This document shows, one piece after another, positions 1 through 64,000 of a DNA stretch of 64,000 bases. The stretch's first letter is position 1, and each line of letters opens with the position of its first letter. The notes under the pieces are model-generated. The model saw nothing but the letters and a program-made list of their open reading frames with translations, was not told where the DNA came from and ran no database searches. The stretch covers positions 4,256,001 to 4,320,000 of the forward strand of contig OY969811.1 in assembly GCA_963703315.1 (NCBI GenBank), written 5' to 3'. The DNA comes from an uncultured cyanobacterium. GTDB lineage: Bacteria > Cyanobacteriota > Cyanobacteriia > Pseudanabaenales > Pseudanabaenaceae. A program made the translations under genes and the position numbers.

Positions 1-58
1 CTTCGCGCCGCAACTCTCTTTTGGGTTTTATGTCTTAACTTGCTTAGCTATGGCTATA
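1..58. repeat. Partial copy of palindromic MITE-like element (family B)
   Basis: Near-identical to 11669-11726 (cttcgcgccgcaactctcttttgggttttatgtcttaacttgctt[a/g]gctatggctata). Confidence 0.85.
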
Positions 59-263
59 CGTTCTACCCAACACAGCGACAGCAAACCATTGCGGCTATAT
101 ACAACGACCTCGCCTTTTCGATTTGCTGTACCCATTTTGTACCCAAACCGTACCGAGTCATAACGATTTATACCCCGTTACGACACCATAACGGGTTTCT
201 TTGCAGACAAAAGCCGTTTAACCAAACGGCTAAACGGCTTGCTGTATATATGCTTGAGTGGTA

Positions 264-335
264 AGCCCTCAACGGGATTTGAACCCGTGACCTTTCCCTT
301 ACCAAGGGAATGCTCTACCCCTGAGCCATGAGGGC
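264..335 (-). tRNA. trnT: tRNA-Thr(GGT)
   Basis: Reverse complement GCCCTCATGGCTCAGGGGTAGAGCATTCCCTTGGTAAGGGAAAGGTCACGGGTTCAAATCCCGTTGAGGGCT folds as a cloverleaf; anticodon loop TT-GGT-AA; T-loop GTTCAAATC. Confidence 0.97.
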
Positions 336-504
336 GTTTTTTAACGCTTTGTAATTATGACATAGTGATGTACATTTTTGGCAAGCTCTGTAAAAAAAAA
401 TTTGAGTCCCTAGTAATTAGGCATAATGCGATCTAGTTATCAACTATCAGCGATAGGCGATCGCTATCCTGTAAAATTCATTAAATCCACATGCCGAGCT
501 ACTC

Positions 505-786
505 ATGCAATACGTTTTGATTATCCATGAAGTCGCAGATTATCTTGCTTGGAAGAAAGTTTTTGATGAGGCGGCTGATATTCGTAGAGAAGCAGGTGAG
601 CGATCGTATCAGGTCTTAAAATATGAGAATGATCCAAATAAAATTGTGCATTTCTCGGCATGGACTGCGATCGCTGATGCCAAAACGTTTTTTGAGTCAC
701 CTCAACTAGTCAAAATCAGAGCCGAAGCTGGCGTTAAATCTCCAGAATTTATCTATTTAGAGCAACTTGAATCTGGCACACTCTAA
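505..786 (+). CDS. Small ABM/dimeric alpha-beta barrel family protein
   Basis: 93-aa ORF with H-V-DY-AWK-FD pattern typical of ABM-like proteins. Confidence 0.65.
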   Translation: MQYVLIIHEVADYLAWKKVFDEAADIRREAGERSYQVLKYENDPNKIVHFSAWTAIADAKTFFESPQLVKIRAEAGVKSPEFIYLEQLESGTL

Positions 787-811
787 TTACGGAGAAAATA
801 TTACAATCGTG

Positions 812-1675
812 CTAAATATTATTTTTTAAAACTCTAAACGGTAGATTGACACTTTCCCATTGACGAATAGACAGGTAAATTTGAGTTTTATAAAAATAGG
901 CTTCTTCATAGGCAAGTCGTAAACTACGCTCAAGAACACTCGGTTCTACATCAGAAGGTTTAGCAGAACCAATTGCCTTACACAAACCAAAGGACAGAAT
1001 TTGTACCAAATGATGACCACAACATACTTGATATGGATCGTGGTCGTTTCTTTTTTGGTTAGCAATATGTTGTTGTAATATTTCATCTTTTAGTCTGTGG
1101 GCTTCAGATTTATTTTTTACTTCTTGAATGAGGTTAATTTCATCTATTTGGAGAGTTTGCTCGTCAATGAATTTACTAAATTTAATGCCCGCAAAGGTTA
1201 AATCTAATCCGTGAATTTGTGAAATCCACAGAAGATAGCCAATAGGCTTTCCAGCTTGGAGCAACACAGATCTTATATCTTTACCAAATTTAGTTATTTT
1301 CTGTTCTGATCCAACCTCTACAAGCACCTTATCGAGGGCGGGAGATTGGATTAGCATTGTTTCTAGATCGTGAGTATCGGTAAGAATTAGATTAGGAATG
1401 TTTGGTAAACCTTCAAGACGATCAAAATCTGCATCAATAACTGCTAAAATCCCTTGAAAATCTTCTTTGTCCAGAATCCCCAAAATCTCAATGGCTCTCT
1501 GCTTGCTAGATGGTTTGCCCGAAGTAGTAACGACTTGACAAGCAACTTTGTCAATAAAACGCTCATAAAAAGTCTTGTCTGTACCACCTTCGACCAATAA
1601 AAACGAGCCAGAGAAACTAGTGCGCCGAAGTCTAATCGCAGCAACTTCTCGATCGACTGTAATAAAGTCTCTCAT
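812..1675 (-). CDS. DUF4435/TOPRIM protein (PARIS AriB-like)
   Basis: Start reassigned to MRDFITVD; its ATG overlaps the upstream TGA (ATGA). TOPRIM-like LLVEG..D and VIDADFD motifs, HDLE, C-terminal GH. Confidence 0.75.
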   Translation of the reverse strand: MRDFITVDREVAAIRLRRTSFSGSFLLVEGGTDKTFYERFIDKVACQVVTTSGKPSSKQRAIEILGILDKEDFQGILAVIDADFDRLEGLPNIPNLILTDTHDLETMLIQSPALDKVLVEVGSEQKITKFGKDIRSVLLQAGKPIGYLLWISQIHGLDLTFAGIKFSKFIDEQTLQIDEINLIQEVKNKSEAHRLKDEILQQHIANQKRNDHDPYQVCCGHHLVQILSFGLCKAIGSAKPSDVEPSVLERSLRLAYEEAYFYKTQIYLSIRQWESVNLPFRVLKNNI

Positions 1676-2867
1676 CCTTCTTTCCCTTTCAATTCCACTG
1701 TTAAATCCCAGCGATCTTGAATAATATCTGGTGAATGAGTAGCCATTAAAATATCTAGATCTGCAAGCTTGGTGATTTCGAGTAATTCCTGTAAAAATTG
1801 GGACTGCCATCCCACATGAAGGGATATTTCTGGTTCGTCAATCAAAATTAATGAACCTGCTTCTGCCTTGAATAAAAGCTCATACAACATAATTAGTTCA
1901 TGTTGCTCGCCAGAGGAAAGATCTCTTGGAGACAAGCGATCGCCATTATCAGTTACAAAGAAAAATCCTTCTTTTTTATCAATTTCTAGCTTTTTATACT
2001 TAAACCAATTATTAATAATTCTCTTAAAGACGACAATCCTATCCGCTATATTACTTAAAACATCAAGCTTCTTTTCTGTATCCTCTATGTAAACTGCGAG
2101 GATTCCTTTAGATTTTTATCAATTTCAGTCTGTATTTGGGGAGGTGACTCTTCTGTATCGTCAAGCAATCCAATATCAATAAGACGTTCACGGGATTTTT
2201 CTAGTTCTTCAAATTTATCTCTAAGATAATTGTTTGTGAAATCAGAAGGTGATTTTCGACTAATCATTCTCACTGGAAATGTTCTATCTAATGCTTGAGA
2301 AATAGAAGCATATTGCGCTAGATTTGTATCGATTTTCCTTGCTAATTCTTTCGCTAATTCTTCAACAGCAAGAAATTCACCATAACCAGAGTATACACTG
2401 TCAATATTTAGTAATCTTTGAGATTCCACCAAATAAATAGGGATTTGATCTGTAACATTTTTTTTCGCAAGGATATTTACTTCTAAATCCTTTTTCTTAA
2501 TAATGGGCGGTAAATATTCATTTGCAAATTTGGAATTTTCTTCTTGGGTGTTGTCACTACTAAAAGAAAAATGCTCTTGATTGCCATTACCACTAAAACA
2601 AAATGATAAAGTTGGGTTTGAATCATTTAGAGTTTTTTCTACCTTTAGACAACTATCATCATCAAAAATCACTGAAAAAGTTTTATATGGAGTCTTATAA
2701 AAATAGCCATCTCTTGAACTAAAGAGTGCATTGATGAGTTTAAGAACTGTTGTTTTTCCATAACCATTAGGACTATGAATGATTGTGATTCTTTCATTCA
2801 TGTTCAATGGTATTACATGATTAAAAATTCCAAATAAACCTTCAATAGATATTTCTTTGATTTTCAT
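1672..2867 (-). pseudogene. ABC-type ATPase (AAA_15/AAA_21, PARIS AriA-like) split by a 1-nt frameshift
   Basis: Walker A-like SPNGYGKT in 2085-2867; LSSGEQ, LILIDEPE and ATHSP in 1672-1935. One extra T in the T5 run at 2113-2117 joins them in frame. Confidence 0.8.
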
Positions 2868-2888
2868 AGTTTTTTGCCATGCTTGATG

Positions 2889-3113
2889 CTAAAGCTCAGT
2901 TTGTTGTTCAGCTTGTAAAGCTAATTTGGGAAATAGAATTACGAAAAATCCCATCCATGCAGTTATGGGAATTGCGACCAGAATCGATACCCAAACTAGT
3001 TTGAATAATAGCCAGCTACCACTAATAATCGAGAATCCAGTCAAGATGATTGACCAAGGCTGACACCACCAAGGTTTATGATTCCAAACGCTATCAGGTT
3101 GTTCTAAAGTCAT
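2889..3113 (-). CDS. Conserved cyanobacterial small membrane protein (DUF6737-like)
   Basis: W..KPWWCQPWSIILTG motif and two hydrophobic segments; start at MTLEQP. Confidence 0.75.
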   Translation of the reverse strand: MTLEQPDSVWNHKPWWCQPWSIILTGFSIISGSWLLFKLVWVSILVAIPITAWMGFFVILFPKLALQAEQQTEL

Positions 3114-3164
3114 TTTGATTTCCTTTATTTGCCAAGAGGTCGTGCGAAGCACGACCTCTTTATT

Positions 3165-4922
3165 TTACATACGTTCTAAAACACGAATACCGAGGAGATT
3201 TAATCCTAGCTTGAGGGTTTTGGCGGTGATGTCACAGAGACTCAATCGCGAGATTCTTTCGGACTCTTCTGCTTGCAATACTGGGCATTGCTCGAAGAAT
3301 TGATTGAACTTTTGGCTGAGTTCAAAGAGATATTGACAGAGACGATTTGGGAATAACTCTTCCGAAACCGCTTCGATCGCTTCCGCAAATTGCAACAAAT
3401 GCTTAGCTAACACAATCTCTGGCTCTTGCGTGAGCTTGACTGCATCCACATTTAAACTGGCAAAATCAATCTCGCCTTTGCGACCAATCCCTTGCACGCG
3501 CACATAGGCATAGAGCATATAGGGTGCGGTGTTTCCTTGCAGAGCTAGCATTTTGTCAAAGCTGAAGATGTAGTTACTGGTGCGATTTTGCGAGAGGTCG
3601 GCGTACTTGACGGCTCCGAGTCCAACGGCTTCGGCGACATCTTGCTTAAACTCTTCTGAGGCTTCAGGATTGCGGGTTTCGATGTCGGCACGGGCGCGAG
3701 TAATTGCTTCTTCTAAGAGACTCTTGAGCGCGATCGTATCCCCCGATCGCGTTTTAAATTTCTTGCCATCGTCACCCATCACCAAACCAAAGGGAACGTG
3801 GGTAGTCTGCACAGTGTCAGGAATCCAATTAGCGCGTTTAGCAACTTGGAAGACTTGGGCAAAATGTCCCGACTGTCCGATATCGGTCACGTAAATAATG
3901 CGAGTGGCTTTGTCTGCACGAATGCGATAACGCAGAGCCGCGAGGTCGGTTGTAGCGTAGTTATAGCCACCATCGGTCTTTTGAACGATCAGGGGCAATG
4001 GTTGACCATCTTTATTTGTGAATCCTTCTAAGAAAACACATAACGCACCTTGATCTTCTTGTAATAAGCCAGTTTCACGTAAGTCGGTAACGACATCTGA
4101 CAAGAACTGATTGTAAAAAGATTCACCCCGTTCTTCTAAATGGATATTGAGAGCGTCATAAATCTTTTGGAACTCACGGCGAGACTGTTCGCAAAGTAAT
4201 TGCCATGCTAGTTTTGCCTCAGATCCTCCCGCTTGCAACTCCACTACTGCCGCACGAGAAGTTTCCTTAAAGGCTTCATCTTCATCAAAGCGTTTTTTGG
4301 CAGCGCGATAGAGTTCTACTAAGTCACCGATCGCGATCTCATCGGCTTTGGTTAGGGCCTCGGGATAAACTTCGCGCAAATAGGTAATCAACATCCCAAA
4401 CTGGGTTCCCCAATCACCAACATGATTGAGGCGTAGGACTTCATGCCCTTGAAATTCTAAAATCCGCGCAATGCTGTCACCGATAATTGTCGATCGCAAA
4501 TGTCCAACGTGCATTTCCTTAGCAATATTCGGACTAGAGAAATCGACAATTACGCGCTCTGGTTTATCGACTTTGGCGATCGCGAGGCGATCGCTTTTTT
4601 GCATTTTTGCTAATTGTGACTCTAAGTAACTAAGCTTGAGCTTTAAGTTAATAAAACCTGCCCCTGCGATCGTCGGAGGCTCAAATATTTCATTTACAGT
4701 TTTATCAGCTAGTAAATTTTCAATTATTTTCGCGGCAACATCTTGAGGCTTTTGTTTAAGCTTTTTAGTTAAGCCTAAAGCCGCATTACATTGATAATCG
4801 CCAAATTTAGCATCCTTAGAAGGCGCAACGGCGGGATCGTGGTTGGCATATTCTTCACCAAAAGCAGCAGCGATCGCCTTGGCAAAACGAATTTTTAAAT
4901 CGGATAAAACGGAGGTGGTCAT
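3165..4922 (-). CDS. argS: Arginine--tRNA ligase
   Basis: [43 protein letters not shown] motifs. Confidence 0.98.
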
Positions 4923-5014
4923 GGGTTAGTAGCTGAGATCTCAGGCTAATCAATATAGCTTTTTTTATGCTCTACTCAATATTATGGGCGATAAGTAGGA
5001 ATGCTTAATTATTT

Positions 5015-5089
5015 GTAGGATGCGTTAGTGCAACGTAACGCATGAATTAGGCATTAATTATGGGTTACGCGATCGCTAACCCATCCTAC
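5015..5089. repeat. GTAG-type REP doublet (REPIN-like)
   Basis: GTAGGATGCGTTAG..TAACGCAT, spacer, then inverted partner ATGGGTTA..CTAACCCATCCTAC. Confidence 0.65.
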
Positions 5090-5154
5090 ATTTAACCTAC
5101 GCAGTCAAGGGAACTAGAAATGCAATATCAGCTTCTGAGTTTTATATAGGCAAA

Positions 5155-5730
5155 ATGCTTAGACTGGTCTACAGGAAAGACAAGAATATGAAAATTTTAA
5201 GAATGCAAACTTTCAAGCTACTTCTAAAGCGACTATCTTTAAGTGTTGGTACTTTAGCGATCGCGCAATTATCTCTATTCACAAATCCCAGTTTTGCAGC
5301 GCCAAACAATCTCACTCTGAGCGTTTGTCCTGCAAATTCTGGTGCTGCTTTTCCCATTTGTCCGACGGAGTTTAGCCTGACTCAAACACCACGTCCTTAT
5401 TATGAAGGTGGCTATACCATTGATGGCTCAGCGTCTCTCGGTTGGGTTGCCAGACCGTTTCAGATCGAAAAAAGCGATGATTTTAGTGTGACTTGGGTAG
5501 CAAAGCTGCAATTGAAATATCGCAATTGCAAAGCAACAGCCCGAATTACTCAAGTTAATGGCGATCGCTTTGAGGGACATTCCTATCTACGGGCGCGGTT
5601 TGTGAATGAGAATGTATATCTGATTTTAGATATGACGGGACTGAATGATGCGAATAGGCTAACGCCTGTAATTTTGCAAAAAAATGTCAAAAATGGTAAT
5701 CCTGTGTGGACTTGGGGCGGTACTGATTAA
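5155..5730 (+). CDS. Hypothetical secreted protein
   Basis: Signal-peptide-like segment ending PSFA; true start may be a downstream Met. Confidence 0.65.
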   Translation: MLRLVYRKDKNMKILRMQTFKLLLKRLSLSVGTLAIAQLSLFTNPSFAAPNNLTLSVCPANSGAAFPICPTEFSLTQTPRPYYEGGYTIDGSASLGWVARPFQIEKSDDFSVTWVAKLQLKYRNCKATARITQVNGDRFEGHSYLRARFVNENVYLILDMTGLNDANRLTPVILQKNVKNGNPVWTWGGTD

Positions 5731-5836
5731 AGATTTTTACCGAGGCGATCGCTACTACTTTTTGTCGCCAGATTATCCCTAAACAGGCTAGGATACGAAT
5801 ACACCAAGTAATACATCAAGTAATTAGGAATTAACA

Positions 5837-6133
5837 ATGGTAGAACGTCCTATCAAAAAAGCGGATCGTCAACCTACGCCAGAGGGTAACGAAAATACTA
5901 GCGCTAAACGGTCTGATGACTCCGACAAAAAGCGTTCTAGCCGTGATGGTGGTAAAGGGAAGAGAGATAAAAGAGGGGGAAGGGATGAGGAAGTCAAGGC
6001 TCCCGTAAATCTTGCGTTAATCAGAGGACCAAAGCCAACTAAACCACAACCCGTCATCGAAGAAGTTGTTGCCGAAGAAGTTGTCACTGAAGAAGTTGCG
6101 GAAATAACCGAAGAAAGCACACCTGAAGCATAA
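5837..6133 (+). CDS. Conserved hypothetical low-complexity protein
   Basis: MVERPIKK start, RGPKP motif, acidic tail; AGGA SD upstream. Confidence 0.75.
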   Translation: MVERPIKKADRQPTPEGNENTSAKRSDDSDKKRSSRDGGKGKRDKRGGRDEEVKAPVNLALIRGPKPTKPQPVIEEVVAEEVVTEEVAEITEESTPEA

Positions 6134-6198
6134 AAGACAATGGCGGCGCGATGCGCCGCCATTGTCTAAAAAATAAAAGAGGCGCATCGCGCCTCTTT
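6134..6198. terminator. Paired hairpins between convergent genes
   Basis: agacaatggcggcgc-gat-gcgccgccattgtct and aaaagaggcg-cat-cgcctctttt. Confidence 0.6.
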
Positions 6199-7040
6199 TA
6201 TTTTTTAGACGTTAACAATCCTTGACTGGGACTGAAAGCTAGCGTTAATAAAAATAAAAGTAGTACCGATAGGACGATCGCAGGACCAGAGGGTAAATTC
6301 AAATAGTAACTGGCATATAACCCGATCGCACTTGCCATAACCCCTAAACCTGCTCCCACAAAAATCATCTGATGCAATTCTTTCACTAATAAATAAGCCG
6401 TAATCGCAGGTCCTACTAATAGCGACACCACCAACACCACGCCCATTGTTTGCATACTGGCAATGATCGTCAAAGTTACCCCTGCCATTAAGCCCAAATA
6501 GATCAGATTTACAGGTAATCCTAGCGCTTGCGCCCCAATCCGATCAAAGGTGTAAAAAAGTAATTGCTTGTAAAACATGGCGATCGCTGCCAACACGATC
6601 ACCGTAATAATTCCTGCGCGAATTGTGTCGGTTTGGGAAACGCTGAGAATATCGCCAAACAAAAATCCATGTAGATCGATTTTGATTTTCAGCAAGGAAA
6701 TCAACAAAATACCGATCGCAAAAAAACTTGATGAAGTCAAAGCCATCGCTGCATCAACTTTGACGCGAGTTTGCGATCGCAACCATGCAATCAAAAAAGC
6801 ACTGCCAATACCTGAAATAAATGCCCCAATCGCCACATCGATTTTATAAAAAAAGGCGATCGCCATCCCCGGCATGACGGTATGGGTCATCACATCCCCT
6901 AGCAATGCCATCCGTTGCACAATCAAAAAGCACCCGATCGCTGGACAAATAATTCCTGCTAAACCACCTGCAATCAAGGCATTTCGCATGAATTCCAGCG
7001 CAAGCGGCTCACTGAGCCATTGCCAGATTTGATTAGCCAT
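6198..7040 (-). CDS. Metal (Zn/Mn) ABC transporter permease, ZnuB/MntB family
   Basis: FMRNAL, ALLGD..H..PG, FLFGDIL, PSGPAIVL motifs; start at MANQ. Confidence 0.92.
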   Translation of the reverse strand: MANQIWQWLSEPLALEFMRNALIAGGLAGIICPAIGCFLIVQRMALLGDVMTHTVMPGMAIAFFYKIDVAIGAFISGIGSAFLIAWLRSQTRVKVDAAMALTSSSFFAIGILLISLLKIKIDLHGFLFGDILSVSQTDTIRAGIITVIVLAAIAMFYKQLLFYTFDRIGAQALGLPVNLIYLGLMAGVTLTIIASMQTMGVVLVVSLLVGPAITAYLLVKELHQMIFVGAGLGVMASAIGLYASYYLNLPSGPAIVLSVLLLFLLTLAFSPSQGLLTSKK

Positions 7041-7047
7041 AAATTTA

Positions 7048-7554
7048 TTAATCCTTTGCTGAGCCAAAAGCAGCGATCCATTTGTGTTGAATTGCGGTTT
7101 CGAGAATACTTTGGACGATCGCTAACCATGCAATATTTTCAAGTAACAGGATGGCGATCGCTAAAGCTAGTTGGACTAAAGGCAAGAGTGTAAGTGTTGG
7201 TAAATCGCGATCAATTGCGCCAAAGCTACGGATACAGGCAAAGGCTAATATTGCGCCTGATTTGAGATGGGAGTTGCGATCGCGCCGCACAATATAGCGA
7301 TAGGTGACGGCAAACAAAAAACCTGAAAAGCCAATCATGCCTAGCTTGATCAGCAAAATGAAGGAGTTGCCAAGCTCAAAGCTGCTGATTAGTTGCCCAG
7401 TCAGAAAATTCTGTAAAAAGTGATGTAGTAGGGCGATCGCAAAAAATGCGAAAACACTAGCGATCGCGCCGAGAAAGCCAGCTTTAAAAGATTCAAGGCG
7501 ATCGGCTATAGATAAATGCTCTGATTCGGTCGAAATAGGATGAGAAGATTGCAC
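7048..7554 (-). CDS. Conserved membrane protein
   Basis: RLES.KAG and FAVTYRYIVR.D.N.HLK.GA motifs; several hydrophobic segments. Confidence 0.75.
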   Translation of the reverse strand: MQSSHPISTESEHLSIADRLESFKAGFLGAIASVFAFFAIALLHHFLQNFLTGQLISSFELGNSFILLIKLGMIGFSGFLFAVTYRYIVRRDRNSHLKSGAILAFACIRSFGAIDRDLPTLTLLPLVQLALAIAILLLENIAWLAIVQSILETAIQHKWIAAFGSAKD

Positions 7555-7605
7555 GCTCGTTAACTATTTTTAAAGTGTTATTTCTTGGGTTGGTAGTAGC
7601 TCATC

Positions 7606-7643
7606 TGTCTACGCCTACGCTGGTTCAAATCCAGATCGTCTCA
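7606..7643 (+). pseudogene. Degenerate 3' half of tRNA-Tyr
   Basis: CTACGCCTACGCTGGTTCAAATCCAG resembles the variable arm + T arm of cyanobacterial tRNA-Tyr; no anticodon arm upstream. Confidence 0.6.
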
Positions 7644-7688
7644 TATTTACAAGGAGAGAAAACGAAGTTTTCTCTCCTTGTTGTTTGA

Positions 7689-8609
7689 CTAGGCAAAAAT
7701 TTGACTTAGGGCTGTATCAATATTGGGATATTTAAACGCAAATTTACTAATTTCGGCTTTATGTGGCACAACGCGCTGACCATCTAATAACACCGTTGCA
7801 CCTTCGCCAAAAACTAGCACCAACGCCGCCGCAGGAACTGGTAAAAAAGCGGGACGTTTGATTGCTTTGGCAAAGGCAACTGTAAAATCTTCATTAGTCA
7901 CAGGTTGAGGAGCCGTAGCATTTAAAGCACCTGACACCTGCTCATTTTTCAAGGCATAGATGATTAGCTCTACAAGATCATCACGATGAATCCATGAAAA
8001 CCATTGTTTACCAGAGCCAATCTTACCGCCGCCGCCAACTTGGAAAATCGGTAACATCTTGGCGATCGCCCCACCCAATCCTAAGACAATGCCAGTTCTG
8101 AGCTTGACTAGTCTCACACCTAAATTGGACACTGCATCGGCGGCAGCTTCCCACTCTTTGCAAATATTTGCCAGAAAGTCATTACCTGCATCACTATATT
8201 CATCAAAGGTTTTGTCTAGACTCGTGCCGTAATAACCGATCGCGGAGCCACTAATTAATACTTTGGGCTTCACCTCAGCTTGGGCGATCGCCTCTACCAA
8301 GACCTTTGTGGTTAAAATCCGACTATCGCGGATCTCCTGCTTCCGTTTGTCAGTCCAGCGCACACCAGCGAGGGGTTCACCAGCGAGGTTAATCACGGCA
8401 TCACTGCCAGAGATGGCACTAGCCCAATCATTTAACTCAAAAGGTGTATAGCCAATAATTTCCACATTGGGGAAACTTTCTTTAGGAAACTGGCGGATTG
8501 CTTTGGAAGAATCGCGAGCAAGGATAATCAGGCGATCGCCTAAACTATGCAAACGCTCAACTAATTTTACGCCGACGAACCCTGTAGCACCCGTTATTAC
8601 AATTTTCAT
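7689..8609 (-). CDS. TIGR01777 family NAD-dependent epimerase/oxidoreductase
   Basis: ITGATGFVG, NLAGEP, GSGKQWFSWIHRDD motifs. Confidence 0.93.
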   Translation of the reverse strand: MKIVITGATGFVGVKLVERLHSLGDRLIILARDSSKAIRQFPKESFPNVEIIGYTPFELNDWASAISGSDAVINLAGEPLAGVRWTDKRKQEIRDSRILTTKVLVEAIAQAEVKPKVLISGSAIGYYGTSLDKTFDEYSDAGNDFLANICKEWEAAADAVSNLGVRLVKLRTGIVLGLGGAIAKMLPIFQVGGGGKIGSGKQWFSWIHRDDLVELIIYALKNEQVSGALNATAPQPVTNEDFTVAFAKAIKRPAFLPVPAAALVLVFGEGATVLLDGQRVVPHKAEISKFAFKYPNIDTALSQIFA

Positions 8610-8662
8610 AATTTATTTCTGGTTAAATTGCTGTTGAATAGTCTAACTTTGCGCCTCTCTTT

Positions 8663-11548
8663 ATGGATAGCTTAACCAAAACCAAATTACTGATTGTTGA
8701 TGATGAAGTAAATAATTTAGAATTACTACATCGTATTTTTAATCGTGAGTATCAAATTTTCCAAGCTGAAAATGGATTTACAGCTTTAGAAATTTTAAAA
8801 CAGGAACCAGATATTGCGGTGATCATTGCCGATCAACGGATGCCAATGATGTCGGGTACTGAGCTTTTAAGTCAAGTTGCTGAGATCTATCCTGACACTT
8901 TACGAATTATCTTAACTGCCCATACCGATGTCCGTGATTTAGTTGAAGCCATTAATCACTCTAAAGTTTTTAAATATATTACTAAGCCCTATCAAGTTAA
9001 AGACTTAGTAGAAGTGGTGCATCAGGCTGTAGACATCTATCAATTATTAAAACTAAGAACTTCTAAACTCCGTAATGAGTTAGAAAGTGCAGAAGCTAAG
9101 TATCAAGGTATTTTTGAGAATGCGATCGAGGGGATTTTTCAGACAACCCTTGATGGGCGTTATTTAATTGCCAACCCTATGCTTGCCAAAATATATGGCT
9201 ATAAGTCACCTGACCAATTAGTCAATGGCTTAACTGATATCACCAATCAGCTTTATATCAATCCTCACCGTCGTCAAGAATTTATTGACATGATGCGAAC
9301 TCATGATACTGTCAGCAATTTTGAGTCGCAGGTACGTCGTCGCGATGGTACAAGGATTTGGATTTCGGAAAATGTTAGAGCTATGCGCGATCGCTACGGA
9401 GTTCTAATTGGTTTTGAAGGAACTGTTCAAGATATTACCCAACGCAAACGTGCTGAAGAAGAATCCCAACTATTGCAAAGCTTGACCTTAGAAATCAGTG
9501 CCGCTAACGACTTCCAATCCGCATTAGAAGTTGCCCTCTGTAAGATTTGTCAGTTTACAGGATGGGACTATGGTGAAGCATGGATACCATCAGGCGATAG
9601 TCAAGTGTTGGTATGTAGCCCTGCATGGTATGTCAGCACTGAAGGATTGGCAGATTTTCGTAAATATAGTGAAAGAATCTCTTTTCCCTCAGACATTGGC
9701 TTTCCGGGAAGAGTATGGGGACACCAACGTCCAGAATGGATTTGGGATATCTCTTTAGAATCAGAAGCTAATTTCCTCCGCAAATACCCTGCATTAGAAT
9801 GTGGCTTAAAATCTGGCTTAGCGATTCCTGTAAGTGCCGATAAAAACGTTGTCGCGATTATGGCTTTCTTTACGATGTCTCCCAATGATCGAGATCAGCA
9901 GCTAGTGGGCTTAATTGGGGCGATCGCGATGCAGTTAGGAGTATTGATGCGGCGGAAACGGGATGAAGAAGCGCTGCGATTAATGAATGAAGAACTTGCC
10001 TTAGCACGCGATCGCGCCCTAGAAGCAAATCGGACTAAAAGTACTTTTGTGGCAAATATGAGTCACGAATTACGCACACCCCTCAATGCCATCATCGGCT
10101 ATAGCGAGATGTTGCAAGAAGATGCAAGTTTATTAGGCTTAGATGATTTCGTGAATGATCTTCAAAAGATCTATCAATCTGGTAGACATCTACTAAATTT
10201 GATTAATGACATTCTAGATATGACCAAAATAGAAGCAGGTAAATTGGAAATTCATTGTGACTACTTTAATGTGCCGACGCTGGTATGGGATGCTAGCACA
10301 ACGATTCAACCATTGCTGCTCAAAAACAATAACCACCTCCATATCGATTGTGATTACCAATTAGGAGCTATTTGTGCAGATATGACCCGCGTGAGGCAAA
10401 TTCTCTTAAATATTTTAAGTAATGCTTGTAAATTCACAAAATCTGGAGAAATTAGCGTCAAGGTGAACCGTCAGCATTCGCCACAAGGAGAATATTTCTA
10501 TTTTAAAATCAGTGATACAGGGATCGGGATTAGTTCAGAGAATCTTCAAAGATTATTTCAACCATTTAATCAAGCTGATAGTTCCACAACTCGACAGTAC
10601 GGAGGTACGGGTCTAGGGCTAGCGATTAGTCATCGTCTTTGTCAAATGATGGGTGGTGATATTACAGTCCAAAGTGAATTGGGGAAAGGATCTACTTTTA
10701 CTGTTGGGTTGCCTATTAATTGTGAGAGAACTCAGCCCAATCTCAATTTGTCTCCATCACTATTGACGAACAATCTAACTCAAAAAACTCCAGATTCTCC
10801 AAGACTCTATCCATCGATTTTATTGATTACTGAAGAGCCTCTCGTACATCAAACTGCTCATTCATCTCTTAGTCATCTGGGAATTAGGATTTATTCATCA
10901 TTCAATGCCATTGATGGTATTGAATTAGCGCATCAAATTTTACCCAATGCTATTGTCTTGGATGTCCAAATACCTTCAATGAGTGGCTGGGATGTTCTCA
11001 AACAGTTAAAGCTTCAGCCTTTGACCTCTGGAATTCCAGTTATTTTACTAACAATTGATGATGAGCAACATCTAAGCGCTCAAATCGGAGCGAATGATTA
11101 CTTGTTTAAACCCATCGATCGCGATCGCTTAATTACGACAATTGAGAAATATCGCCCTGAGTTACAGTCACAGCTATCAGTGTTAGTCATCGAAGATGAT
11201 ATCAATGTGCGATCGATGCTCAAACGGATGCTGGAGAAAGAAAACTGTGTGATTTTCGAGGCGCAGGATGGACATGAAGCGTTAGAAATAATGACAGCAG
11301 AGTTGCCCCAATTGATTTTGCTAGATCTGATGATGCCAAATATCAATGGTTTTGAATTTATGCATTTACTCCGTTTACAACAAGATCTGCCATCAATTCC
11401 GATTATCATCATCACCGCGAGAGATTTGAACGAAGAAGATTGCATTCATCTAAATGGATCAGTGCAGAAAATTTTGCAAAAAACAAATTCTAGCTACACA
11501 CAAATATTTGAAGAAGTTGAGCAAAGGCTCTATAAACTTGGCATATAG
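8663..11548 (+). CDS. Hybrid sensor histidine kinase (REC-PAS-GAF-HisKA-HATPase-REC-REC)
   Basis: LIVDDE..DQRMP, FENAIEGIF PAS, MSHELRTPLNAIIG H-box, GGTGLGLAI, LLDLMMP. Confidence 0.95.
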   Translation: MDSLTKTKLLIVDDEVNNLELLHRIFNREYQIFQAENGFTALEILKQEPDIAVIIADQRMPMMSGTELLSQVAEIYPDTLRIILTAHTDVRDLVEAINHSKVFKYITKPYQVKDLVEVVHQAVDIYQLLKLRTSKLRNELESAEAKYQGIFENAIEGIFQTTLDGRYLIANPMLAKIYGYKSPDQLVNGLTDITNQLYINPHRRQEFIDMMRTHDTVSNFESQVRRRDGTRIWISENVRAMRDRYGVLIGFEGTVQDITQRKRAEEESQLLQSLTLEISAANDFQSALEVALCKICQFTGWDYGEAWIPSGDSQVLVCSPAWYVSTEGLADFRKYSERISFPSDIGFPGRVWGHQRPEWIWDISLESEANFLRKYPALECGLKSGLAIPVSADKNVVAIMAFFTMSPNDRDQQLVGLIGAIAMQLGVLMRRKRDEEALRLMNEELALARDRALEANRTKSTFVANMSHELRTPLNAIIGYSEMLQEDASLLGLDDFVNDLQKIYQSGRHLLNLINDILDMTKIEAGKLEIHCDYFNVPTLVWDASTTIQPLLLKNNNHLHIDCDYQLGAICADMTRVRQILLNILSNACKFTKSGEISVKVNRQHSPQGEYFYFKISDTGIGISSENLQRLFQPFNQADSSTTRQYGGTGLGLAISHRLCQMMGGDITVQSELGKGSTFTVGLPINCERTQPNLNLSPSLLTNNLTQKTPDSPRLYPSILLITEEPLVHQTAHSSLSHLGIRIYSSFNAIDGIELAHQILPNAIVLDVQIPSMSGWDVLKQLKLQPLTSGIPVILLTIDDEQHLSAQIGANDYLFKPIDRDRLITTIEKYRPELQSQLSVLVIEDDINVRSMLKRMLEKENCVIFEAQDGHEALEIMTAELPQLILLDLMMPNINGFEFMHLLRLQQDLPSIPIIIITARDLNEEDCIHLNGSVQKILQKTNSSYTQIFEEVEQRLYKLGI

Positions 11549-11836
11549 CGATTTATAGAGGATTGTTTCCCTGCCTTCGGCAGGGAAACAATCTCGTACT
11601 TCACTAGACTGTATAGCTGTAGTCAGTTATGTTAGGACAAAACCAAAACCCAAAAGAGAGTTGCGGCGCTTCGCGCCGCAACTCTCTTTTGGGTTTTATG
11701 TCTTAACTTGCTTGGCTATGGCTATAAAACGCTATAAGTAGCTCAGCATATAAAACCCAAACCCAGAGCTTGTGCCGCCCGCGTAGCGGGCGGCACAAGC
11801 TTCTAGGTTTTAAGTTTACTTATGCCTAGCTACTTA
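11544..11836. mobile_element. Nested MITE-like composite: element A (11544-11736) interrupted by B (11612-11726), abutting C (11735-11836)
   Basis: TATAGC..GCTATA and TAAGTAGC..GCTACTTA termini with central GC hairpins; separate copies at 52086, 62471 and 44724. Confidence 0.75.
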
Positions 11837-11913
11837 TTAACTTTAGGGCTTACGAAATTCCTGTAAGATATTGCTATTTTTGAACGCTCCAGACTGTTAT
11901 TTCAATTATTTCA

Positions 11914-12744
11914 ATGCCAAATATCAATATTACAATTCATCCTCGTGCCATCGTTCACCCTAATGCCAAAATTGGTGAAGGTACTTCCATCGGAGCCGAT
12001 GCCATTGTTGACGAGTTTGTGGAAATCGGCGATCGCTGCGAGATTCGCGCTAGGGCGATCGTTACAGGACATACGAAGATTGGCAATGACAACCAAATTG
12101 GCTATGGGGCGATTATTGGTTCAGAGCCGCAGGATACCTCCTACAAAGGGGCAATTAGTTTTGTGGAAATTGGCGATCGCAATGTGTTACGCGAATATGT
12201 CACCGTCAATCGCGGTACTAAGGAAGGCTCCAGCACCAAAATCGGTAATGACAATTTGTTGTTTACAGGTGTTCATGTTGCCCATAACTGTGCGATCAGC
12301 GATCGCGTAATTTTAGTAAATAACGTGTTGTTAGCTGGCTATGTGGAAGTCCATGATCATGCCTTTATGGGTGGTGACTCGGTGGTGCATCAGTTTACGC
12401 GCATCGGTGCATACTCGATGACGCGCGGACAAACGCGCATCGGTATGGATGTCCCACCCTATTGCATGGCAGTGGACACAAATATGGTGTTTGGACTAAA
12501 TCGGCTAGGATTGCGTCGCAATGGTTTCAGTCATGAGCGCCGCCGTACTATTCTTGCTGCCTACGAAGTTCTTTATAAGTCCGATCGCAATCGCACTCAG
12601 GCGATCGAGTTTCTAGAGTCCGATCCTAATTTTGCAGGTAATCCTGATATTCAAAGGTTTTGTGACTTTCTCAAAGGTTGTCGGCGCGGATTCTGCAAGC
12701 TCTACGAAAAAGGCGCAAGTCGCATTGAAGAAGATCGTGACTAA
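11914..12744 (+). CDS. lpxA: Acyl-ACP--UDP-N-acetylglucosamine O-acyltransferase
   Basis: Hexapeptide repeats, G..PQD, REYVTVNRGT, HVAHNC, VHQF.RIG. Confidence 0.93.
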   Translation: MPNINITIHPRAIVHPNAKIGEGTSIGADAIVDEFVEIGDRCEIRARAIVTGHTKIGNDNQIGYGAIIGSEPQDTSYKGAISFVEIGDRNVLREYVTVNRGTKEGSSTKIGNDNLLFTGVHVAHNCAISDRVILVNNVLLAGYVEVHDHAFMGGDSVVHQFTRIGAYSMTRGQTRIGMDVPPYCMAVDTNMVFGLNRLGLRRNGFSHERRRTILAAYEVLYKSDRNRTQAIEFLESDPNFAGNPDIQRFCDFLKGCRRGFCKLYEKGASRIEEDRD

Positions 12745-12838
12745 AAAATTTTGTTCAGGCATAGCCTGAGCAAAATTTTTAATCGCGATAAAATGCGAAA
12801 CTAATCCTTGGTGAATTGCAAACATTTGAGCTACGAGT

Positions 12839-14617
12839 TTGAAACAAGAATCTTTAGGGCAATCTTCGGGAAAATCTGCAAAGCGATCTTCCTACTGGCA
12901 GATGCGAGATTACGTCTATCCCCAACGTTTTCTGATTGCTAAAGCATTTTTATGCACCTTAGTTTTTATCGGCACGATGCCCCTACTCGCGGAATTGCTA
13001 GGACGGGTTGCACAGGCTTTGGGTAAAGGCGATGTCACTGCCATTGTGCAGATAGCGGCATTTACGGTAGTTATGTTTGTATTTCGGGGATTGGGGCAGT
13101 ATGGGCAGGACTCAATGATGGCGCAAGCGGCGTTAAATGCTGCAAGGGATTTGCGCGTTGATGTGTACTCCCATTTGCAAACTCTGGATCTCGACTATTT
13201 TGCAGAATCCCGTACTGGTGATTTGTCCTATCGTTTGACTGAAGATATCGATCGCATTGGCGAGGTGATTGGCAAATTCTTCCATCAATTTGTGCCGTCA
13301 GTATTGCAATTGATTTTTGTACTGGCGTACATGATCTATTTGAATTGGATTTTGACCCTGACGACCTTAGCCGTTGCGCCCTTGATTGCCCTGTTAATTG
13401 CATGGTTTGGCGATCGGATGTTGCGCCTCAGCCGCCGTAGTCAAGATCAAGTCTCGAACCTTGCTGCATTACTATCAGAAACCTTTAGCGGTATTCGCCT
13501 AGTCCGAGCCTTTGCCACCGAGTCCTATGAGATTGACAGATTCAAACAGGAATCCGAACAAAATAGCCGCCGTAAATATGCCGCCGATCGCGTCAAAGCG
13601 ATTCAATATCCTGTGATTGGCTTGTTAGAAGCGATCGGCATTTGCTTTTTGTTTTTGCTAGGTGGTTGGTTGATTGCTAATAACTGGCTGAAGCCCGAAC
13701 AGTTTGTTGCTTTTGGTGCAGGTGTTGCTCTGTTGATTGACCCGATTTCCCTGACTACGAATAGCTACAACGAACTCAAGCAAGCAGAAGCTTCGGTTGA
13801 TCGCATTTTTGAGATTTTCCAAATTCAGCCTGTAGTTACTGAAAAGCCCAACGCGATCGCTCTTCCTGAAGTCACAGGCAAAGTCGAATATATTAATGTT
13901 GGCTTCCATTATCAAAGCGATCGCTCAGTTCTCACGGATATTAATTTAGTGGCGAATAAGGGAGAGGCGATCGCCCTAGTTGGTGCATCAGGAGCAGGTA
14001 AATCCACTTTGATGAATCTGTTAATGCGCTTCCATGATGTCAAGTCTGGACAAATCCTGATCGACGGCTATGACATTCGCGATGTCCAAATCACTAGCCT
14101 TCGTAATCAACTTGCTCTCGTTCCCCAAGAAAATATTCTCTTCTCTGGAACCGTTGCTTCTAACATTGCCTTTGGACAAAAGGATTACGACACGCAAGCA
14201 GTGGAGAATGCTGCCAAAATTGCTAATGCCCATGATTTTATTATGGAACTTCCTCAAGGCTACGATACATGGGTGGGAGAGCGTGGTGTCAATCTGTCAG
14301 GTGGTCAGCGTCAACGGATTTCGATTGCTAGAGCCGTTCTCCATAATCCCAAAATCCTTATTCTCGATGAAGCAACTTCGGCTCTGGATACAGAATCGGA
14401 AAGCCTTGTTCAAGAAGCCTTACAGCGTTTAATGCAGGGTCGTACAGTATTTATCATCGCCCACCGTTTAGCCACAATTAGAAATAGCGATCGCATTATT
14501 GTTTTAGAACAAGGTCAAATTGTTGAATCAGGAACCCATGATGAACTCTTGCAAAAGGCAGGACGCTATGCTCAATTGCATTCTCGCCAGTTTGATACAA
14601 TAGCCTCAAACCTTTAG
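12839..14617 (+). CDS. ABC exporter, fused permease/ATPase (MsbA-like)
   Basis: TM domain plus GASGAGKST, LSGGQRQR, ILDEATSALD; lies next to lpxA. Confidence 0.9.
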   Translation: MKQESLGQSSGKSAKRSSYWQMRDYVYPQRFLIAKAFLCTLVFIGTMPLLAELLGRVAQALGKGDVTAIVQIAAFTVVMFVFRGLGQYGQDSMMAQAALNAARDLRVDVYSHLQTLDLDYFAESRTGDLSYRLTEDIDRIGEVIGKFFHQFVPSVLQLIFVLAYMIYLNWILTLTTLAVAPLIALLIAWFGDRMLRLSRRSQDQVSNLAALLSETFSGIRLVRAFATESYEIDRFKQESEQNSRRKYAADRVKAIQYPVIGLLEAIGICFLFLLGGWLIANNWLKPEQFVAFGAGVALLIDPISLTTNSYNELKQAEASVDRIFEIFQIQPVVTEKPNAIALPEVTGKVEYINVGFHYQSDRSVLTDINLVANKGEAIALVGASGAGKSTLMNLLMRFHDVKSGQILIDGYDIRDVQITSLRNQLALVPQENILFSGTVASNIAFGQKDYDTQAVENAAKIANAHDFIMELPQGYDTWVGERGVNLSGGQRQRISIARAVLHNPKILILDEATSALDTESESLVQEALQRLMQGRTVFIIAHRLATIRNSDRIIVLEQGQIVESGTHDELLQKAGRYAQLHSRQFDTIASNL

Positions 14618-14683
14618 CGTAGTATGATGAAGGCCTTATGATTTCGTCTTATCGTTAACAAAAATTTTAAGTAACTTTTTAGA

Positions 14684-15898
14684 ATGTCTCAAAGCTCAAC
14701 TCAAACAAATCTATCAACCCTACTAGAACGCGGTGTTGTTGAAATATTTCCTAATAGCGAATCTGACAACTTGCGCGATCGCATTCAAAAGACTGATCGC
14801 CCTCTCCGCATTAAACTAGGCATCGATCCCACCCGTCCCGACTTGCACCTCGGACATACTGTGGCTTTGCGGAAATTGCGCCAGTTCCAAGATGCAGGAC
14901 ACAAAGCTGTCTTAATTATTGGTGACTTTACTGCTCAAATTGGTGATCCCACAGGACGTTCGGAAGCACGCCCTCGACTTACACCTGAAGAAGTTGCCTA
15001 CAATGCCGAAACTTATCTCGATCAGGCAAAGAAAATTCTTGATTTCTCTAGCGATCGCTTTGATTTATGCCGCAATGGTGAATGGTTGAATAAACTTGAT
15101 TTGCAGCAGATTATCACCCTGCAAGCGAGTATGACTGTTGGGCAGATGTTGGCTAAAGAAGGATTTAGCGATCGCTACGACAAGGGGAATCCAATTTACT
15201 TGCATGAGTTTTTGTACCCACTTTTGCAAGGCTATGACTCCGTAGCGATCGACTCCGATGTGGAACTAGGCGGCACTGACCAAAAATTTAATATTCTGGT
15301 TGGTCGTGATTTGCAACTCAAAGACTCCAACCGTCAAGGCAAACCCGCACAATTTGGACTATTGCTACCTTTGCTAGTGGGCTTAGATGGTGTGCAGAAA
15401 ATGTCAAAATCCCTCGGCAACTATGTGGGGCTGACCGATGAGCCATTGAGTATGTATTCCAAACTGGAAAAAGTGCCTGATGCTTTAGTTAATACTTATT
15501 TTGAGTTGCTTACGGATATTGACATTGCCACGCTTCCCGAAAATCCTCGCGAAAAGCAAAAACAACTAGCTGTAGCGATCGTCAGTCAATATCACAGTCC
15601 TGAAGCTGCTTTGCAAGCACAACAGGATGCTGAAAAAATTGTGCTAGCAGGTAATACTACCGATCTTGGTGACATTCCTGAATTTGATCTTGCCCAAATT
15701 AATTTCCCTGCGCCTTTGCATTATCTAGTCAAGGCTTCGGGACTTTGCAAAAGTAACAGTGAAGCTCAAAGTCAAATCAAAAATGGTGCGGTGAAACTTG
15801 ATGGTGAAAAATTAGGCGATCGCACATTTGCGACTGTGGATGAACTATCAGGCAAAGTCTTACAGGTTGGTAAGAAAAAATTCTTGCGCTTGATTTGA
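14684..15898 (+). CDS. tyrS: Tyrosine--tRNA ligase
   Basis: [28 protein letters not shown]-terminal S4 domain. Confidence 0.98.
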
Positions 15899-15961
15899 CA
15901 ATTTCAAATCACTGTTTTGAGTTTTGCTTGAAGTAAAATAGCTGAAAAGCTGAATTTCTCA

Positions 15962-18900
15962 ATGGTTGCTGAGATTTGTTTTGATGGTTATTTAAGGGCG
16001 ATTGTAAACACTCACCAAAAATGGCAGGAGTGGTATACGCCAACGGATGCGACAGGAAAGGATTCATCGCAAGTTGAGCGCGATCGCCCTGCTTTTTTTG
16101 ATTTTGGTTTGATGGTGCAGACGGTAGAGCCGCCAAAGGCTGAGCAGGAAAGAGAATTAGAGCAGGATCGCGAAAAGAAGGAAAAAATCGAGCGGTTGCC
16201 TGTGTTGGAGGGGATTTGTAAGTATGCGGCGGATCATGTGTTGCTGGTGGGTAGACCAGGATCGGGGAAGTCTACGGCTTTGGCGCGGTTGTTGTTGCAG
16301 GAGGCGGAAAATGCGTTAAAGGATCAGCAAGCGAAAATTCCTGTGTTGGTGGAGTTGCGGTATTTGCCCTCGGAGGCGAATGAGTCGTCTGTATGCGATC
16401 GCATTCTTGCCTTTATGCACAAACACGATCCTGCTTTGGATATTGATGAGGCGGGGATTAAGCAGCTATTGCGTCAGGGGCGGTTGTTGCTGTTAGTGGA
16501 TGGGGTGAATGAGTTGCCATCGGATCGCGGTCGCGTCATGGTAAATCAATTTCGGGAGCTTTATCAAAAAACTTGCCCAATGATCTTTACGACGCGGGAG
16601 TTGAGTGCGGGTGGGGATTTGGGGATTACCAAGCGGTTAGAGATGCAGCCTTTGACGGAGCCTCAGATGCAGCAGTTTGTGATGGCGTATTTGCCGACGC
16701 AGGGAGAGAGGTTGTTGCGGCAGTTGTCGGGAAGGTTGCGAGAGTTTGGGCAAACGCCTTTGTTGTTATGGATGCTTTGTTCGTTGTTTCAGCAGTCTGA
16801 GCAGATTCCACCAAATTTAGGTATGGTGTTTCGGGCCTTTACGGTGGGCTATGGGGACAGGATTAAGCAGAATGTGACGCTATCGAAGGATTCGCGGGCA
16901 TGGTGGGGGCGGTTGTTGCAGTATCTAGCGTTTAAGATGACCTGTGGCGAAAGTCTGACGGAATTGCAGGTGGCAATTTCGCGGCGGAAGGCGGAGCAGT
17001 TTTTGGTGGAGTTTCTGCGGGGGAAGGTGGAGTTTGCGGACGATCTTGCGGTGCGGTGGTTGGAGGATTTGCTGAAGCATCATTTGATTCAGATTAGCAA
17101 TGACCGCATTGAGTTTCGGCATCAGTTAATTCAGGAATATTATGCGGCGGAGTGGTTGTTGGGACTGTTGCCGAGTCCGAGTTTGAGTGATGCGCGGTTA
17201 CGGCAGGGCTATCTTAATTATTTGAAATGGACGGAACCTTTGGCGTTGATGTTGGAGTTGGTGGAGAGTGAGGAGCAGGCGGTGCGGGTGGTGAGGCTGG
17301 CGCTGGAGGTGGATTTGCGGTTGGGGGCGAGGTTGGCTGGGGCGGTGAAGTATGGGTTTCAGGAGAAGACAGTTGGGTTGTTGTTGAGGGAAATAGAAGA
17401 ACAGAAAATTCCGAAGTTATATGCGATCGAACTTTTTGGGGAAACGGGATCTAATGTTTCTATTACTACTCTAACTCAATCTCTTAAAGATGAAGATTCT
17501 GATGTACGTGAAAATGCTGCAAAAGCATTAGGTCAGATAGCTAGTGACAAAGCGGTCGAAGAACTTATTCAAGCCCTTAATGATACTAGTTCTTGTGTAA
17601 GTGGCAATGCAGCAGAAGCCTTAGGTCGGATTGGTAGTGACAAAGCAGTTGAGCCTCTTATTCAATCTCTTAAAGACACGAATCTTACTGTTGGTAGGAA
17701 TGCAGCAGAAGCCTTAGGTCGGATTGGTAGTGACAAAGCAGTTGAGCCTCTCATTAAAGCCCTCAAAGATACACCTTATACAGATTCTGAAGTACGTAGG
17801 AATGTAAAAAAGGCATTAGGTAAGATTAGTAGCGATAAGTCAGTCAAATCACTTATTCAAGCTCTCAAAGACAAAGATTTTTATGTGCGTTGGGATGCAA
17901 CAGAAGCATTAGGTCAGATAGACTGTGACAAAGCAGTTGAGCCTCTCATTCAAGCTCTTCAAGATACAGATTCTGAGGTACGTGAAAATGTAGCAAAAGC
18001 ATTAGGTCAGATAGGTAGTGGCAAAGCAGTTGAGTCTCTCATTCAAGCTCTTCAAGATACAGATCCTAATGTGCGTAAAAATGCAACAGAAGCATTAGGT
18101 CGGATTGGTAGTGACAAAGCAGTTGAGCCTCTCATTCAAGCTCTTCAAGATACAGATTCTAATGTGCGTAAAAATGCAACAGAAGCATTAGGTCAGATTG
18201 GCAGTGACAAAGCAGTTGAGCCTCTCATTCAAGCTCTTCAAAATACGAGTTTTACTGTTGGTAGGAATGCAGCAAAAGCATTAGGTCGGATTGGCAGTGA
18301 TAAGGCAGTTGAGCCTCTCATTCAAGCTCTTCAAAATACAAAAGTGCATGAAAAGGCAGCAAAGGCATTAGGTCAGATAGGTGGTGATAAAACAGTTGAT
18401 CTTCTCATCCAAGTTCTTCAGGATACAAATTATAAAATGCGTTATTGTGTAGCACAAGTATTAGGTCAGATTGGCAGTTACAAAGCAGTTGAGCCTCTCA
18501 TTCAAGCTCTTCAAGATACAGATTTTTTTGTGCGTTGGAATGCAACAGAAGCATTAGGTCAGATTGGCGATGACAAAGCAGTTGAGCCTCTCATTCAAGC
18601 CCTTCAAGATACAAATTATAAAATGCGTTATTATGTAGCAAAAGCATTAGGTCAGATTGGCAGTGATAAAGCAGTTGAGCCTCTCATTCAAGCTCTTCAA
18701 GATAAATATTTTGATGTGCGTATGTTTGCAGCAGAAGCATTAGGTCAGATTGGCAGCGATAAAGCAGTTGAGCCTCTCATTCAAGCTCTTCAAGATAAAT
18801 ATGTTGATGTATCTATGTTTGCAGCAGAAGCATTAGGGGAAATCAATATTAGTGGAAAGATTAGCATCGTGTCTTTTGCATTACTAGAAGTATTAGAAAA

Positions 18901-19321
18901 TAATAACGAGTTATTATGTACGCCAGCGATTAAAGCTTTGGGTAAAATAGGTGGAGAAATGGCAGTTCGAGGACTAATACCATTACTACAAGATAGCGAT
19001 TTCTTAGTGAGGCAATCTGCTCGCGAATCTCTAAGCAAAATTGCCTCTCCTAAGACTATTAGTTACCTCTACAAGCTAATTCCAACAACCTACGGGCTTA
19101 ATGAAATTCACCTCGTAATCTCTAATATCCAAGCCCGATGTAAATACTACAACTACGACATAGCCCAAACACCCTTACCCCCCGAAGATAACCCCAACCC
19201 CACCACAGGCAACACCTACATCTTCAACAAAGAAGTAGGACAAGTAGTTGGTGGAAATCTAATAGTTCAGGGTGATAATATTGCCACACAAAACAACCAA
19301 AAGACAGCACCTGAATCCTAA
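15962..19321 (+). CDS. NACHT NTPase with HEAT/PBS-lyase repeats (NLR-like) and C-terminal G/N/Q-rich motif
   Basis: GRPGSGKST, LLLVDGVNE, TPLLL, F.HQLIQEYYAA; about 15 31-aa HEAT repeats; Pro-rich linker then motif tail. Confidence 0.9.
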   Translation: MVAEICFDGYLRAIVNTHQKWQEWYTPTDATGKDSSQVERDRPAFFDFGLMVQTVEPPKAEQERELEQDREKKEKIERLPVLEGICKYAADHVLLVGRPGSGKSTALARLLLQEAENALKDQQAKIPVLVELRYLPSEANESSVCDRILAFMHKHDPALDIDEAGIKQLLRQGRLLLLVDGVNELPSDRGRVMVNQFRELYQKTCPMIFTTRELSAGGDLGITKRLEMQPLTEPQMQQFVMAYLPTQGERLLRQLSGRLREFGQTPLLLWMLCSLFQQSEQIPPNLGMVFRAFTVGYGDRIKQNVTLSKDSRAWWGRLLQYLAFKMTCGESLTELQVAISRRKAEQFLVEFLRGKVEFADDLAVRWLEDLLKHHLIQISNDRIEFRHQLIQEYYAAEWLLGLLPSPSLSDARLRQGYLNYLKWTEPLALMLELVESEEQAVRVVRLALEVDLRLGARLAGAVKYGFQEKTVGLLLREIEEQKIPKLYAIELFGETGSNVSITTLTQSLKDEDSDVRENAAKALGQIASDKAVEELIQALNDTSSCVSGNAAEALGRIGSDKAVEPLIQSLKDTNLTVGRNAAEALGRIGSDKAVEPLIKALKDTPYTDSEVRRNVKKALGKISSDKSVKSLIQALKDKDFYVRWDATEALGQIDCDKAVEPLIQALQDTDSEVRENVAKALGQIGSGKAVESLIQALQDTDPNVRKNATEALGRIGSDKAVEPLIQALQDTDSNVRKNATEALGQIGSDKAVEPLIQALQNTSFTVGRNAAKALGRIGSDKAVEPLIQALQNTKVHEKAAKALGQIGGDKTVDLLIQVLQDTNYKMRYCVAQVLGQIGSYKAVEPLIQALQDTDFFVRWNATEALGQIGDDKAVEPLIQALQDTNYKMRYYVAKALGQIGSDKAVEPLIQALQDKYFDVRMFAAEALGQIGSDKAVEPLIQALQDKYVDVSMFAAEALGEINISGKISIVSFALLEVLENNNELLCTPAIKALGKIGGEMAVRGLIPLLQDSDFLVRQSARESLSKIASPKTISYLYKLIPTTYGLNEIHLVISNIQARCKYYNYDIAQTPLPPEDNPNPTTGNTYIFNKEVGQVVGGNLIVQGDNIATQNNQKTAPES
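17489..18840 (+). repeat. About 15 tandem 93-bp HEAT-repeat units
   Basis: Recurring gcattaggtc[a/g]gattgg..gacaaagcagttgagcctctcattcaagctcttcaagat. Confidence 0.93.
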
Positions 19322-19353
19322 CCAACCACTAAACATTACCCAGTGAGAAAAAC

Positions 19354-19728
19354 ATGACCTTTAACTTCCACGCCCCCGTAGGACAAGTCATCGCAGGCGA
19401 TCAAACCGTCACAGGCGACAACATCGGCACACAAAACAACTACTACGGCACAGACGACCCCAACACACAACAACTAGCCAACGAACTAGTTGAAATCCTG
19501 CAAGGAATCGTCCCCCAAATCTCCGATCCCACCAGCGAAGCAGGCAAAGAAATCATCACCGCCGCCGCAATGGAAGAGATAGAAAACAAACCAACCCTTA
19601 AAGATCGTCTAGTTGCTGCATTTAAAGCAGGTGCATTTGAAGCCATCAAAAAAATTGCCAAAAATGACTTTGTGGAAGTCTTCCTTACCGCCTTCAAAGC
19701 AGGACTTGAAGCCAAACCTAAAAAGTGA
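19354..19728 (+). CDS. Small protein with N-terminal G/N/Q-rich motif and helical C-terminal domain (putative NLR partner/effector)
   Basis: 124-aa ORF 32 nt after the NACHT gene; N-terminus matches the NACHT C-terminal tail. Confidence 0.8.
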   Translation: MTFNFHAPVGQVIAGDQTVTGDNIGTQNNYYGTDDPNTQQLANELVEILQGIVPQISDPTSEAGKEIITAAAMEEIENKPTLKDRLVAAFKAGAFEAIKKIAKNDFVEVFLTAFKAGLEAKPKK

Positions 19729-19795
19729 AATTACTGTTCCACATATCAGCAACATCACAGAGCAAAACTGATGACAGTTTAGAGAGCAAAACCAC

Positions 19796-20089
19796 ATGAA
19801 AACAGCAACCATCTCCCGCCATGTCACCCGCAACCCTGAAGTCCTCTCAGGCGAACCAATTATCGATGGAACCAGAACACCCGTTAGAGCGATCGTCGAA
19901 AATTGGCGCTTAGGAGTTAGACCAGAAGAAATTCCATTACATTTACCCCACCTCAATCTCGCGCAAATCTTTGATGCCCTTAGCTTTTACCTAGACAATC
20001 AAGCAGAAATCAACGAATACATCGAACGCAACCACGTTCCCGATGAGCTAGTACATCCACTTATCAAAGCTAGACTAAATCAAAGATGA
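19796..20089 (+). CDS. DUF433 family antitoxin
   Basis: NPEVLSGEPIIDGTRTPV..ALSFYLDN. Confidence 0.88.
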   Translation: MKTATISRHVTRNPEVLSGEPIIDGTRTPVRAIVENWRLGVRPEEIPLHLPHLNLAQIFDALSFYLDNQAEINEYIERNHVPDELVHPLIKARLNQR

Positions 20090-20430
20090 CTATTTTTGCT
20101 CAAGTTTATATTGATGAAGATGTGGATATTCTAGTTGCCACCCTACTCATCGCTAGAGGATTGGACGCAACCACAGCAAGACAGCAGAGAACCTTAGGCG
20201 AACTCGATCCCCAACAACTAGCTTTTGCAGCATCAATGGGGCGTTGTATGCTGACCCACAACCGACTCGATTTTGAGAAACTACATACGAGTTATGTCTT
20301 GAATAACCAGACACACGCAGGAATCATAATCGCAAAACGGAGAAATCCCTATGAAATTGCCGAAAGGGTTGCCATGCTTCTTGATACCTTGACAGCCGAT
20401 GAAATTGCGAATCAATTGCTTTACATTTAA
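20086..20430 (+). CDS. DUF5615 PIN-like toxin
   Basis: YIDEDV, LTHNRLDF, HAGII; ATGA overlap with the DUF433 gene. Confidence 0.85.
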   Translation: MTIFAQVYIDEDVDILVATLLIARGLDATTARQQRTLGELDPQQLAFAASMGRCMLTHNRLDFEKLHTSYVLNNQTHAGIIIAKRRNPYEIAERVAMLLDTLTADEIANQLLYI

Positions 20431-20492
20431 GGCGATCGCCACATCAATATATAAATCCAACACTATACTGTAAAGATTAATCAGGAGGACTG

Positions 20493-20816
20493 ATGAACTT
20501 AACCGAATCAGCAAATACTTCCATGAAAACGTTTTCTCTACAAGTACAAAAAGAAGGACAAATTAACATTCCTCAAGATGTGCTAAACACCCTGCAAACC
20601 CACGAAGGACAAACCCTCATCCTGCTCCAAATCGGTGAATTTGCCGTAATTGTCCCCAGAATCCCCCAAGTTACAACACTGACAGAAAACTTTGTATCCT
20701 TAATGAATGCAAGTAATGTCACCGTCGATGAACTGTTAGAAGGGCTACAAGAAGAACGTCAAGCAATTTGGCAAGAGCAACAAGAAATTCGCTCAATTCT
20801 TACCCAAGAACTTTAA
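20493..20816 (+). CDS. AbrB/MazE-like DNA-binding protein (antitoxin-like)
   Basis: VQKEGQINIP N-terminal swapped-hairpin pattern. Confidence 0.6.
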   Translation: MNLTESANTSMKTFSLQVQKEGQINIPQDVLNTLQTHEGQTLILLQIGEFAVIVPRIPQVTTLTENFVSLMNASNVTVDELLEGLQEERQAIWQEQQEIRSILTQEL

Positions 20817-20824
20817 AATTAAAC

Positions 20825-21517
20825 ATGACAAATGCAGCCCAACTTCAAAACCTTCCAGCCTATACAGTAGCCGATGCCGCTCGTTACCTGCGGATTCCAT
20901 CGGGTACATTACAAGCTTGGCTACATGGGCGTACCTACAACACCAAAGACGGACAACAATTTTCCGCACCCCTCATCCAGCGCCCTAGCACCGAATTTTC
21001 ACAACTCTCATTTATCAACCTCGTAGAAGCCCATGTATTACGAGTGATTCGCCAAGACCACAATATCCGCCTAGACAAAGTTCGCACCGCCCTTGACTAC
21101 ATCGAACGTGAATTTGCTACCCCACATCCCCTCGCAAGCATCGACTTCCAGACCGATGGCGTAAACCTCTTTGTCGAATCTGTAGGAAAACTGATTAACG
21201 CCTCCGAAAATGGACAGTTAGCCATGCGTCAAACCCTTAACCAACTCCTCAAACGCATCGAATACGATCGCCAAGTTGCCATTCGCCTATTCCCCAACCT
21301 GCGCCCCAATCAATCTGATAGCCCAAAAATTCTCGTCTTCGATCCCGCCGTATCCTTTGGGCGTTTAGCGATCGCTGATACAGGCATTCCCACATCCATC
21401 GTTGTCGAACGCTATCGAGCAGGAGATTCAATCGATTTACTTGCTGAAGACTACGGCTGCACAAGACTCCAAATCGAAGAAGCGATCCGCTACGAACTCC
21501 CTCCTCAAATTGCGTGA
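20825..21517 (+). CDS. HTH + DUF433 antitoxin (VapB45-like)
   Basis: YTVADAARYLRIP HTH, LSFINLVEAHVL, DPAVSFGR, IEEAIRYE; start at MTNAAQ. Confidence 0.85.
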   Translation: MTNAAQLQNLPAYTVADAARYLRIPSGTLQAWLHGRTYNTKDGQQFSAPLIQRPSTEFSQLSFINLVEAHVLRVIRQDHNIRLDKVRTALDYIEREFATPHPLASIDFQTDGVNLFVESVGKLINASENGQLAMRQTLNQLLKRIEYDRQVAIRLFPNLRPNQSDSPKILVFDPAVSFGRLAIADTGIPTSIVVERYRAGDSIDLLAEDYGCTRLQIEEAIRYELPPQIA

Positions 21518-21957
21518 ACAAGAAAAATACCGATAAGCCGATCTTTTTTGTAGATAGAGCCTTAGGCAAAAATCTAGTCAAAATCTTACGGAACTCAGGC
21601 GCAAATGCCGAAGCGCATATCAAGCATTTTGCCCCCAATTCTCCAGATGTCGAATGGTTGCCCGAAGTCAGCCTCAGAGGATGGATTGTCTTGACTAAAG
21701 ATGCCAATCTGGGACGTACACCCTCTGAGCAAATAGCGATCGCCAGTTCTAATGCAAGAGTTTTTGTTTTAGCGATCGGTGATGCCAGTGGTGAAGAAAT
21801 GGCACAAACTTTTATTCAGGCTTTAGACAGCATCGAGAGATTCATCAAGGGAAATCAATCCCCTTTCATCGCAAAAGTTTATCAAAACAGCAGAGTTTCA
21901 ATCTGGCAAAACCACACAAAACTTTTGAAGATGCTACAACGATCTAATGAGTTGTAA
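21514..21957 (+). CDS. PIN-like toxin (VapC45-like)
   Basis: FFVDRALG, PDVEWL, WIVLTKD; GTGA overlap with the upstream gene. Confidence 0.85.
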   Translation: MNKKNTDKPIFFVDRALGKNLVKILRNSGANAEAHIKHFAPNSPDVEWLPEVSLRGWIVLTKDANLGRTPSEQIAIASSNARVFVLAIGDASGEEMAQTFIQALDSIERFIKGNQSPFIAKVYQNSRVSIWQNHTKLLKMLQRSNEL

Positions 21958-22161
21958 AGATATAACGAGAACTTCCCAGTGCCTTTGACAGCCGATGAAA
22001 TTGCTAATCAAAACTCAAGACGATGTAGAGAATGAGTTAATTTTTGACACTGTGCGCGATCGCTATCAACTAATGCGTATTGGCTGGAAAGGCTTGAAGC
22101 AGGTCGTTCTGCATTTTGATATAACCAGCAGATAATGTCGGTGCAAAGCACCGACATTATC

Positions 22162-22635
22162 CTACTTGGATCTTTGAGATCTGAGAAAGCCACTGATTGT
22201 TAGAAAAGTCTTGTTATTACCAAGAAACTCTTTCTTTTCGTCATCATCGACCGTACCCACAAGACTGTTAAACGCACCAATCGCAGCATTAAACTTATCT
22301 ATATCAATAGAAACTGAACCCTGTTGAATCGATGGTCTACCATTAGCATCAAGAGGAATTAAGGCGATGACTTGATCAACTAAGTTCGCTAATAGTTGTT
22401 CATTGATACCTGCACCTTTTAATGAATTAAGCACATTATCTCTAGAACCTAGTTCTATTAAAGCATTGAGTTCAGCTAGGGAAATGTTGAGTAGAGTAGT
22501 TTTGATAGAACCAGAACCAAAGGGACTATTAGATGTTGAGGTTCCGGGACTAATCGGAGTTGTCCCAGCCATAGCAGGTAAAACACTGCTAAAGCTAAGG
22601 AATGAGGCGAATACAACTGATAATGTCTTTCTCAT
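22162..22635 (-). CDS. Hypothetical secreted protein
   Basis: Signal peptide ending PAMA; directly downstream of 22703-23812. Confidence 0.7.
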   Translation of the reverse strand: MRKTLSVVFASFLSFSSVLPAMAGTTPISPGTSTSNSPFGSGSIKTTLLNISLAELNALIELGSRDNVLNSLKGAGINEQLLANLVDQVIALIPLDANGRPSIQQGSVSIDIDKFNAAIGAFNSLVGTVDDDEKKEFLGNNKTFLTISGFLRSQRSK

Positions 22636-22702
22636 AGAAAATGACCTATAGACCTATATTGTTTCAATCGTGGAAGATAAATCTCTTATATTTATCTGCT
22701 CT

Positions 22703-23812
22703 TTATCTGCGCCCAAGATAATTAAATCCATAGGTAACGCCTAAAATAACCTGAGTGCCAGCATCACTGTTGTTAGTGATATCGGAGTAGGTCAAATTAA
22801 TATTTAGTGGTAATGAGCGATCGGGTAGGAATCCAACAGAAAAATTGAGTCCTTGTCCAGACCAAGCAGTACTGACACCCCACTGTGGATCTACTAGATA
22901 GCCAAGACTGCCGAAAACACCTAAACCACCATTGCTGTCTGATCTGCGATAGGTTCCGCCACCGACACCAGCCGAAAAAATCAAAGGCTTAGGATTATCT
23001 TTATCTTCAGGATTGGTGATCCGTGAAAGTGTCGCCACTCCATAGACCGAGGATGGAGTACCACCTGCATTACTGCCATAGTTTGCGAAGTTTGTCCAAC
23101 CGACAGCAAGCCCAACTTGGTTCTCTGTATCTCCATAAATCACTTTATGAACCTTCAGATCGAACGAACCATTTTCGGCAAATCTACGGATACTGTTGAT
23201 GTTAAATACACCTTCAACTGCAAAATACTGATTTGCATCACCTAAACCAGTACCTAGAGAAATACTGCCATCAACATTATCTCTCAGTCTACCTGCGGTT
23301 GCTCCAAAAACACCGATAAACCCATCACCAGTTTCTAAACCAAATCCACTAGGTGTCCCTGCATTTAATCCAGGAAGGTATGAAGGCTTAACAGAAATCG
23401 GTGTGATCTTCAGAAATGGCGAAATAGATGTGGGTGACGCTTGAGTGAGTCTGATATTGTTTTGAGCAGATTCCATTAGATCACTGTTGGGCTGAGCAGA
23501 AATCGTAATAGAAGAACTAGTCTTAAAGTCGAGATGAGAAGGAGCTTTCAGATCCTTTGCAGAATCAGGAAGTCTATTACTTAGAGGGGGTTTGGTAGTA
23601 TTCTTTGCCGTGCTTTTAGCAGTGCTGGTATTAGAACCCTTCTTATTTGGCATTTGGGTATTGCCAGATTGTTTGGTAGTAGAGTTGACTACCTTTTTAT
23701 TAGTAATTTTGGGCTGTGCGGAGACATTGTTTTGAGCGATCGCGCTCATGCCAATGATTGCTCCTGCAAAGGTCAGCATCAATTTATTGATTGTCAAGAT
23801 TCCCTTCGACAT
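22703..23812 (-). CDS. Putative outer-membrane beta-barrel protein
   Basis: Signal peptide, low-complexity linker, Gly/aromatic alternating strands ending YGFNY. Confidence 0.6.
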   Translation of the reverse strand: MSKGILTINKLMLTFAGAIIGMSAIAQNNVSAQPKITNKKVVNSTTKQSGNTQMPNKKGSNTSTAKSTAKNTTKPPLSNRLPDSAKDLKAPSHLDFKTSSSITISAQPNSDLMESAQNNIRLTQASPTSISPFLKITPISVKPSYLPGLNAGTPSGFGLETGDGFIGVFGATAGRLRDNVDGSISLGTGLGDANQYFAVEGVFNINSIRRFAENGSFDLKVHKVIYGDTENQVGLAVGWTNFANYGSNAGGTPSSVYGVATLSRITNPEDKDNPKPLIFSAGVGGGTYRRSDSNGGLGVFGSLGYLVDPQWGVSTAWSGQGLNFSVGFLPDRSLPLNINLTYSDITNNSDAGTQVILGVTYGFNYLGRR

Positions 23813-24217
23813 TTATACATTCCTCATCCATAAGATATAGCGAATTGAGAATGAGTATGTACGCATTCTCAAACCAAAAAATTAATTACAGTGTCGGTTG
23901 TGGGATTTTCATGTTGTCGTAAACAACATGAAAGTCGCGATAACTTGGCTGAATTTATGGAAATCGTGCAATCTTAGGCTTCAATCACTCACTCTCAAAA
24001 AGCGATCGCTTTTTTTAACAACAACACAAAAATAAAACTTTTTTAAGATTTCAGCACGAATTCTTTTGCCATAGAGGTTTTCAATGATACATGATCATCT
24101 TGTAAATAGTTGTTTTTTCCGTAACTTTCAAAAGTTTAATATAAGGAATCAGACTTTTTGTAGCGTGGTTTTGCCGCGCTACAAAAAGTGTAAATCGCAG
24201 AACCCTAACGGTATTTC

Positions 24218-24895
24218 ATGTCTGAACTTAAACCTGAAGCAATCAGCAAGACGATCGCCGATCGCATTCATCAACTTCGCGCTAATATTCCTGCCCATGT
24301 CAAACTCGTCGCTGTTAGCAAATACACCACTACTGAAGCGATTCGGGTTGCTTACGATGCAGGAATTAGAGACTTTGGTGAATCGCGGGTACAGGAGTCC
24401 AAACTTAAGCAAGCAGAATTGGCAGATTTAACCGATATCACTTGGCACATGATCGGTAGTTTACAAAGCAATAAGGCAAAACAAGCGATCGCCCAATTTG
24501 ATTGGATTCATTCCATCGATCGCCTCAGTCTTGCCGAACAATGCGATCGCCTCATTCCTGAACTTGGCAAATCTCCAAAGCTATTGTTGCAAGTTAAGCT
24601 AGCCGACGATCCTACTAAATCTGGTTGGTCAGCATCAGAACTATTAGCTGATTTACCCCAATTAACCAAATTACAAAATCTCAACATCGTGGGGCTGATG
24701 ACCATTTTGCCTCTGGGCTTAAATGATGAGCAAGCTTACCAAGTTTTTCATAGTGCGGCTAATTTGACCGAGAAACTGCGATCGCTTGGTTGGAGTAATA
24801 TCCATGAACTCTCGATGGGAATGTCGGCGGACTATGCGATCGCTATCAAAGCTGGCGCAACTATGATTAGGGTCGGCAGCCAAATTTTCAAATAA
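24218..24895 (+). CDS. yggS: PLP homeostasis protein YggS/PipY
   Basis: LVAVSK, DFGESRVQE, WHMIGSLQSNK, LSMGMSADY, GATMIRVG. Confidence 0.96.
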   Translation: MSELKPEAISKTIADRIHQLRANIPAHVKLVAVSKYTTTEAIRVAYDAGIRDFGESRVQESKLKQAELADLTDITWHMIGSLQSNKAKQAIAQFDWIHSIDRLSLAEQCDRLIPELGKSPKLLLQVKLADDPTKSGWSASELLADLPQLTKLQNLNIVGLMTILPLGLNDEQAYQVFHSAANLTEKLRSLGWSNIHELSMGMSADYAIAIKAGATMIRVGSQIFK

Positions 24896-24931
24896 ATAAG
24901 CCGCCTTACGGCGGCTTATTTATTTGAAAAT
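24884..24931. terminator. Perfect 22-bp-arm inverted repeat spanning both stop codons (bidirectional terminator)
   Basis: attttcaaataaataagccgcc-ttac-ggcggcttatttatttgaaaat. Confidence 0.75.
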
Positions 24932-25351
24932 ATAGACTTTGCTAAATCCGTAGGTCACTACTGAGGCAATTAGTGAGGCAATCACAAAGGCGATCGTATC
25001 TCGAAATTGGGCTAGTATCGTGAAAGGGAATAGTAAATAACGAATTAAGAGGGAAGAAGCGATCGTTACTCCCATCCCCACTAACTGTACTAATGTGTAG
25101 TAAGTGAATTTATACTTAAATGAACGGAGTTGCTTTTTTCGAGTTTGAAATGTAAAGCGACTCTGCAAAAAGTAACTCAGACCAAGACCAATTACATAGA
25201 CGATCGCCACTGACATTACATACTCACCAGTTGAACCCTCTAAAAATCTGCCAATCACATCGCGCAGCACAATTGATACCAACGTCACAAAGCCCCCAAC
25301 CACAAAGTAGACGGGATATCGAGAGAATATATTCAAAAATTTACGCTTCAT
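24920..25351 (-). CDS. GtrA family flippase-like membrane protein
   Basis: Four hydrophobic helices; YFVVGG..T, SY.LQSRFTF, terminal YIFK. Confidence 0.8.
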   Translation of the reverse strand: MKRKFLNIFSRYPVYFVVGGFVTLVSIVLRDVIGRFLEGSTGEYVMSVAIVYVIGLGLSYFLQSRFTFQTRKKQLRSFKYKFTYYTLVQLVGMGVTIASSLLIRYLLFPFTILAQFRDTIAFVIASLIASVVTYGFSKVYIFK

Positions 25352-26131
25352 TATTTATTTCTAGGGTTGCCAGATATCCTCAAACCTGATATAAGTTTTA
25401 GCGTTCGCACTTAGCAGTAAGCTTCTATATGCAGCGCTAGAGTCTAGTTGCAAATCTTACAAGGTCTGCTTACAAGTCAAATAAACCTTAAGAAATGCAT
25501 TGCTTGACAACTGTTTTTGTAGCCTAGAATACTCTAATCACAAATAAAAATAGTAATGCGATTCAGATCGTCAATTATGTGATAGATGACTACTCAATTT
25601 AATGTTGCTATTGCAATAATTACCGACGAATAGTGATTAGTCGGTTTGGTAAACTATGCCTTTAACTAAGTTTTGATTTTGATATCACATATTCAATCAC
25701 CATCATTTAGACTCACATAGACGCTCTTAATGAGCATCTATTGAAATTAGTAAAAACCTCATTAGTAGGCGAGTTTGCCTAATTATAAAAAACTTGTTAA
25801 GCCTTAAAAAGCTATCTGCATAGGTAATTAGTTTGCCGAAGTAGTTAAGTCCTAGATATGGCAAGGCTTTGTCAAATAAAAGTCGTATTTTGTCGTATTA
25901 AAAAAAATTAACAAGTGTATCTAGCTTTTTTTCCTGTTATCGGTTACAGTCTGCGAGTAAATATTTTGTCAATACTGTTTTGGACTGTAGAGACAATTCA
26001 ACATAACTAGACAAAGTAATCTTTTGCTTGATTAGATTGCTTTATTAGAGCGCACTCCTCATCTAGTCTAGAAGTATGATGTTTCGGTTTACAAGCCAAA
26101 ACTGAGGAGCAAACACTAGGAGTTAATTACG

Positions 26132-26719
26132 ATGGGAATTTTTACAAAGCTCAAGGATTTCGTTGGTTTGACTGAAGCTCAAGAGTATGAATATGAGTAC
26201 GATGAAGCCTCCAGTAATGAATACCAAGGACTTTATCAAGAAGAAAATGGCGCGATTGCTCAAGAACCTGAAGAGCCACAAGCTCGCCGTACCCGTGAGC
26301 GCCCTACTACATCTTTAAGATCTAATTCTGATGGTTTGAGCAATGTAATCGGTATGCCTGGCGCTGCAAATGGTTTGTCCCAAGTGATGGTGATGGAGCC
26401 TCGCAGCTTTGAAGAAATGCCCCAAGCAATCCAAGCATTGCGCGAACGTAAATCAGTAGTTCTCAACCTCACCATGATGGACCCTGATCAAGCGCAACGT
26501 GCAGTTGACTTCGTTGCTGGTGGTACTTATGCCCTTGATGGACATCAAGAACGGATTGGCGACAGCATTTTCTTGTTCGCTCCTTCTTGTGTTCAAGTCA
26601 CATCCCAGTCTTCTGTGCTAAATGATGCACCTATGCCTCAGCCTCGCGTAGTCCGTCCTACCGCAGCACCCGCTCCTGCATGGGCATCAGAAGCATCCGT
26701 GAGCCGTTTTGCTCAATAA
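26132..26719 (+). CDS. sepF: Cell division protein SepF
   Basis: [43 protein letters not shown]. Confidence 0.97.
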
Positions 26720-26829
26720 CAGGATCACCAACTAACTATCGCCGTTATGTCTAAGAACAATCTCAACCCAGAATGTAGATGCGCGGCGCTTAGCGCTGCA
26801 TCTGCATTATTCTGGGTTTGTTGTAGTTA

Positions 26830-27639
26830 GTGATTGGTGAATTCTTGAAAGCTCAACTTGGTATTGTCGGCGGTGGTGTCATGGGTGAGGCAATTTTGTC
26901 TCGTCTTGTCACTAGTGGCGTTTATCTAGCAACCGATATCTGTGTCAGTGATCCGATGCCAGAGCGTCGTGATCTCTTAGCAAAAAAATATGGCGTGCAA
27001 GTTACGCCAAACAATTTAGTGGCGGCGGAAGCAGAGGTGATGCTTTTAGCCGTTAAGCCGCAATCATTGAATATCGCGGCGATTGGTTTAGCAGATGCTC
27101 CTGCGCCTTGTATTGTGTCGATTTTGGCTGGGGTAACCTTGGCACAACTAGAGGTGATGTTTCCCTCGAAGTCGATTATTCGAGCGATGCCCAATACACC
27201 AGCACAGGTAGGTGCGGGAGTAACTGCGATCGCTGCTAATGCATCAGTCACCCCAGCCCAACTAGTGGCTGGTAAAAAAATTTTTGAGGCGGTTGGCACA
27301 GTGGTCGAAGTGTCTGAATCGCTGATGAATGCCGTCACAGGACTATCGGGTTCGGGACCTGCCTATGTGGCGGTGATGATTGAAGCAATGGCAGATGGTG
27401 GTGTTGCCGCAGGTTTGCCCAGAGCGATCGCCTTTCAACTTGCCACCCAAACGGTTTTAGGGACAGCGCAATTATTAACCGAAACTAAGCTCCATCCTGC
27501 TCAGCTAAAGGATCAAGTTACTAGTCCAGCAGGGACGACTATTGCCGCGATCGCTCAGTTAGAAAAAGCAGGCTTGCGTTCCGCTATGATAGAAGCTGTA
27601 CTTGCTGCAACCCGTCGTGCGGAAGAATTAGGCAAGTAG
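26830..27639 (+). CDS. proC: Pyrroline-5-carboxylate reductase
   Basis: GGGVMG, LAVKPQ, RAMPNTP, GLSGSGPAY, VTSPAGTT. Confidence 0.97.
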   Translation: MIGEFLKAQLGIVGGGVMGEAILSRLVTSGVYLATDICVSDPMPERRDLLAKKYGVQVTPNNLVAAEAEVMLLAVKPQSLNIAAIGLADAPAPCIVSILAGVTLAQLEVMFPSKSIIRAMPNTPAQVGAGVTAIAANASVTPAQLVAGKKIFEAVGTVVEVSESLMNAVTGLSGSGPAYVAVMIEAMADGGVAAGLPRAIAFQLATQTVLGTAQLLTETKLHPAQLKDQVTSPAGTTIAAIAQLEKAGLRSAMIEAVLAATRRAEELGK

Positions 27640-27704
27640 TAAATATTTTTCAGAGTATTGCTCAGCAATGCTCTGAAGGCTGATCAAATTGGGAGTTAGA
27701 GGTT

Positions 27705-28742
27705 TTGGATTATCGTCAAGCGGGTGTAGACATCGAAGCAGGTCGTACCTTCGTTGAAAAAATTCGCGATTCTGTAGCGAGAACCCATCGTCTAGGCGTA
27801 TTAGGCGATCTTGGTGGGTTTGGCGGTTGCTTTGAACTGCCCACAGGCTATCGACAACCCGTACTCGTTTCAGGTACAGACGGCGTTGGTACAAAGCTAA
27901 AAATTGCTCAGGCAGCCAATAAACACGACACGATCGGCATTGATCTAGTCGCCATGTGTGTCAACGATGTGCTGACCTCTGGAGCAGAACCATTATTTTT
28001 CTTAGATTATTTAGCAACTGGTAAGCTGGAACCCGATCAACTGGCGGAAGTAGTGAAGGGCATCGCCGATGGTTGTCAAATGGCAGGTTGTGCGCTCCTC
28101 GGTGGTGAAACGGCGGAAATGCCCGGCTTTTATGGTGTCGGTGAGTATGACGCGGCGGGCTTTTGTGTGGCGATCGCTGAAAAGTCAGAAATGCTCAATG
28201 GTACGCAGGTCAACATTGGCGATGTGGTGATTGGTCTAGCAAGTTCGGGCATTCATAGCAATGGTTATAGCCTTGTTCGCAAGATTATTGAGACTAAACA
28301 TTATAGCTGGGGCGCGAAGTTAGAAATTCCCATCTCGCCTGAAACTCAAGATTTAACTTTAGCCGAGATTTTTCTGACCCCAACTCAAATTTATGTAAAG
28401 CCAGTTTTAGCGGCGTTAAAGGCTAATTTAGGTATTCACGGACTTGCCCATATTACGGGTGGTGGCTTGCCTGAAAACTTGCCTCGTTGCCTCGGTGATG
28501 GTCAAGCCGTCCAAATCTTCCGTAATAGTTGGCAAATTCCCGCCCTCTTCCAATGGCTTCAGTCTGAGGGAGAAGTTCCTGAAACAGATATGTTCAATAC
28601 TTTCAATATGGGCATCGGTTTAGCTGTGGTGGTTGATCCCCAGAAAGTTGATGAGGCGATCGCCTATTTTCAAGCTCAAGGATTTACAACTAATCGCATC
28701 GGTGAAGTCATCGCAGGATCGCGATCGCTAATATTCGTGTAA
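27705..28742 (+). CDS. purM: Phosphoribosylformylglycinamidine cyclo-ligase
   Basis: [43 protein letters not shown] start. Confidence 0.98.
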
Positions 28743-28773
28743 AAAAAAGGGGGCGCGTTTCGCCCCCTTTTTT
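28742..28773 (+). terminator. Intrinsic terminator after purM
   Basis: aaaaaaagggggcg..cgccccctttttt. Confidence 0.75.
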
Positions 28774-28851
28774 ATGTGTAGGATAGTAGTCAAGATTGCT
28801 AATTGTATTGAGGAAATCTTCATGCTCGAAGTGCAGTTAGAACAAAATTAA

Positions 28852-29001
28852 CTAGATGAAGCGGTTCAAAAAGGTTTTCGACAAGGAATTAATTTGGTTT
28901 TACGAGAAACACCCTTGGATATTGATGATTTGCCGAAAGAATGTCCCTATGCGATCGGGCAAATCCTCGACCCCCAGTTTCCTTTTGAGTCCTCAACATG
29001 A
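28852..29001 (+). pseudogene. C-terminal remnant of a DUF29 family gene
   Basis: Translates LDEAVQKGFRQGINLVLRETPLDIDDLPKECPYAIGQILDPQF; no N-terminal part. Confidence 0.7.
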
Positions 29002-29156
29002 AAGGGTTTTTAGCGCTCTCACATGATTAAATAACTGGCTGGATGGTCAGTATATAATTGAATATCTTCTTCTATTTTTAGATGTTCTGCTGAATTCCAT
29101 TTGTAAAATAAAGTTTTTATAACAGCTATAATGAGTTTAATGAAATTCAAGAGGGT

Positions 29157-29513
29157 ATGGTTATGAGTACTCCAGTTTTAGAAGCAGATCTAACTGTTAG
29201 CTCGGTAGTAAAATCAGCAGTAAATGTGTTTATAAAAAGTGAGGCTAATGGCAAGGTTAGTGCTATGGTCTTGGGCTTGCCAGAGTATCGTGTAGAAAGT
29301 CGCGATCGCCAATCTGCTCTTGCTGATTTACAAAAACTAGTTACAGCGAAGCTTATAGATGCTGAAGTTGTTTCATTAGAAATCGAAATCCCTCAACCTG
29401 AAAATCCTTGGCTCCGTTTTGCAGGCATTTTTAAGGATGATCAGTCTTTTGATCGAATGCAAGAAGATATAGCTGAGTATCGTCGCGAAAAGGATGCTGA
29501 GTTAGAGAATTAG
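29157..29513 (+). CDS. HicB-like antitoxin
   Basis: A.VLGLPE..V..R..AL, PENPWLRFAGIFKDD. Confidence 0.7.
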   Translation: MVMSTPVLEADLTVSSVVKSAVNVFIKSEANGKVSAMVLGLPEYRVESRDRQSALADLQKLVTAKLIDAEVVSLEIEIPQPENPWLRFAGIFKDDQSFDRMQEDIAEYRREKDAELEN

Positions 29514-29654
29514 ATACGTCAAAAGTTGCGAGTTGGAACTCAAGATTTACGCATTGCGGCGATCGCTTTGTCTGTAAATGGGATAGTCGTAACTCGCAAT
29601 CAAAAGGATTTTGGTAAAGTGCCAAATCTACAAGTAGAAAATTGGGCAGTTTAA
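29514..29654 (+). pseudogene. C-terminal remnant of a VapC (PIN) toxin
   Basis: Translates [47 protein letters not shown]-terminal part missing. Confidence 0.8.
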
Positions 29655-29788
29655 CAAATAAAAATAGAAACGCGATCGCCCCAATCTTGATCTCAGAAAA
29701 AAGCGATCGCCTTTTTCTCTATTACCCTTAACTCTTCCCATTTACGACAATTCGGGGGAATTGCTCATCGGTGTAGAGACGTGCCATT

Positions 29789-30115
29789 TTAAGCTGCCTC
29801 TTGCCTATGAATTGATGCTTCTATCTCATCGATGTGAGTTTCGGCGTAGCGCCATGCGTTTGCTAGGTCTGTTGCGAAGAGGGTGGGATAGTCTTCGAGG
29901 ATGTAGGCTTCGCTTGCACCTTGGCGTTGGAGGCTCACTAGTAGCCATACGGGTATGCGGGTTTGACGGATGCAAGCATCACCGCCCATGACTCTGGGAT
30001 TTTTTTCGATTCCTTGCCATGTGTTGCTGAGGCTTTGGACTAGGATTTGGATTGCTTGAGTTTTTTCTTCGGGGGTTAGGGATAGTAGTTGTGGTTGTAG
30101 TTCTTTGAGTGTCAT
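29789..30115 (-). CDS. DUF433 family protein
   Basis: GIEKNPRVMGGDACIRQTRIPVW; no PIN partner downstream. Confidence 0.88.
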   Translation of the reverse strand: MTLKELQPQLLSLTPEEKTQAIQILVQSLSNTWQGIEKNPRVMGGDACIRQTRIPVWLLVSLQRQGASEAYILEDYPTLFATDLANAWRYAETHIDEIEASIHRQEAA

Positions 30116-30177
30116 GTTATGTCTCCGTTTCTATCGGTAAGTCTCGCAAGTAATAAAAGCGATCGCCCTTTCATTCC

Positions 30178-32130
30178 TCAACCATTTTCCATTTCGGCAA
30201 AATGCTCCATCAGCGATCGATGGATAAATATATAGCCGCCACCAACTTTTTGGAGAAATAGTTTGTCGCTTGCCCAATCGAGAAACTTGGCATAATTACA
30301 AGGGATACGTCCTGTGACATATAGAATTAGGCGTAATACAAAGTGTTTAATACAAGTTAAACCACCAAAGAACAACCAGAAGAATAGTCCAAACATCAAT
30401 CCAAATGTTACAGACCCTCTTAAACCAGAAATTAGAATTTCATTAATACCAATAATAAATTCACCATTATTCCTAGCGAAAAAAGTATTTACTCCAGTAA
30501 GAATCCCAAAAATCAATCCAAAAATCAGAAAGCTTATAAGACCTAAGGTCATAGCGTTATTCGCTGATTGTTGAATGCCTTGATTTGGATAAGTTTTTAA
30601 TTTGACCTCAGATCTAGTCAGACCAACAATTAAGCTACCAATTAACCCCAAGCTTATTCCTATAATTAGTCCAGAAACTAGCCAAATAGATAGCATACTG
30701 ACTAACCCCAAAAATATTCCCGAAGGTATAGCAATACTTATCCCAGCAGGTAGTGCAATAAGAAACCCAGCAATTAGTCCAAAATTCAGCGCTCTCTTAA
30801 ATTCCTTTTTGCATTTTTCCCAAGAAAACCTTACAGATTCTACAGAATTTATTTGTAAAATTAATCCGCCTGTAATTGCGACAATTAGACCACCTATAAA
30901 TCCAAAACTTAAACCTAGATTTATACCAGTATTCAAACCACTTAATAATCCAAAAGTTATTCCAATACTTAATCCAAACATCAGGCTACCAGTTAACAAA
31001 GTTCCAATTTGGTAGAAGATAATTTTTTCTTTGTTCAGCCAATATGGTTGAGTTTTTTCAATCAGAAAAATAGTTTGAGAATACCAAATTATGTGCTTTG
31101 CAATCCAGACAAGCCAACGTGTTGCATCTTGTCGAGAATAATGATAATTCTCTTGAGATTTATAACTTGGATGATATGCTCTTAGCCTTGAGCCTTGAAA
31201 TATACGGTCAACATAGTCATCAAATAATTGTTTCTTGCAATTTGAAGCAATTGTACTTACAGGAATATCTGCAACTTCAATTCCCTGATAAGCAAACACC
31301 ATGATATTGAGTAACAAAGGAGATTGAGATAGCTCTTGCAGTGACTCATCCTCAATTAGCAATGTTTTTAATACAATCAGATTTGACTGAAGGCTATCCA
31401 GATAAGCTTGAATTTGCTCGGTAGTGAGAGGTTGCAGCGCAAGAGCAGATTGCAGTTTTAAGCGATCGCCTAACTCCTCATAATCCTTCATACGACAACA
31501 CACCACCATCTCTGTTGCTTGCTCCTGCTGAAAAGCATTCAACGCCGTCACGCAAGCATTGCGCTTTTCCAAATCCCGAATTTCATCCAAACCATCCAAC
31601 AACAGCAACAATTCCTGCTTCTCCACCCACTGCTGCCCAATCTTCCGAGGTACATCATACTTGCTACTCAGTTCCTCCACAATCCATTTCGCAATAGCCT
31701 GTTTTTCCGTCGCCCAAGAAGAAAGATTTAATACCACAGGAATACGACGATCTATCTCCGCTTCCGCACGAGCAATCAGATCTCTCGCTAATTGCAGCAA
31801 AGTAATCGTTTTCCCCGACCCTGGTTCTCCCAAAATTAGCAGCGTTCCACCTTCTCCCAACTTATCGAAGACATCAATTACAGGTGTACCTGTGGGCAAA
31901 GGTTGACAGGACTTGTCTGGATTAATGATATCCATATTCCAAGGAGAAGCAACCGCACTAGGAAGATTCTCTAATCCGAGAACAATGGGAATCTGCTCAT
32001 GCAGCGACTTCTCTAAAACACCCTCAACCCAAGCAGTCCTAACGTTATTCAGCAGCGCTTTACGATTGCGATACTCGTGCTTCGTTGGAGGAGGAAACTT
32101 TACCCGCTCCTCCCATTCGGGCGGCTGGAG
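30178..32130 (-). CDS. NACHT NTPase with C-terminal transmembrane GLxxGL repeats; reading frame open back to the TGA at 32131-32133
   Basis: GEPGSGKT, LLLDGLDE, SPLLL, GGGYIFIH; 65 open in-frame codons upstream of the first ATG (31935) encode EYRNRKALLNNVRTAWVEGVLEKSLH. Confidence 0.85.
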   Translation of the reverse strand, partial: LQPPEWEERVKFPPPTKHEYRNRKALLNNVRTAWVEGVLEKSLHEQIPIVLGLENLPSAVASPWNMDIINPDKSCQPLPTGTPVIDVFDKLGEGGTLLILGEPGSGKTITLLQLARDLIARAEAEIDRRIPVVLNLSSWATEKQAIAKWIVEELSSKYDVPRKIGQQWVEKQELLLLLDGLDEIRDLEKRNACVTALNAFQQEQATEMVVCCRMKDYEELGDRLKLQSALALQPLTTEQIQAYLDSLQSNLIVLKTLLIEDESLQELSQSPLLLNIMVFAYQGIEVADIPVSTIASNCKKQLFDDYVDRIFQGSRLRAYHPSYKSQENYHYSRQDATRWLVWIAKHIIWYSQTIFLIEKTQPYWLNKEKIIFYQIGTLLTGSLMFGLSIGITFGLLSGLNTGINLGLSFGFIGGLIVAITGGLILQINSVESVRFSWEKCKKEFKRALNFGLIAGFLIALPAGISIAIPSGIFLGLVSMLSIWLVSGLIIGISLGLIGSLIVGLTRSEVKLKTYPNQGIQQSANNAMTLGLISFLIFGLIFGILTGVNTFFARNNGEFIIGINEILISGLRGSVTFGLMFGLFFWLFFGGLTCIKHFVLRLILYVTGRIPCNYAKFLDWASDKLFLQKVGGGYIFIHRSLMEHFAEMENG

Positions 32131-32553
32131 TCAGTTAAATGTAACAGGAGCGTTAAAGACTGGATTCTGAAAATTATTTTTTATTTCGTCGGCTAATTTG
32201 CTGTAGTTCTGAATTATAGTGGGTTGCCCATTAACAGTCTGTACAGTTGTTTGAATTTTCTGTAATAACTCATGATCAGCTTTCACCACCGCCTCAACTG
32301 CCAAAATTGCCTGAGAAACTTCATTATCAGTCTTAGCCACAGATTCTAACTCTGACACCGCCAGTTTAAAATCCGCCGATGGTTCAGCTTGAGCGATCGC
32401 CTCAGTCTTAGCCAGTGGCTTTTTCTTCAGCAAATTTACTAAATTACCGACTTGATGACTAACCGCCTCACCGAGCTTGTCCCCAGTCTTTTCAAATGCT
32501 TTTTTTAGAATTAACGTCCCAACGGCGATCGCGGCTGTAGTCAGTGGCTCCAT
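32131..32553 (-). CDS. 140-aa helical protein (Bell-like N-terminus) with N/Q/F-rich C-terminal motif
   Basis: MEPLTTAAIAVGTLILKKAFEKTGDKLGE start, GAGG SD, ends KNNFQNPVFNAPVTFN*. Confidence 0.8.
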   Translation of the reverse strand: MEPLTTAAIAVGTLILKKAFEKTGDKLGEAVSHQVGNLVNLLKKKPLAKTEAIAQAEPSADFKLAVSELESVAKTDNEVSQAILAVEAVVKADHELLQKIQTTVQTVNGQPTIIQNYSKLADEIKNNFQNPVFNAPVTFN

Positions 32554-32705
32554 AAAAACCTCTCAATATTTGGTGTTAACGCCTTACTACAAAAATTTTA
32601 CCTTGAAATCTTGAAATCATTCTGAGCGATCGCCATTTACTTTTACAGAGATTAAAGAGGCGATCACCCATCAGAGAAATGTGGAATTGAATATGTCTAT
32701 CAAGT

Positions 32706-33026
32706 TCATTCTTCAACAATTGTAACTTGACCTTTACTGGCGGAATCTAGAGCCGCTAAAAGTTTTGATACTAAAGGCTTGAGCGCCGCCAAGCTATTTG
32801 ATGGTGCTTGCAAAACCACTACAGCAATATCGAATTGTGGCAAATTCTGTTGAAAAGATAAATTGCGATCAACCGTCACAAAAACATCAAACTCTTCTAC
32901 TGCAAGAGCTAAAAGCTTTCCGTTTTTGACTCCTGCCCATCCCATCTGCGGAACTGTTTTTACTTCATAGCCAATAATTTCTCTAGCAAATCGGCGATCG
33001 ATACATTCATCTAAAAGAATCCTCAT
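32706..33026 (-). CDS. DUF5615 PIN-like toxin
   Basis: MRILLDECI, MGWAGVKNGKLL, FVTVDRNL.FQQN. Confidence 0.88.
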   Translation of the reverse strand: MRILLDECIDRRFAREIIGYEVKTVPQMGWAGVKNGKLLALAVEEFDVFVTVDRNLSFQQNLPQFDIAVVVLQAPSNSLAALKPLVSKLLAALDSASKGQVTIVEE

Positions 33027-33027
33027 A

Positions 33028-33246
33028 TTATGCCGCCACACTCAACAAGCTTCTTCCTAACTCTTCTAAAAAGTAAATTACCTGTTCCTTAGTCACAGTT
33101 GGAAAACCATCTAAAAAATCATCAATGGATTCTCCATCCTTGAGATAATCCAAAAGCGTCTGCACGGGAACTCTAGTATTCGCAAATACAGTTGTACCAC
33201 CCATAACATCGGGAGATCTGCTAATAAACTTTGAGTCTCTAAACAT
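33028..33246 (-). CDS. DUF433 antitoxin
   Basis: SPDVMGGT.VF.NTRVPVQTLLDYL..G.SIDDFLDGFP. Confidence 0.88.
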   Translation of the reverse strand: MFRDSKFISRSPDVMGGTTVFANTRVPVQTLLDYLKDGESIDDFLDGFPTVTKEQVIYFLEELGRSLLSVAA

Positions 33247-33319
33247 AAATTTGTGATATTTAGATATATTTAATATTTTAGCAACTATTGCTCTAGCGAT
33301 CGCCATCATCAAAAAACAA

Positions 33320-33643
33320 CTAAGCGACTTTAGATAAATCCTTTATTTGAATCTTGATAGAAGCACTTTCTAAACTGCTAAAAGTAAACTCAGTCCTAAA
33401 TCCCAGCTTATCCAACATCGAAAACAGCATATCCAAAGTAAACTTATCAATTTTTCCATTCACAATGTCCGACACACGCGGCTGAGTAACCGCCAACCTT
33501 TCAGCCGCCTCTTTCTGTGTCCAACCTCTATTCTCAATTATGTCTCGAATCATAATCGTCAAGTCAGCCTTCAAAACCGACTTACTAGCGACTTCAGGCT
33601 CCTCGATCGCCTGAAACGGACTTTCGTAAAACTTGATTGCCAT
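33320..33643 (-). CDS. XRE-family HTH protein (HigA-like antitoxin)
   Basis: WTQKEAAERLAVTQPRVSDIVNGKIDKFTLD. Confidence 0.85.
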   Translation of the reverse strand: MAIKFYESPFQAIEEPEVASKSVLKADLTIMIRDIIENRGWTQKEAAERLAVTQPRVSDIVNGKIDKFTLDMLFSMLDKLGFRTEFTFSSLESASIKIQIKDLSKVA

Positions 33644-33777
33644 AAATACTAAGCGTTTTGTCAAATTATACAAAATTTTATATAATTAGTCAAATAAACA
33701 AAAAGATTTGGAGTACTAAATTTAAGCGATCGCCACATCCATAAACCTATCAACAAACAGCGATCAGCTTTTTAATA

Positions 33778-34173
33778 CTAAGAAACACCTAAAAACTTCC
33801 TAAGTGCATTTTTATATACTTTTGGTAAACGTTTTGAAACTATCCCACCTTGCTGTATTTGCGACAGAATAGTAGGAGAAAAACGGCACTTTGGCATACG
33901 GCTACCCACACAAATTACTCTAGCTAATTGCTCACTATCCATCTCACGAGCATCCAGATAATTTATCACCGACTCACGCTTCACAAAATTAGGCACACCT
34001 TCTGTATTGGGTTGAAGAATACAACTAAGATCAGACTTGGCTCTGCGCGTAGTCACATTCACAAATAAATACTTATCGGGAGCAGTTTCCGCGATCGCAA
34101 TATAAAGGTGTTGATCATTCGGAGGTGTCTCCAACAAAAAAGCATCACCCAAATTCACGTTGATGCTTGTCAT
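33778..34173 (-). CDS. Putative toxin (PemK/MazF-like fold) coupled to a Panacea antitoxin
   Basis: GDAFL..P..HLYIAI, VNVTT, FVKRES.I.Y; TAATG overlap with the upstream gene. Confidence 0.55.
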   Translation of the reverse strand: MTSINVNLGDAFLLETPPNDQHLYIAIAETAPDKYLFVNVTTRRAKSDLSCILQPNTEGVPNFVKRESVINYLDAREMDSEQLARVICVGSRMPKCRFSPTILSQIQQGGIVSKRLPKVYKNALRKFLGVS

Positions 34174-34733
34174 TACGCACTCAGAACCTTATCTAAATAA
34201 GCCTCTCTAGCCGCCTCTTGTCTTATTGCCGCAATCTCCTCAGTAGTCTTGCCCATAAACCTCAACACATCATCAACCACAATCGGAATACGCGAACCAT
34301 CAGGATCTTTCCATTCAGGTAGATCGTGCGTCCATTCAGCAACGTCAAAGGGATTAAGATGTCCAAAAGTTCGATAAACCTCTTGAATGATTTCCTCTTC
34401 TTCTTCACAAAGATGATCAGTGCTAGGATCTCTTAATAGATAGATATTGTGGTTAACATCACGGATAGAAATAAACTTTTTCCAAAGTGGTAAAGCACCA
34501 TCAACAGACTTCCCCTTAATCAGATCATACACACCACTGAGAACAGGACCATAATCCATTGAGAAATAACAATCGCCAGTAATTGTTTGTTCTATACGTT
34601 CTAAAGCTATGCGATCGGCTATATAAAGCATCTTCAGCAAACCTAGATATTTCATAGGCTTACCGTGTAACTTTAAAAACATTGCTGCGGCTTCAACAGC
34701 TTTTTGAGGATGAAACCGAAATAAAATCGCCAT
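34173..34733 (-). CDS. Panacea (DUF4065/SocA-like) antitoxin
   Basis: LLKMLYIADR, ITGD.Y.SMDYGPV, WTHDLPEW; start at MAILFRF. Confidence 0.85.
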   Translation of the reverse strand: MAILFRFHPQKAVEAAAMFLKLHGKPMKYLGLLKMLYIADRIALERIEQTITGDCYFSMDYGPVLSGVYDLIKGKSVDGALPLWKKFISIRDVNHNIYLLRDPSTDHLCEEEEEIIQEVYRTFGHLNPFDVAEWTHDLPEWKDPDGSRIPIVVDDVLRFMGKTTEEIAAIRQEAAREAYLDKVLSA

Positions 34734-34896
34734 AACTGGTTTCCTACTCTCAAGGCTCTCAATACTATTATAAAACTTTAACCTTGATAACGATCGCTTT
34801 GAGCATTGCATCGCAGGAGCGCGATCGCTTAAATTTGTCTAGATATCACCATTACTGTTAATCTCTAGTGCAGACGATGATTAACAGGTTTTTTCT

Positions 34897-37488
34897 ATGC
34901 TCTCCAAAGTCCGTTTGCCCTCGTGGGTGACATCTCCGACCTTTATTTTGGGCTTGTTGTGGTTGTTAACCGCGATCGCGGATCGGTTGTGGTTTTCCCT
35001 CGATAATGCCCCACCCGCATGGGATCAAGGTGAGCATCTGAATAAAGCCCTCAATTTCTGGCGGGTATTACAATCACCAGAGCGATTTTCGACTAACTGG
35101 TGGACAGACTTTTGGCAACAGGCTCCCACCTATCGCGCTCCTTTAACTTATCTATTTACGGTTCCGATTTTGCAGTGGATAGGACAAACCTATGATGCGG
35201 CTACCTCTGTCAATCTAATTTTCACAGCGATTTTATTAGCTTCGGTCTATCACTTAGGTAAACATTTATTTTCAGCAACGGTGGGACTTTGGGCGGCTGT
35301 TTTTTGCGCGATCGCCCCATTTCTAGTATTTCAGCGTACAGATTATTTATTGGACTATCCCCTTGCCGCGATCGCTACCTTTAGCTATCTGTGTATGAGC
35401 AAGTGGCGCGATGCTAGAGGTTGGCGGCAGTGGACTTGGGCGATCGCTTCAGGGATTGGGGTTGGAGCTTGTTTTTTAACTCGCGGCACAGGCATTATTT
35501 TTATCTTTCTCCCCTGCCTATGGATAGTGGCGGGGACATTATGGCGCAGACAGTGGATAAGACTGATCCAGTTAGTTTTTCTATTTGTCGCTGCATGGTT
35601 CGTGATTGGCGGCTGGTTTACGACTAACTGGCTAACGATCATTAGTTCGACCTTGCAGACCAATGCCCTTGGCAACACCTTCTATAAGGCTCCTCAGGCT
35701 AATACCCTCGCGGGATGGTTGTTTTACGCGCAAATGTTGCCTGATATGTTTTCACCATTTTTGCTGTTTTCTAGTCTAGGCTGTTGGCTATTATTTAGCG
35801 GTCGCTGGGTTTGGCGAAAGTTAGCGATCACACCTCAGTTAGTGAAGGTAACAACAGAAGAAGCAGAGACATCTCTAGAGGATGCTCCTCAAGATTCCAA
35901 GATTTCAAAAGCTTCAAAAACTGGCTATTCCCCAACTAAATCTAATGCAAGAACTTGGCGCTGGTTAGCCCTATTTACATTAGGAACCTACATTCTCATT
36001 TCTTTGGGAACGCACAAACTTAATCGATTTATTCTGCCTTACTTACCTTCAATGGCGATCGTCCTAGCCTATGGTTTCTCCTTGGGTAAAGGATTATGGT
36101 GGAACGGATTCCGTTATCTCGCAGTATCCCTTGCGGCTCTATCAGTTTTTGTGCATCAGTTCCCTGTCTCCGCAGGTATGGGCGTAATTGGTGATCGCCA
36201 TTTTCCTGATTTAGGGGCAATCTATCCCCATGTAGAACTGATTAATACGATTACCCAAAAGCAACCCTATTTACGTTCTAATTTGGGAGTTCTCACCAAT
36301 ACCGCCCAACTTAATCCGATGACTTTTGATTTTTTTGGCGCAAGTACGGGCTTTCAAGTCTACGGTAGACAAGTTGGCATGAATCCCAAGTATGCAGATC
36401 AAGATGGGCGATCGCTGACTTGGTATATCACTAAAACTGGCGATCAGGGTGACTACACTAATCTAGAAGCAGGACAGGTCGCCCTAAAACAAAAACTGGA
36501 AAGCAGTTCTGATCTTCCAATCGCCCAACAGTGGAAGCTTCCCGATGGTAGTGACTTACGACTCCATCAGCGCGAGCCTTTGCCGCTTACAGTAACGCCT
36601 GTTCAGGGTGCTGCAAAAAGCGATCGCATCCAACTAATATCGGTAAATGTGCCAACGCAAGCCCCAAGTGGTCAGCCTGTTCCCGTCACCTATACATGGC
36701 AGGGCAATTGGGAAAATCTCAAAAATGCGATCGTGGTGCTGACATGGCAACAGCAGAATGGTAAAGCCTATTGGATTCATGATCATGCGATCGCCTTTGG
36801 CAATCTCTATCAAACGCCTACGAGTAATGGAAATACCAATAGTGGAGAATTTCGGGTTACAGAAGTTACGGCTATGTTGCCCCCCGCCACTTTACCGAAT
36901 GATACCTACGTTCTCAAAGCCACAGTTCTAGATCGGAAAACAGGATCTTCTTCATCTTTAAATATTCCTTCTGTGCAAATGCAATTAGCGCCCGTTTTAC
37001 CTCAACCTGCGCCAGAGTTAGATCTACAAACACAGTTAAGTCAGCTTACAACTCTCTTACCTGCTGGCAAACTTGATCCCATCTTTGTGGAACTCGCCAC
37101 AATTAATCAATACGATCCCACTCAAGATTATGTCTTACAAGCAGAAAAGAGTCTGAACTATCGTGTGCAGCAAGCAGATCCTAACGATCCTAATACGATT
37201 CCCCTGCTTTATAATTTGGCTTTCACTTATATTCTGCAAAAACAACCGCAACCCGCGATCGCTACCTTTGAGAAGCTGACCACCCTTGATGCTAAAAACC
37301 CATATTCTTGGACATATTTAGGATTCGTACATTTATATAACTGGCAAGGCGCACAGGCTCAAGCTGCCTTTGACAAAGCGGCTCAAATTGCACCACAATT
37401 ACCTGAATTGCGAACCCTAAATATTGTTGCTGCCGTCATGCAATTTAACATTCCTAAAGCATTGCAATTGCTAAATGCCCCAAAATGA
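34897..37488 (+). CDS. GT39/ArnT-like lipid-carrier-dependent glycosyltransferase with C-terminal TPR
   Basis: PPAWDQ..H, YR.PL.Y, LLDYP, multiple TM helices, K..RFILP, TPR-like tail. Confidence 0.85.
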   Translation: MLSKVRLPSWVTSPTFILGLLWLLTAIADRLWFSLDNAPPAWDQGEHLNKALNFWRVLQSPERFSTNWWTDFWQQAPTYRAPLTYLFTVPILQWIGQTYDAATSVNLIFTAILLASVYHLGKHLFSATVGLWAAVFCAIAPFLVFQRTDYLLDYPLAAIATFSYLCMSKWRDARGWRQWTWAIASGIGVGACFLTRGTGIIFIFLPCLWIVAGTLWRRQWIRLIQLVFLFVAAWFVIGGWFTTNWLTIISSTLQTNALGNTFYKAPQANTLAGWLFYAQMLPDMFSPFLLFSSLGCWLLFSGRWVWRKLAITPQLVKVTTEEAETSLEDAPQDSKISKASKTGYSPTKSNARTWRWLALFTLGTYILISLGTHKLNRFILPYLPSMAIVLAYGFSLGKGLWWNGFRYLAVSLAALSVFVHQFPVSAGMGVIGDRHFPDLGAIYPHVELINTITQKQPYLRSNLGVLTNTAQLNPMTFDFFGASTGFQVYGRQVGMNPKYADQDGRSLTWYITKTGDQGDYTNLEAGQVALKQKLESSSDLPIAQQWKLPDGSDLRLHQREPLPLTVTPVQGAAKSDRIQLISVNVPTQAPSGQPVPVTYTWQGNWENLKNAIVVLTWQQQNGKAYWIHDHAIAFGNLYQTPTSNGNTNSGEFRVTEVTAMLPPATLPNDTYVLKATVLDRKTGSSSSLNIPSVQMQLAPVLPQPAPELDLQTQLSQLTTLLPAGKLDPIFVELATINQYDPTQDYVLQAEKSLNYRVQQADPNDPNTIPLLYNLAFTYILQKQPQPAIATFEKLTTLDAKNPYSWTYLGFVHLYNWQGAQAQAAFDKAAQIAPQLPELRTLNIVAAVMQFNIPKALQLLNAPK

Positions 37489-37518
37489 TAATTTAACGCG
37501 CAGTCAAATAAGGAACCA

Positions 37519-37557
37519 GATTTTCAGTGGCGCGGCTTCGCCGCGCCACTGAAAATC
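37519..37557. repeat. GC-core palindromic dispersed repeat
   Basis: gattttcagtggcgcggc-ttc-gccgcgccactgaaaatc. Confidence 0.75.
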
Positions 37558-37620
37558 GGTTTTTTATCAAATCGCACAACCCTTATCACTCAACAAATAC
37601 ATTCAAATAGAAAATAACTT

Positions 37621-38565
37621 ATGCTTCCCAAATACTCCTTCATTGTGCCAATTTACAATGAAGAAGAAGTAATTCCAGAGCTTTATGCTCGGATTACAGC
37701 GATTATCGATCAGCTAGATAGTTCCTCTGAACTAATTTTTATTAACGATGGTAGTCGCGATCGCTCTTTGTCAATGCTGAGAGAACTTCAGTCAAAAGAT
37801 CAACGGATTTGTTACTTGAGTTTGGCTCGCAACTTTGGGCATCAGATCGCTGTTACCGCAGGATTAGCTTTTGCTAGAGGACAGGTGTGCATCGTTCTGG
37901 ATGCCGATTTGCAAGATCCTCCTGAATTAATCCCCGACATGATCAAACTGTGGGAACAAGGCTATCAAGTCGTTTATGCTCAAAGACTACAGCGCCATCA
38001 AGAGAGTTTATTCAAACGCTTGACGGCTCATATTTTCTATCGCATTCTTAAAAGTCTTGCCGATGTAGATATTCCCACCGATACGGGTGATTTTTGCCTG
38101 ATGGATCGACAGGTTGTGGATGTTCTCAATAAAATGCCAGAGCGCAATCGCTATATTCGTGGTTTGCGATCGTGGGTAGGATTTAAACAAACTGCGATTC
38201 CCTTTGACCGTGACCCACGCTTTGCAGGAAAAGTAAAATATACATTTCGTAAATCTTTTTCCTTAGCTCTGAATGGTTTAGTTTCCTTTTCCAAATCACC
38301 CTTGCGCTTATCCACCTATTTAGGATTGATTGCGGCTTTAGTCGCCATATTTATGGCGCTACTCGTAATTTATTGGCGGATTCAAGAACCCAAATCTCCT
38401 GTAACTGGCTATACGATTATTGCTAGTGCCATCTTTTTCTTGGGGGCAGTGCAGTTATTCTGTATCGGCATTTTGGGCGAATATATTGGCAGGATCTATG
38501 ATGAGGTGAAATGCCAACCTCTATATACACTGGCGGAAGTTAGTGGTTTTGATCAAAGTGAGTGA
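37621..38565 (+). CDS. GT2 polyprenol-phosphate glycosyltransferase (GtrB/ArnC-like)
   Basis: [36 protein letters not shown]; two C-terminal TM helices. Confidence 0.92.
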
Positions 38566-38708
38566 TATCGCAATCCAAAATGGTGGAAAGGGTACCCGCA
38601 GGATTCGCTTTCCACAACTCTAGTTAAGTAAGCGGCGATCGCGATCGCGCCAAAATTTGTAGAATAAGTCAAACTAGCTAGTTATAAACTTCGGTTGAGG
38701 TCAACTCT

Positions 38709-39479
38709 ATGGTTCTGCAAGCCCCACCTATCAAAACCGAACCAATCATTACTTGGGAACCCTTACCCACCGACTTTGTTTTACCCGATGATCCTGTGGA
38801 AAATATTCAACAACCCATTCTTGCGGCGGCGCTTACCGATGCCTTAGGAGCCGCAGGTCTCATTCGTCCTGAAATGCTGATTGTCTCTAACTTTGGACTA
38901 GTTGCCACAGTCAACTATAAAACCATCGTCAAAGCTCCTGATTGGCTATACGTCTCTAAAGTCGATCCCATCTCCAAAAATATTGTCCGCCGTAGCTATA
39001 CCCCCAACTTCGAGGGAGAGCCTGTTGGCATCGTCATGGAATTTCTCTCCGACACAGAATGCGGTGAACTCTCAGTGCGATCCACCCCACCCTACGGCAA
39101 GCTCTATTTCTACGAGCGTATCCTTCAAGTCCCGACCTATGTGACCTATGACACCTCCGCCTCCAGCCTAGAAGTACGTCGTCTCCAAAATGGTCGTTAT
39201 GTGATCCAAGAAGCCAATGCTCAAGGACAGGTATGGATTCCAGAACTAGAGTTGTTTTTGGGCGTGTGGACTGGTGAAAGGCTGAGCCAAACAATGAATT
39301 GGCTGCGTTGGTGGGACAAATCAGGTAATTTATTGACTTGGAGTTCAGAGCAAGCAAAGCAGGAACGTCAACGGGCTGAGCAAGAACGTCAGCGTGCTGA
39401 GCAAGAACGTCAACGCGCCGAAGCCTTAGCTGCGAAATTACGTGAACTAGGTGTCGCTCCTGACCAGCTTGGGGCGTGA
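38709..39479 (+). CDS. Uma2 family endonuclease with (QERQRAE)n tail
   Basis: LPDDPVENI.QP, KAPDW.YV, VMEFLS, WLRWWD; heptad repeats at 39360-39422. Confidence 0.9.
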   Translation: MVLQAPPIKTEPIITWEPLPTDFVLPDDPVENIQQPILAAALTDALGAAGLIRPEMLIVSNFGLVATVNYKTIVKAPDWLYVSKVDPISKNIVRRSYTPNFEGEPVGIVMEFLSDTECGELSVRSTPPYGKLYFYERILQVPTYVTYDTSASSLEVRRLQNGRYVIQEANAQGQVWIPELELFLGVWTGERLSQTMNWLRWWDKSGNLLTWSSEQAKQERQRAEQERQRAEQERQRAEALAAKLRELGVAPDQLGA

Positions 39480-39489
39480 CCAAAAGAAT

Positions 39490-40776
39490 ATGGCGATTAA
39501 AATTCTGCATCTTTCCGATATTCATCTTGGTAGTACGACTCATGGCAAGGTTAATCCTCAAACAGGACTAAATACGCGCCTAGAAGACTTTGTGGCAGCT
39601 TTGACTATCTGTATCGATCGCGCCATTAAGGAACCTGCCGACTTAGTTCTCTTTGGTGGCGATGCCTTTCCTGATGCCACGCCGCCACCCTTAGTCCAGC
39701 AAGCCTTTGCGAAGCAATTCCGTCGCCTTGCCGATGCAGGAATTCCCACCGTGCTATTGGTGGGCAATCATGACCAACATTCACAGGGCGTGGGTGGCGC
39801 GAGTCTTGCCATTTATCGTAGCCTCGCTGTGCCGAATTTCACGGTGGGCGACACGATCGCTACTCACCGCATTGCTACAGAGGCGGGAGAGATTCAGATT
39901 ATTACTTTGCCTTGGATTACGCGATCGACTTTGCTCACCAAGACTGAGACGGAAGGATTTTCGATGACGGAGGTGAGTCAATTTTTAATCGATCGCTTGC
40001 AAGTAGTTCTCGAAGGTGAAATCCGACAACTTGATCCCCAGTTACCGACAATTCTGCTAGCTCATGTGATGGTGGATACGGCAACCTATGGAGCAGAGAG
40101 GTTTTTAGCCGCAGGTAAAGGTTTCACAATTCCCTTATCAATGTTGACCCGCGAAGCCTTTGACTATGTGGCGCTTGGTCATGTCCATCGTCATCAAATT
40201 CTGGCAACGCAGCCGCTTGTGGTTTACCCCGGAAGCATTGAGCGTGTAGATTTTGGGGAAGAGAATGAAGCAAAGGGTTATTGCTGGTTAGAAGTTGAGA
40301 AGGGGAATGTGAAGTTTGAGTTTTGTGCAATTCCTACTCGTGCTTTTCGGACAATGGAAGTGGATGTCACCCAGTCAGAAGATCCGCAAGGGAAGTTACT
40401 CAAGGCAATCCAAAAGGGAAAAATCGATCAGGCGATCGCCCGCTTAATCTACAAAATCAAAGCTGAGCAGTTGGCTTTAATTGACGATCGCCTCCTCCAT
40501 GAAGCAATGGTAAGCGCTCATAACTATGCCCTAATTCCCGAAGTCGTGAGCCAAAATCTACGGACTCGCTTACCCGATCTCAGCACTGCTGAAGCCCTCG
40601 ATCCGATGACTGCGCTGAGAACCTATCTCAGTACCCGCGAAGATCTAAAAAATCTCGAACCTGAAATGCTCAATGCTGCCCAAGAATTACTTAGTGAAAT
40701 TGGATTGGGCATGGATAGCCTCGATCTCGCACCAGAATCAACTCAAGCTAGTCAGTTGCTGATAAGTTTTGAGTAG
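39490..40776 (+). CDS. sbcD: Exonuclease SbcD
   Basis: HLSDIHLG, GGDAF, GNHD, ALGHVH, YPGSIERVDFGE; start at MAIKIL. Confidence 0.93.
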   Translation: MAIKILHLSDIHLGSTTHGKVNPQTGLNTRLEDFVAALTICIDRAIKEPADLVLFGGDAFPDATPPPLVQQAFAKQFRRLADAGIPTVLLVGNHDQHSQGVGGASLAIYRSLAVPNFTVGDTIATHRIATEAGEIQIITLPWITRSTLLTKTETEGFSMTEVSQFLIDRLQVVLEGEIRQLDPQLPTILLAHVMVDTATYGAERFLAAGKGFTIPLSMLTREAFDYVALGHVHRHQILATQPLVVYPGSIERVDFGEENEAKGYCWLEVEKGNVKFEFCAIPTRAFRTMEVDVTQSEDPQGKLLKAIQKGKIDQAIARLIYKIKAEQLALIDDRLLHEAMVSAHNYALIPEVVSQNLRTRLPDLSTAEALDPMTALRTYLSTREDLKNLEPEMLNAAQELLSEIGLGMDSLDLAPESTQASQLLISFE

Positions 40777-41400
40777 TTGTACTTGCAAATTCTCTATGGG
40801 AACTTGACGCAATGCGGCGGCGCGAGTATAAATCTGCTCAATACTCAGATCATGACGATCATCGGTTTCTAAAAGAAATTTGCCATCAGGTATCGTGGCG
40901 ATCGCCTCAAGCACAGGAGAGCGATCGCTTAAAATTGTGGCTCCAAATGACAAGTAGAAATCATGTTTGAGCAATTCTCGAAACACTTCCATTTTTTTGT
41001 GGAAGCCGTGAATAATCCAAGGAATAGTAGATTTAGTATTCTTTTTAAGAGAAACTAATTCGGCAAAGGCTCTGACACAATGAATTACTAACGGTTTTCT
41101 TAGTGTTTCTGCAAGCTGAATATGCTTTTGAAAAATTGCAATTTGTACTTCCATTGGCAAAGCAATATTCCGATCTAATCCACATTCACCGATCGCACCT
41201 ACCTTTGATGATTTTGCTAATACTTCAAGATTTGTCCATGCATCTTCCCATGATGATAGTTCCACAAACCAAGGATGCAAACCTAAACTACAAATACTGG
41301 GTAACGCAGTTTCTTGTAATTTAGACGTAACATGAATTGTTTGTAGATTAATCAGATCAGGAGATTGGCGATCGCTATGGCTATGAAAATCGATAAACAT
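40738..41400 (-). CDS. TatD family hydrolase
   Basis: DFHSH, GLHPW, IGECGLD, IHCVRA, IHGF, LETD. Confidence 0.9.
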   Translation of the reverse strand: MFIDFHSHSDRQSPDLINLQTIHVTSKLQETALPSICSLGLHPWFVELSSWEDAWTNLEVLAKSSKVGAIGECGLDRNIALPMEVQIAIFQKHIQLAETLRKPLVIHCVRAFAELVSLKKNTKSTIPWIIHGFHKKMEVFRELLKHDFYLSFGATILSDRSPVLEAIATIPDGKFLLETDDRHDLSIEQIYTRAAALRQVPIENLQVQLLKTYQQLTSLS

Positions 41401-41417
41401 TTGCAGTTTTCTGAGAA

Positions 41418-42479
41418 CTACTCTCCCAGTTTCTCTTCTAATTCAGCAATTCTCTTTTCCAATTTGCGAACAGTACGCAGTAAATCAGGAAGCTGACGTT
41501 CGGCGACAATGATCCGTTTCCAACTCTTTTCAGGAACAACAGGATAGCCCATCATCGTTACACCTGCGGGAATATCCGTCACCACACCAGACTTGGGCCC
41601 TAAAATTGTGCCATCACCAATCGTCATGTGGTCAGCGACACCTACTTGTCCGCCCATGATCACATGATGACCGAGAATCACTCCTCCCGATAATCCAACT
41701 TGAGCCGCTAGCACTGAATGCGCTCCCACTTCCACTCCATGCGCGATTTGTACAAAGTTATCGATTTTTGCGCCTTTATGAATCACTGTAACTCCACTAG
41801 AAGGACGGTCTACAGCACAGAAACAACCAAGTTCCACATAATCTTCGATTACTACGTGTCCGATTTGTGGCACTTTGTACCAAGTTCCATTAGTTGCTAG
41901 CTCAAAGCCAAAGCCATCGCCACCTAAAACCGTACTGGGATGCAAGATGCAATTTGCGCCAATTTGGGTGCGATCGCTGATTACACAATTGGCATGAATC
42001 GTCGTATTTGCACCAATCTCCACATCATTGTAAATCGTGACATTGGGATAGATAGTGACGTTATCAGCGATTTTAACGCGATCGCTAATTACTACATAGG
42101 GGGCGATCGCTACATTCTCTCCCAACTGCACATCTGCACCTAAAATCGCAGTAGGATGAATACCCGTTGGCGAAGTAGGTAGTTGATCAAATTTTTCAAG
42201 AACCTTAGCAAAGACGATGCGGGGATTGGAAGTGCGAATGCAAGGTAGAGGCGAAGGTGTTTTGAGGTCAATGATCACAGCACTGGCTTGAGTGTCTTTA
42301 AGCTGTGCCACAAATTTTTGTGAGGATACAAAGGTAATCTCTCCCGCTACTGCTTTATCGATCGCTGCGACACCTGTAATTATTGGATCATCACCATGGG
42401 ATTCAAATTGACAATCGGGAAATGTGGCGGCGATCTCAGCAGCGAGTTCGGAGAGTTTGAAAGAAATTTTTGGTGTCAT
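41418..42479 (-). CDS. lpxD: UDP-3-O-(3-hydroxyacyl)glucosamine N-acyltransferase
   Basis: GGDGFGF, KVPQIG.V.IED, KIDNFVQIAH, hexapeptide repeats. Confidence 0.96.
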   Translation of the reverse strand: MTPKISFKLSELAAEIAATFPDCQFESHGDDPIITGVAAIDKAVAGEITFVSSQKFVAQLKDTQASAVIIDLKTPSPLPCIRTSNPRIVFAKVLEKFDQLPTSPTGIHPTAILGADVQLGENVAIAPYVVISDRVKIADNVTIYPNVTIYNDVEIGANTTIHANCVISDRTQIGANCILHPSTVLGGDGFGFELATNGTWYKVPQIGHVVIEDYVELGCFCAVDRPSSGVTVIHKGAKIDNFVQIAHGVEVGAHSVLAAQVGLSGGVILGHHVIMGGQVGVADHMTIGDGTILGPKSGVVTDIPAGVTMMGYPVVPEKSWKRIIVAERQLPDLLRTVRKLEKRIAELEEKLGE

Positions 42480-42624
42480 AGATCTGATTTTGTATCAAGC
42501 AATCGCGATTAACATAATCTTATAGGACTTACGCAAATCAACCAAGAACTCAAGTTCTTGGCTCAAAGCTAAAGTTAGCTAAAGCAAACTAAAAATCTCA
42601 TCTAGTCAACCCGTTTCAACGGGT

Positions 42625-43677
42625 TTAAGCTTTCAGCCCGTAATTTATTGTAGAGATATTGCTACTACTACGCACAGCCGCGATCGCTTCACGAACCACT
42701 TCAGAACCTGCACCAGCAATACAAGATTTATCCGTAAGAATGCGCTTCCAGATCCGACTACCTGCTTGACCATGAAATAGTTGTAATAAATGGCGAGTGA
42801 TTTTATGTAACTTCAATCCCTTGGCAGTCCATGCATCAATATAGGGAATCATTGCTTCAGCAACTTCTACTCGACTGCGAATGGGAGTCTCATCACCAAA
42901 GAATTCGCGATCGCTTGTTGCAAAGAGATAGGGATTATCATAGGCAGCCCGACCAATCATCACTGCATCGACATACTGTAACTGCTCATGGGCTTGCTCT
43001 AGGGTCGTAAATCCGCCATTAATTTCAATAAATAAATGAGGGAATTCCTTCTTCAATTGATGTACATCAGCATAACGCAACGGTGGAATTTCGCGATTGT
43101 CTTTAGGGCTTAAGCCTTGTAGCCATGCCTTTCTTGCATGAACAGAAAATCTCTGACAACCTGCTTCTGAAAGCATCCTGACAAACTTTTGCATATCTTC
43201 ATAACTATCTAAGTCATCAACACCGATACGATGCTTAACTGAAACAGGAATCTTGGTTGCGGCAGTCATTGCTTCAATGCATTTGGCAACTAGATCGGGA
43301 GTCTTCATTAAGCAAGCGCCAAAATGTCCACTCTGGACACGATCACTGGGGCATCCCACATTCAAATTAATTTCGTCATAGCCCAGCGCTTCCGCAATTC
43401 GCGCACATTCCGCCAGATCTTGAGGATTGTCACCACCCACCTGTAAAGCGATCGGATTTTCCATTGGTGAGAAACCCAATAGATATTCTTTATCACCATG
43501 CTTAATTGCCGCACTCGTCACCATTTCCGTATACAGCAAAGTCCGCCGCGTAATTTGGCGCATGAAATAGCGATAATGGCGATCGGTACGATCCATCATT
43601 GGGGCAATGCTGAGGGGATAGGTAAGGCGATCGCCAGCTTTCTGTGTAGAAATTGGCATTTCCGATAAAGTAGTCAT
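42625..43677 (-). CDS. dusA: tRNA dihydrouridine(20/20a) synthase
   Basis: SIAPMMDRTDRH.R, NLNVGCPSDRVQSG.FGACLM, HARKAWLQGLSPK.NR.IPPL. Confidence 0.96.
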   Translation of the reverse strand: MTTLSEMPISTQKAGDRLTYPLSIAPMMDRTDRHYRYFMRQITRRTLLYTEMVTSAAIKHGDKEYLLGFSPMENPIALQVGGDNPQDLAECARIAEALGYDEINLNVGCPSDRVQSGHFGACLMKTPDLVAKCIEAMTAATKIPVSVKHRIGVDDLDSYEDMQKFVRMLSEAGCQRFSVHARKAWLQGLSPKDNREIPPLRYADVHQLKKEFPHLFIEINGGFTTLEQAHEQLQYVDAVMIGRAAYDNPYLFATSDREFFGDETPIRSRVEVAEAMIPYIDAWTAKGLKLHKITRHLLQLFHGQAGSRIWKRILTDKSCIAGAGSEVVREAIAAVRSSSNISTINYGLKA

Positions 43678-43785
43678 GGCAAAATCAGGGCGTTATAGTT
43701 GCGGCGCAAAACAAAGCACTGCAACTATATAGTAAACTTGGGTCTGCATTTTTTGTTTGGATTTGTTGAGAGGCATCGAAGATTT

Positions 43786-44373
43786 GTGAGCGTAAAGGTG
43801 TTAGCTGTATTGGCTTCAGGAAGTGGTAGTAATCTGGAGGCGATCGCGAAGGCGATTAGTGATGGAAACCTGCAAGCCAAAATCGCGGTAGTCATTTATA
43901 ACGAGACTGATGCTTTTGCCCGTCACCGCGCCGAAAAATTTGGTATTCCCGCAATTCTCGTCAATCACCGTGATTACAAATCTCGTAAAGCTCTTGATCT
44001 GGCGATCATCGATATTCTCCAGCAATACAATGTCGATCTTGTGATCATGGCAGGCTGGATGCGAATCGTCACGCAAGTTTTGATTGATGCCTTTCCCGAA
44101 CGGATTCTGAATATTCATCCCAGTTTGCTACCGAGCTTTAAAGGGATTCATGCGATCGAGCAAGCCTTTAACTATGGTGTGAAAATTACGGGCTGCACAG
44201 TGCATTTACTCAGTCTCGAAGTTGATAGCGGCAAAATCCTTAAACAAGCCGCAGTTTCCATCCTGCCTGACGATACCCTCGAAGATTTACAAAAGCGGAT
44301 TCAAGTTCAAGAACATATTATTTATCCAGAGGCGATCGCTGAATATATAAATACCTTCTATAACAATGCTTGA
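43786..44373 (+). CDS. purN: Phosphoribosylglycinamide formyltransferase
   Basis: ASGSGSNLEA, MAGWMR, NIHPSLLP, VDSG; start placed at GTG 43786. Confidence 0.95.
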   Translation: MSVKVLAVLASGSGSNLEAIAKAISDGNLQAKIAVVIYNETDAFARHRAEKFGIPAILVNHRDYKSRKALDLAIIDILQQYNVDLVIMAGWMRIVTQVLIDAFPERILNIHPSLLPSFKGIHAIEQAFNYGVKITGCTVHLLSLEVDSGKILKQAAVSILPDDTLEDLQKRIQVQEHIIYPEAIAEYINTFYNNA

Positions 44374-44453
44374 TAAATTAGCAAGTTTTCCTAGATTTTA
44401 TAAAATGTGCGATGATGCTATAATAGCTTTCGCAAAAAATCTGCGTTTAACTT

Positions 44454-44525
44454 GCCGATGTAGCACAGGGGTAGTGCAGCTGATTCGTAATCAGCAGGTC
44501 GTGAGTTCAAATCTCATCATCGGCT
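44454..44525 (+). tRNA. trnT: tRNA-Thr(CGT)
   Basis: GCCGATGTAGCACAGGGGTAGTGCAGCTGATTCGTAATCAGCAGGTCGTGAGTTCAAATCTCATCATCGGCT; anticodon loop TT-CGT-AA. Confidence 0.96.
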
Positions 44526-44531
44526 TAGCTC

Positions 44532-44588
44532 TTATTTCCATACACCTAAAAGCCTTGTAATTCAAGGCTTTTAGGTGTATGGAAATAA
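44532..44588. terminator. Long perfect hairpin after tRNA-Thr
   Basis: ttatttccatacacctaaaagccttg-taatt-caaggcttttaggtgtatggaaataa. Confidence 0.65.
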
Positions 44589-44596
44589 TGGGATTA

Positions 44597-44688
44597 TATA
44601 TCTGTTGCCAGTTTTGTTAGGACAAAACCCAGAAGAAGAGTGGCGGTGCCACTCTTCTTCTGGGTTTGCTAATTATTTCTTGGCTATA
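44597..44688. repeat. Degenerate family-B palindromic element
   Basis: gttaggacaaaacccagaagaagagtggc..gccactcttcttctgggttt..ttggctata. Confidence 0.65.
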
Positions 44689-44723
44689 GAGTCTTGCAAG
44701 CGCATTGCCCTTACAAACCTTGG

Positions 44724-44829
44724 TAAGTAGCTCAGCATAGTTAAAACCCAAAACCTAGAAGCTTGTGCCTCCCGCGTAGCGGGAGGCACAAGCTTCTAGG
44801 TTTTAAGTTTACTTATGCCTAGCTACTTA
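44724..44829. mobile_element. MITE-like element family C
   Basis: TAAGTAGCT..AGCTACTTA ends; near-identical to 11735-11836. Confidence 0.75.
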
Positions 44830-44830
44830 A

Positions 44831-45319
44831 TTAGTTAGCGGGACTTGGTGATGGACTTGCCGTTGCCTGTGGAGTAACAGGTGGAGTTACTACCTGTGGC
44901 TGTGCAGTTACAGTTACCCTTGGTGCAGGAATCGGCTCTACTGCTGGAGGTTGAGTGATTGTCACGGGTGGTAAATTAATTTCAACTTTAGGAGTAGGCT
45001 GTGGCTGCTGGGTTGCAGGGCTAACTTCCTTAATAGTTGTATTGTTCCGCTCGATGATTGTTGACTTATTCTCTTTTACTGTGTCATTTGCATTGGGAAC
45101 CAAGATTGGTGTCGGTGTTGGACGATAGTTGACAAAATAGGCGATCGCCCCTGCACTAGCTGCCAAAACTAGCAACACAATAATTGCTAATCCATTCACA
45201 GTACTATTATTATTACTCACTCTAGTAGTACGTTCTTCCGAGACTCTACTTCCATTTACAGAATTGTTCGGAAGTGATGTTACTTTTCTTGTAACTTCTC
45301 TATCAATTTCGTCAGACAT
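44831..45319 (-). CDS. Single-pass membrane protein with Pro/Thr-rich tail
   Basis: One TM segment followed by a P/T/Q-rich region. Confidence 0.75.
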   Translation of the reverse strand: MSDEIDREVTRKVTSLPNNSVNGSRVSEERTTRVSNNNSTVNGLAIIVLLVLAASAGAIAYFVNYRPTPTPILVPNANDTVKENKSTIIERNNTTIKEVSPATQQPQPTPKVEINLPPVTITQPPAVEPIPAPRVTVTAQPQVVTPPVTPQATASPSPSPAN

Positions 45320-45358
45320 ATATTTTTAATCCTTTTGTTTGTATAAATTCGGTTGTAA

Positions 45359-45604
45359 CTAAGCTGACTTGATCAGGCGTAAGCCAAATAGCAGAACGAC
45401 TGCGCCAATGGTTGCAACGAGCAAACTGCCAAGTAAGCCGCCACCACTAGATAAACCTAAGGCGCTGAATAGAAAACCACCAAGTAATGCGCCAATTACG
45501 CCCACAATGATGTCTCCAAGTAATCCAAAGCCGCCGCCTTTAACGAGTTGACCCGCTAGCCAACCAGCAGCCAAACCAATCAAAATAAACCAAATAAAAT
45601 CCAT
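45359..45604 (-). CDS. GlsB/YeaQ/YmgE family stress-response membrane protein
   Basis: IGLAAGWLA..GGGFG..GVIGA.LGG..A.IGAVVLL. Confidence 0.92.
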   Translation of the reverse strand: MDFIWFILIGLAAGWLAGQLVKGGGFGLLGDIIVGVIGALLGGFLFSALGLSSGGGLLGSLLVATIGAVVLLFGLRLIKSA

Positions 45605-45719
45605 GTCATTACATCCTTAAGTTATGGGGGAGTGCTGAAGATAGCAGGTTTGATTGTTAGGGATAGTCAATACTTCGTAGAACTATCCCTAACGATTATG
45701 GAATTAGGTAAATGAGAAC

Positions 45720-46175
45720 TTACTCAAGAAATTCTTTGACTTTATCTTTCGCATCTTCTAGCAAGTTACGAGTCTTTGATTCCACTTGCTTAGATTTGCC
45801 AGCTAGCTGATTTTGGCGATCGCCTACGACATTACCGATCGCCTCTTGAGCCTTACCTTCGAGATCTTTAGCGCCCGATTTTACTCGTTCTGGCACGTTG
45901 GTTTTAATAGCTTCAGCCGCATTGCGAACATCCGCTTCAGCTTGTTTCGCTTTGCCAATGATTTGATTTTTAGGGTCACCCGTAATATTCCCGATCGCTT
46001 CTTGAGTTTTTCCCTCAAGATCTTTTGTAATTGATTTCACTTTCTCTAGTGAGGCGATCGGTATCAATGGAGCTTCTGCCCAACTATCACTAATAGGTAT
46101 TCCCAATACTAGGGTAAATAAGAAGAATGAAATTAAGCCAATATTCAACAATGATTTATAAATTTTAGAAATCAT
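45720..46175 (-). CDS. CsbD-repeat protein
   Basis: Two KDLEGK.QEAIGN..GD..Q..GK.KQ repeats after a hydrophobic leader. Confidence 0.85.
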   Translation of the reverse strand: MISKIYKSLLNIGLISFFLFTLVLGIPISDSWAEAPLIPIASLEKVKSITKDLEGKTQEAIGNITGDPKNQIIGKAKQAEADVRNAAEAIKTNVPERVKSGAKDLEGKAQEAIGNVVGDRQNQLAGKSKQVESKTRNLLEDAKDKVKEFLE

Positions 46176-46382
46176 GATTATTACTCTAATATTTTTATTG
46201 AGATAGATGAAATTTACTTTGATTAATCTAAAATCTGTTTACATAACTATACAAACAAATTTTGTAGGTAACTTTTCTAGATAAAAGCTCAAAATATATT
46301 GAAGTATCTAAGTAGCCTAATTTTATTAAAATTAAACTACTTAAATCTTCTTAGTAATTATCTAGTTTTTAGATGTCTAACT

Positions 46383-46601
46383 TTAAGAATTTTTGATATC
46401 TTTAGCAGTTTTTTTGACAGCATCAGCTACATCTTGAGCTTTACTTTTTACATCTTCGGCTGTATTCAAAACAACAGCTTCTGCCTGTTTTGCTTTTCCT
46501 TCAAGTTGTTTCTCAGGGTCGCCAGTAACATTGCCGACAGCCTCTTCGACTTTACCTTCAATATCTTTAGCAACAGCTTTAGCACGTTCTTGTAAACTCA
46601 T
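46383..46601 (-). CDS. CsbD family protein
   Basis: KDIEGKVEEAVGNVTGDPEKQLEGKAKQ; AAGGAG SD. Confidence 0.9.
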   Translation of the reverse strand: MSLQERAKAVAKDIEGKVEEAVGNVTGDPEKQLEGKAKQAEAVVLNTAEDVKSKAQDVADAVKKTAKDIKNS

Positions 46602-47064
46602 AATAAATCTCCTTTTTTGTATTAATATTTAATGAAATGCTACAAAAGATAAAATTAAATTTATGACTTCTTTTCTAACATTACTATTGTCATTTATTTG
46701 ATTAACTTATTCATCCCTCTAAAGGTATAAGATATGAATATATGTTAGAAAAATTTAGTTGATAAATAAATTTGATTGAAATTGCGATGAACTTGTATGA
46801 TATGTATTGTTTGATAAATAAAAAATAAAAATTCAGCCATTGGAATAGGCTTCATTTTAATAAGTGTGTAGAGAAATATAAATCTAGTTTAGATTTTTCT
46901 TGTTTTTTATGACAATCTTTTTTGTAAGACTGTGAATTTTTTATTCATACTCAACTACTTTGACAGAGGCGTGATTGAGTTATTGCATGAATTGATGGAT
47001 TACAACACAAAATGTAATAAAGAAGAAATCTGTCAAACCTAACCCTTTATAAAGGAACCAAACA

Positions 47065-48540
47065 ATGTCTAAGCAAAACGGCGTGATGATGCAATACTTT
47101 CACTGGTATCTGCCAGGTGACGGTAGTTTATGGAATCAAGTAGCAGAGAAAGCTGAGGAATTAGCCAAGATTGGAATTACATCTCTGTGGCTACCACCTG
47201 CTTATAAAGGTACTGGTGGAGGTATGGATGTTGGCTATGGTATTTACGATTTGTTTGATCTGGGTGAATTTGATCAAAAAGGCTCGATCCGCACAAAATA
47301 TGGCACTAAAGATGAATACATTCGTGCCATTAAAGCAGCGCAGAAGGCAGGCATTAGTATCTATGCCGATGTGGTGTTTAATCACAAATTGGGAGCAGAT
47401 CAGACAGAAGAAGTAGAAGCGACACCATTTAGTACCGAAAACCGTAATGAGGCGATCGGTGAGTATCAAAAGATCAAAGCTTGGACTCACTTCACCTTTG
47501 AAGGGCGCAAGGGTAAATATTCGACGATGGAATGGCATTGGTGGCATTTTGATGCGATCGATTACAACGTATATAACGAGGGTGAAGATGCTATCTATTT
47601 ACTCAAGGGCAAATCCTTTGACCAAAATGTTGATCTCGAAAAAGGGAACTTCGATTACTTAATGGGTTGTGACCTCGATATGCAAAATTCTGAGGTAAAG
47701 GGAGAACTCAAGTATTGGGGAGAGTGGATTTATGACACGACTCAGGTGGATGGCTTCCGATTTGATGCGGTTAAACACGTTTCAGCAGAATTCTTTCAGG
47801 AATGGTTAGAACACGTCCGTCGTCATGCCAAACGTGATCTATTTGCTGTAGGAGAATATTGGTCTTACGAAGTTGAAGCTTTGCATCATTTCATTGAGGT
47901 TACTGAAGGCAAGGTTGATCTATTCGATGCACCCTTGCACCTAAATTTCCATCTCGCTAGTCAAGCTGGCAAAGATTATGACCTCACCCAAATTTTTGAA
48001 AACACCTTAGTCAAAGATCAACCAACTCTTGCAGTTACCTTGGTAGAAAACCATGACTCTCAACCATTGCAGTCATTAGAATCAATTGTCGAGTCTTGGT
48101 TTAAGCCCCTTGCCTATGCGCTGATTTTATTGCGGCAAGAAGGATATCCTTGTATTTTTTACGGTGATTACTACGGCGCACATTACAAAGATTGGGGTAA
48201 AGACGGCAATGAGTATGAAATTTGGATGGAAAGCCATCAATGGTTACTAGATAAGTTCCTATTTGTCCGTCAGACTTACTCCTATGGTGAGCAGATTGAC
48301 TATTTTGACCATCCTAATACGATTGGCTGGACGAGATTGGGCGATGAGGAGCATTCTGGGGGGATGGCAGTAGTATTGAGTAACGGTGAGGACGGACGAA
48401 AATGGATGAATGTCGGGCATCCTAACAGCATCTATATCGACATTACTGAGCATATCGATGAGTCTGTAACAACTAATGACGAAGGCTGGGCGGAGTTTTG
48501 CTGCAATGGAGGCTCAGTATCCGTATGGGTTAAGCAATAA
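47065..48540 (+). CDS. amyA: Cytoplasmic alpha-amylase (GH13)
   Basis: NGVMMQYFHWY, DVVFNH, GFRFDAVKH, GEYW, VENHD, GWTRLGD. Confidence 0.93.
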   Translation: MSKQNGVMMQYFHWYLPGDGSLWNQVAEKAEELAKIGITSLWLPPAYKGTGGGMDVGYGIYDLFDLGEFDQKGSIRTKYGTKDEYIRAIKAAQKAGISIYADVVFNHKLGADQTEEVEATPFSTENRNEAIGEYQKIKAWTHFTFEGRKGKYSTMEWHWWHFDAIDYNVYNEGEDAIYLLKGKSFDQNVDLEKGNFDYLMGCDLDMQNSEVKGELKYWGEWIYDTTQVDGFRFDAVKHVSAEFFQEWLEHVRRHAKRDLFAVGEYWSYEVEALHHFIEVTEGKVDLFDAPLHLNFHLASQAGKDYDLTQIFENTLVKDQPTLAVTLVENHDSQPLQSLESIVESWFKPLAYALILLRQEGYPCIFYGDYYGAHYKDWGKDGNEYEIWMESHQWLLDKFLFVRQTYSYGEQIDYFDHPNTIGWTRLGDEEHSGGMAVVLSNGEDGRKWMNVGHPNSIYIDITEHIDESVTTNDEGWAEFCCNGGSVSVWVKQ

Positions 48541-48587
48541 GTAAAATAAGTGCAAGGGCGGCACGCCGCCCCTGCACTTATAGCAAA

Positions 48588-48662
48588 GCTACAAACAAAA
48601 AACCAGAAAGAGAGTTGCGGCGCTCCGCGCCGCAACTCTCTTTCTGGTTTTTTGTTTGTAGC
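48588..48662. repeat. Long perfect palindrome with family-B core
   Basis: gctacaaacaaaaaaccagaaagagagttgcggcgc-tcc-gcgccgcaactctctttctggttttttgtttgtagc. Confidence 0.8.
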
Positions 48663-48699
48663 AAAACTTTTTTGCTATATTTTAAGAAAAATCTTCATT

Positions 48700-49257
48700 A
48701 TGTCAGATCCTAACCCTGCCCAAATCTTGCAAAATCGTCTGAGCTATCACGGCAGCAAGTTTTCCTTTCATGTCGATCGCATTAAATTGCCCAATGGCGT
48801 TATTGGTGAATATTCTTATATCAAACATCCAGGGGCGGGGATGGCGGTTCCTATAACCGATGATGGAAAGTTTGTGTTAGTAAAGCAATATCGATTTGCA
48901 ATTCAACGCTACTTATTAGAATTTCCTGCGGGAACCTTAGAAGTTGGTGAAGAGCATGATGTGACGATTAAGCGAGAAATTGAGGAAGAAACTGGCTATA
49001 GTGCAAGTAAATGGCAGTATCTTGGAGGTTTCTATATTTGCCCCGGATATTCTGATGAGATTATTCATACCTATTTGGCACAAGACTTAACGAAATTAGA
49101 AAATCCACCTGCTCAAGATGAAGATGAAGAGATAGAAGTAGTTCTACTCAGCCGTGAAGAAATTGAAGCGTTATTGCGATCGCCAAGTGCTGACACTAGC
49201 CTTGATGCTAAGTCTATTACCGCCTTTCATCTAGCTTTGCAAGCTTTATCGCTATAG
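48700..49257 (+). CDS. NUDIX hydrolase (ADP-ribose pyrophosphatase-like)
   Basis: HPGA, QYRFA, EFPAG..E..REIEEETG; start at MSDPN. Confidence 0.92.
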   Translation: MSDPNPAQILQNRLSYHGSKFSFHVDRIKLPNGVIGEYSYIKHPGAGMAVPITDDGKFVLVKQYRFAIQRYLLEFPAGTLEVGEEHDVTIKREIEEETGYSASKWQYLGGFYICPGYSDEIIHTYLAQDLTKLENPPAQDEDEEIEVVLLSREEIEALLRSPSADTSLDAKSITAFHLALQALSL

Positions 49258-49374
49258 ACAGGATTATTTACCCGCCGAAGGCGGGTAAATAATCCTGTCT
49301 ACCTCTCTTGCTTTGCTATAGCTAGTGAATAATTAGTGGTGCGCGGCGGAGCCGCGCACCACTAATTATTCACT
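49253..49374. repeat. Two adjacent palindromes (family A-related core and GCGCGGC core)
   Basis: tagacaggattatttacccgcc-gaa-ggcgggtaaataatcctgtcta and agtgaataattagtggtgcgcggc-gga-gccgcgcaccactaattattcact. Confidence 0.75.
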
Positions 49375-50185
49375 TCAAAGTTAAAAATTTCTCAAGTGCC
49401 GTAACCAAAGATGGGGGCCATCGACGAATATTTTTGACCCAATTGATATCCTGATAACGCGGATCAAGATTGGCGACCGATACCCAATTACTCTCTGCTT
49501 CACCTTGCTTTTTATCAGCCCAAAGTGCCGCAGTCAAGGCAGCGCGAACATCCGTGAAGTTAGGATATTTGCGTAATATATTCTTCATCGCTTTAATCGC
49601 TGGATCGGTGTTGCCATTTTGAGAACCGACTTCATACAAGGCGATCGCATTATTCCCAAAGGCAGTACTAAAGCGCGAGTTAACATTCATTGCGGTTTGA
49701 TAATCAGCGATCGCCTCTTGCCATTTACCTAAACCTGCCTTAGCATTGCCCCGATTGTTATAGGCAGCAGCATCTTTAGGATCAAGTTCTAAAACGCGAT
49801 CGTAATCAGCGATCGCCTCTTGCCATTTACCTAAACTTTCTAATGCAGTACCCCGATTGAGATAGGGATCGGGATAATTGGGTGCAAGCTCTACGGACTT
49901 GTTGTAGTCTCCGAGGGCTTCCTGAGGGCGATTTTGACTCATCCTTGAGTTACCGCGATTGCTCCAACCTGCGGCATTTTCTGGATAGAGGTTAATCAAA
50001 TCTGTCCAATAGCCTTCCGCCTCTGTAAAGTCACCTGCATCAGTCGCATCAAAGGCTTTTTTTACCAGTGTATCGAGTTGAGTGGCTTCTGCCTCGGTAA
50101 TGTTTAGTTGTGCCTGTGCAGGGGCGATCGCCGCAGGATGAAATAGTAAAAATAAAACCAGAAAAATTGCAAATATCGAACGCAT
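49370..50185 (-). CDS. Secreted TPR protein
   Basis: Signal peptide; WSNRGN, YLNRG, YNNRGN TPRs; RRWPP tail. Confidence 0.9.
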   Translation of the reverse strand: MRSIFAIFLVLFLLFHPAAIAPAQAQLNITEAEATQLDTLVKKAFDATDAGDFTEAEGYWTDLINLYPENAAGWSNRGNSRMSQNRPQEALGDYNKSVELAPNYPDPYLNRGTALESLGKWQEAIADYDRVLELDPKDAAAYNNRGNAKAGLGKWQEAIADYQTAMNVNSRFSTAFGNNAIALYEVGSQNGNTDPAIKAMKNILRKYPNFTDVRAALTAALWADKKQGEAESNWVSVANLDPRYQDINWVKNIRRWPPSLVTALEKFLTLK

Positions 50186-50361
50186 TGATATGTAATCCGT
50201 GGGCTATATCTAACTAAAAGGTAAAAGTTATCCAGTTGATTTATGATATCAATAAGTGATATCTTTGGGCTGCCAAAATGTTACTAAGCTAAATTCTTGA
50301 ATGATAAATAGACGCAACTCAACATATAAAGCGGTTATAAAACTTTGAGTACCATCAAAAT

Positions 50362-50709
50362 ATGAGCATTATTACTTATAAAGGATATACAGGGAAAATT
50401 GAAGTTGATATCGAGTCAGCTATTTTGCATGGTCGAATTTTAGATATTAACGATGTAATTACATTTCAAGGAAAAACTATTGAAGAGGCAACACAGGATT
50501 TTAGAGATAGTGTCGATGACTATTTAGAGTTTTGTGCAGAAATGGGCAAAGAGCCAGAGAAGCCTTATTCTGGCAAGCTTCCTTTTCGTACAACTCCTGA
50601 CCATCATAAACTGATTTCCCTCGCGGCAAAACAAGCAGATAAAAGTATTAATGCTTGGATGGATGAGGTACTAACTATGACAGCTAAAAAAAATCTGAAT
50701 GTTAATTAA
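50362..50709 (+). CDS. hicB: HicB family antitoxin (no HicA partner seen)
   Basis: YKGYTG, DVITFQG, F.DSVDDYLEFC...G.EPEKPYSGK, SINAW. Confidence 0.88.
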   Translation: MSIITYKGYTGKIEVDIESAILHGRILDINDVITFQGKTIEEATQDFRDSVDDYLEFCAEMGKEPEKPYSGKLPFRTTPDHHKLISLAAKQADKSINAWMDEVLTMTAKKNLNVN

Positions 50710-51188
50710 GCGCTTGGTTGAATCGTGATGTTGCCTCGCATTCCTGCTTCGGCGTGACCAGCGATCGCGCAGTGCAGTTCATAAGTACCTGATTTAATTG
50801 GTACGAAAGTCCATTCGGCGGTAGTGTTGGGGCGTAATTCTAGTTCGCGGATACTGCCCTTAATTTCGACATTGCCCGCCACGACATTTTGTGTCCAGAC
50901 TGCATCGGCAAAATCTTTGCTGGTGAAATAATGCTTCATGCCGCTAGGATTGCTCAGCACTAGTTTGTAACGTTTACCAGATTCAAAAGTAAAGCGATCG
51001 GGAATGAACTTTAGTTCATTAGCGGTATTGCTAAGACTGACGTTGACGGCGATCGCCTGTTGTTTGGTGAAATCAACTGATGATGCGTTTTTGGTGTTAA
51101 CTGGTGCAGCGATCGCGAGATTGGGGCTAATCAGCATCCAAAAAATGCCCAATATGGCGATTAGCAAAGTTTGCAAGGTACGGTGCAT
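50706..51188 (-). CDS. Cupredoxin-domain protein
   Basis: Signal peptide; KHYF; C..GHAEAGM copper-site pattern. Confidence 0.88.
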   Translation of the reverse strand: MHRTLQTLLIAILGIFWMLISPNLAIAAPVNTKNASSVDFTKQQAIAVNVSLSNTANELKFIPDRFTFESGKRYKLVLSNPSGMKHYFTSKDFADAVWTQNVVAGNVEIKGSIRELELRPNTTAEWTFVPIKSGTYELHCAIAGHAEAGMRGNITIQPSA

Positions 51189-51239
51189 AATATTCCTCTT
51201 ACTTCCAAAAAGAAGGGTGCTTTAGCACCCTTCTCTAAT

Positions 51240-52016
<777 letters not shown>

Positions 52017-52085
52017 TTATTGATTTTGGATGGTTTGTACTTTGCTTTGTGCCACACAAACTATCAACTTATGTAAATGTAAGCT

Positions 52086-52180
52086 TATAGCGTTTCACAG
52101 TCTAGTGAAGTACGGGATTGTTTCCCCGCCGAAGGCGGGGAAACAATCCTCTGCATCTTGTTTAGTTCAAAAGCGCTATA
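52086..52180. mobile_element. MITE-like element family A (uninterrupted copy)
   Basis: TATAGCG..CGCTATA ends; reverse complement matches 11544-11736 once insert B is removed. Confidence 0.72.
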
Positions 52181-52350
52181 TAACAATCTTAAAGCGCAAT
52201 CGCTAAGTAAATCGGCATTGATCAAACCCCAAATATATCTCTGACGTGCGCCAGAGATATTTGGTAATTCAGCCTACTTATTTAGAGCGCAAACTCGATC
52301 TCAGTCCTTTGTTCAGAGAAACAAGACATTAATTTAAACTTTAAGAAGAG

Positions 52351-52551
52351 GTGATCACTGTGAACAGCATCAATAGCAATAGCAATATCAATATCAATAA
52401 TCCTTATGTAAATAATCGCAAATTTCGCCATATCAGCATGGGATGGATTGGTTACTGCGTGAACATTTCAGGCAAGGATGCCTATTTATTTATCCCCGAA
52501 CAAGATCGGATTGCTTGTGTTGGTATCGGTGAACTTGTAGAGATTCGTTAA
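52351..52551 (+). CDS. Small hypothetical protein
   Basis: 66-aa ORF with GAGG upstream and a hairpin right at its stop; start uncertain. Confidence 0.5.
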   Translation: MITVNSINSNSNININNPYVNNRKFRHISMGWIGYCVNISGKDAYLFIPEQDRIACVGIGELVEIR

Positions 52552-52702
52552 TAGCAAAACTAAAAATGGCTACGCCATTTTTAGTTTTGCTATTAGTGAT
52601 TCGTGGCTTTGTAGCGCATCACTAAATTATTCACTGGGAAAGGAGTAACTGGCGATCGCAATTTAGAATTAATCCCATAGAAAGTTAGAGTGAAGAAGCA
52701 AA

Positions 52703-53383
52703 ATGTACGTCCTTATTGGTGGTGCAGGTATGATGGGTCGCGACTTGGCAAAGAACTTGCTGCACAGTTCACACACGATCGCCGTCATCGATACTGATCC
52801 CCTTGCCTGTCGCTATGCGCGTGAAAAAATTGGTGTCATGGCTTTTGAGGGTAGTGCAGTCAATACGACTGTGTTAATAGAATCAGGAATTCGTAAGGCT
52901 AGTGCCGTAATCGCTACCCTGAGAGAAGATGCGCTTAATCTAGCTTTGGTGACTCTATCCAAACATTACGGCGTGCCGCAAATTATTGTGCGAATGAGCG
53001 ACTCGGACTTTGCCGAACCCTATCAACTCGCAGGTGCAACCCATATCATTAGCACCATTGAATTAGCAAATAATCGAATTGTCAATGCGATCGAATATCC
53101 TCAAGTTGATGCAATGATGCACTTTGAGCAGGAACAGATTGAAGTACTCAAACTTTCTATTCCACAAAATTGTTATGTGGTGGGCAAGAGTGTGGCAGAA
53201 GTTGCCCAAGACTCGCAATTTCCCTCAGGAACATTAATTATTGGCTATCAGGCTCATCCCCATGAGGATTTGATTATTCCTAATGGTAATACTGTTCTAG
53301 AGAGTGGTTCTACAATTTTAGCGGTCACAAAGCCAAACCTTGTCAAACAACTCATTAACTTTATCGGTCTATGTTCTGCTTAG
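52703..53383 (+). CDS. TrkA/KtrA family RCK regulatory protein
   Basis: IGGAGMMG Rossmann motif, TrkA_N + TrkA_C (IPNGNTVL). Confidence 0.9.
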   Translation: MYVLIGGAGMMGRDLAKNLLHSSHTIAVIDTDPLACRYAREKIGVMAFEGSAVNTTVLIESGIRKASAVIATLREDALNLALVTLSKHYGVPQIIVRMSDSDFAEPYQLAGATHIISTIELANNRIVNAIEYPQVDAMMHFEQEQIEVLKLSIPQNCYVVGKSVAEVAQDSQFPSGTLIIGYQAHPHEDLIIPNGNTVLESGSTILAVTKPNLVKQLINFIGLCSA

Positions 53384-53435
53384 TTCCGCACAGCAATTTT
53401 TTGGAGCGCGGCTACGCCGCACTCCAAAAAATTGC

Positions 53436-55058
53436 TTAATCATCTTTAAGATTGAACAGTCTTTCATCAAGGTCTTGAATGTAAGACTGAGCCAAATCTT
53501 CTGGAAGCAAGCCTTTAAAAATGGCATCGTTAACGGCTCCCTTTTCAGCGAGGTAAAGGCGGCGGCGTAACCCATCTAATAGGTTTTGTTCTTCGATATC
53601 GTTGGATATGTAATTAATCCTTTGATTGTAAAATTCTCGTAGTTCTTTTTCAGAGGTGGCAATTCGTGCTTGATAGGATGCAAATAGCTCCTCATACAGA
53701 AATTTCGGCAAGCTTCCAGATTGTAAAAGATTCTTCAATTCCTCCTGCGCGGCTTTCGCGGCAATCAGATTGAGTTGTAAAGCTTGAATTTTTTGGCGAG
53801 TTGGTGAAGGTTTAGACAATTGCAACCATCTAACTAAAGAGGTGAGACTCAAGCCCTGAGATACTAGCGACACAAATACAGTACTAAATACAAGCGCAAT
53901 CATCTGCATCCGATCAGGTAAGGTGAAAGGCAAACTAATCGCTAATGCCATCGAAAGAGAACCTTTGACATTCCCAAAGATCAAAATATGCTGCCACTTT
54001 AAGGGTAGCGATCGCTCAAATATCCGCAAAATCCAGAGTAATGGATAAATAGCAAAGCTGCGCCCAATCTGATAAGCCAATATAACAAAAAGCGCAGTGG
54101 GAATTAATCCTAAGAGAACTGGAGAATCGATTTCGATACCCACAAATAAGAAAATAAAGGTGTTAACGCCAAAGCCTGCATATTCCCAAAAGTTGAGTAA
54201 CGTTACTTTGCTAGAGGCAGAAGTTGTGCGAAAACCCAGATTGCCAATCACCAGTCCTGCAATCACGACAGCGATCGCACTAGATACTCCCAAAATATTA
54301 CCAATTTGAAAAGTTCCTAGAGATACAGCAACAGTAAGCAACATTTTGCTGAGAGAATCATCCAATTGTCGAAACAGACCAATACATAAATATCCCAAGC
54401 CTAATCCGAGAACACTACCTCCCACACAGGCAATAAAGATTTGCGTAATGCCGCCAACAATCGAAAATGAACCTTGCAGATGAACACTCGTTACCAAACT
54501 CAGTAATACGAGGGCTACCCCATCATTAAACAGACTTTCGCCTTCAACAATTGTCGCTAATCGGCTAGGTACGGATACATTTCTGAAAGTAGCAATAACA
54601 GAAACAGTATCAGTTGGTGCTAAGACCACGCCAACAGCACAGGCGGTAATCCATTCCAAACCTAAACCAAACTTGAGCAGAGCTGATGTAATTGTGGCGG
54701 AGATGATCACCCCAGGTCCTGCCAATAATAGAATCGTCTTGATTGTGCCGCGTAGTCGGCTGACATCAGTATTAATTGATGCTTCAAAAATCAAGATTGG
54801 CAGAAACAAATTCAAAATCACATCAGGATTTAACCCAATCGAGTGGGGTAATGCTTGCTTAGGAATGGCTAAACCCGCTAGTACCAACCCAATTACATAG
54901 GGAATCCGCAACCAACGTGTAACAAGAGCAACTACAGTTGCGACTAAGAGCAGCAGAATTAATGTGCTTACTAGTCCTGTAAATTCTCCAGAATGCGCTC
55001 CAGTCGCTTGTGCTGACGGTAAGTTGCTCAGTAAACTTGTCAGTAAAAAGTTAGTCAC
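53436..55058 (-). CDS. CPA1 family Na+/H+ antiporter
   Basis: FLPILIFEA, PTDTVSV, VEGESLFNDG, FWEY. Confidence 0.93.
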   Translation of the reverse strand: MTNFLLTSLLSNLPSAQATGAHSGEFTGLVSTLILLLLVATVVALVTRWLRIPYVIGLVLAGLAIPKQALPHSIGLNPDVILNLFLPILIFEASINTDVSRLRGTIKTILLLAGPGVIISATITSALLKFGLGLEWITACAVGVVLAPTDTVSVIATFRNVSVPSRLATIVEGESLFNDGVALVLLSLVTSVHLQGSFSIVGGITQIFIACVGGSVLGLGLGYLCIGLFRQLDDSLSKMLLTVAVSLGTFQIGNILGVSSAIAVVIAGLVIGNLGFRTTSASSKVTLLNFWEYAGFGVNTFIFLFVGIEIDSPVLLGLIPTALFVILAYQIGRSFAIYPLLWILRIFERSLPLKWQHILIFGNVKGSLSMALAISLPFTLPDRMQMIALVFSTVFVSLVSQGLSLTSLVRWLQLSKPSPTRQKIQALQLNLIAAKAAQEELKNLLQSGSLPKFLYEELFASYQARIATSEKELREFYNQRINYISNDIEEQNLLDGLRRRLYLAEKGAVNDAIFKGLLPEDLAQSYIQDLDERLFNLKDD

Positions 55059-55079
55059 GATGTTCTTATTCTTTTCCCA

Positions 55080-55327
55080 GTAAGTAAGTTAGTGATGCGC
55101 GGCGGAGCCGCGCATCACTAACTTACTTACCTTATACCAACTCAAAACCTCACTAGAAATCTCATATAAAAATCCAAAACCTGTGGCGCACGCGCAGCGT
55201 GCGCCACAGGTTTTGGATTTTAATTATGTCCAGATACTTAGTTGCGTGTATAGCAAAGCAATTTAAGACATAAAACCCAAAAGAGAGTTGCAGCGCGGAG
55301 CGCTGCAACTCTCTTTTGGGTTTTATG
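55080..55327. repeat. Cluster of three long palindromic repeats
   Basis: Hairpins at about 55080-55130, 55168-55221 and 55270-55327, each with a GC core and AT-rich perfect arms. Confidence 0.8.
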
Positions 55328-55543
55328 CCCTATGCCTTAAGGAATGTCTTGGTATGGTTTTGGCAGATTTGAGAAATTTAAAATAAATTTAACAAATTAA
55401 TAAAAAGCTGAAAAAGGCTGTCAATCATTGCGATCGCTCTATTACAAGCATCAAAAAAGCAGTTTGATTTTGTCATCTTAGCTTCTTGACGTTTATAGGA
55501 ACTTTGCGTCAAACTGTTTAGTAATTAACTAACTAGAACCATC

Positions 55544-55777
55544 ATGGAAACTCTGGAATTCATTATTTACCCAGATGGTCGAGTCGAAGAACGGGTCACA
55601 GGCATAGTCGGTTCTAGTTGTGCTGAGGTGACAGCGGCGATCGAAGCAAAATTAGGGATAGTTGCTCATCGCGAGTTAACTTCCGAAAATTTTGCTCAAC
55701 AGCAACTCACATCTCAGTCAACTACGCAATTCGATCGTGTGTCAGATGTGGACGCTTCTAGATTTAGTCAATGGTAA
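55544..55777 (+). CDS. DUF2997 family protein
   Basis: METLEFIIYPDGRV.E.VTGIVGSSC.EVTAAIE. Confidence 0.88.
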   Translation: METLEFIIYPDGRVEERVTGIVGSSCAEVTAAIEAKLGIVAHRELTSENFAQQQLTSQSTTQFDRVSDVDASRFSQW

Positions 55778-55879
55778 TAAAGACTTGAAAATCCAAGTTT
55801 TCGACAGATTATCAATAAATTAAAAGACTAATTAAGTTTTCCGTCCCTTTCCCCTTAGATCGCAGTCAGGATAAACCCT

Positions 55880-56266
55880 ATGTCACATTTTAGCCAAGTC
55901 AAAACCCAAATCCGTAGTTTAGAACCATTGCAAAAGGCGCTAACTGATTTAGGAGTCAACTGGAAGTCAGGTGAGTCACCTATGCGTGGTCATCAAGGTG
56001 CTACCACTGAGGCTGAAGTGGTAATTGCCCAAGACAATGGTTATGATGTCGGCTTTCAGTGGAATGGCTCTGAATATGCCCTCGTTGCGGATATGCAGTT
56101 TTGGCAACAGTCTTGGACGGTGGAAAGCTTTTTGCAAAAGGTGACTCAGCGCTACGCGATCGCCACCGTCATGAGTGAATCTAGCAATCAAGGTTTTGCT
56201 TTGTCTGAGCAACAAGTCCGTGAAGATGGCTCAGTTCGCCTAGTTCTCCAACGTTGGCATGGATAA
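55880..56266 (+). CDS. ycf35: Ycf35 (DUF1257) protein
   Basis: MSHFSQVKTQIR, Q.NGYDVGF.WNG.EY.LVAD, LVLQRW. Confidence 0.9.
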   Translation: MSHFSQVKTQIRSLEPLQKALTDLGVNWKSGESPMRGHQGATTEAEVVIAQDNGYDVGFQWNGSEYALVADMQFWQQSWTVESFLQKVTQRYAIATVMSESSNQGFALSEQQVREDGSVRLVLQRWHG

Positions 56267-56657
56267 TTTATCGACACATACTGTGACCTTAACCAGTTCA
56301 GAGTCAGAGATCAGCGATCGCACTGGCTTTGAACCAGAACTTGGCGGCGACTTACGGCAAAACGCAGTTTTTGTTGACGAAACAGTATGTATCGGTTGTG
56401 GACATTGCGCCCATACTGCCCGTAGTACTTTCTTTTTAGAGCAAGAATATGGGCGTGCTAGGGTGATTGCCCAAGATGGTGATGATGAAGACTTAGTGCA
56501 AGAGGCGATCGATACTTGTCCCGTTGACTGTATTGCTTGGGTAAACTACAACGATCTCAACAAGCTCGAAGAAGCAAGAAAGCATCAAGTTATTAAAAAT
56601 ATCGGCATTACGGGTATTGGTGCATCTGCAAAACGTGACAGCATTCCCAGAAATTAA
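56259..56657 (+). CDS. Ferredoxin (4Fe-4S single cluster)
   Basis: CIGCGHC...CPVDCI; follows DUF2997-ycf35. Confidence 0.9.
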   Translation: MDNLSTHTVTLTSSESEISDRTGFEPELGGDLRQNAVFVDETVCIGCGHCAHTARSTFFLEQEYGRARVIAQDGDDEDLVQEAIDTCPVDCIAWVNYNDLNKLEEARKHQVIKNIGITGIGASAKRDSIPRN

Positions 56658-56722
56658 AAGGGAGCGCTAAGCGCTCCCTTTTCGCAAAAAAGAGTCGGCA
56701 CAAAGTGCCGACTCTTTTTTAA

Positions 56723-57055
56723 TTAATAACGGTTGCGACCACCGCCGCCGCCAGAAGGACGACCACCGCCGCCCTTGAAGCCGCCTCTGCCGCCACCAAA
56801 GGAATCAGAACTTTCACGAGGCTTAGCCTTGTTCACTTTGAGTGAACGACCGAGCCATTCAGCTTCGTCGAGTGCTTCGATCGCGGCATCTTCTTCCTTT
56901 TCATCATTCATTTCCACGAATGCAAAACCGCGTGGGCGACCTGACTCGCGATCAATAGGGAGATGAACTCGTGTGATTTTGCCATATTCAGCAAATACAC
57001 CTTTTAAATCATCTTCTGTAACCTCATAAGAGAGGTTACCAACATAAATAGACAT
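56723..57055 (-). CDS. rbp: RRM RNA-binding protein with Gly-rich tail
   Basis: MSIYVGNLSY (RNP2), RGFAFVEM (RNP1), KVNKAKPRE. Confidence 0.95.
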   Translation of the reverse strand: MSIYVGNLSYEVTEDDLKGVFAEYGKITRVHLPIDRESGRPRGFAFVEMNDEKEEDAAIEALDEAEWLGRSLKVNKAKPRESSDSFGGGRGGFKGGGGRPSGGGGGRNRY

Positions 57056-57155
57056 AATACTTGCTTCAACAATCAGAGATGTGTAGAGATAGAGATTTCG
57101 GAAAGAAGCCTGCCACGATGAAACAGAAGACAACTGTCAATACTGAAAACAAACA
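57056..57155 (-). promoter_or_regulatory. Conserved rbp 5'-UTR boxes
   Basis: Minus-strand TTTGTTTTCAGT (57142-57153) and TTTCCGAA (57097-57104) resemble boxes described upstream of cold-inducible cyanobacterial rbp genes. Confidence 0.6.
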
Positions 57156-57565
57156 TACGATCAAGAAATACTCATCCGCGTATATTCTAGCGCAGTCATC
57201 TTAAATTAGTTAATTATCTGCAAAATATTTACGCTTTCTAATTAGAAAAGTTAATTGAATGATGGCAGAAGGTAAACTGGTCTGTAGGATTCAGGATCTG
57301 TCAATATTTTTAATTAATTTATGTGAAACAAAAAAGTAGTAGATGATACTATGTTTCTTAAAAATAAACCAAAGAAGGAAAATTTGAACTGGCGATCGCT
57401 TTCTCTGGAAAATCATTCATAAAAGAAAGAATATGCAATATATAAGGATATCGCCATTGATATTTAGGATAACCCCCAAATAGAAAGAATCTTCTAATTA
57501 CTTAGCAATCAAGTAATTATACCAAAACCCTAAAACCTGTAGCGTGCGCTACAGGTTTTAGGGTT

Positions 57566-58087
57566 TTATTTAGTCGAAATAAGTACTTTTACTGGTGATG
57601 ATGTCTCAACATCCATAGATAAAACTTTGGCTAATACATGATCTATAGCTGTATCGATCGCATATTTACCACCACCATAAATCATAAAAAAGGCAAAAGA
57701 GGCGGCATAAATTGACGATAGCTCAATGGATGGAATTGAAAATCCACCAATCAGGATGTGGTGATAGTTGGCAACTAACATGGTGGCAAACAAGCCTAAA
57801 GCGGCGGGTCTCGTTAAAAAACCTAAAATTAGTAAAGGTGAAGCCACTAACTCGGTAATTGCCGCGCAGTAAGCAAAGAAAATTGGAAATGGAATCCCGA
57901 TCGCCGCAACATAGGCTTCAGCAAATCCTGAAATGTCCGCAAGTTTGTCCAAACCGTTATGGATCATCACTGTTCCTAGGACAACCCTTAATAAAAGCAA
58001 TGAAGCTTGAGTTAGGGAAACGGGAAAAGTATTAGATCCTAAAATGAGGCGACCAATTGAAGCAGCAATTCTGACGGTGTTATTCAT
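57566..58087 (-). CDS. DoxX family membrane protein
   Basis: LLLRV..G.VM.HNGLDKL, LG.LTRPAALGL, G.GKYAID. Confidence 0.9.
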   Translation of the reverse strand: MNNTVRIAASIGRLILGSNTFPVSLTQASLLLLRVVLGTVMIHNGLDKLADISGFAEAYVAAIGIPFPIFFAYCAAITELVASPLLILGFLTRPAALGLFATMLVANYHHILIGGFSIPSIELSSIYAASFAFFMIYGGGKYAIDTAIDHVLAKVLSMDVETSSPVKVLISTK

Positions 58088-58225
58088 AACTGGTAAAATT
58101 TCTTAATAAAAATTAAAGTATCGAAATAACTTATAACTTAGATATATAAATCTTAACACAATTTTTATTGAGAGAATGTCATTACAGTCGCTAAATATGT
58201 GGTGTCGATCGCTGTTATGAAAAAA

Positions 58226-58310
58226 TATAGTTGCCACCTGTCTTGTTAGAACTTAAAACCCAAGAAGCGAGTGGCGGCGCTTCGCGCCGCCACTCGCTTC
58301 TTGGGTTTTG
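58226..58310. repeat. Family-B-related palindromic element
   Basis: aaaacccaagaagcgagtggcggcgc-ttc-gcgccgccactcgcttcttgggtttt. Confidence 0.7.
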
Positions 58311-58442
58311 TGCAAATGGCGAGAAACAAAAATTTAAGGGCGATCGCCATAAATTTGATTGTGTTACGATCGCAAAACAATATTTGTGTATTGCACCCAA
58401 CACTTACAACATCTATATCTAGATTTTTTTAGAGCAAAGCTT

Positions 58443-59531
58443 ATGTCCGCATTACCTGCAATTGCTGTTCTTGCGATTCTGATTTTGGTTCACGAACTCG
58501 GACACTTTATGGCAGCCCGCCTACAGGGTATCCATGTAAATCGATTTTCGATTGGGTTTGGACCAGTCCTCTGGAAATATCAGGGTAAGGAGACGGAATA
58601 TGCGCTGCGGGCAATTCCCCTCGGTGGTTATGTAGGCTTTCCTGATGATGACGAAGAAAGTGATATTCCTGCTGATGATCCTAACTTGATGAAAAACCGT
58701 CCTCTTATTGATCGCGCGATCGTGATCAGTGCAGGTGTCATCGCTAACTTCGTGTTTGCTTATCTCGTTTTATTAGTGATGACCTTGAGTGTGGGTATCG
58801 GCACTGTTGATCAAGCAGGCGTAAGAATTAGCAAAATCCTTGAACCCAATGCTCCTGCTGCGGTATCGGGTTTACAGGCTGGAGATGTGATCTTGTCAGC
58901 CAATGCCACTAAATTTGATACAAGTTTGACAACCCTAGATCGCTTCCAGTCCTTAATTGCTAAAAATGCCAATCAAACTGTAGATTTGCAGGTAATGCGC
59001 GATGGCAAACTGTTCCAAGTCCCCATCTTGCCCAATGGCGAATCTGGTAAAGGCAGAATTGGCGTAAGACTCGACTTTACTGGCAAGCCCCATCGTCGTG
59101 CTGTGCATAATATTGGTGAAGCTTTTGATAATGCCACTCAAAGTTTTGAGCGTCTCGTTGTCATGACGGTGCAAGGTTTAAAACAACTGGCTACTAATTT
59201 TCAAAATACGGCTTCTCAGTTATCAGGACCAGTCGCGATCGTGGCAATGGGTTCAGAACTAGTTAAGTCCGATGCGGCGGCATTGTTTGATTTCACGGCA
59301 ATTATCAGTATTAACCTCGCGATTATCAATATTTTGCCTTTGCCTGCCCTTGATGGTGGTCAATTAGTATTTTTAGCGATCGAGGCATTACGCGGCGGTA
59401 AGCCTTTGCCTGAAGAATTACAAAATAATGTCATGCAAGGTGGACTAGTTATTTTGCTGGGCTTAGGCGTAGTGATGATTTTTAAAGACTCATTTAACTT
59501 GCTCCAGCAAAGTGGTTTAAGTCCTTTGTAA
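58443..59531 (+). CDS. rseP: RIP metalloprotease RseP
   Basis: HELGH, FSIGFGP, PLGGYV, PDZ domain, NILPLPALDGG; start at MSALP. Confidence 0.95.
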   Translation: MSALPAIAVLAILILVHELGHFMAARLQGIHVNRFSIGFGPVLWKYQGKETEYALRAIPLGGYVGFPDDDEESDIPADDPNLMKNRPLIDRAIVISAGVIANFVFAYLVLLVMTLSVGIGTVDQAGVRISKILEPNAPAAVSGLQAGDVILSANATKFDTSLTTLDRFQSLIAKNANQTVDLQVMRDGKLFQVPILPNGESGKGRIGVRLDFTGKPHRRAVHNIGEAFDNATQSFERLVVMTVQGLKQLATNFQNTASQLSGPVAIVAMGSELVKSDAAALFDFTAIISINLAIINILPLPALDGGQLVFLAIEALRGGKPLPEELQNNVMQGGLVILLGLGVVMIFKDSFNLLQQSGLSPL

Positions 59532-59692
59532 CCAAAGCTTTTTACTAATCAAAATAAAGGCAGCACTTAGTGCTGCCTTTATTTTTGTATTTATGATCAC
59601 TCCAAGTGGTCATAAATACAAAGTTTTTTGACAAATTCGAGCATAATAGATAAAGAAATAATAAGTTTTTCGATCAACTCGATACATCACCC

Positions 59693-61486
59693 ATGTCTCT
59701 CCCCATCCGCAACGTCGCCATCATCGCCCACGTCGATCACGGCAAAACCACTCTAGTAGACGCACTCCTCAGACAGTCTGGCGCTTTTCGTGAAGGTGAA
59801 GCCCTTGTCGAATGCGTGATGGACTCCAACGACCTAGAGCGTGAACGCGGCATTACCATTCTTTCCAAAAATACTGCTGTTAAATACAAAGATACGCTGA
59901 TCAACATCGTTGATACCCCTGGACACGCTGACTTTGGCGGCGAAGTTGAGCGGGTACTTGGCATGGTCGAAGGCTGTTTGCTGATCGTCGATGCTAACGA
60001 AGGACCAATGCCCCAGACTCGCTTTGTGTTGAAAAAAGCGCTGGAAAAAGGCTTACGTCCTCTAGTCGTAATCAACAAAATCGATCGCGAATTTGCCGAT
60101 CCCCACGTTGCTGTTAGCAAAGTACTTGATCTGTTCCTCGAACTCGGCGCAGATGATGACCAGTGCGACTTCCCTTACCTATTTGCTTCGGGCATGGGCG
60201 GCTTTGCTAAAGAAAAATTAGAAGATCCTAATGTGGATATGCAGCCTCTATTTGAAGCAATCTTGCATCACGTCTCTCCACCCGTAGGCAATCCAGACAA
60301 GCCTTTGCAGTTGCAAGTTACTACCCTTGACTACTCCGAATATCTCGGTCGGATTGTGATCGGCAAAATCCACAACGGTACGATTACCTCTGGTCAGCAA
60401 GCGGCTCTGATCACTGAAGATGGCTCCATCGTCAAAGGTAAAATCACCAAACTCTTAGGGTTTGACGGTCTAAAACGGGTGGAGATGCAAACCTCATCCG
60501 CAGGTAACATCGTCGCTGTTTCAGGCTTTGCCACCGCCAACATCGGTGAAACGATTACCTGTCCTAATGAGCCTTTAGCTTTGCCAATGATTAAAGTGGA
60601 TGAACCCACTTTGCAGATGACCTTCTGCGTTAATGACTCGCCCTTTGTTGGTCAAGAAGGCAAATTAGTTACCACTCGTCAAGTACGCGATCGCCTATTG
60701 CGCGAACTTGAAACCAACGTAGCGCTGCGTGTTACCGAAGATCCTGAATCTCCCGATCGCTTTGCGGTAGCTGGACGCGGTGAACTGCATTTGGGCATCT
60801 TGATTGAAACCATGCGTCGTGAAGGCTATGAGTTCCAAGTCACGCAGCCTCAAGTTATTTACCGCGAAATCAACGGTCAAAAGTGCGAACCCTACGAGGC
60901 TCTTGTCCTTGATGTTCCTGAAGATGCCGTCGGTGGATGTATCGAGCGTCTTGGTCAACGTCGTGCCGAAATGATCGATATGCAAATGTCTAGCACTGGA
61001 CGCTCTCAGCTAGAGTTCGTCGTGCCTGCACGCGGCTTGATCGGCTTCCGTGGCGACTTCATGCGGGCAACTCGTGGTGCGGGCATCATGAACCACAGCT
61101 TCCTCGATTACCGTCCTACGGCTGGTGAAATTAGCGCCCGTCGTAATGGTGTTTTGATCTCCTTTGAAGAAGGTGTCGCCACTGAATTCTCCTTGAAGAA
61201 TGCTGAAGATCGCGGTGTGTTCTTTATTAAACCTGGTACGAAGGTTTATAAGGGCATGATCATTGGGGAAAACAACCGTCCTCAAGATATGGACTTGAAC
61301 GTATGTAAGAGCAAGCAGCTTACCAATATGCGGGCGGCTGGTGCTGATGACATCGTGCAGTTGCAAGCTCCGATCGAAATGAGCCTCGAACGGGCGCTTG
61401 AATACATTGGTCCTGATGAAATCCTTGAGGTTACGCCAGAATCGATTCGGTTACGCAAGATGACCAAGAAGTTTGCGAAGCGCTAA
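59693..61486 (+). CDS. typA: Translational GTPase TypA/BipA
   Basis: [45 protein letters not shown]. Confidence 0.98.
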
Positions 61487-61490
61487 AATT

Positions 61491-61530
61491 TATCAATAAA
61501 AAAGGGCGCTAAGCGCCCTTTTTTATTGAT
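61491..61530 (+). terminator. Intrinsic terminator after typA
   Basis: atcaataaaaaagggcgc-taa-gcgcccttttttattgat. Confidence 0.75.
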
Positions 61531-61582
61531 CGGTATATTTGCTAGACTATTCTCACAAATTTAAGGTGGGGTTGTCATACTT

Positions 61583-61750
61583 ATGCATCAAGTTGTCCTC
61601 GAAATATCTGGCAATCGCAAAGTTCATGTTATCTCTGAACATGATACTAAGGAGGAGGCTTTGAATAAGTATGTCAAGCTGGTAGAAGCAAACAAAGGTT
61701 CGCCAATTACAGCTAATGGCAAATATACTATTCGCAAAAAGCCAGTCTAG
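61583..61750 (+). CDS. Small protein (55 aa) missing from the ORF track
   Basis: MHQVVLEISGNRKVHVISEHDTKEEALNKYVKLVEANKGSPITANGKYTIRKKPV*; ends 11 nt before the J-domain gene. Confidence 0.6.
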   Translation: MHQVVLEISGNRKVHVISEHDTKEEALNKYVKLVEANKGSPITANGKYTIRKKPV

Positions 61751-61761
61751 TTATTTTCTCT

Positions 61762-62433
61762 ATGCATATATCCGAATGCTATCGACTTTTAGGAATTCCC
61801 CGCAATGCGACTTTAGATGATATTAAAGTGGCTTATCGTCGTCTTGCGAGAAAATATCATCCTGATGTCAATCAAGATGATCCTACAGCAACGGATAAAT
61901 TTCGCCTTGTGCAAGAAGCTTATAAAATGCTCAAGGATGCTGATAAGGGAGATGTCGCCAAGGATGCATTTGTGAATAACTCAGGGCGATCGCCGTCTTC
62001 CACTTCAACGCCTACACCCCACCCTCCGAAAAAGCCGCCCCATCCTAAGTCACCGCCTCCTTCCCATCCCAAAATTAAAGTTGAGGTGAAGCAGGTTAAT
62101 AATCAAGTTGATCCCATTAATAGCAATCCTGAACTCAAGCTCAAATTAGATATGCTGCGGCGTGTGCAGGATTTGCTGAAACAGAAAAAGTATATCGTCG
62201 CGATCGCCGTTGTCGAAGGAATGAGCGAGAGATTTCCCAATACTCCAGAGGTAATCCATTGGCAAGCGGTGACTTACCATCGTTGGAGCAGCGAGTTGAT
62301 TTTGAATGGGAAATTACGCGAAGCAGAAATCTATCTCAATAAAGCTTTAAATACTGATCCGAAAAATCGCGAACTTATTTTTGAAGTGAAGCGCGATTTG
62401 GAACGAGTGCAACAACTCAAAAATAAGAGCTAA
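61762..62433 (+). CDS. DnaJ-domain protein with C-terminal TPR-like region
   Basis: AYRRLARKYHPD J-domain, Pro-rich linker, helical tail. Confidence 0.9.
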   Translation: MHISECYRLLGIPRNATLDDIKVAYRRLARKYHPDVNQDDPTATDKFRLVQEAYKMLKDADKGDVAKDAFVNNSGRSPSSTSTPTPHPPKKPPHPKSPPPSHPKIKVEVKQVNNQVDPINSNPELKLKLDMLRRVQDLLKQKKYIVAIAVVEGMSERFPNTPEVIHWQAVTYHRWSSELILNGKLREAEIYLNKALNTDPKNRELIFEVKRDLERVQQLKNKS

Positions 62434-62470
62434 TACCAAAGCTAAAAATGGCGTTGCCATTTTTAGCTTT

Positions 62471-62574
62471 TATAGCCATAGACAAGCAAGTTAAAATATA
62501 AAACCAAAAGAGAGTGGCGGCGCAAAGCGCCGCCACTCTCTTTTGGTTTTCTAACATAACTGACTATAGCTATA
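62471..62574. mobile_element. MITE-like element family B (opposite orientation to 11612-11726)
   Basis: TATAGCCATAG..CTATAGCTATA ends with central GAGAGTGGCGGCGC hairpin. Confidence 0.75.
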
Positions 62575-62655
62575 AAATCCTTACGGCGATCGCAGATGGG
62601 ATTAGCGTAGAATTATTTTAGGGGATTTGGTATTCAATTATCCTAAACAAAACCA

Positions 62656-64000
62656 ATGCTATTACAAAACAGCATTTATATTGACCTCGCTATTGATCGT
62701 TACCCGATCATGATTTCTCCAGAAATTTCAGTACTGGAAGCGATTAGGTTGATGAATCAATCAATTGACTCATCAGTACTTGAAACATCTGGCAATCGCA
62801 GCAGATTACTAGAAGCTAGAGCAAGCTGTGTCTTGATAGTTCAATCCAGAAAGCTGTTAGGAATCTTTACTAAATGGGATGTACTACATCTCGTTGAACA
62901 GAACGCTGATTTTCAAAAATTGCAAATTGCTGACGTAATCATCGATCCACCGATTGTAATTAGGCGATCGCAAGTGCAAGATTTGACATTCATGCTCAAC
63001 TTATTACAGCAATTTCGCTGTCGTCATCTGCCTATACTTGATGATTGCGATCAGATAATTGGCATAGTAACTCAAGAAAGTATTCTCTTTGCCGAAAGTC
63101 AACGCACTGAAGATACGTTAAATAACATTGAAGCCCAAAAAAAAGCAGTTTTAACAGCTATTCCAGACTTGATTTATCGGATTCATGCTAATGGTACTTA
63201 TTTAGAATGCTTTTCAAGCAACTATGTTGCTGATTTACTTCCATCTGATCTCGATATTATAGGTAAACATCTTTCGGAAGTTTTACCTAAGGATCTCGCA
63301 ATCAGAAAATTACACGCGATTAATCAGGCGATCGCTACTGGTGAGATTCAGTCCTTTGAGCAGAAATGTTATATCAATGGAAAAGTACAATATGAAGAAA
63401 TTCAGGTTGTCAAAGTAAATGATCAAGAAGCCTTAACGATAATTCGCAATATTAGCAGTCATAAAGAAGCACAGGAAGCTTTACGTGAATCAGAAATGCG
63501 GTTTAGAAGTGTATTTAATACGGCAGCAGTTGCAATTTCCTTAGCGGCTCCTGACGGCAGACATATTGCCGTCAATCAAGCTCTATGTCAAATGCTCGGA
63601 TATACAGAGGTCGAACTGCAAGAATTGACATTTCAAGCTATTACCCATCCTGATGATTTAGAACTTGATCTTTATCACTATCAAAAGCTCCTCAGAAATG
63701 AAATTAATAGTTTCCATATTGAGAAGCGATTTCGCCATAAAAATGGGCAATTTATTTGGGGACTGCTGAGTGTGTCATTAGTACGCGATTCTCAGGGACA
63801 ACCTCTTTACGATATTGCCTTAATTCAAAATATCAACGAACTAAAATTTGCTCAACAAGAACTATCTAGTCTTAATCAAGAACTAGAAATTAGAATTCAG
63901 CAAAGAACAGCCGCACTTGCTGAAAGTGAAACCCGTAAACAAGAAATACTCAATGCAATTCCTGACTTAGTATTGCGTCTGAAATTGGATGGAACTTGCC
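62656..64000 (+). CDS. CBS-PAS-PAS signal transduction protein (runs off the window)
   Basis: Open frame from ATG 62656: CBS pair (LLGIFT, HLPILD), AIPDLIYRI PAS, ITHPDD PAS, coiled coil. Confidence 0.85.
   Translation, partial: MLLQNSIYIDLAIDRYPIMISPEISVLEAIRLMNQSIDSSVLETSGNRSRLLEARASCVLIVQSRKLLGIFTKWDVLHLVEQNADFQKLQIADVIIDPPIVIRRSQVQDLTFMLNLLQQFRCRHLPILDDCDQIIGIVTQESILFAESQRTEDTLNNIEAQKKAVLTAIPDLIYRIHANGTYLECFSSNYVADLLPSDLDIIGKHLSEVLPKDLAIRKLHAINQAIATGEIQSFEQKCYINGKVQYEEIQVVKVNDQEALTIIRNISSHKEAQEALRESEMRFRSVFNTAAVAISLAAPDGRHIAVNQALCQMLGYTEVELQELTFQAITHPDDLELDLYHYQKLLRNEINSFHIEKRFRHKNGQFIWGLLSVSLVRDSQGQPLYDIALIQNINELKFAQQELSSLNQELEIRIQQRTAALAESETRKQEILNAIPDLVLRLKLDGTC

Follow-up and report, generated by a model that had tools for sequence, protein, structure and literature searches.

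The NACHT-HEAT protein encoded in the window (the whole 64,000-nucleotide stretch of DNA analysed here, from an uncultured cyanobacterium of the Pseudanabaenaceae) ends in a 28-residue motif, and a second copy of this motif opens the small protein encoded 32 nt downstream. Matched pairs of this kind are conserved in related genomes, co-vary from locus to locus and have equivalents fused in one chain, in a group of proteins whose effector position is the C-terminus. We propose, as the reading that is on balance probable from the combined analysis, that the two genes encode a split NLR, in which a NACHT-HEAT sensor would be coupled to a separate motif-X output by homotypic association of the motif, most likely in a cross-beta mode; X denotes the helical domain that follows the motif in the small protein. 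We infer that the two proteins associate physically, that the association is amyloid-like, that X is activated and that the outcome is defence or cell death.

Gene layout and the two motif copies

The locus contains the following features, with coordinates given in the window.

15962..19321, + strand: NACHT-HEAT (NLR-like) gene, 1119 aa (open reading frame; Pfam NACHT 57.3 bits against a cut-off of 26.7, HEAT_2 577 bits)
16235..16696, + strand: NACHT NTPase domain, aa 92-245 (Pfam PF05729, E 2.2e-15)
17429..19081, + strand: HEAT/PBS-lyase-type repeat array, about aa 490-1040, the presumed sensor part (Pfam HEAT_2, HEAT_PBS and HEAT; 12 stretches)
19139..19213, + strand: conserved CKYYNY cap and Pro-rich linker DIAQTPLPPEDNPNPTTGN (comparison with relatives)
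19214..19297, + strand: sensor-side copy of the 28-aa motif, TYIFNKEVGQVVGGNLIVQGDNIATQNN, then 7 residues and the stop codon (open reading frame, BLASTP, profile search)
19322..19353, + strand: intergenic spacer, 32 nt (sequence)
19354..19728, + strand: small gene, 124 aa, motif plus helical domain X (open reading frame, homologues, AlphaFold2)
19357..19440, + strand: small-protein copy of the 28-aa motif, TFNFHAPVGQVIAGDQTVTGDNIGTQNN, predicted to be disordered in the monomer (BLASTP, profile; pLDDT <50 for residues 1-34)
19459..19710, + strand: domain X, a predicted five-helix bundle, aa 36-119 (AlphaFold2 pLDDT 81-88)

The C-terminus of the NACHT-HEAT protein reads ...CKYYNYDIAQTPLPPEDNPNPTTGN-TYIFNKEVGQVVGGNLIVQGDNIATQNN-QKTAPES, with the stop codon at 19319-19321, and the N-terminus of the small protein is M-TFNFHAPVGQVIAGDQTVTGDNIGTQNN. 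The position and sequence of the terminal motif, and its second copy at the start of the adjoining gene, are as the original prediction gave them. The described match was also reproduced: 16 of 28 residues are identical without a gap, and BLASTP returns this alignment (E 1e-8) and no other between the two proteins, so that nothing is alike outside the motif. The local alignment score is 85, against 22.8 ± 4.5 for 200 shuffles of the NLR tail. When a profile of the two motifs was compared with all six-frame open reading frames of the 4.57-Mb genome, these were the only two copies, the next-best match having an E-value of 0.85.

The two genes lie in different frames, and a read-through fusion is therefore impossible. 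Contigs assembled from RNA libraries of relatives bridge both genes in three runs, although DNA carry-over could produce such contigs and transcript ends cannot be read from them. No recognised effector domain was found at the N-terminus of the NACHT-HEAT protein (aa 1-91). PADLOC returned only repeat-type matches for this protein (HEAT-ARM_XIII etc.), and its score with the NCBIfam model EruA is 19.6 bits against a cut-off of 1000. Of the elements that define bNACHT/Avs-type systems, NACHT and HEAT are present, and the role of effector would fall to the separate motif-X protein. The window genes upstream of the pair are housekeeping genes, and toxin-antitoxin-like genes are found among its neighbours. 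A defence role of the pair may be read from two features, the NLR architecture and these toxin-antitoxin-like neighbours.

Composition and periodicity of the motif

Across the loci the motif is 18-36 aa long and is disordered in monomer models. The motif region is enriched in N (2.73-fold), G (2.02-fold) and Q (1.60-fold) and depleted in L (0.31-fold), P (0.39-fold) and K (0.70-fold). The bacterial amyloid signalling motifs called BASS are described as about 25 aa long, rich in Q, N, G, V and I and poor in K, P and L (10.1101/2020.01.06.895854). Unlike in BASS, V (0.99-fold) and I (1.01-fold) are not enriched here. In composition, length and monomer disorder the region appears to resemble both known amyloid signalling motifs and beta-helices.

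Hydrophobic residues recur in the motif region with a period of five (autocorrelation 1.53 at lag 5 and 1.39 at lag 10), and glycine is likewise spaced at period 5; many of the motifs are plain GDK[IV]x repeats. A core of G-D-N-I-G-T-Q is conserved in the motif. The hydrophobic period points to a pentapeptide-type beta-helix rung rather than to a classical beta-arch amyloid. Proteins with pentapeptide repeats (the Rfr fold) share the five-residue hydrophobic period, and a motif of 20-28 aa would correspond to about one four-sided coil. The pentapeptide-repeat consensus is A(D/N)LXX, whereas the motif has a Q/N-rich, GDx[IV]G-like consensus and amounts to just one coil per protein. The Pfam pentapeptide models (PF00805) match neither the motif nor the small protein nor the NLR tail.

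The period of five and the plain GDK[IV]x repeats could be drawn on by constitutive docking of a non-amyloid kind. The two copies would then form one defined hetero-structure, either stacked pentapeptide-like beta-helix coils or a beta-zipper, and the small protein would be a permanent NLR subunit, fully equivalent to the fused proteins; nothing would nucleate, template or spread in a prion-like way. Consistent with such a subunit, fused modules form the majority over stand-alone ones (90 of 143), and one natural fusion, L031, holds both motif copies in a single chain. However, the absence of a match to the Pfam pentapeptide models speaks against stacked coils, one coil per partner would be a very small interface for a stable complex, and in composition and gene layout the pairs appear to match amyloid signalling systems that are proven. 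The AlphaFold2 model of L031, with two motif copies and X, counts weakly in the same direction, since X is well defined (pLDDT 93-97) and both motif copies are left unstructured; the model is uninformative on pairing. We consider docking unlikely, though it retains some standing.

Domain X and its fused relatives

AlphaFold2 predicts residues 1-34 of the small protein to be disordered and residues 36-119 to form five helices, so that the helical domain of about 90 aa proposed from the sequence holds. The predicted helices are amphipathic and include no long hydrophobic segment. The X family comprises about 2,000 representative clusters, and in 147 of the best 150 members X forms the very C-terminal end. 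The small protein is matched in 59 of 401 genomes, with a patchy copy number per genome; X was found on 31 plasmids and in none of 50,697 phage records. There is no X family in Pfam, NCBIfam or PADLOC.

Structural comparisons gave X no close relative within the sets searched: Foldseek against the PDB returned no match at E<=0.001, the VIA fold comparison reached a best Z of 5.8, which is within noise for helical bundles, and the best E-value of a PDB profile search was 0.013. The weak Pfam match seen most often was DUF4404, in 13 of 45 X members (best E 0.0013). An identity with TCAD2, suggested by the ESM Atlas (score 0.88, rank 26), was unsupported by the Pfam scan of the 45 members. The Pfam models of EADs and bacterial Death-like domains (bDLD) do not match the small protein at E<=0.01, and they are absent from the 25 Pfam families most often matched by the 45 X members at E<=1.

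The 86 long X proteins scanned include 44 with pentapeptide repeats and 27 that lack any known domain. The fusion partners of X include TIR_2 (as TIR_2+TRADD-like_N), Peptidase_C14 (caspase), DpnII-MboI nuclease, Abhydrolase_6, cpYpsA and AbiTii, and EAD1 was found fused to X once. X also occurs on sensors, namely NACHT-HEAT and Roc-COR proteins, and the genome studied here, which has four X proteins, additionally encodes AbiTii-X, LRR-Roc-COR-X and pentapeptide-X proteins. Fusion to enzymatic domains is easier to reconcile with an adaptor or assembly domain than with a terminal executioner, and X may accordingly be the former. The original prediction had taken the helical domain for the effector; its helical nature stands, but a domain fused to TIR, caspase, nuclease and AbiTii is perhaps an adaptor or assembly domain and not a membrane-attacking executioner.

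NACHT-HEAT, motif and X are joined in one frame at L031, L149-L151, L172, L173, L175, L182 and L185. X has the motif in front of it in nearly all fused proteins too, where templating in trans would be needless; the motif may thus act in cis, as a linker or a piece of the X module. Judged from these sequences, the motif forms the N-terminal part of a widespread motif-plus-helical module and is integral to it, fused proteins included. The proposal of a motif shared by an NLR and an adjacent effector is borne out in its short motif, its adjacent collinear genes and its NLR partner, but the motif is not confined to such pairs, being present inside fused proteins as well.

The CKYYNY cap and linker mark the junction at which relatives differ: what follows is a fused motif-X, a TIR or a DUF4062-like domain. 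Among HEAT proteins with this cap, L181 terminates in TIR_2 (50 bits) and L174 in a marginal DUF4062 match. In the NACHT-HEAT relatives it is the C-terminal end that serves as the effector position. In a Roc-COR protein of the genus, the motif is followed by a CHAT domain.

The domains attached to X also bear on whether the system is immune at all. X could instead be a cyanobacterial localisation or assembly domain, tethering for example pentapeptide-repeat, HEAT and membrane proteins to a cellular structure, with the motif as a flexible self-associating neck and the NACHT-HEAT protein as a housekeeping regulator. The prevalence of pentapeptide-repeat proteins and of proteins with no known domain among the long X proteins would suit this function, as would the resemblance of the HEAT_PBS repeats to phycobilisome lyase and NblB proteins, the housekeeping genes flanking the pair upstream in the window and the lack of a match to X or the small protein in the defence library of PADLOC. 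It is opposed by the fusion of X to TIR_2+TRADD-like_N, caspase, AbiTii, EAD1, restriction nuclease, Roc-COR and NACHT, domains that are described as the vocabulary of conflict systems (Kaur et al. 2020, PMC7159879). The patchy occurrence of X, its presence on plasmids and the degraded state of the locus in one genome of the genus (L170) likewise argue against a non-immune function, which we judge distinctly unlikely.

Conservation, partners and locus specificity

Conservation was read from 30 loci of one search. The split pair with matched motifs is present in 11 genomes of the genus (L159-L169), and four further genera hold split pairs with other motif sequences (L183, L178, L177 and L187); L129/L157 is another split pair. 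Absence of the motif from homologous pairs, which the original prediction named as the result that would speak against it, was not what we found, as the motif is kept in the 11 genomes and in the other genera. A search with a narrower alignment returned mainly fused Nostoc forms and no new split pairs.

Thirty-two stand-alone motif-X genes have an upstream open reading frame on the same strand, and in 15 of them the similarity to this neighbour lies above the 99th percentile of non-cognate pairs. One of the 15, L015, reflects HEAT-repeat similarity in a frameshifted gene and was rejected, which leaves 14; the apparent pair at L135 was set aside as coiled-coil similarity. Four more of the 32 lie above the 95th percentile, and 13-14 of the 32 are without a matching upstream partner. 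Where there is one, the partner is either a NACHT-HEAT protein or a membrane protein of the DUF6232 family, the latter being commoner in the sample, and most pairs are collinear with gaps of 14-53 nt. The expected co-occurrence on adjacent NACHT and small genes thus recurs across cyanobacteria, although DUF6232 is the commoner partner in this sample. A literature search restricted to main texts outside paywalls found no paper on X or DUF6232.

Among 16 representative pairs, 11 have the cognate partner as the best-ranked match, and in the remaining 5 it comes second or third. None of 20,000 permutations of these 16 pairs, whose representatives were picked after they were seen to match, reached the cognate sum. 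The sequence comparisons indicate that the motif match is specific to each locus. The pair arose or persists in at least six NACHT-HEAT lineages and about ten DUF6232 lineages, every one of which has a motif of its own. Among genomes of the genus, positions 5-7 of the sensor-side copy drift (NKE, NDK or KAP), and the small protein shows few changes to match. Histidine occupies one motif position of the small protein in two genomes, both of which have the NLR-side histidine, and three further NLRs carry the histidine where the partner does not. The predicted co-variation is accordingly seen between loci, where the cognate partner ranks first in most pairs, but is weak within the genus, where the NLR-side drift is unmatched.

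The similarity of the two copies is maintained at the level of protein and not of DNA. In the pair studied here, the same codon is used at just 9 of the 16 identical residues, which argues against a recent duplication. In a set of 12 representative pairs, 299 residues align and 174 of them are identical, with the same codon in 84 of the 174, and in the L029 pair the codon is shared at 1 of 15 identical residues. The pair is old and under selection.

Locus specificity also bears on an alternative in which the two proteins never touch, and the motif serves as a recognition or processing element for a third factor such as a protease, a chaperone or an export machinery. In fused proteins the motif lies at the junction before the C-terminal module, where a cut could release the effector, and for related systems it has been proposed that proteolysis sets effectors free (Kaur et al. 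2020, PMC7159879). A methionine lies 20-60 aa upstream of X in 60 of the 90 fused modules, compared with 37% of background windows, and could be read the same way. Since the motif differs from locus to locus and matches only that of its neighbour, each locus would need its own reader, whereas no conserved third gene was found in the loci read; moreover, only 7 residues follow the motif in the NLR, so that there is nothing to release. This makes a third factor very unlikely. That the similarity is a functionless leftover of a gene fission or local duplication that copied the junction is scarcely credible: both fused and split forms are found in a single genus, which shows that genes did split and join, but this explanation is contradicted by the retention of the pair in 11 genomes of the genus, by the own motifs of the NACHT-HEAT and DUF6232 lineages and by synonymous sites that have diverged while the residues were kept.

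Proposed mechanism and comparison with known systems

In the split NLR that we favour, the sensor would be the NACHT-HEAT protein, and the output module, a beta-prone motif followed by the five-helix X, would be supplied by the downstream gene, the sensor retaining just the matching motif copy at its C-terminal end. Homotypic association of the two copies would couple the small protein to the sensor. If BASS/Bell-NLR, Bab/Agp and NWD2/HET-S are taken as a guide, its most likely mode is a nucleated cross-beta (beta-solenoid-like) stacking. Oligomerisation of the NACHT module, driven by a ligand, would bring the C-terminal tails together in a cluster, which could template the disordered N-terminal motif of free motif-X proteins. 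X would in this way be concentrated and switched on; it might then execute the response itself or serve as a homotypic platform for further proteins that bear X.

The closest parallel is BASS/Bell-NLR of filamentous bacteria, where the genes of a pair are collinear and separated by very short gaps (10.1101/2020.01.06.895854). Both systems have a motif of about 25 aa that is common to an NLR-type protein and an adjacent, collinear small helical protein. In both, G, N and Q are frequent in the motif and P and L scarce, counterparts of the all-in-one kind are known, and the host is a multicellular cyanobacterium. However, the BASS motif is described at the NLR N-terminus and the Bell C-terminus, whereas here it is at the NLR C-terminus and the effector N-terminus; the sensor repeats here are HEAT repeats, and the motif also stands before X in fused proteins. 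X is not recognisably a Bell domain. Bell and HeLo domains are helical domains of about 100 aa with an N-terminal hydrophobic helix, and X is predicted to consist of five amphipathic helices.

Bab/Agp, the BASS11 system of abortive infection in E. coli, likewise consists of two genes, for a small helical protein and a large sensor, with an amyloid motif common to both (10.1101/2024.11.07.622273). It shows that a sensor can be something other than an NLR, which parallels the DUF6232 partners here. The motif is C-terminal on Bab and N-terminal on Agp, and Bab has the N-terminal hydrophobic helix for which X has no counterpart. The function of Bab/Agp is proven (10.1101/2024.11.07.622273), whereas that of the present pair is a prediction.

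NWD2/HET-S of Podospora, one of the fungal systems (FASS), resembles the present pair in having one motif copy on the sensor and the effector motif beside a helical domain. In fungi two pseudo-repeats are sometimes present on the effector side, which is also seen at L018, L134, L138 and L031 here, and fused all-in-one NLRs are functional equivalents of the pairs. NWD2/HET-S differs in kingdom, in its opposite polarity and in its unrelated domains, and the all-in-one NLRs of fungi are described without an amyloid motif, while the cyanobacterial fused forms retain theirs.

EADs and bacterial Death-like domains offer a parallel for X itself. X is helical, about 85 aa long and found in multicellular bacteria both on sensors (NACHT, Roc-COR) and on effector-type domains (TIR, caspase, nuclease), which recalls the homotypic coupling of the 'EAD principle' (Kaur et al. 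2020, PMC7159879; Kaur et al. 2021, PMC8195603). X matches no EAD, bDLD or TCAD Pfam model. It is always C-terminal and has an obligatory beta-motif neck, while EADs are described in these papers as typically N-terminal on the NTPase.

The reversed polarity stands as proposed, with the motif at the sensor C-terminus and the effector N-terminus, the opposite of the described BASS and FASS pairs. No other pair of this polarity was found in a literature search that covered main texts outside paywalls. The proposal of an NLR-effector pair that shares a motif is further supported by the conserved matched motifs and the fused relatives, but needs widening, as the NLR is only one of two kinds of partner. 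Amyloid or prion-like behaviour, cell death and phage defence are candidate properties of the pair.

Possible wider significance

In the parts of the literature consulted, amyloid-type signalling between an NLR and its effector has so far been described in one polarity, and bacterial motif screens covered that polarity alone. If the split-NLR reading is correct, this locus and about 20 independent loci would mean that the principle also works from the other end of the sensor. It would employ a new and very common cyanobacterial domain, with about 2,000 clusters and no family name, and would couple small membrane proteins (DUF6232) and not NLRs alone, widening the parallel between bacterial, fungal and animal cell-death signalling. 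Proteins now annotated as 'hypothetical' or 'pentapeptide repeat-containing' would gain a testable role. The natural sets of cognate and non-cognate motifs provide a test bed for how specificity is encoded in templated assembly.

A broader reading, tentative and with a minority chance of being right, is that a one-coil, pentapeptide-like beta-solenoid rung and X make up the unit of a large and so far undescribed cyanobacterial signalosome system, in which the rung is a sequence-coded polymerisation tag. The tag would be carried by sensors (NACHT-HEAT and LRR-Roc-COR), by the membrane hairpin proteins of DUF6232 and by effectors (TIR, caspase, restriction nuclease, AbiTii and alpha/beta-hydrolase). 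Proteins with the same tag would co-assemble by templated stacking, and the tag sequence would set the wiring between sensors and effectors. Such a system would be a prokaryotic counterpart of RHIM and death-fold assemblies, wired at the C-terminus. A close relative of the small protein is named 'pentapeptide repeat-containing protein' in one source.

Motif pair in the window

The two genes are encoded on the forward strand, 32 nt apart and in different reading frames:

15962-19321, +, NACHT-HEAT ORF (the NLR or sensor), 1119 aa
19354-19728, +, small ORF, 124 aa

Pfam places the NACHT domain at residues 92-245 of the large protein, followed by a long HEAT/PBS-lyase-type repeat array; the N-terminal 91 residues are without a recognised domain. 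The small protein has no match in Pfam, NCBIfam or PADLOC. The large protein ends in CKYYNY-DIAQTPLPPEDNPNPTTGN-TYIFNKEVGQVVGGNLIVQGDNIATQNN-QKTAPES, and the small one starts with M-TFNFHAPVGQVIAGDQTVTGDNIGTQNN. BLASTP of one against the other aligned a single stretch, ungapped and with 16/28 residues identical (E 1e-8); its alignment score is 85, compared to 22.8 ± 4.5 for shuffled tails. An unfiltered profile built from both copies, run against the 71,160 six-frame ORFs of this 4.57-Mb single-contig genome, recovered these two copies only, with the next match at E 0.85. The original observation of a 28-aa motif common to the NACHT-HEAT protein and its neighbor is borne out as written.

The motif-X module

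The part of the small protein behind the motif, domain X, belongs to a large domain family without a name. When 401 genomes of the phylum were searched with the small protein, 59, the window's own included, had a match, and the matching part was residues 35-120. A profile run against 1.84 billion representative proteins gave 2,029 members at E ≤ 1e-3, of which 1,459 reach E ≤ 1e-10. Domain X either makes up a stand-alone protein (105-160 aa) or forms the C-terminus of a large one; it is always the last domain of its reading frame in the loci fetched, and it ends at most 10 residues from the C-terminus in 147 of the best 150 profile matches. AlphaFold2, supplied with a 45-sequence alignment, predicts five helices at residues 36-119 of the small protein (pLDDT 81-88) behind a disordered N-terminus (residues 1-34, pLDDT <50); in the related locus L031, domain X is modelled with a pLDDT of 93-97. 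No family was found for X in Pfam (45 members, E ≤ 1) or in NCBIfam. Against the PDB, the best sequence match has an E value of 0.013, assigning no family, and Foldseek returned no structure at E ≤ 0.001; the best Z of a VIA wide fold search, 5.8, is within the noise of helical bundles. One source names an 89%-identical relative of the small protein 'pentapeptide repeat-containing'. It is noted that X is also encoded by 31 cyanobacterial plasmids, of which 15 come from Nostoc (for example NC_003276.1, 109367-109732), mostly annotated as 'pentapeptide repeat-containing protein' or hypothetical; the 50,697 phage records searched contained no match.

The 20-40 residues ahead of X are G/N/Q-rich in nearly all X proteins, free or fused, with a frequent ending ..IG(T/G)Q.NNY. 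Measured over 136 modules, N (2.73x), G (2.02x), Q (1.60x) and T (1.30x) are over-represented in these residues, and L (0.31x), P (0.39x), R, E, W and C are under-represented. The hydrophobic positions of the stretch recur with a period of 5 (autocorrelation of 1.53 at lag 5 and 1.39 at lag 10, versus 0.49-0.57 at lags 1-3). In its composition, it comes near the BASS motifs (bacterial amyloid signalling motifs) and beta-helical proteins described by Dyrka et al. 2020 (10.1101/2020.01.06.895854), although V and I, unlike in BASS, are not enriched.

A methionine lies 20-60 aa upstream of X in 60 of 90 fused modules, compared to 37% of background 40-aa windows. In such proteins (e.g. L011, L013, L022, L030, L149-L151, L172; P0038-P0184) it stands just ahead of the motif, often as ...S-M-S-E.... 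It could be a trace of earlier fusion events, or an internal start from which free motif-X is made as well. In RNA run X12 (window 19413-19731), a contig of another organism's transcriptome matches the X part from 19413 and has unrelated sequence upstream, which suggests the same X domain behind another N-terminal motif, or another start.

Matched pairs at other loci

The collected loci L001-L148 hold 143 distinct modules; 90 are part of long frames and 53 of short frames. Upstream of 32 short-frame modules, an ORF of 100 aa or more lies on the same strand and stops no more than 300 nt away. For these, the small-protein N-terminus was compared with the C-terminal 60 residues of that ORF's product and scored against non-cognate combinations. 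Fifteen of the 32 exceed the 99th percentile of the latter, or 14 without L015, where HEAT-repeat similarity produced an artefact; four more (L021, L045, L134 and L138) exceed the 95th. L135 was rejected as a coiled-coil artefact. The remaining 13-14 stand-alone genes have no matching upstream neighbor.

Two kinds of partner are encoded upstream: NACHT-HEAT proteins (window, L040/L178, L129/L157) and DUF6232 proteins (PF19744) of 156-205 aa (L018/L039, L021, L023/24/35/36, L029, L041, L045, L050). The partners at L134 and L138 resemble the latter, as judged by eye, and that at L043 has no Pfam match. DUF6232 partners are membrane-hairpin proteins, with the hydrophobic hairpin at about residues 45-100 and, at the C-terminus, a motif that matches the start of the motif-X protein encoded downstream. 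At L021, L023 and L024, all of one genus, a putative divergent STAND-like ATPase gene adjoins the DUF6232 gene.

The motif sequence agrees within a locus, as in ININQNHATIGVGYAEQLQSGQIGGKIDN / INIDQSQASIGVGYSEKVEAEQIGGTINN or FNAPVGNVNTGVVNNQGNQVGIQNN / FNAPVGSVNAAPVTIQGHAIGIQHN, and varies between loci. The cognate partner ranked first in 11 of 16 representative pairs and second or third in the other 5, where the competitors outranking it were of related motif types; none of 20,000 permutations reached the cognate sum. It should be noted that these 16 were picked after the match had been seen; the permutation test is thus evidence of specificity, and the measure of prevalence is the 32-locus count.

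The C-terminus as effector position

The last 139 residues of the window NLR were searched against 401 genomes of the class, and the best 30 loci were examined. Among these, split pairs with matched motifs were found in 11 genomes of the same genus (L159-L169) and, in other genera, at L183, L178, L177 (gap of ~900 nt) and L187 (~500 nt). Motif-X is in frame with NACHT-HEAT at L172, L173 and L185, and at L175 and L182 with another X subtype; further fusions are L031, with two motif copies in one chain, and L149-L151. Behind the CKYYNY cap, L181 has a TIR domain instead (TIR_2, 50 bits, cut-off 28), L174 a marginal DUF4062 match (23.4 bits vs 24.7), and L176, L180 and L184 a more distant helical domain. 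In a 1071-aa LRR-Roc-COR protein of the same genus (L152, G308:C2, residues ~830-1071), TYHFYAETGQVITGSVKPAGNNIGTQNN, a motif near the window's, joins COR to a C-terminal CHAT protease domain (38 bits), whose part of the protein starts with Met. The C-terminus is the effector position in these cyanobacterial sensors, since motif-X, TIR and CHAT are all found there. The window NLR has only the motif at this end and no domain in its N-terminal 91 residues. The small motif-X protein is its sole candidate output. At L170 (G463:C150), in the same genus, only a 118-aa frame of the NLR is left, with a NACHT fragment running straight into the tail motif; no small gene follows it, and the system here has decayed.

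A domain scan covered 86 of the 88 proteins of at least 271 aa among the best 150 X proteins. Pentapeptide repeats are present in 44 (one also with cpYpsA), 27 have no known domain, and 15 carry other domains: Roc-COR-TPR, HEAT, TIR_2 with TRADD-like_N, Peptidase_C14, DpnII-MboI nuclease, Abhydrolase_6, AbiTii (two proteins), EAD1, Clp_N, HTH_3, and four sub-threshold or marginal matches. The window's genome (contig C1) encodes three X proteins besides the small one, all outside the window, each with a G/N/Q motif before X that is unlike that of the window pair:

C1:3059368-3062277, -, LRR-Roc-COR-X
C1:4016186-4017172, +, AbiTii-X
C1:1480272-1481537, -, pentapeptide-X, weak (E 6e-4)

As X occupies the place of TIR or CHAT on sensors, these architectures suggest an output domain; as it is found on enzymatic effectors too, they suggest a homotypic adaptor, in line with the 'EAD principle' in what was consulted of Kaur et al. 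The effector domains Bell, Bab and HeLo are described, in the source portions consulted, with a long hydrophobic helix, which X lacks.

Comparison with known systems and possible mechanism

In the consulted parts of the literature (Dyrka 2020 preprint, 10.1101/2020.01.06.895854; Ibarlosa 2024 preprint, 10.1101/2024.11.07.622273; PMC12261475), amyloid signalling motifs are located at the sensor N-terminus and the effector C-terminus, and the BASS screen compared Bell C-termini with NLR N-termini only. As far as those parts describe BASS, the present pairs resemble it in how the genes are laid out, in the length and composition of the motif, in conservation within pairs and in having all-in-one counterparts. 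They differ in their reversed polarity (sensor C-terminus and effector N-terminus), in the helical domain, in a second, non-NLR partner class (DUF6232), and in that the fused proteins keep the motif. A full-text literature search found no description of such a reversed-polarity arrangement and no mention of 'DUF6232'. What is new is a reversed-polarity variant of known motif pairs, built on the large unnamed family X.

The pair had been proposed to signal through an amyloid motif, with abortive infection or cell death as the putative outcome. What stands of this reading is a conserved, co-varying pair of reversed polarity that would couple an NLR to a C-terminal module encoded by a gene of its own; the amyloid-like step would follow by analogy. 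By that analogy, amyloid-like templating is the best-supported mechanism and, in our judgment, a slightly better than even prospect. Its main rival, constitutive docking of the two motif copies, appears rather improbable. Recent duplication as the origin of the pair is ruled out by codon divergence: the same codon is used at 9 of the 16 identical residues (nucleotide identity 55/84), and the trend is the same in 12 representative pairs from other loci (174/299 aligned residues identical, the same codon at 84 of the 174), down to 3/15 at L183 and 1/15 at L029. As read from the codons, the likeness is held at the protein level and synonymous sites have drifted.

Expression and neighborhood

In three RNA runs of relatives, from three studies, contigs lead from the NLR 3' end across the spacer and enter the small gene (X4, 19127-19717; X1, 19280-19535; X2, 19144-19368). 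These are a weak hint of co-expression, as an assembled contig is not a transcript and DNA carry-over is possible. In the X2 and X4 variant, N-K-E of the sensor-side motif is replaced by K-A-P, nearer the (H/N)-A-P of the small protein; L168 has the same state.

Directly downstream of the pair, Pfam identifies two toxin-antitoxin-like couples within the window:

19796-20089, DUF433, with 20086-20430, DUF5615
20768-21517, HTH_66-DUF433, with 21514-21957, PIN_10

The DUF433/DUF5615 couple is likewise found behind the pair in further genomes of this genus (L165, L170).

What the first reader, a model, noticed from the sequence alone, without database searches (positions are those of the whole stretch)
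30178..32553. Bell-like effector and NACHT receptor in one reading frame separated by a single TGA: candidate programmed stop-codon readthrough
Seen: the 140-aa ORF ends ..APVTFN-TGA. The same frame continues for 65 codons (LQPPEWEERVKFPPPTKHEYRNRKALLNNVRTAWVEGVLEKSLH..) into the NACHT ORF, and these codons contain no ATG, GTG or TTG. I recognise RNR.ALL..V...W..GVLE.SL as the usual N-terminal segment of this NACHT family, so it is probably translated. The small protein has a Bell/HeLo-like hydrophobic N-terminal helix and an N/Q/F-rich tail ending exactly at the stop, followed by a Pro-rich linker. Inference: leaky termination gives an abundant free effector and a rare 791-aa effector-motif-NACHT-TM receptor with the identical motif, so one gene encodes both halves of an NLR signalling pair.
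Basis: partly seen in the sequence, partly recalled or inferred. Interest (0 to 1): 0.88.

Follow-up and report, generated by a model that had tools for sequence, protein, structure and literature searches.

The report
Immune receptor made by stop-codon readthrough
A small membrane-attacking "effector" gene and the immune receptor gene behind it are one reading frame split by a single, deeply conserved TGA followed by a conserved RNA hairpin, which suggests that cyanobacteria make the receptor by deliberately reading through the stop codon.

Summary
A 140-aa Bell-like ORF (32553-32134, minus strand) ends in TGA. The same frame then runs 65 codons without ATG/GTG/TTG into a NACHT plus multi-TM ORF.

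- In 64 distinct junction sequences (67 loci; further sets give more) from Nostocales, Microcystis, Oscillatoriales and the window's own genus, the Bell-type ORF always ends in TGA. The next base is C in 63 of 64.
- The NLR (NB-ARC-TPR, NACHT-HEAT or NACHT-TM) follows in frame 0.
- The NLR has no copy of the C-terminal motif of its own.
- A hairpin starts 8 nt after the stop (+12). It shows compensatory changes and was predicted independently by RNAalifold.
- In an unbiased sample, 21 of 29 Bell loci are of this type. Six of 29 are classical two-gene pairs with a duplicated motif, mostly ending in TAA.
- Two same-genus relatives carry the two-gene cassette at the orthologous locus, so the window's junction is a swapped cassette.

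Selenocysteine, a suppressor tRNA, a frameshift, a nonsense mutation and an assembly error are rejected.

Best reading: programmed UGA readthrough gives abundant free effector and rare effector-motif-NLR. Translation past the stop was not shown. I found no prior description. Confidence 0.75; interest high.

The parts
30178..32553 (-). Whole reading frame: 140 codons, TGA, 650 codons, stop. The predicted readthrough product is 791 aa.
   Evidence: translation with one internal TGA; the genome search reports one open frame with 1 TGA.
32134..32553 (-). Bell-like effector ORF of 140 aa. This is the termination product.
   Evidence: 150 relatives at E<=1e-3, nearly all 120-160 aa and free-standing. 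85% identical over residues 1-124 to the effector of a classical two-gene pair in relative G016, and 80% over 3-125 in G020. pN/pS 0.22.
32491..32553 (-). N-terminal hydrophobic helix (residues 1-21, starting MEPLTTAAIAVG..).
   Evidence: The AF2 model has a helix at residues 3-21. The start resembles the conserved 'MEPIS' region that the 2024 preprint describes for Bell/Hell domains (passages read).
32134..32217 (-). C-terminal N/Q/F-rich motif (residues about 113-140), 'type B': KLA(D/E)(E/S)IKN.FQ.....P.TFN.
   Evidence: The tail is disordered in the model (pLDDT under 50 for residues 110-139). The same motif ends many free-standing relatives exactly at their stop. Amyloid formation was not tested.
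32131..32133 (-). The TGA, a candidate recoded stop.
   Evidence: Conserved as TGA in 64 of 64 distinct junctions, 25 of 25 and 7 of 7. No difference in the contig of run X1, which is the likely source. None among the listed differences in three other runs that bridge it (only 40 of 115 differences were listed).
32123..32130 (-). 8-nt spacer CUCCAGCC (+4 to +11). The family consensus is CUR NAG YC.
   Evidence: +4 is C in 63 of 64, +5 is T in 57 of 64, +8 is A in 59 of 64, +11 is C in 63 of 64.
32102..32122 (-). RNA hairpin: a G.U closing pair (32122/32102), the stem CCCG (32121-32118) paired with CGGG (32106-32103), and a purine-rich loop AAUGGGAGGAG.
   Evidence: RNAalifold predicts it on its own. 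93.4% of cells are paired against 80.5% in shuffles (0 of 500 reach it), and 10-45% when the partner is slid. Three of the four stem pairs show changes on both sides. Covariance model R1 scores the window locus at 48 bits; the only other hit in the 4.57-Mb genome scores 21 bits at E 0.7.
32087..32094 (-). CCUCCUCC, a possible pseudoknot partner of the loop GGGAGG.
   Evidence: The family-wide pairing of the loop GGGA with downstream UCCC is 84% against 78.8% in shuffles, and 69% at slide -1, which is weak to moderate. The single-sequence fold of the window prefers this pairing.
31936..32130 (-). 65 post-stop codons with no ATG/GTG/TTG: a Pro-rich linker, then the conserved pre-NACHT segment (32070-31936, RNRKALL..).
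   Evidence: first start at codon 65; the segment is translated in homologues; pN/pS 0.16 and 0.11.
31393..31845 (-). NACHT NTPase domain. The Walker A GEPGSGKT lies at 31830-31807.
   Evidence: Pfam PF05729, E 7.8e-12, residues 96-246 of the post-stop protein.
30331..30990 (-). Multi-pass hydrophobic region (approximate limits).
   Evidence: Read by eye from the translation; no TM predictor was run. This region is highly variable among close homologues.
30178..30330 (-). Conserved C-terminal segment (..KFLDWASDKLFLQKVGGGYIFIHRSLMEHFAEMENG) and the stop.
   Evidence: Near-identical in the 13 close homologues read, more divergent in the fused P0026.

Best explanation
This is one transcription and translation unit that encodes both halves of a Bell/NLR cell-death signalling pair through programmed UGA readthrough. 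Most ribosomes terminate at the TGA and release the 140-aa effector: a helical Bell-like domain plus a C-terminal amyloid-type motif. A minority decode the UGA and continue into linker-NACHT-TM. This gives a 791-aa receptor whose N-terminus is the effector itself, with the identical motif. The inserted residue is most likely Trp, from the single near-cognate tRNA-Trp. The stop is made leaky by its context (UGA followed by CUR) and by a small hairpin, possibly a pseudoknot, that starts 8 nt after the stop (+12). That is where the structure would sit at the ribosome's mRNA entrance. When the receptor is triggered it oligomerises and clusters the motifs. These nucleate and recruit the abundant free effector, which then damages the membrane.

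Shown here: conservation of the stop, the frame and the RNA element; the lack of a second motif copy; homology of the post-stop peptide to translated NLR N-termini.

Inferred: readthrough itself, the residue inserted, amyloid templating and membrane killing.
For: (1) Stop identity and frame.
- 44 of 47 loci found through the motif end in TGA with the partner in frame 0. The other 3 are truncated matches.
- 67 loci give 64 distinct junctions. All are TGA, and +4 is C in 63 of 64.
- 25 of 25 hits of a post-stop pattern that does not specify the stop are preceded by TGA, with 0 hits of the reversed control.
- 7 of 7 intact metagenome loci agree; 5 of the 12 loci were broken upstream.
- All 6 further hits of the RNA model are a small helical ORF, then TGA, then an in-frame NB-ARC.

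(2) Open frame. In the first 49 post-stop codons of the 64 junctions, frame 0 holds 7 stops in 2 sequences. Frames +1 and +2 hold 235 and 251 stops, in 64 and 62 sequences.

(3) Unbiased sample by the N-terminal domain (29 loci).
- 21 are TGA+C type, 15 of them with a Walker A in frame 0.
- 6 are two-gene pairs in which the NLR has its own start and motif. Their stops are TAA x5 and TGA-T x1, in mixed frames.
- 2 are broken.

(4) No second motif copy in the readthrough type (n=63, median z -0.2, maximum 1.6). The two classical pairs score z 5.7 and 7.9.

(5) The post-stop peptide (..TKLTPTKSIPYRGSVNFVGRETEL) is homologous to the translated segment that follows the motif in classical NLRs. In that NLR class the first canonical start lies 32-38 codons downstream, inside NB-ARC. 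In the window it lies 65 codons downstream, behind the conserved pre-NACHT segment.

(6) RNA hairpin at +12 with compensatory pairs: CG 37 / UA 24; CG 25 / UA 18 / UG 16; GC 45 / CG 10.

(7) The partners fall into at least 5 groups under 40% identity: NB-ARC-TPR, NACHT-HEAT, NACHT-TM and TM-only.

(8) TGA-C is rare in this genome, 2.1% of long ORFs.

(9) Relatives of the window's NACHT carry TIR, kinase, protease or caspase domains fused at the same point, so an effector-NACHT product has the family's normal architecture.

(10) One record has Trp at the stop position (P0155).
Against: - There is no direct evidence that any ribosome passes the TGA. No Ribo-seq, proteomics or reporter data were available.
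- The hairpin is short (4-5 bp). In the window's own sequence the fold is no more stable than shuffles (z -0.16) and prefers another pairing.
- Covariation counts are inflated by relatedness. The P/S-V/T covariation could in principle be a protein-level effect.
- Many NB-ARC-type loci have an in-frame GTG or TTG 20-25 codons after the stop. These might start a motif-less NLR.
- The pN/pS test shares its branch with relatives in which the segment is ordinary coding sequence.
- 8 of the 44 loci have short downstream frames (55-259 codons, not at contig ends). These systems often decay.
- Fused sense-codon forms exist (P0026 with F; P0155 with W, which looks frameshifted further on).
- Bell membership rests on the N-terminal sequence, the helical prediction and the genomic context. 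The AF2 model is weak (pLDDT 61.9) and has no PDB match at E<=1e-3.
Confidence: 0.75

Rival explanations
1. Two separate proteins. The effector stops at TGA. The NLR is started on its own at a non-canonical codon, or at the first downstream ATG/GTG/TTG. The hairpin and its purine-rich (Shine-Dalgarno-like) loop serve translational coupling or regulation of the NLR. The shared frame is inherited, not required.
For: Many loci have an in-frame GTG or TTG 20-25 codons after the stop. The loop is GGGGA/GGAGG-like. [quoted passage not shown]
Against: - Frame 0 stays open in 62 of 64 junctions while the other frames are closed. Coupling or re-initiation would not need that.
- The NLR would have no motif with which to talk to its effector.
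- In the window and in the L021-L061 class the first canonical start removes conserved, otherwise translated N-terminal parts.
- No start codon sits at a fixed distance from the loop.
- Classical pairs use mixed frames and TAA.
Confidence: 0.13
2. A decaying or disabled gene: a fused effector-NACHT gene that suffered a nonsense mutation, or an assembly error at 32131-32133.
For: An uninterrupted fused form exists (P0026, 769 aa, 44% identical). One record has TGG-like Trp at this position (P0155). NLR loci do decay: 8 of the 44 loci have short downstream frames.
Against: - The TGA lies exactly where the orthologous effector of the two-gene relatives stops; both are 140 aa.
- TGA is kept in every one of 64 distinct junctions and in the other sets.
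- Both sides are under purifying selection.
- A Logan contig of the likely source run shows no difference. Contigs of three other runs bridge the site with no listed change there.
Confidence: 0.03
3. The UGA encodes selenocysteine, with the hairpin acting as a bacterial SECIS. Alternatively, a dedicated opal-suppressor tRNA reads it.
For: A hairpin shortly after an in-frame UGA is the bacterial SECIS layout. ARAGORN calls one 'tRNA-SeC(tca)' in the genome.
Against: - selA: no match. selB and selD: only hits below the cut-off. Rfam tRNA-Sec: nothing over the cut-off in the window's genome.
- No selB or tRNA-Sec over the cut-off in 5 of 5 other carrier genomes.
- The ARAGORN call has mismatched stems, is not hit by Rfam, and lies inside a 1148-aa open frame.
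Confidence: 0.02

Closest known systems
Bell/NLR amyloid-signalling gene pairs with BASS motifs (Dyrka et al., bioRxiv 10.1101/2020.01.06.895854, passages read; Bab/Agp of E. coli, bioRxiv 10.1101/2024.11.07.622273, passages read)
   Same: A small helical effector with a hydrophobic first helix and a short C-terminal motif is followed immediately by a collinear NACHT or NB-ARC receptor. Same phylum and same multicellular or aggregating lineages. Two same-genus relatives of the window (G016, G020) carry exactly this classical form at the orthologous locus, with the motif on both genes.
   Different: Here the receptor has no start codon and no motif copy of its own. It is joined to the effector in frame through a conserved TGA and an RNA hairpin. 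Neither paper contains the words readthrough or stop codon. The pairing method of the 2020 study needs a motif at the annotated NLR N-terminus, so my inference is that it would miss this type.
Viral programmed readthrough signals of type II (UGA-CUA or UGA-CGG with a 3' structure: alphavirus nsP3/nsP4, coltivirus) and the MoMLV gag-pol pseudoknot (review PMC13517186, passages and table text read)
   Same: UGA followed by CUA/CUR. A structure begins at +12 after an 8-nt spacer; the review lists +12 for MoMLV, VEEV and CTFV. The outcome is a fixed low ratio of a long product that shares its N-terminus with a short, abundant one.
   Different: This is a cellular bacterial gene read by 70S ribosomes and RF2. 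The structure is much smaller (4-5 bp, with a possible second stem). Nothing has been measured.
Coat / A1 readthrough of phage Q-beta, and low-level UGA-to-Trp decoding in Bacillus subtilis (as summarised in PMC13517186)
   Same: Bacterial ribosomes read UGA at a few percent (3-5% and 1-6% are cited there) and give a C-terminally extended protein that works together with the short form.
   Different: Q-beta has UGA-A and no described stimulatory hairpin. Here the context and the structure are conserved across the genera sampled here.
'All-in-one' NLRs with the effector fused to the NOD domain (fungal HeLo-NLRs; bacterial TIR-, kinase- or protease-NACHT relatives of this protein; P0026)
   Same: The readthrough product has this architecture, joined at the same pre-NACHT segment.
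   Different: The stop is maintained, so the free effector is also made. The motif is retained between effector and NOD, which an all-in-one receptor would not need.
Bacterial selenoprotein genes (UGA plus SECIS hairpin)
   Same: An in-frame UGA is followed closely by a hairpin.
   Different: No Sec machinery in 6 of 6 carrier genomes tested.

Membership tests
Bell/NLR amyloid-signalling pair (BASS type) | Effector with a Bell-type helical N-terminal domain of about 100 aa and a hydrophobic first helix | tested here: inconclusive
   The sequence starts MEPLTTAAIAVG. AF2 gives helices at 3-21, 29-44, 61-75, 77-92 and 94-109, but mean pLDDT is 61.9. No Pfam, NCBIfam or PADLOC model matches. Foldseek against the PDB finds nothing at E<=1e-3. 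It is 85% and 80% identical to the effectors of two classical pairs.
Bell/NLR amyloid-signalling pair (BASS type) | The same short motif at the effector C-terminus and at the N-terminus of the adjacent NLR | tested here: not met
   No second copy in the first 49 post-stop residues: the window's junction is among the n=63, median z -0.2, maximum 1.6. Classical relatives score z 5.7 and 7.9. The feature is met only if the readthrough product is counted.
Bell/NLR amyloid-signalling pair (BASS type) | A collinear, closely adjacent NACHT or NB-ARC receptor gene | tested here: met
   The NACHT lies in the same frame directly behind the stop.
Bell/NLR amyloid-signalling pair (BASS type) | The motif forms amyloid and templates the effector | not testable with these tools
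   Only composition (N/Q/G/F-rich) and predicted disorder.
Programmed stop-codon readthrough | Stop codon and a leaky context conserved across diverged homologues | tested here: met
   TGA in 64 of 64 and +4 C in 63 of 64; 25 of 25; 7 of 7. Against a genome background of 2.1% TGA-C.
Programmed stop-codon readthrough | A downstream frame that is open, coding and without a start of its own | tested here: met
   In the window there are 65 codons without ATG/GTG/TTG. In many NB-ARC loci a GTG or TTG lies 20-25 codons downstream, which weakens this feature for them.
Programmed stop-codon readthrough | A cis-acting 3' RNA structure supported by covariation | tested here: met
   Hairpin at +12: 93.4% of cells paired, 3 of 4 stem pairs with double changes, and slid controls at 10-45%. 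The second, pseudoknot stem has only weak support.
Programmed stop-codon readthrough | The extended protein is made | not testable with these tools
   No proteomic or ribosome-profiling data could be reached. An RNA-library contig bridges the junction in a relative about 92% identical, which shows at most co-transcription.
Selenoprotein gene | SelA, SelB, SelD and tRNA-Sec present in the genome | tested here: not met
   own genome; 5 other carrier genomes.
NACHT STAND NTPase | NACHT domain with a Walker A | tested here: met
   PF05729, 45.8 bits against a cut-off of 26.7. The Walker A is GEPGSGKT.

The most novel reading that the evidence does not exclude
Cyanobacteria carry a dedicated, modular recoding cassette: a UGA-CUR context, an 8-nt spacer, and a hairpin or pseudoknot at +12. 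The cassette is spliced between cell-death effectors and many kinds of NLR sensors. In this reading most Bell-type immune pairs of the phylum are single recoded genes rather than two genes. It would be the first structured, non-selenocysteine readthrough signal in cellular bacterial genes, convergent with alphavirus and retrovirus signals. Because the effector-to-receptor ratio is set at the ribosome, readthrough could also act as an arming switch that responds to RF2 activity or to translation stress during phage infection.
Probability: 0.6. Interest if true: 0.95.

Novelty: new variant of a known kind. Interest (0 to 1): 0.88.

Why it matters
Programmed stop-codon readthrough with a stimulatory RNA structure is textbook for viruses and known in eukaryotes. 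For cellular bacterial genes it is essentially undescribed outside selenocysteine.

If confirmed, this gives:
- a conserved, compact bacterial readthrough signal that can be tested by mutation;
- a correction to how a large class of cyanobacterial immune genes is annotated, because NLRs are currently called from internal start codons and effectors are left as orphans;
- a new solution to the problem of keeping receptor and effector motifs matched in amyloid-type signalling, since the motif is encoded once;
- a natural example of setting a sensor-to-executioner ratio at the translation step.

The loci occur in strains that I recall as culturable (named Nostoc, Microcystis, Scytonema and Cylindrospermum isolates among loci L020-L066), so the idea should be directly testable.

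Tried and rejected
- Selenocysteine and a suppressor tRNA: rejected.
- Frameshift: frames +1 and +2 are closed within 49 codons in 64 and 62 of 64 junctions.
- Nonsense mutation or assembly error: rejected.
- Internal promoter or terminator at the junction: the consensus scan finds 5 promoter-like sites against 7.6 expected and none at the junction.
- Structure-based assignment of the effector: the AF2 model is weak and Foldseek against the PDB finds nothing at E<=1e-3. A profile search of PDB sequences gave only low-complexity helical and TPR-design matches.
- PADLOC: only weak P-loop hits for the NLR and none for the effector.
- Search for fused forms: the search for homologous proteins with 'longer' found none at E<=1e-3. 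A junction-region search found 16 proteins, all covering only the post-linker part. The tools themselves call this weak evidence.
- Fetching the DNA of the Trp-bearing record P0155: the metagenome scan found nothing, so its codon is unknown.
- First attempt at search for related loci with a 16-sequence alignment failed for lack of a conserved stretch. It was repeated with 6 sequences.
- The window's single-sequence fold is not significant on its own.
- Earlier-findings index: nothing by words or by sequence.
- No complex prediction was attempted.
They could show whether such loci were seen and set aside.
Full report
**Observation**

On the minus strand, a 140-aa ORF (32553-32134) ends ..APVTFN-TGA, with the TGA at 32133-32131. 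The frame then continues for 650 codons to 30178. The first ATG/GTG/TTG after the TGA is the ATG at 31935, 65 codons downstream. The downstream part is a NACHT NTPase (PF05729, E 7.8e-12), followed by a long hydrophobic region and a conserved C-terminal segment. The window is part of a single 4.57-Mb contig.

**What the relatives of the NACHT part show**

A search with the frame read through (X at the stop) found 1763 proteins at E<=1e-3 among 7998 scored candidates.
- I read 14 of them in full. Thirteen are close (635-782 aa, 55-71% identity); the fourteenth is the fused P0026 described below.
- All begin upstream of the segment RNRKALLNNV..W..GVLEKSLH, so that segment is translated in the family.
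- Twelve of these thirteen close ones begin with a short motif, MNQFGKFAEKIGILVQGG..; the thirteenth (P0017) has a diverged version.
- More distant members carry TIR, protein kinase, trypsin-like or caspase domains fused at the same point (two kinase examples read).
- One protein (P0026, 769 aa, 44% identity, 96% coverage) is an uninterrupted fusion of a homologue of the 140-aa protein with the NACHT part. It has Phe where the window has TGA.

**The orthologous locus in the same genus**

Two of 24 same-genus genomes searched (G016 and G020) carry the orthologue. Identity is 85% and 80% over the matched effector residues, and 88-89% over the start of the NACHT protein.

There the arrangement is the classical two-gene pair:
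- an effector ending in a 'type A' motif (..KLAEKIGLVVQGGKVEIQNFSF) and TAA;
- a 27-nt spacer;
- an NLR with its own start codon and its own copy of the motif.

The effector is 140 aa from its Met to the stop in both arrangements. The window's TGA is therefore the effector's native stop and not a nonsense mutation inside a fused gene.

A DNA alignment shows about 90% identity on both sides. Between them lies a non-homologous junction cassette, about 110 nt in the window and about 190 nt in the relatives. A contig of run X2 replaces window 32052-32254 with 278 other letters. I take this as the two-gene cassette as an alternative allele; I inferred that from its size and did not read the letters.

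**A second case, then many**

A third same-genus genome (G007, 31% identity) has a 142-aa effector ending ..NTFNF. It is followed by TGA CTA CAG, and the same frame runs 33 codons without a canonical start into a NACHT-TM protein.

An exhaustive profile-free search with the 140-aa protein returned 150 relatives at E<=1e-3. Nearly all are free-standing at 120-160 aa, and only four are clearly longer. Many end exactly at ..P(V)TFN with the 'type B' motif KLA(D/E)(E/S)IKN.FQG. One short record (P0155) reads ..PVTFN-W-LESP.. straight into a pre-NACHT segment. Further on it looks frameshifted, and its DNA could not be fetched.

Fetching DNA through the type-B motif gave 47 genome loci, from Nostoc, Nodularia, Aulosira, Scytonema, Cylindrospermum, Brasilonema, Aetokthonos, Microcystis and Oscillatoriales.
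- In 44 of 47 the effector ORF ends in TGA and the same frame stays open for 55-999 codons.
- 41 of those 44 have a Walker A in frame 0.
- The other 3 of 47 are truncated or interrupted matches.

With the window and G007 added, that is 46 loci:
- All 46 end in TGA.
- The next codon is Leu in 41 (CTG 20, CTA 19, CTC 1, TTG 1) and Pro in 5.
- The first in-frame canonical start lies 10-146 codons downstream. One locus is the exception, because its Leu codon is TTG.

The partners fall into at least 5 groups below 40% identity, and 10 groups at a 60% threshold. They are NB-ARC+TPR, NACHT+HEAT(+NCC-H), NACHT+TM, and one TM protein without an NTPase.

**An unbiased sample as a control**

I searched 401 genomes of the phylum with the type-A effector of G016, so the N-terminal domain rather than the junction drove the search. 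It hit 44 genomes with 81 matches. I examined the 29 non-own loci returned.
- 21 of 29 end in TGA followed by C(T/C)N. Of these, 15 have a Walker A in frame 0, 3 have in-frame TM proteins of 212-328 aa, and 3 are short or broken.
- 6 of 29 are classical pairs in which the NLR has its own start and a duplicated motif. Their stops are TAA x5 and TGA-T x1. The NLR frames relative to the stop are 2, 2, 2, 0 (with intervening stops), 1 and 2.
- 2 of 29 are broken (TAG).

The TGA-type junction follows at least four other kinds of C-terminal motif as well, so it is a module of its own.

**Further independent sets**

- A pattern describing only the post-stop element, with the preceding codon left free, matched 25 places in 18 of 401 genomes. 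The reversed control matched none.
- All 25 are preceded by TGA. All 25 follow a 123-160-aa Bell-like ORF, most starting ME(P/A).., a few M(T/I)DP.. or MSLT... In 24 of 25 the Walker A is in frame. Eight of these loci overlap the previous set.
- A metagenome scan gave 12 loci. All 7 with an intact effector show TGA, CTN and an in-frame Walker A. The other 5 are broken upstream.

**Evidence that the post-stop codons are read**

- Over the first 49 codons after the TGA in 64 distinct junctions, frame 0 holds 7 stops, all in 2 sequences. Frames +1 and +2 hold 235 and 251 stops, in 64 and 62 sequences.
- The downstream proteins have no second copy of the motif (n=63, median z -0.2, maximum 1.6). 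The two classical pairs give z 5.7 and 7.9.
- The post-stop peptide of one NB-ARC class (..TKLTPTKSIPYRGSVNFVGRETEL..) is homologous to the segment directly behind the N-terminal motif of classical NLRs (..KKLTPTKDIPYRGSVHFVGRETEL..), where it is certainly translated.
- In that class the first canonical start lies 32-38 codons downstream, inside NB-ARC.
- In the window, the 45 post-stop codons before the first ATG give pN/pS of 0.16 and 0.11 against the two relatives. The effector gives 0.22. This test shares its branch with the relatives' ordinary coding sequence.

**An RNA element**

The 67 loci give 64 distinct junction sequences. The consensus is TGA CTR NAG YCG YCYG-(purine-rich loop with GGGGA)-CRGR YA AAG TTA. 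The base at +4 is C in 63 of 64. One later locus has A at +4.

On the alignment, RNAalifold predicts on its own a hairpin that begins 8 nt after the stop. It has a G-Y closing pair at +12 and a four-pair stem. Counting the pairs:
- 93.4% of cells are paired, against 80.5% in shuffles (0 of 500 reach the observed value).
- When the partner is slid, only 10-45% are paired.
- Pair types are CG 37 / UA 24; CG 59 / UG 2; CG 25 / UA 18 / UG 16 / GC 1; and GC 45 / CG 10 / UG 2.

One of these pairs links a synonymous third codon position (CCU/CCC) to a Gln/Arg second position. That is hard to explain at the protein level.

A second stem, between the loop GGGA and downstream UCCC, would make a pseudoknot. 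Its support is weak: 84% paired against 78.8% in shuffles, and 69% at slide -1.

In the window the stem is CCCG/CGGG (32121-32118 with 32106-32103), the loop is AAUGGGAGGAG, and CCUCCUCC follows at 32094-32087. The single-sequence fold prefers the loop-downstream pairing and is not more stable than shuffles (z -0.16).

A covariance model of the element has one significant hit in the window's genome, this locus at 48 bits; the only other listed hit is 21 bits at E 0.7. In 150 further genomes it finds six more places, and all six are a small helical ORF, a TGA and an in-frame NB-ARC. Two of them are same-genus genomes with a different effector tail.

**Alternatives tested**

- Selenocysteine. 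selA has no match. selB and selD give only hits below the cut-off. Nothing is over the Rfam tRNA-Sec cut-off in the window's genome. No selB or tRNA-Sec is over the cut-off in 5 of 5 other carriers.
- Suppressor tRNA. ARAGORN's single 'tRNA-SeC(tca)' has mismatched stems and lies inside a 1148-aa open frame. There is one tRNA-Trp(cca).
- Background. TGA ends 277 of 2036 long ORFs and TGA-C ends 43, so the organism uses TGA as a stop and uses this context rarely.
- Reads. The contig of the likely source run has no difference over 31774-32700. Contigs of two other DNA runs, and one from an RNA library, bridge the TGA at about 92-97% identity (5-42 differences over 151-526 nt). None has a change at 32131-32133 among the 40 of 115 differences that were listed. 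This shows at most co-transcription in a relative.

**What it is called**

The effector has no Pfam, NCBIfam or PADLOC match. The AF2 model is helical with a disordered tail but weak (pLDDT 61.9), and has no PDB match at E<=1e-3.

I call it Bell-like for three reasons: its MEP..hydrophobic start, its context, and its 80-85% identity to the effectors of two classical motif-sharing pairs. The papers that define Bell/BASS pairs do not contain 'readthrough' or 'stop codon' (10.1101/2020.01.06.895854 and 10.1101/2024.11.07.622273; passages read). Five full-text searches found no description of readthrough in such systems. The preprint's supplement tables could not be seen.

**Comparison with known readthrough**

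I read passages and table text of the review PMC13517186. It lists:
- UGA-CUA as the type II viral context (Sindbis, O'nyong-nyong, PSIV);
- stimulatory structures starting at +12 (MoMLV pseudoknot, VEEV, CTFV) with spacers of eight nucleotides or more;
- 3-5% readthrough for the Q-beta coat UGA;
- 1-6% decoding of UGA as Trp in B. subtilis.

The cyanobacterial junction has the same context and the same +12 position, which I read as convergence.

**Mechanism proposed**

Termination yields abundant effector. Rare readthrough yields effector-motif-linker-NLR. On activation the NLR oligomer clusters the motif and recruits the free effector.

The conservation of stop, frame, RNA element and single-copy motif is shown here. 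Readthrough itself, the inserted residue, templating and killing are inferred.

**Verdict**

It also generalises from one locus to what appears to be the commonest architecture of Bell-type pairs in the cyanobacteria sampled.

Noticed in passing
window 15962-19321 (+): A second NLR in the window: a 1119-aa protein with a NACHT domain and many HEAT repeats. No upstream Bell-type ORF was looked for.
   Followed up: partly
window 29789-30115 (-), 32706-33041 (-), 33028-33312 (-), 33320-33673 (-), 34173-34811 (-): The locus sits among small toxin-antitoxin-like genes: two DUF433, one DUF5615, one HTH_37/XRE and one SocA/Panacea antitoxin-like. This looks like a defence/TA islet next to housekeeping genes (SepF, P5C reductase, an AIR-synthase-related protein).
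   Followed up: partly
L118 3156-3575 (-) = G000:C1:1065655-1066074: A second Bell-like gene in the same genome (139 aa, type-A motif ..KLAEKIGIVVQSGG..). It is followed by unrelated small ORFs instead of an NLR, so it may be an orphan after a rearrangement. The neighbouring ORFs were not identified.
   Followed up: partly
L039, L081, L087, L091 (post-stop frames of 212-328 codons): In four loci the conserved TGA junction leads in frame into a protein with a hydrophobic stretch and no NTPase: L039 has no Pfam match and no Walker A, and the other three lack a Walker A (Pfam not run). The cassette may serve partners other than NLRs.
   Followed up: no
window 30331-30990 (-) and homologues P0005-P0018: The hydrophobic region between the NACHT and the conserved C-terminal 40 residues differs almost completely among homologues that are otherwise 55-71% identical overall. 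This is the pattern expected of a fast-evolving sensor part.
   Followed up: no
window 32626-32665: A stretch of about 40 nt just upstream of the effector gene lies in many unrelated contigs (14 contigs in run X3, summed depth about 100), with loose ends on both sides. It is probably a short dispersed repeat.
   Followed up: no
G000:C1:2474203-2474296: ARAGORN reports a 94-nt 'tRNA-SeC(tca)' here. It has mismatched stems, is not found by Rfam tRNA-Sec, and lies inside a 1148-aa open frame, so it is a false positive.
   Followed up: yes
L065, L157, L160 (Microcystis-type loci); L066, L162, L163: Several effector genes are interrupted midway: a recurrent ..LRYLVWFDR.. break in L065 and L160, and a premature TAA after ..KQESPLQ in L066, L162 and L163. 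The same breaks recur in separate records, which suggests an inserted element or an inherited lesion.
   Followed up: no
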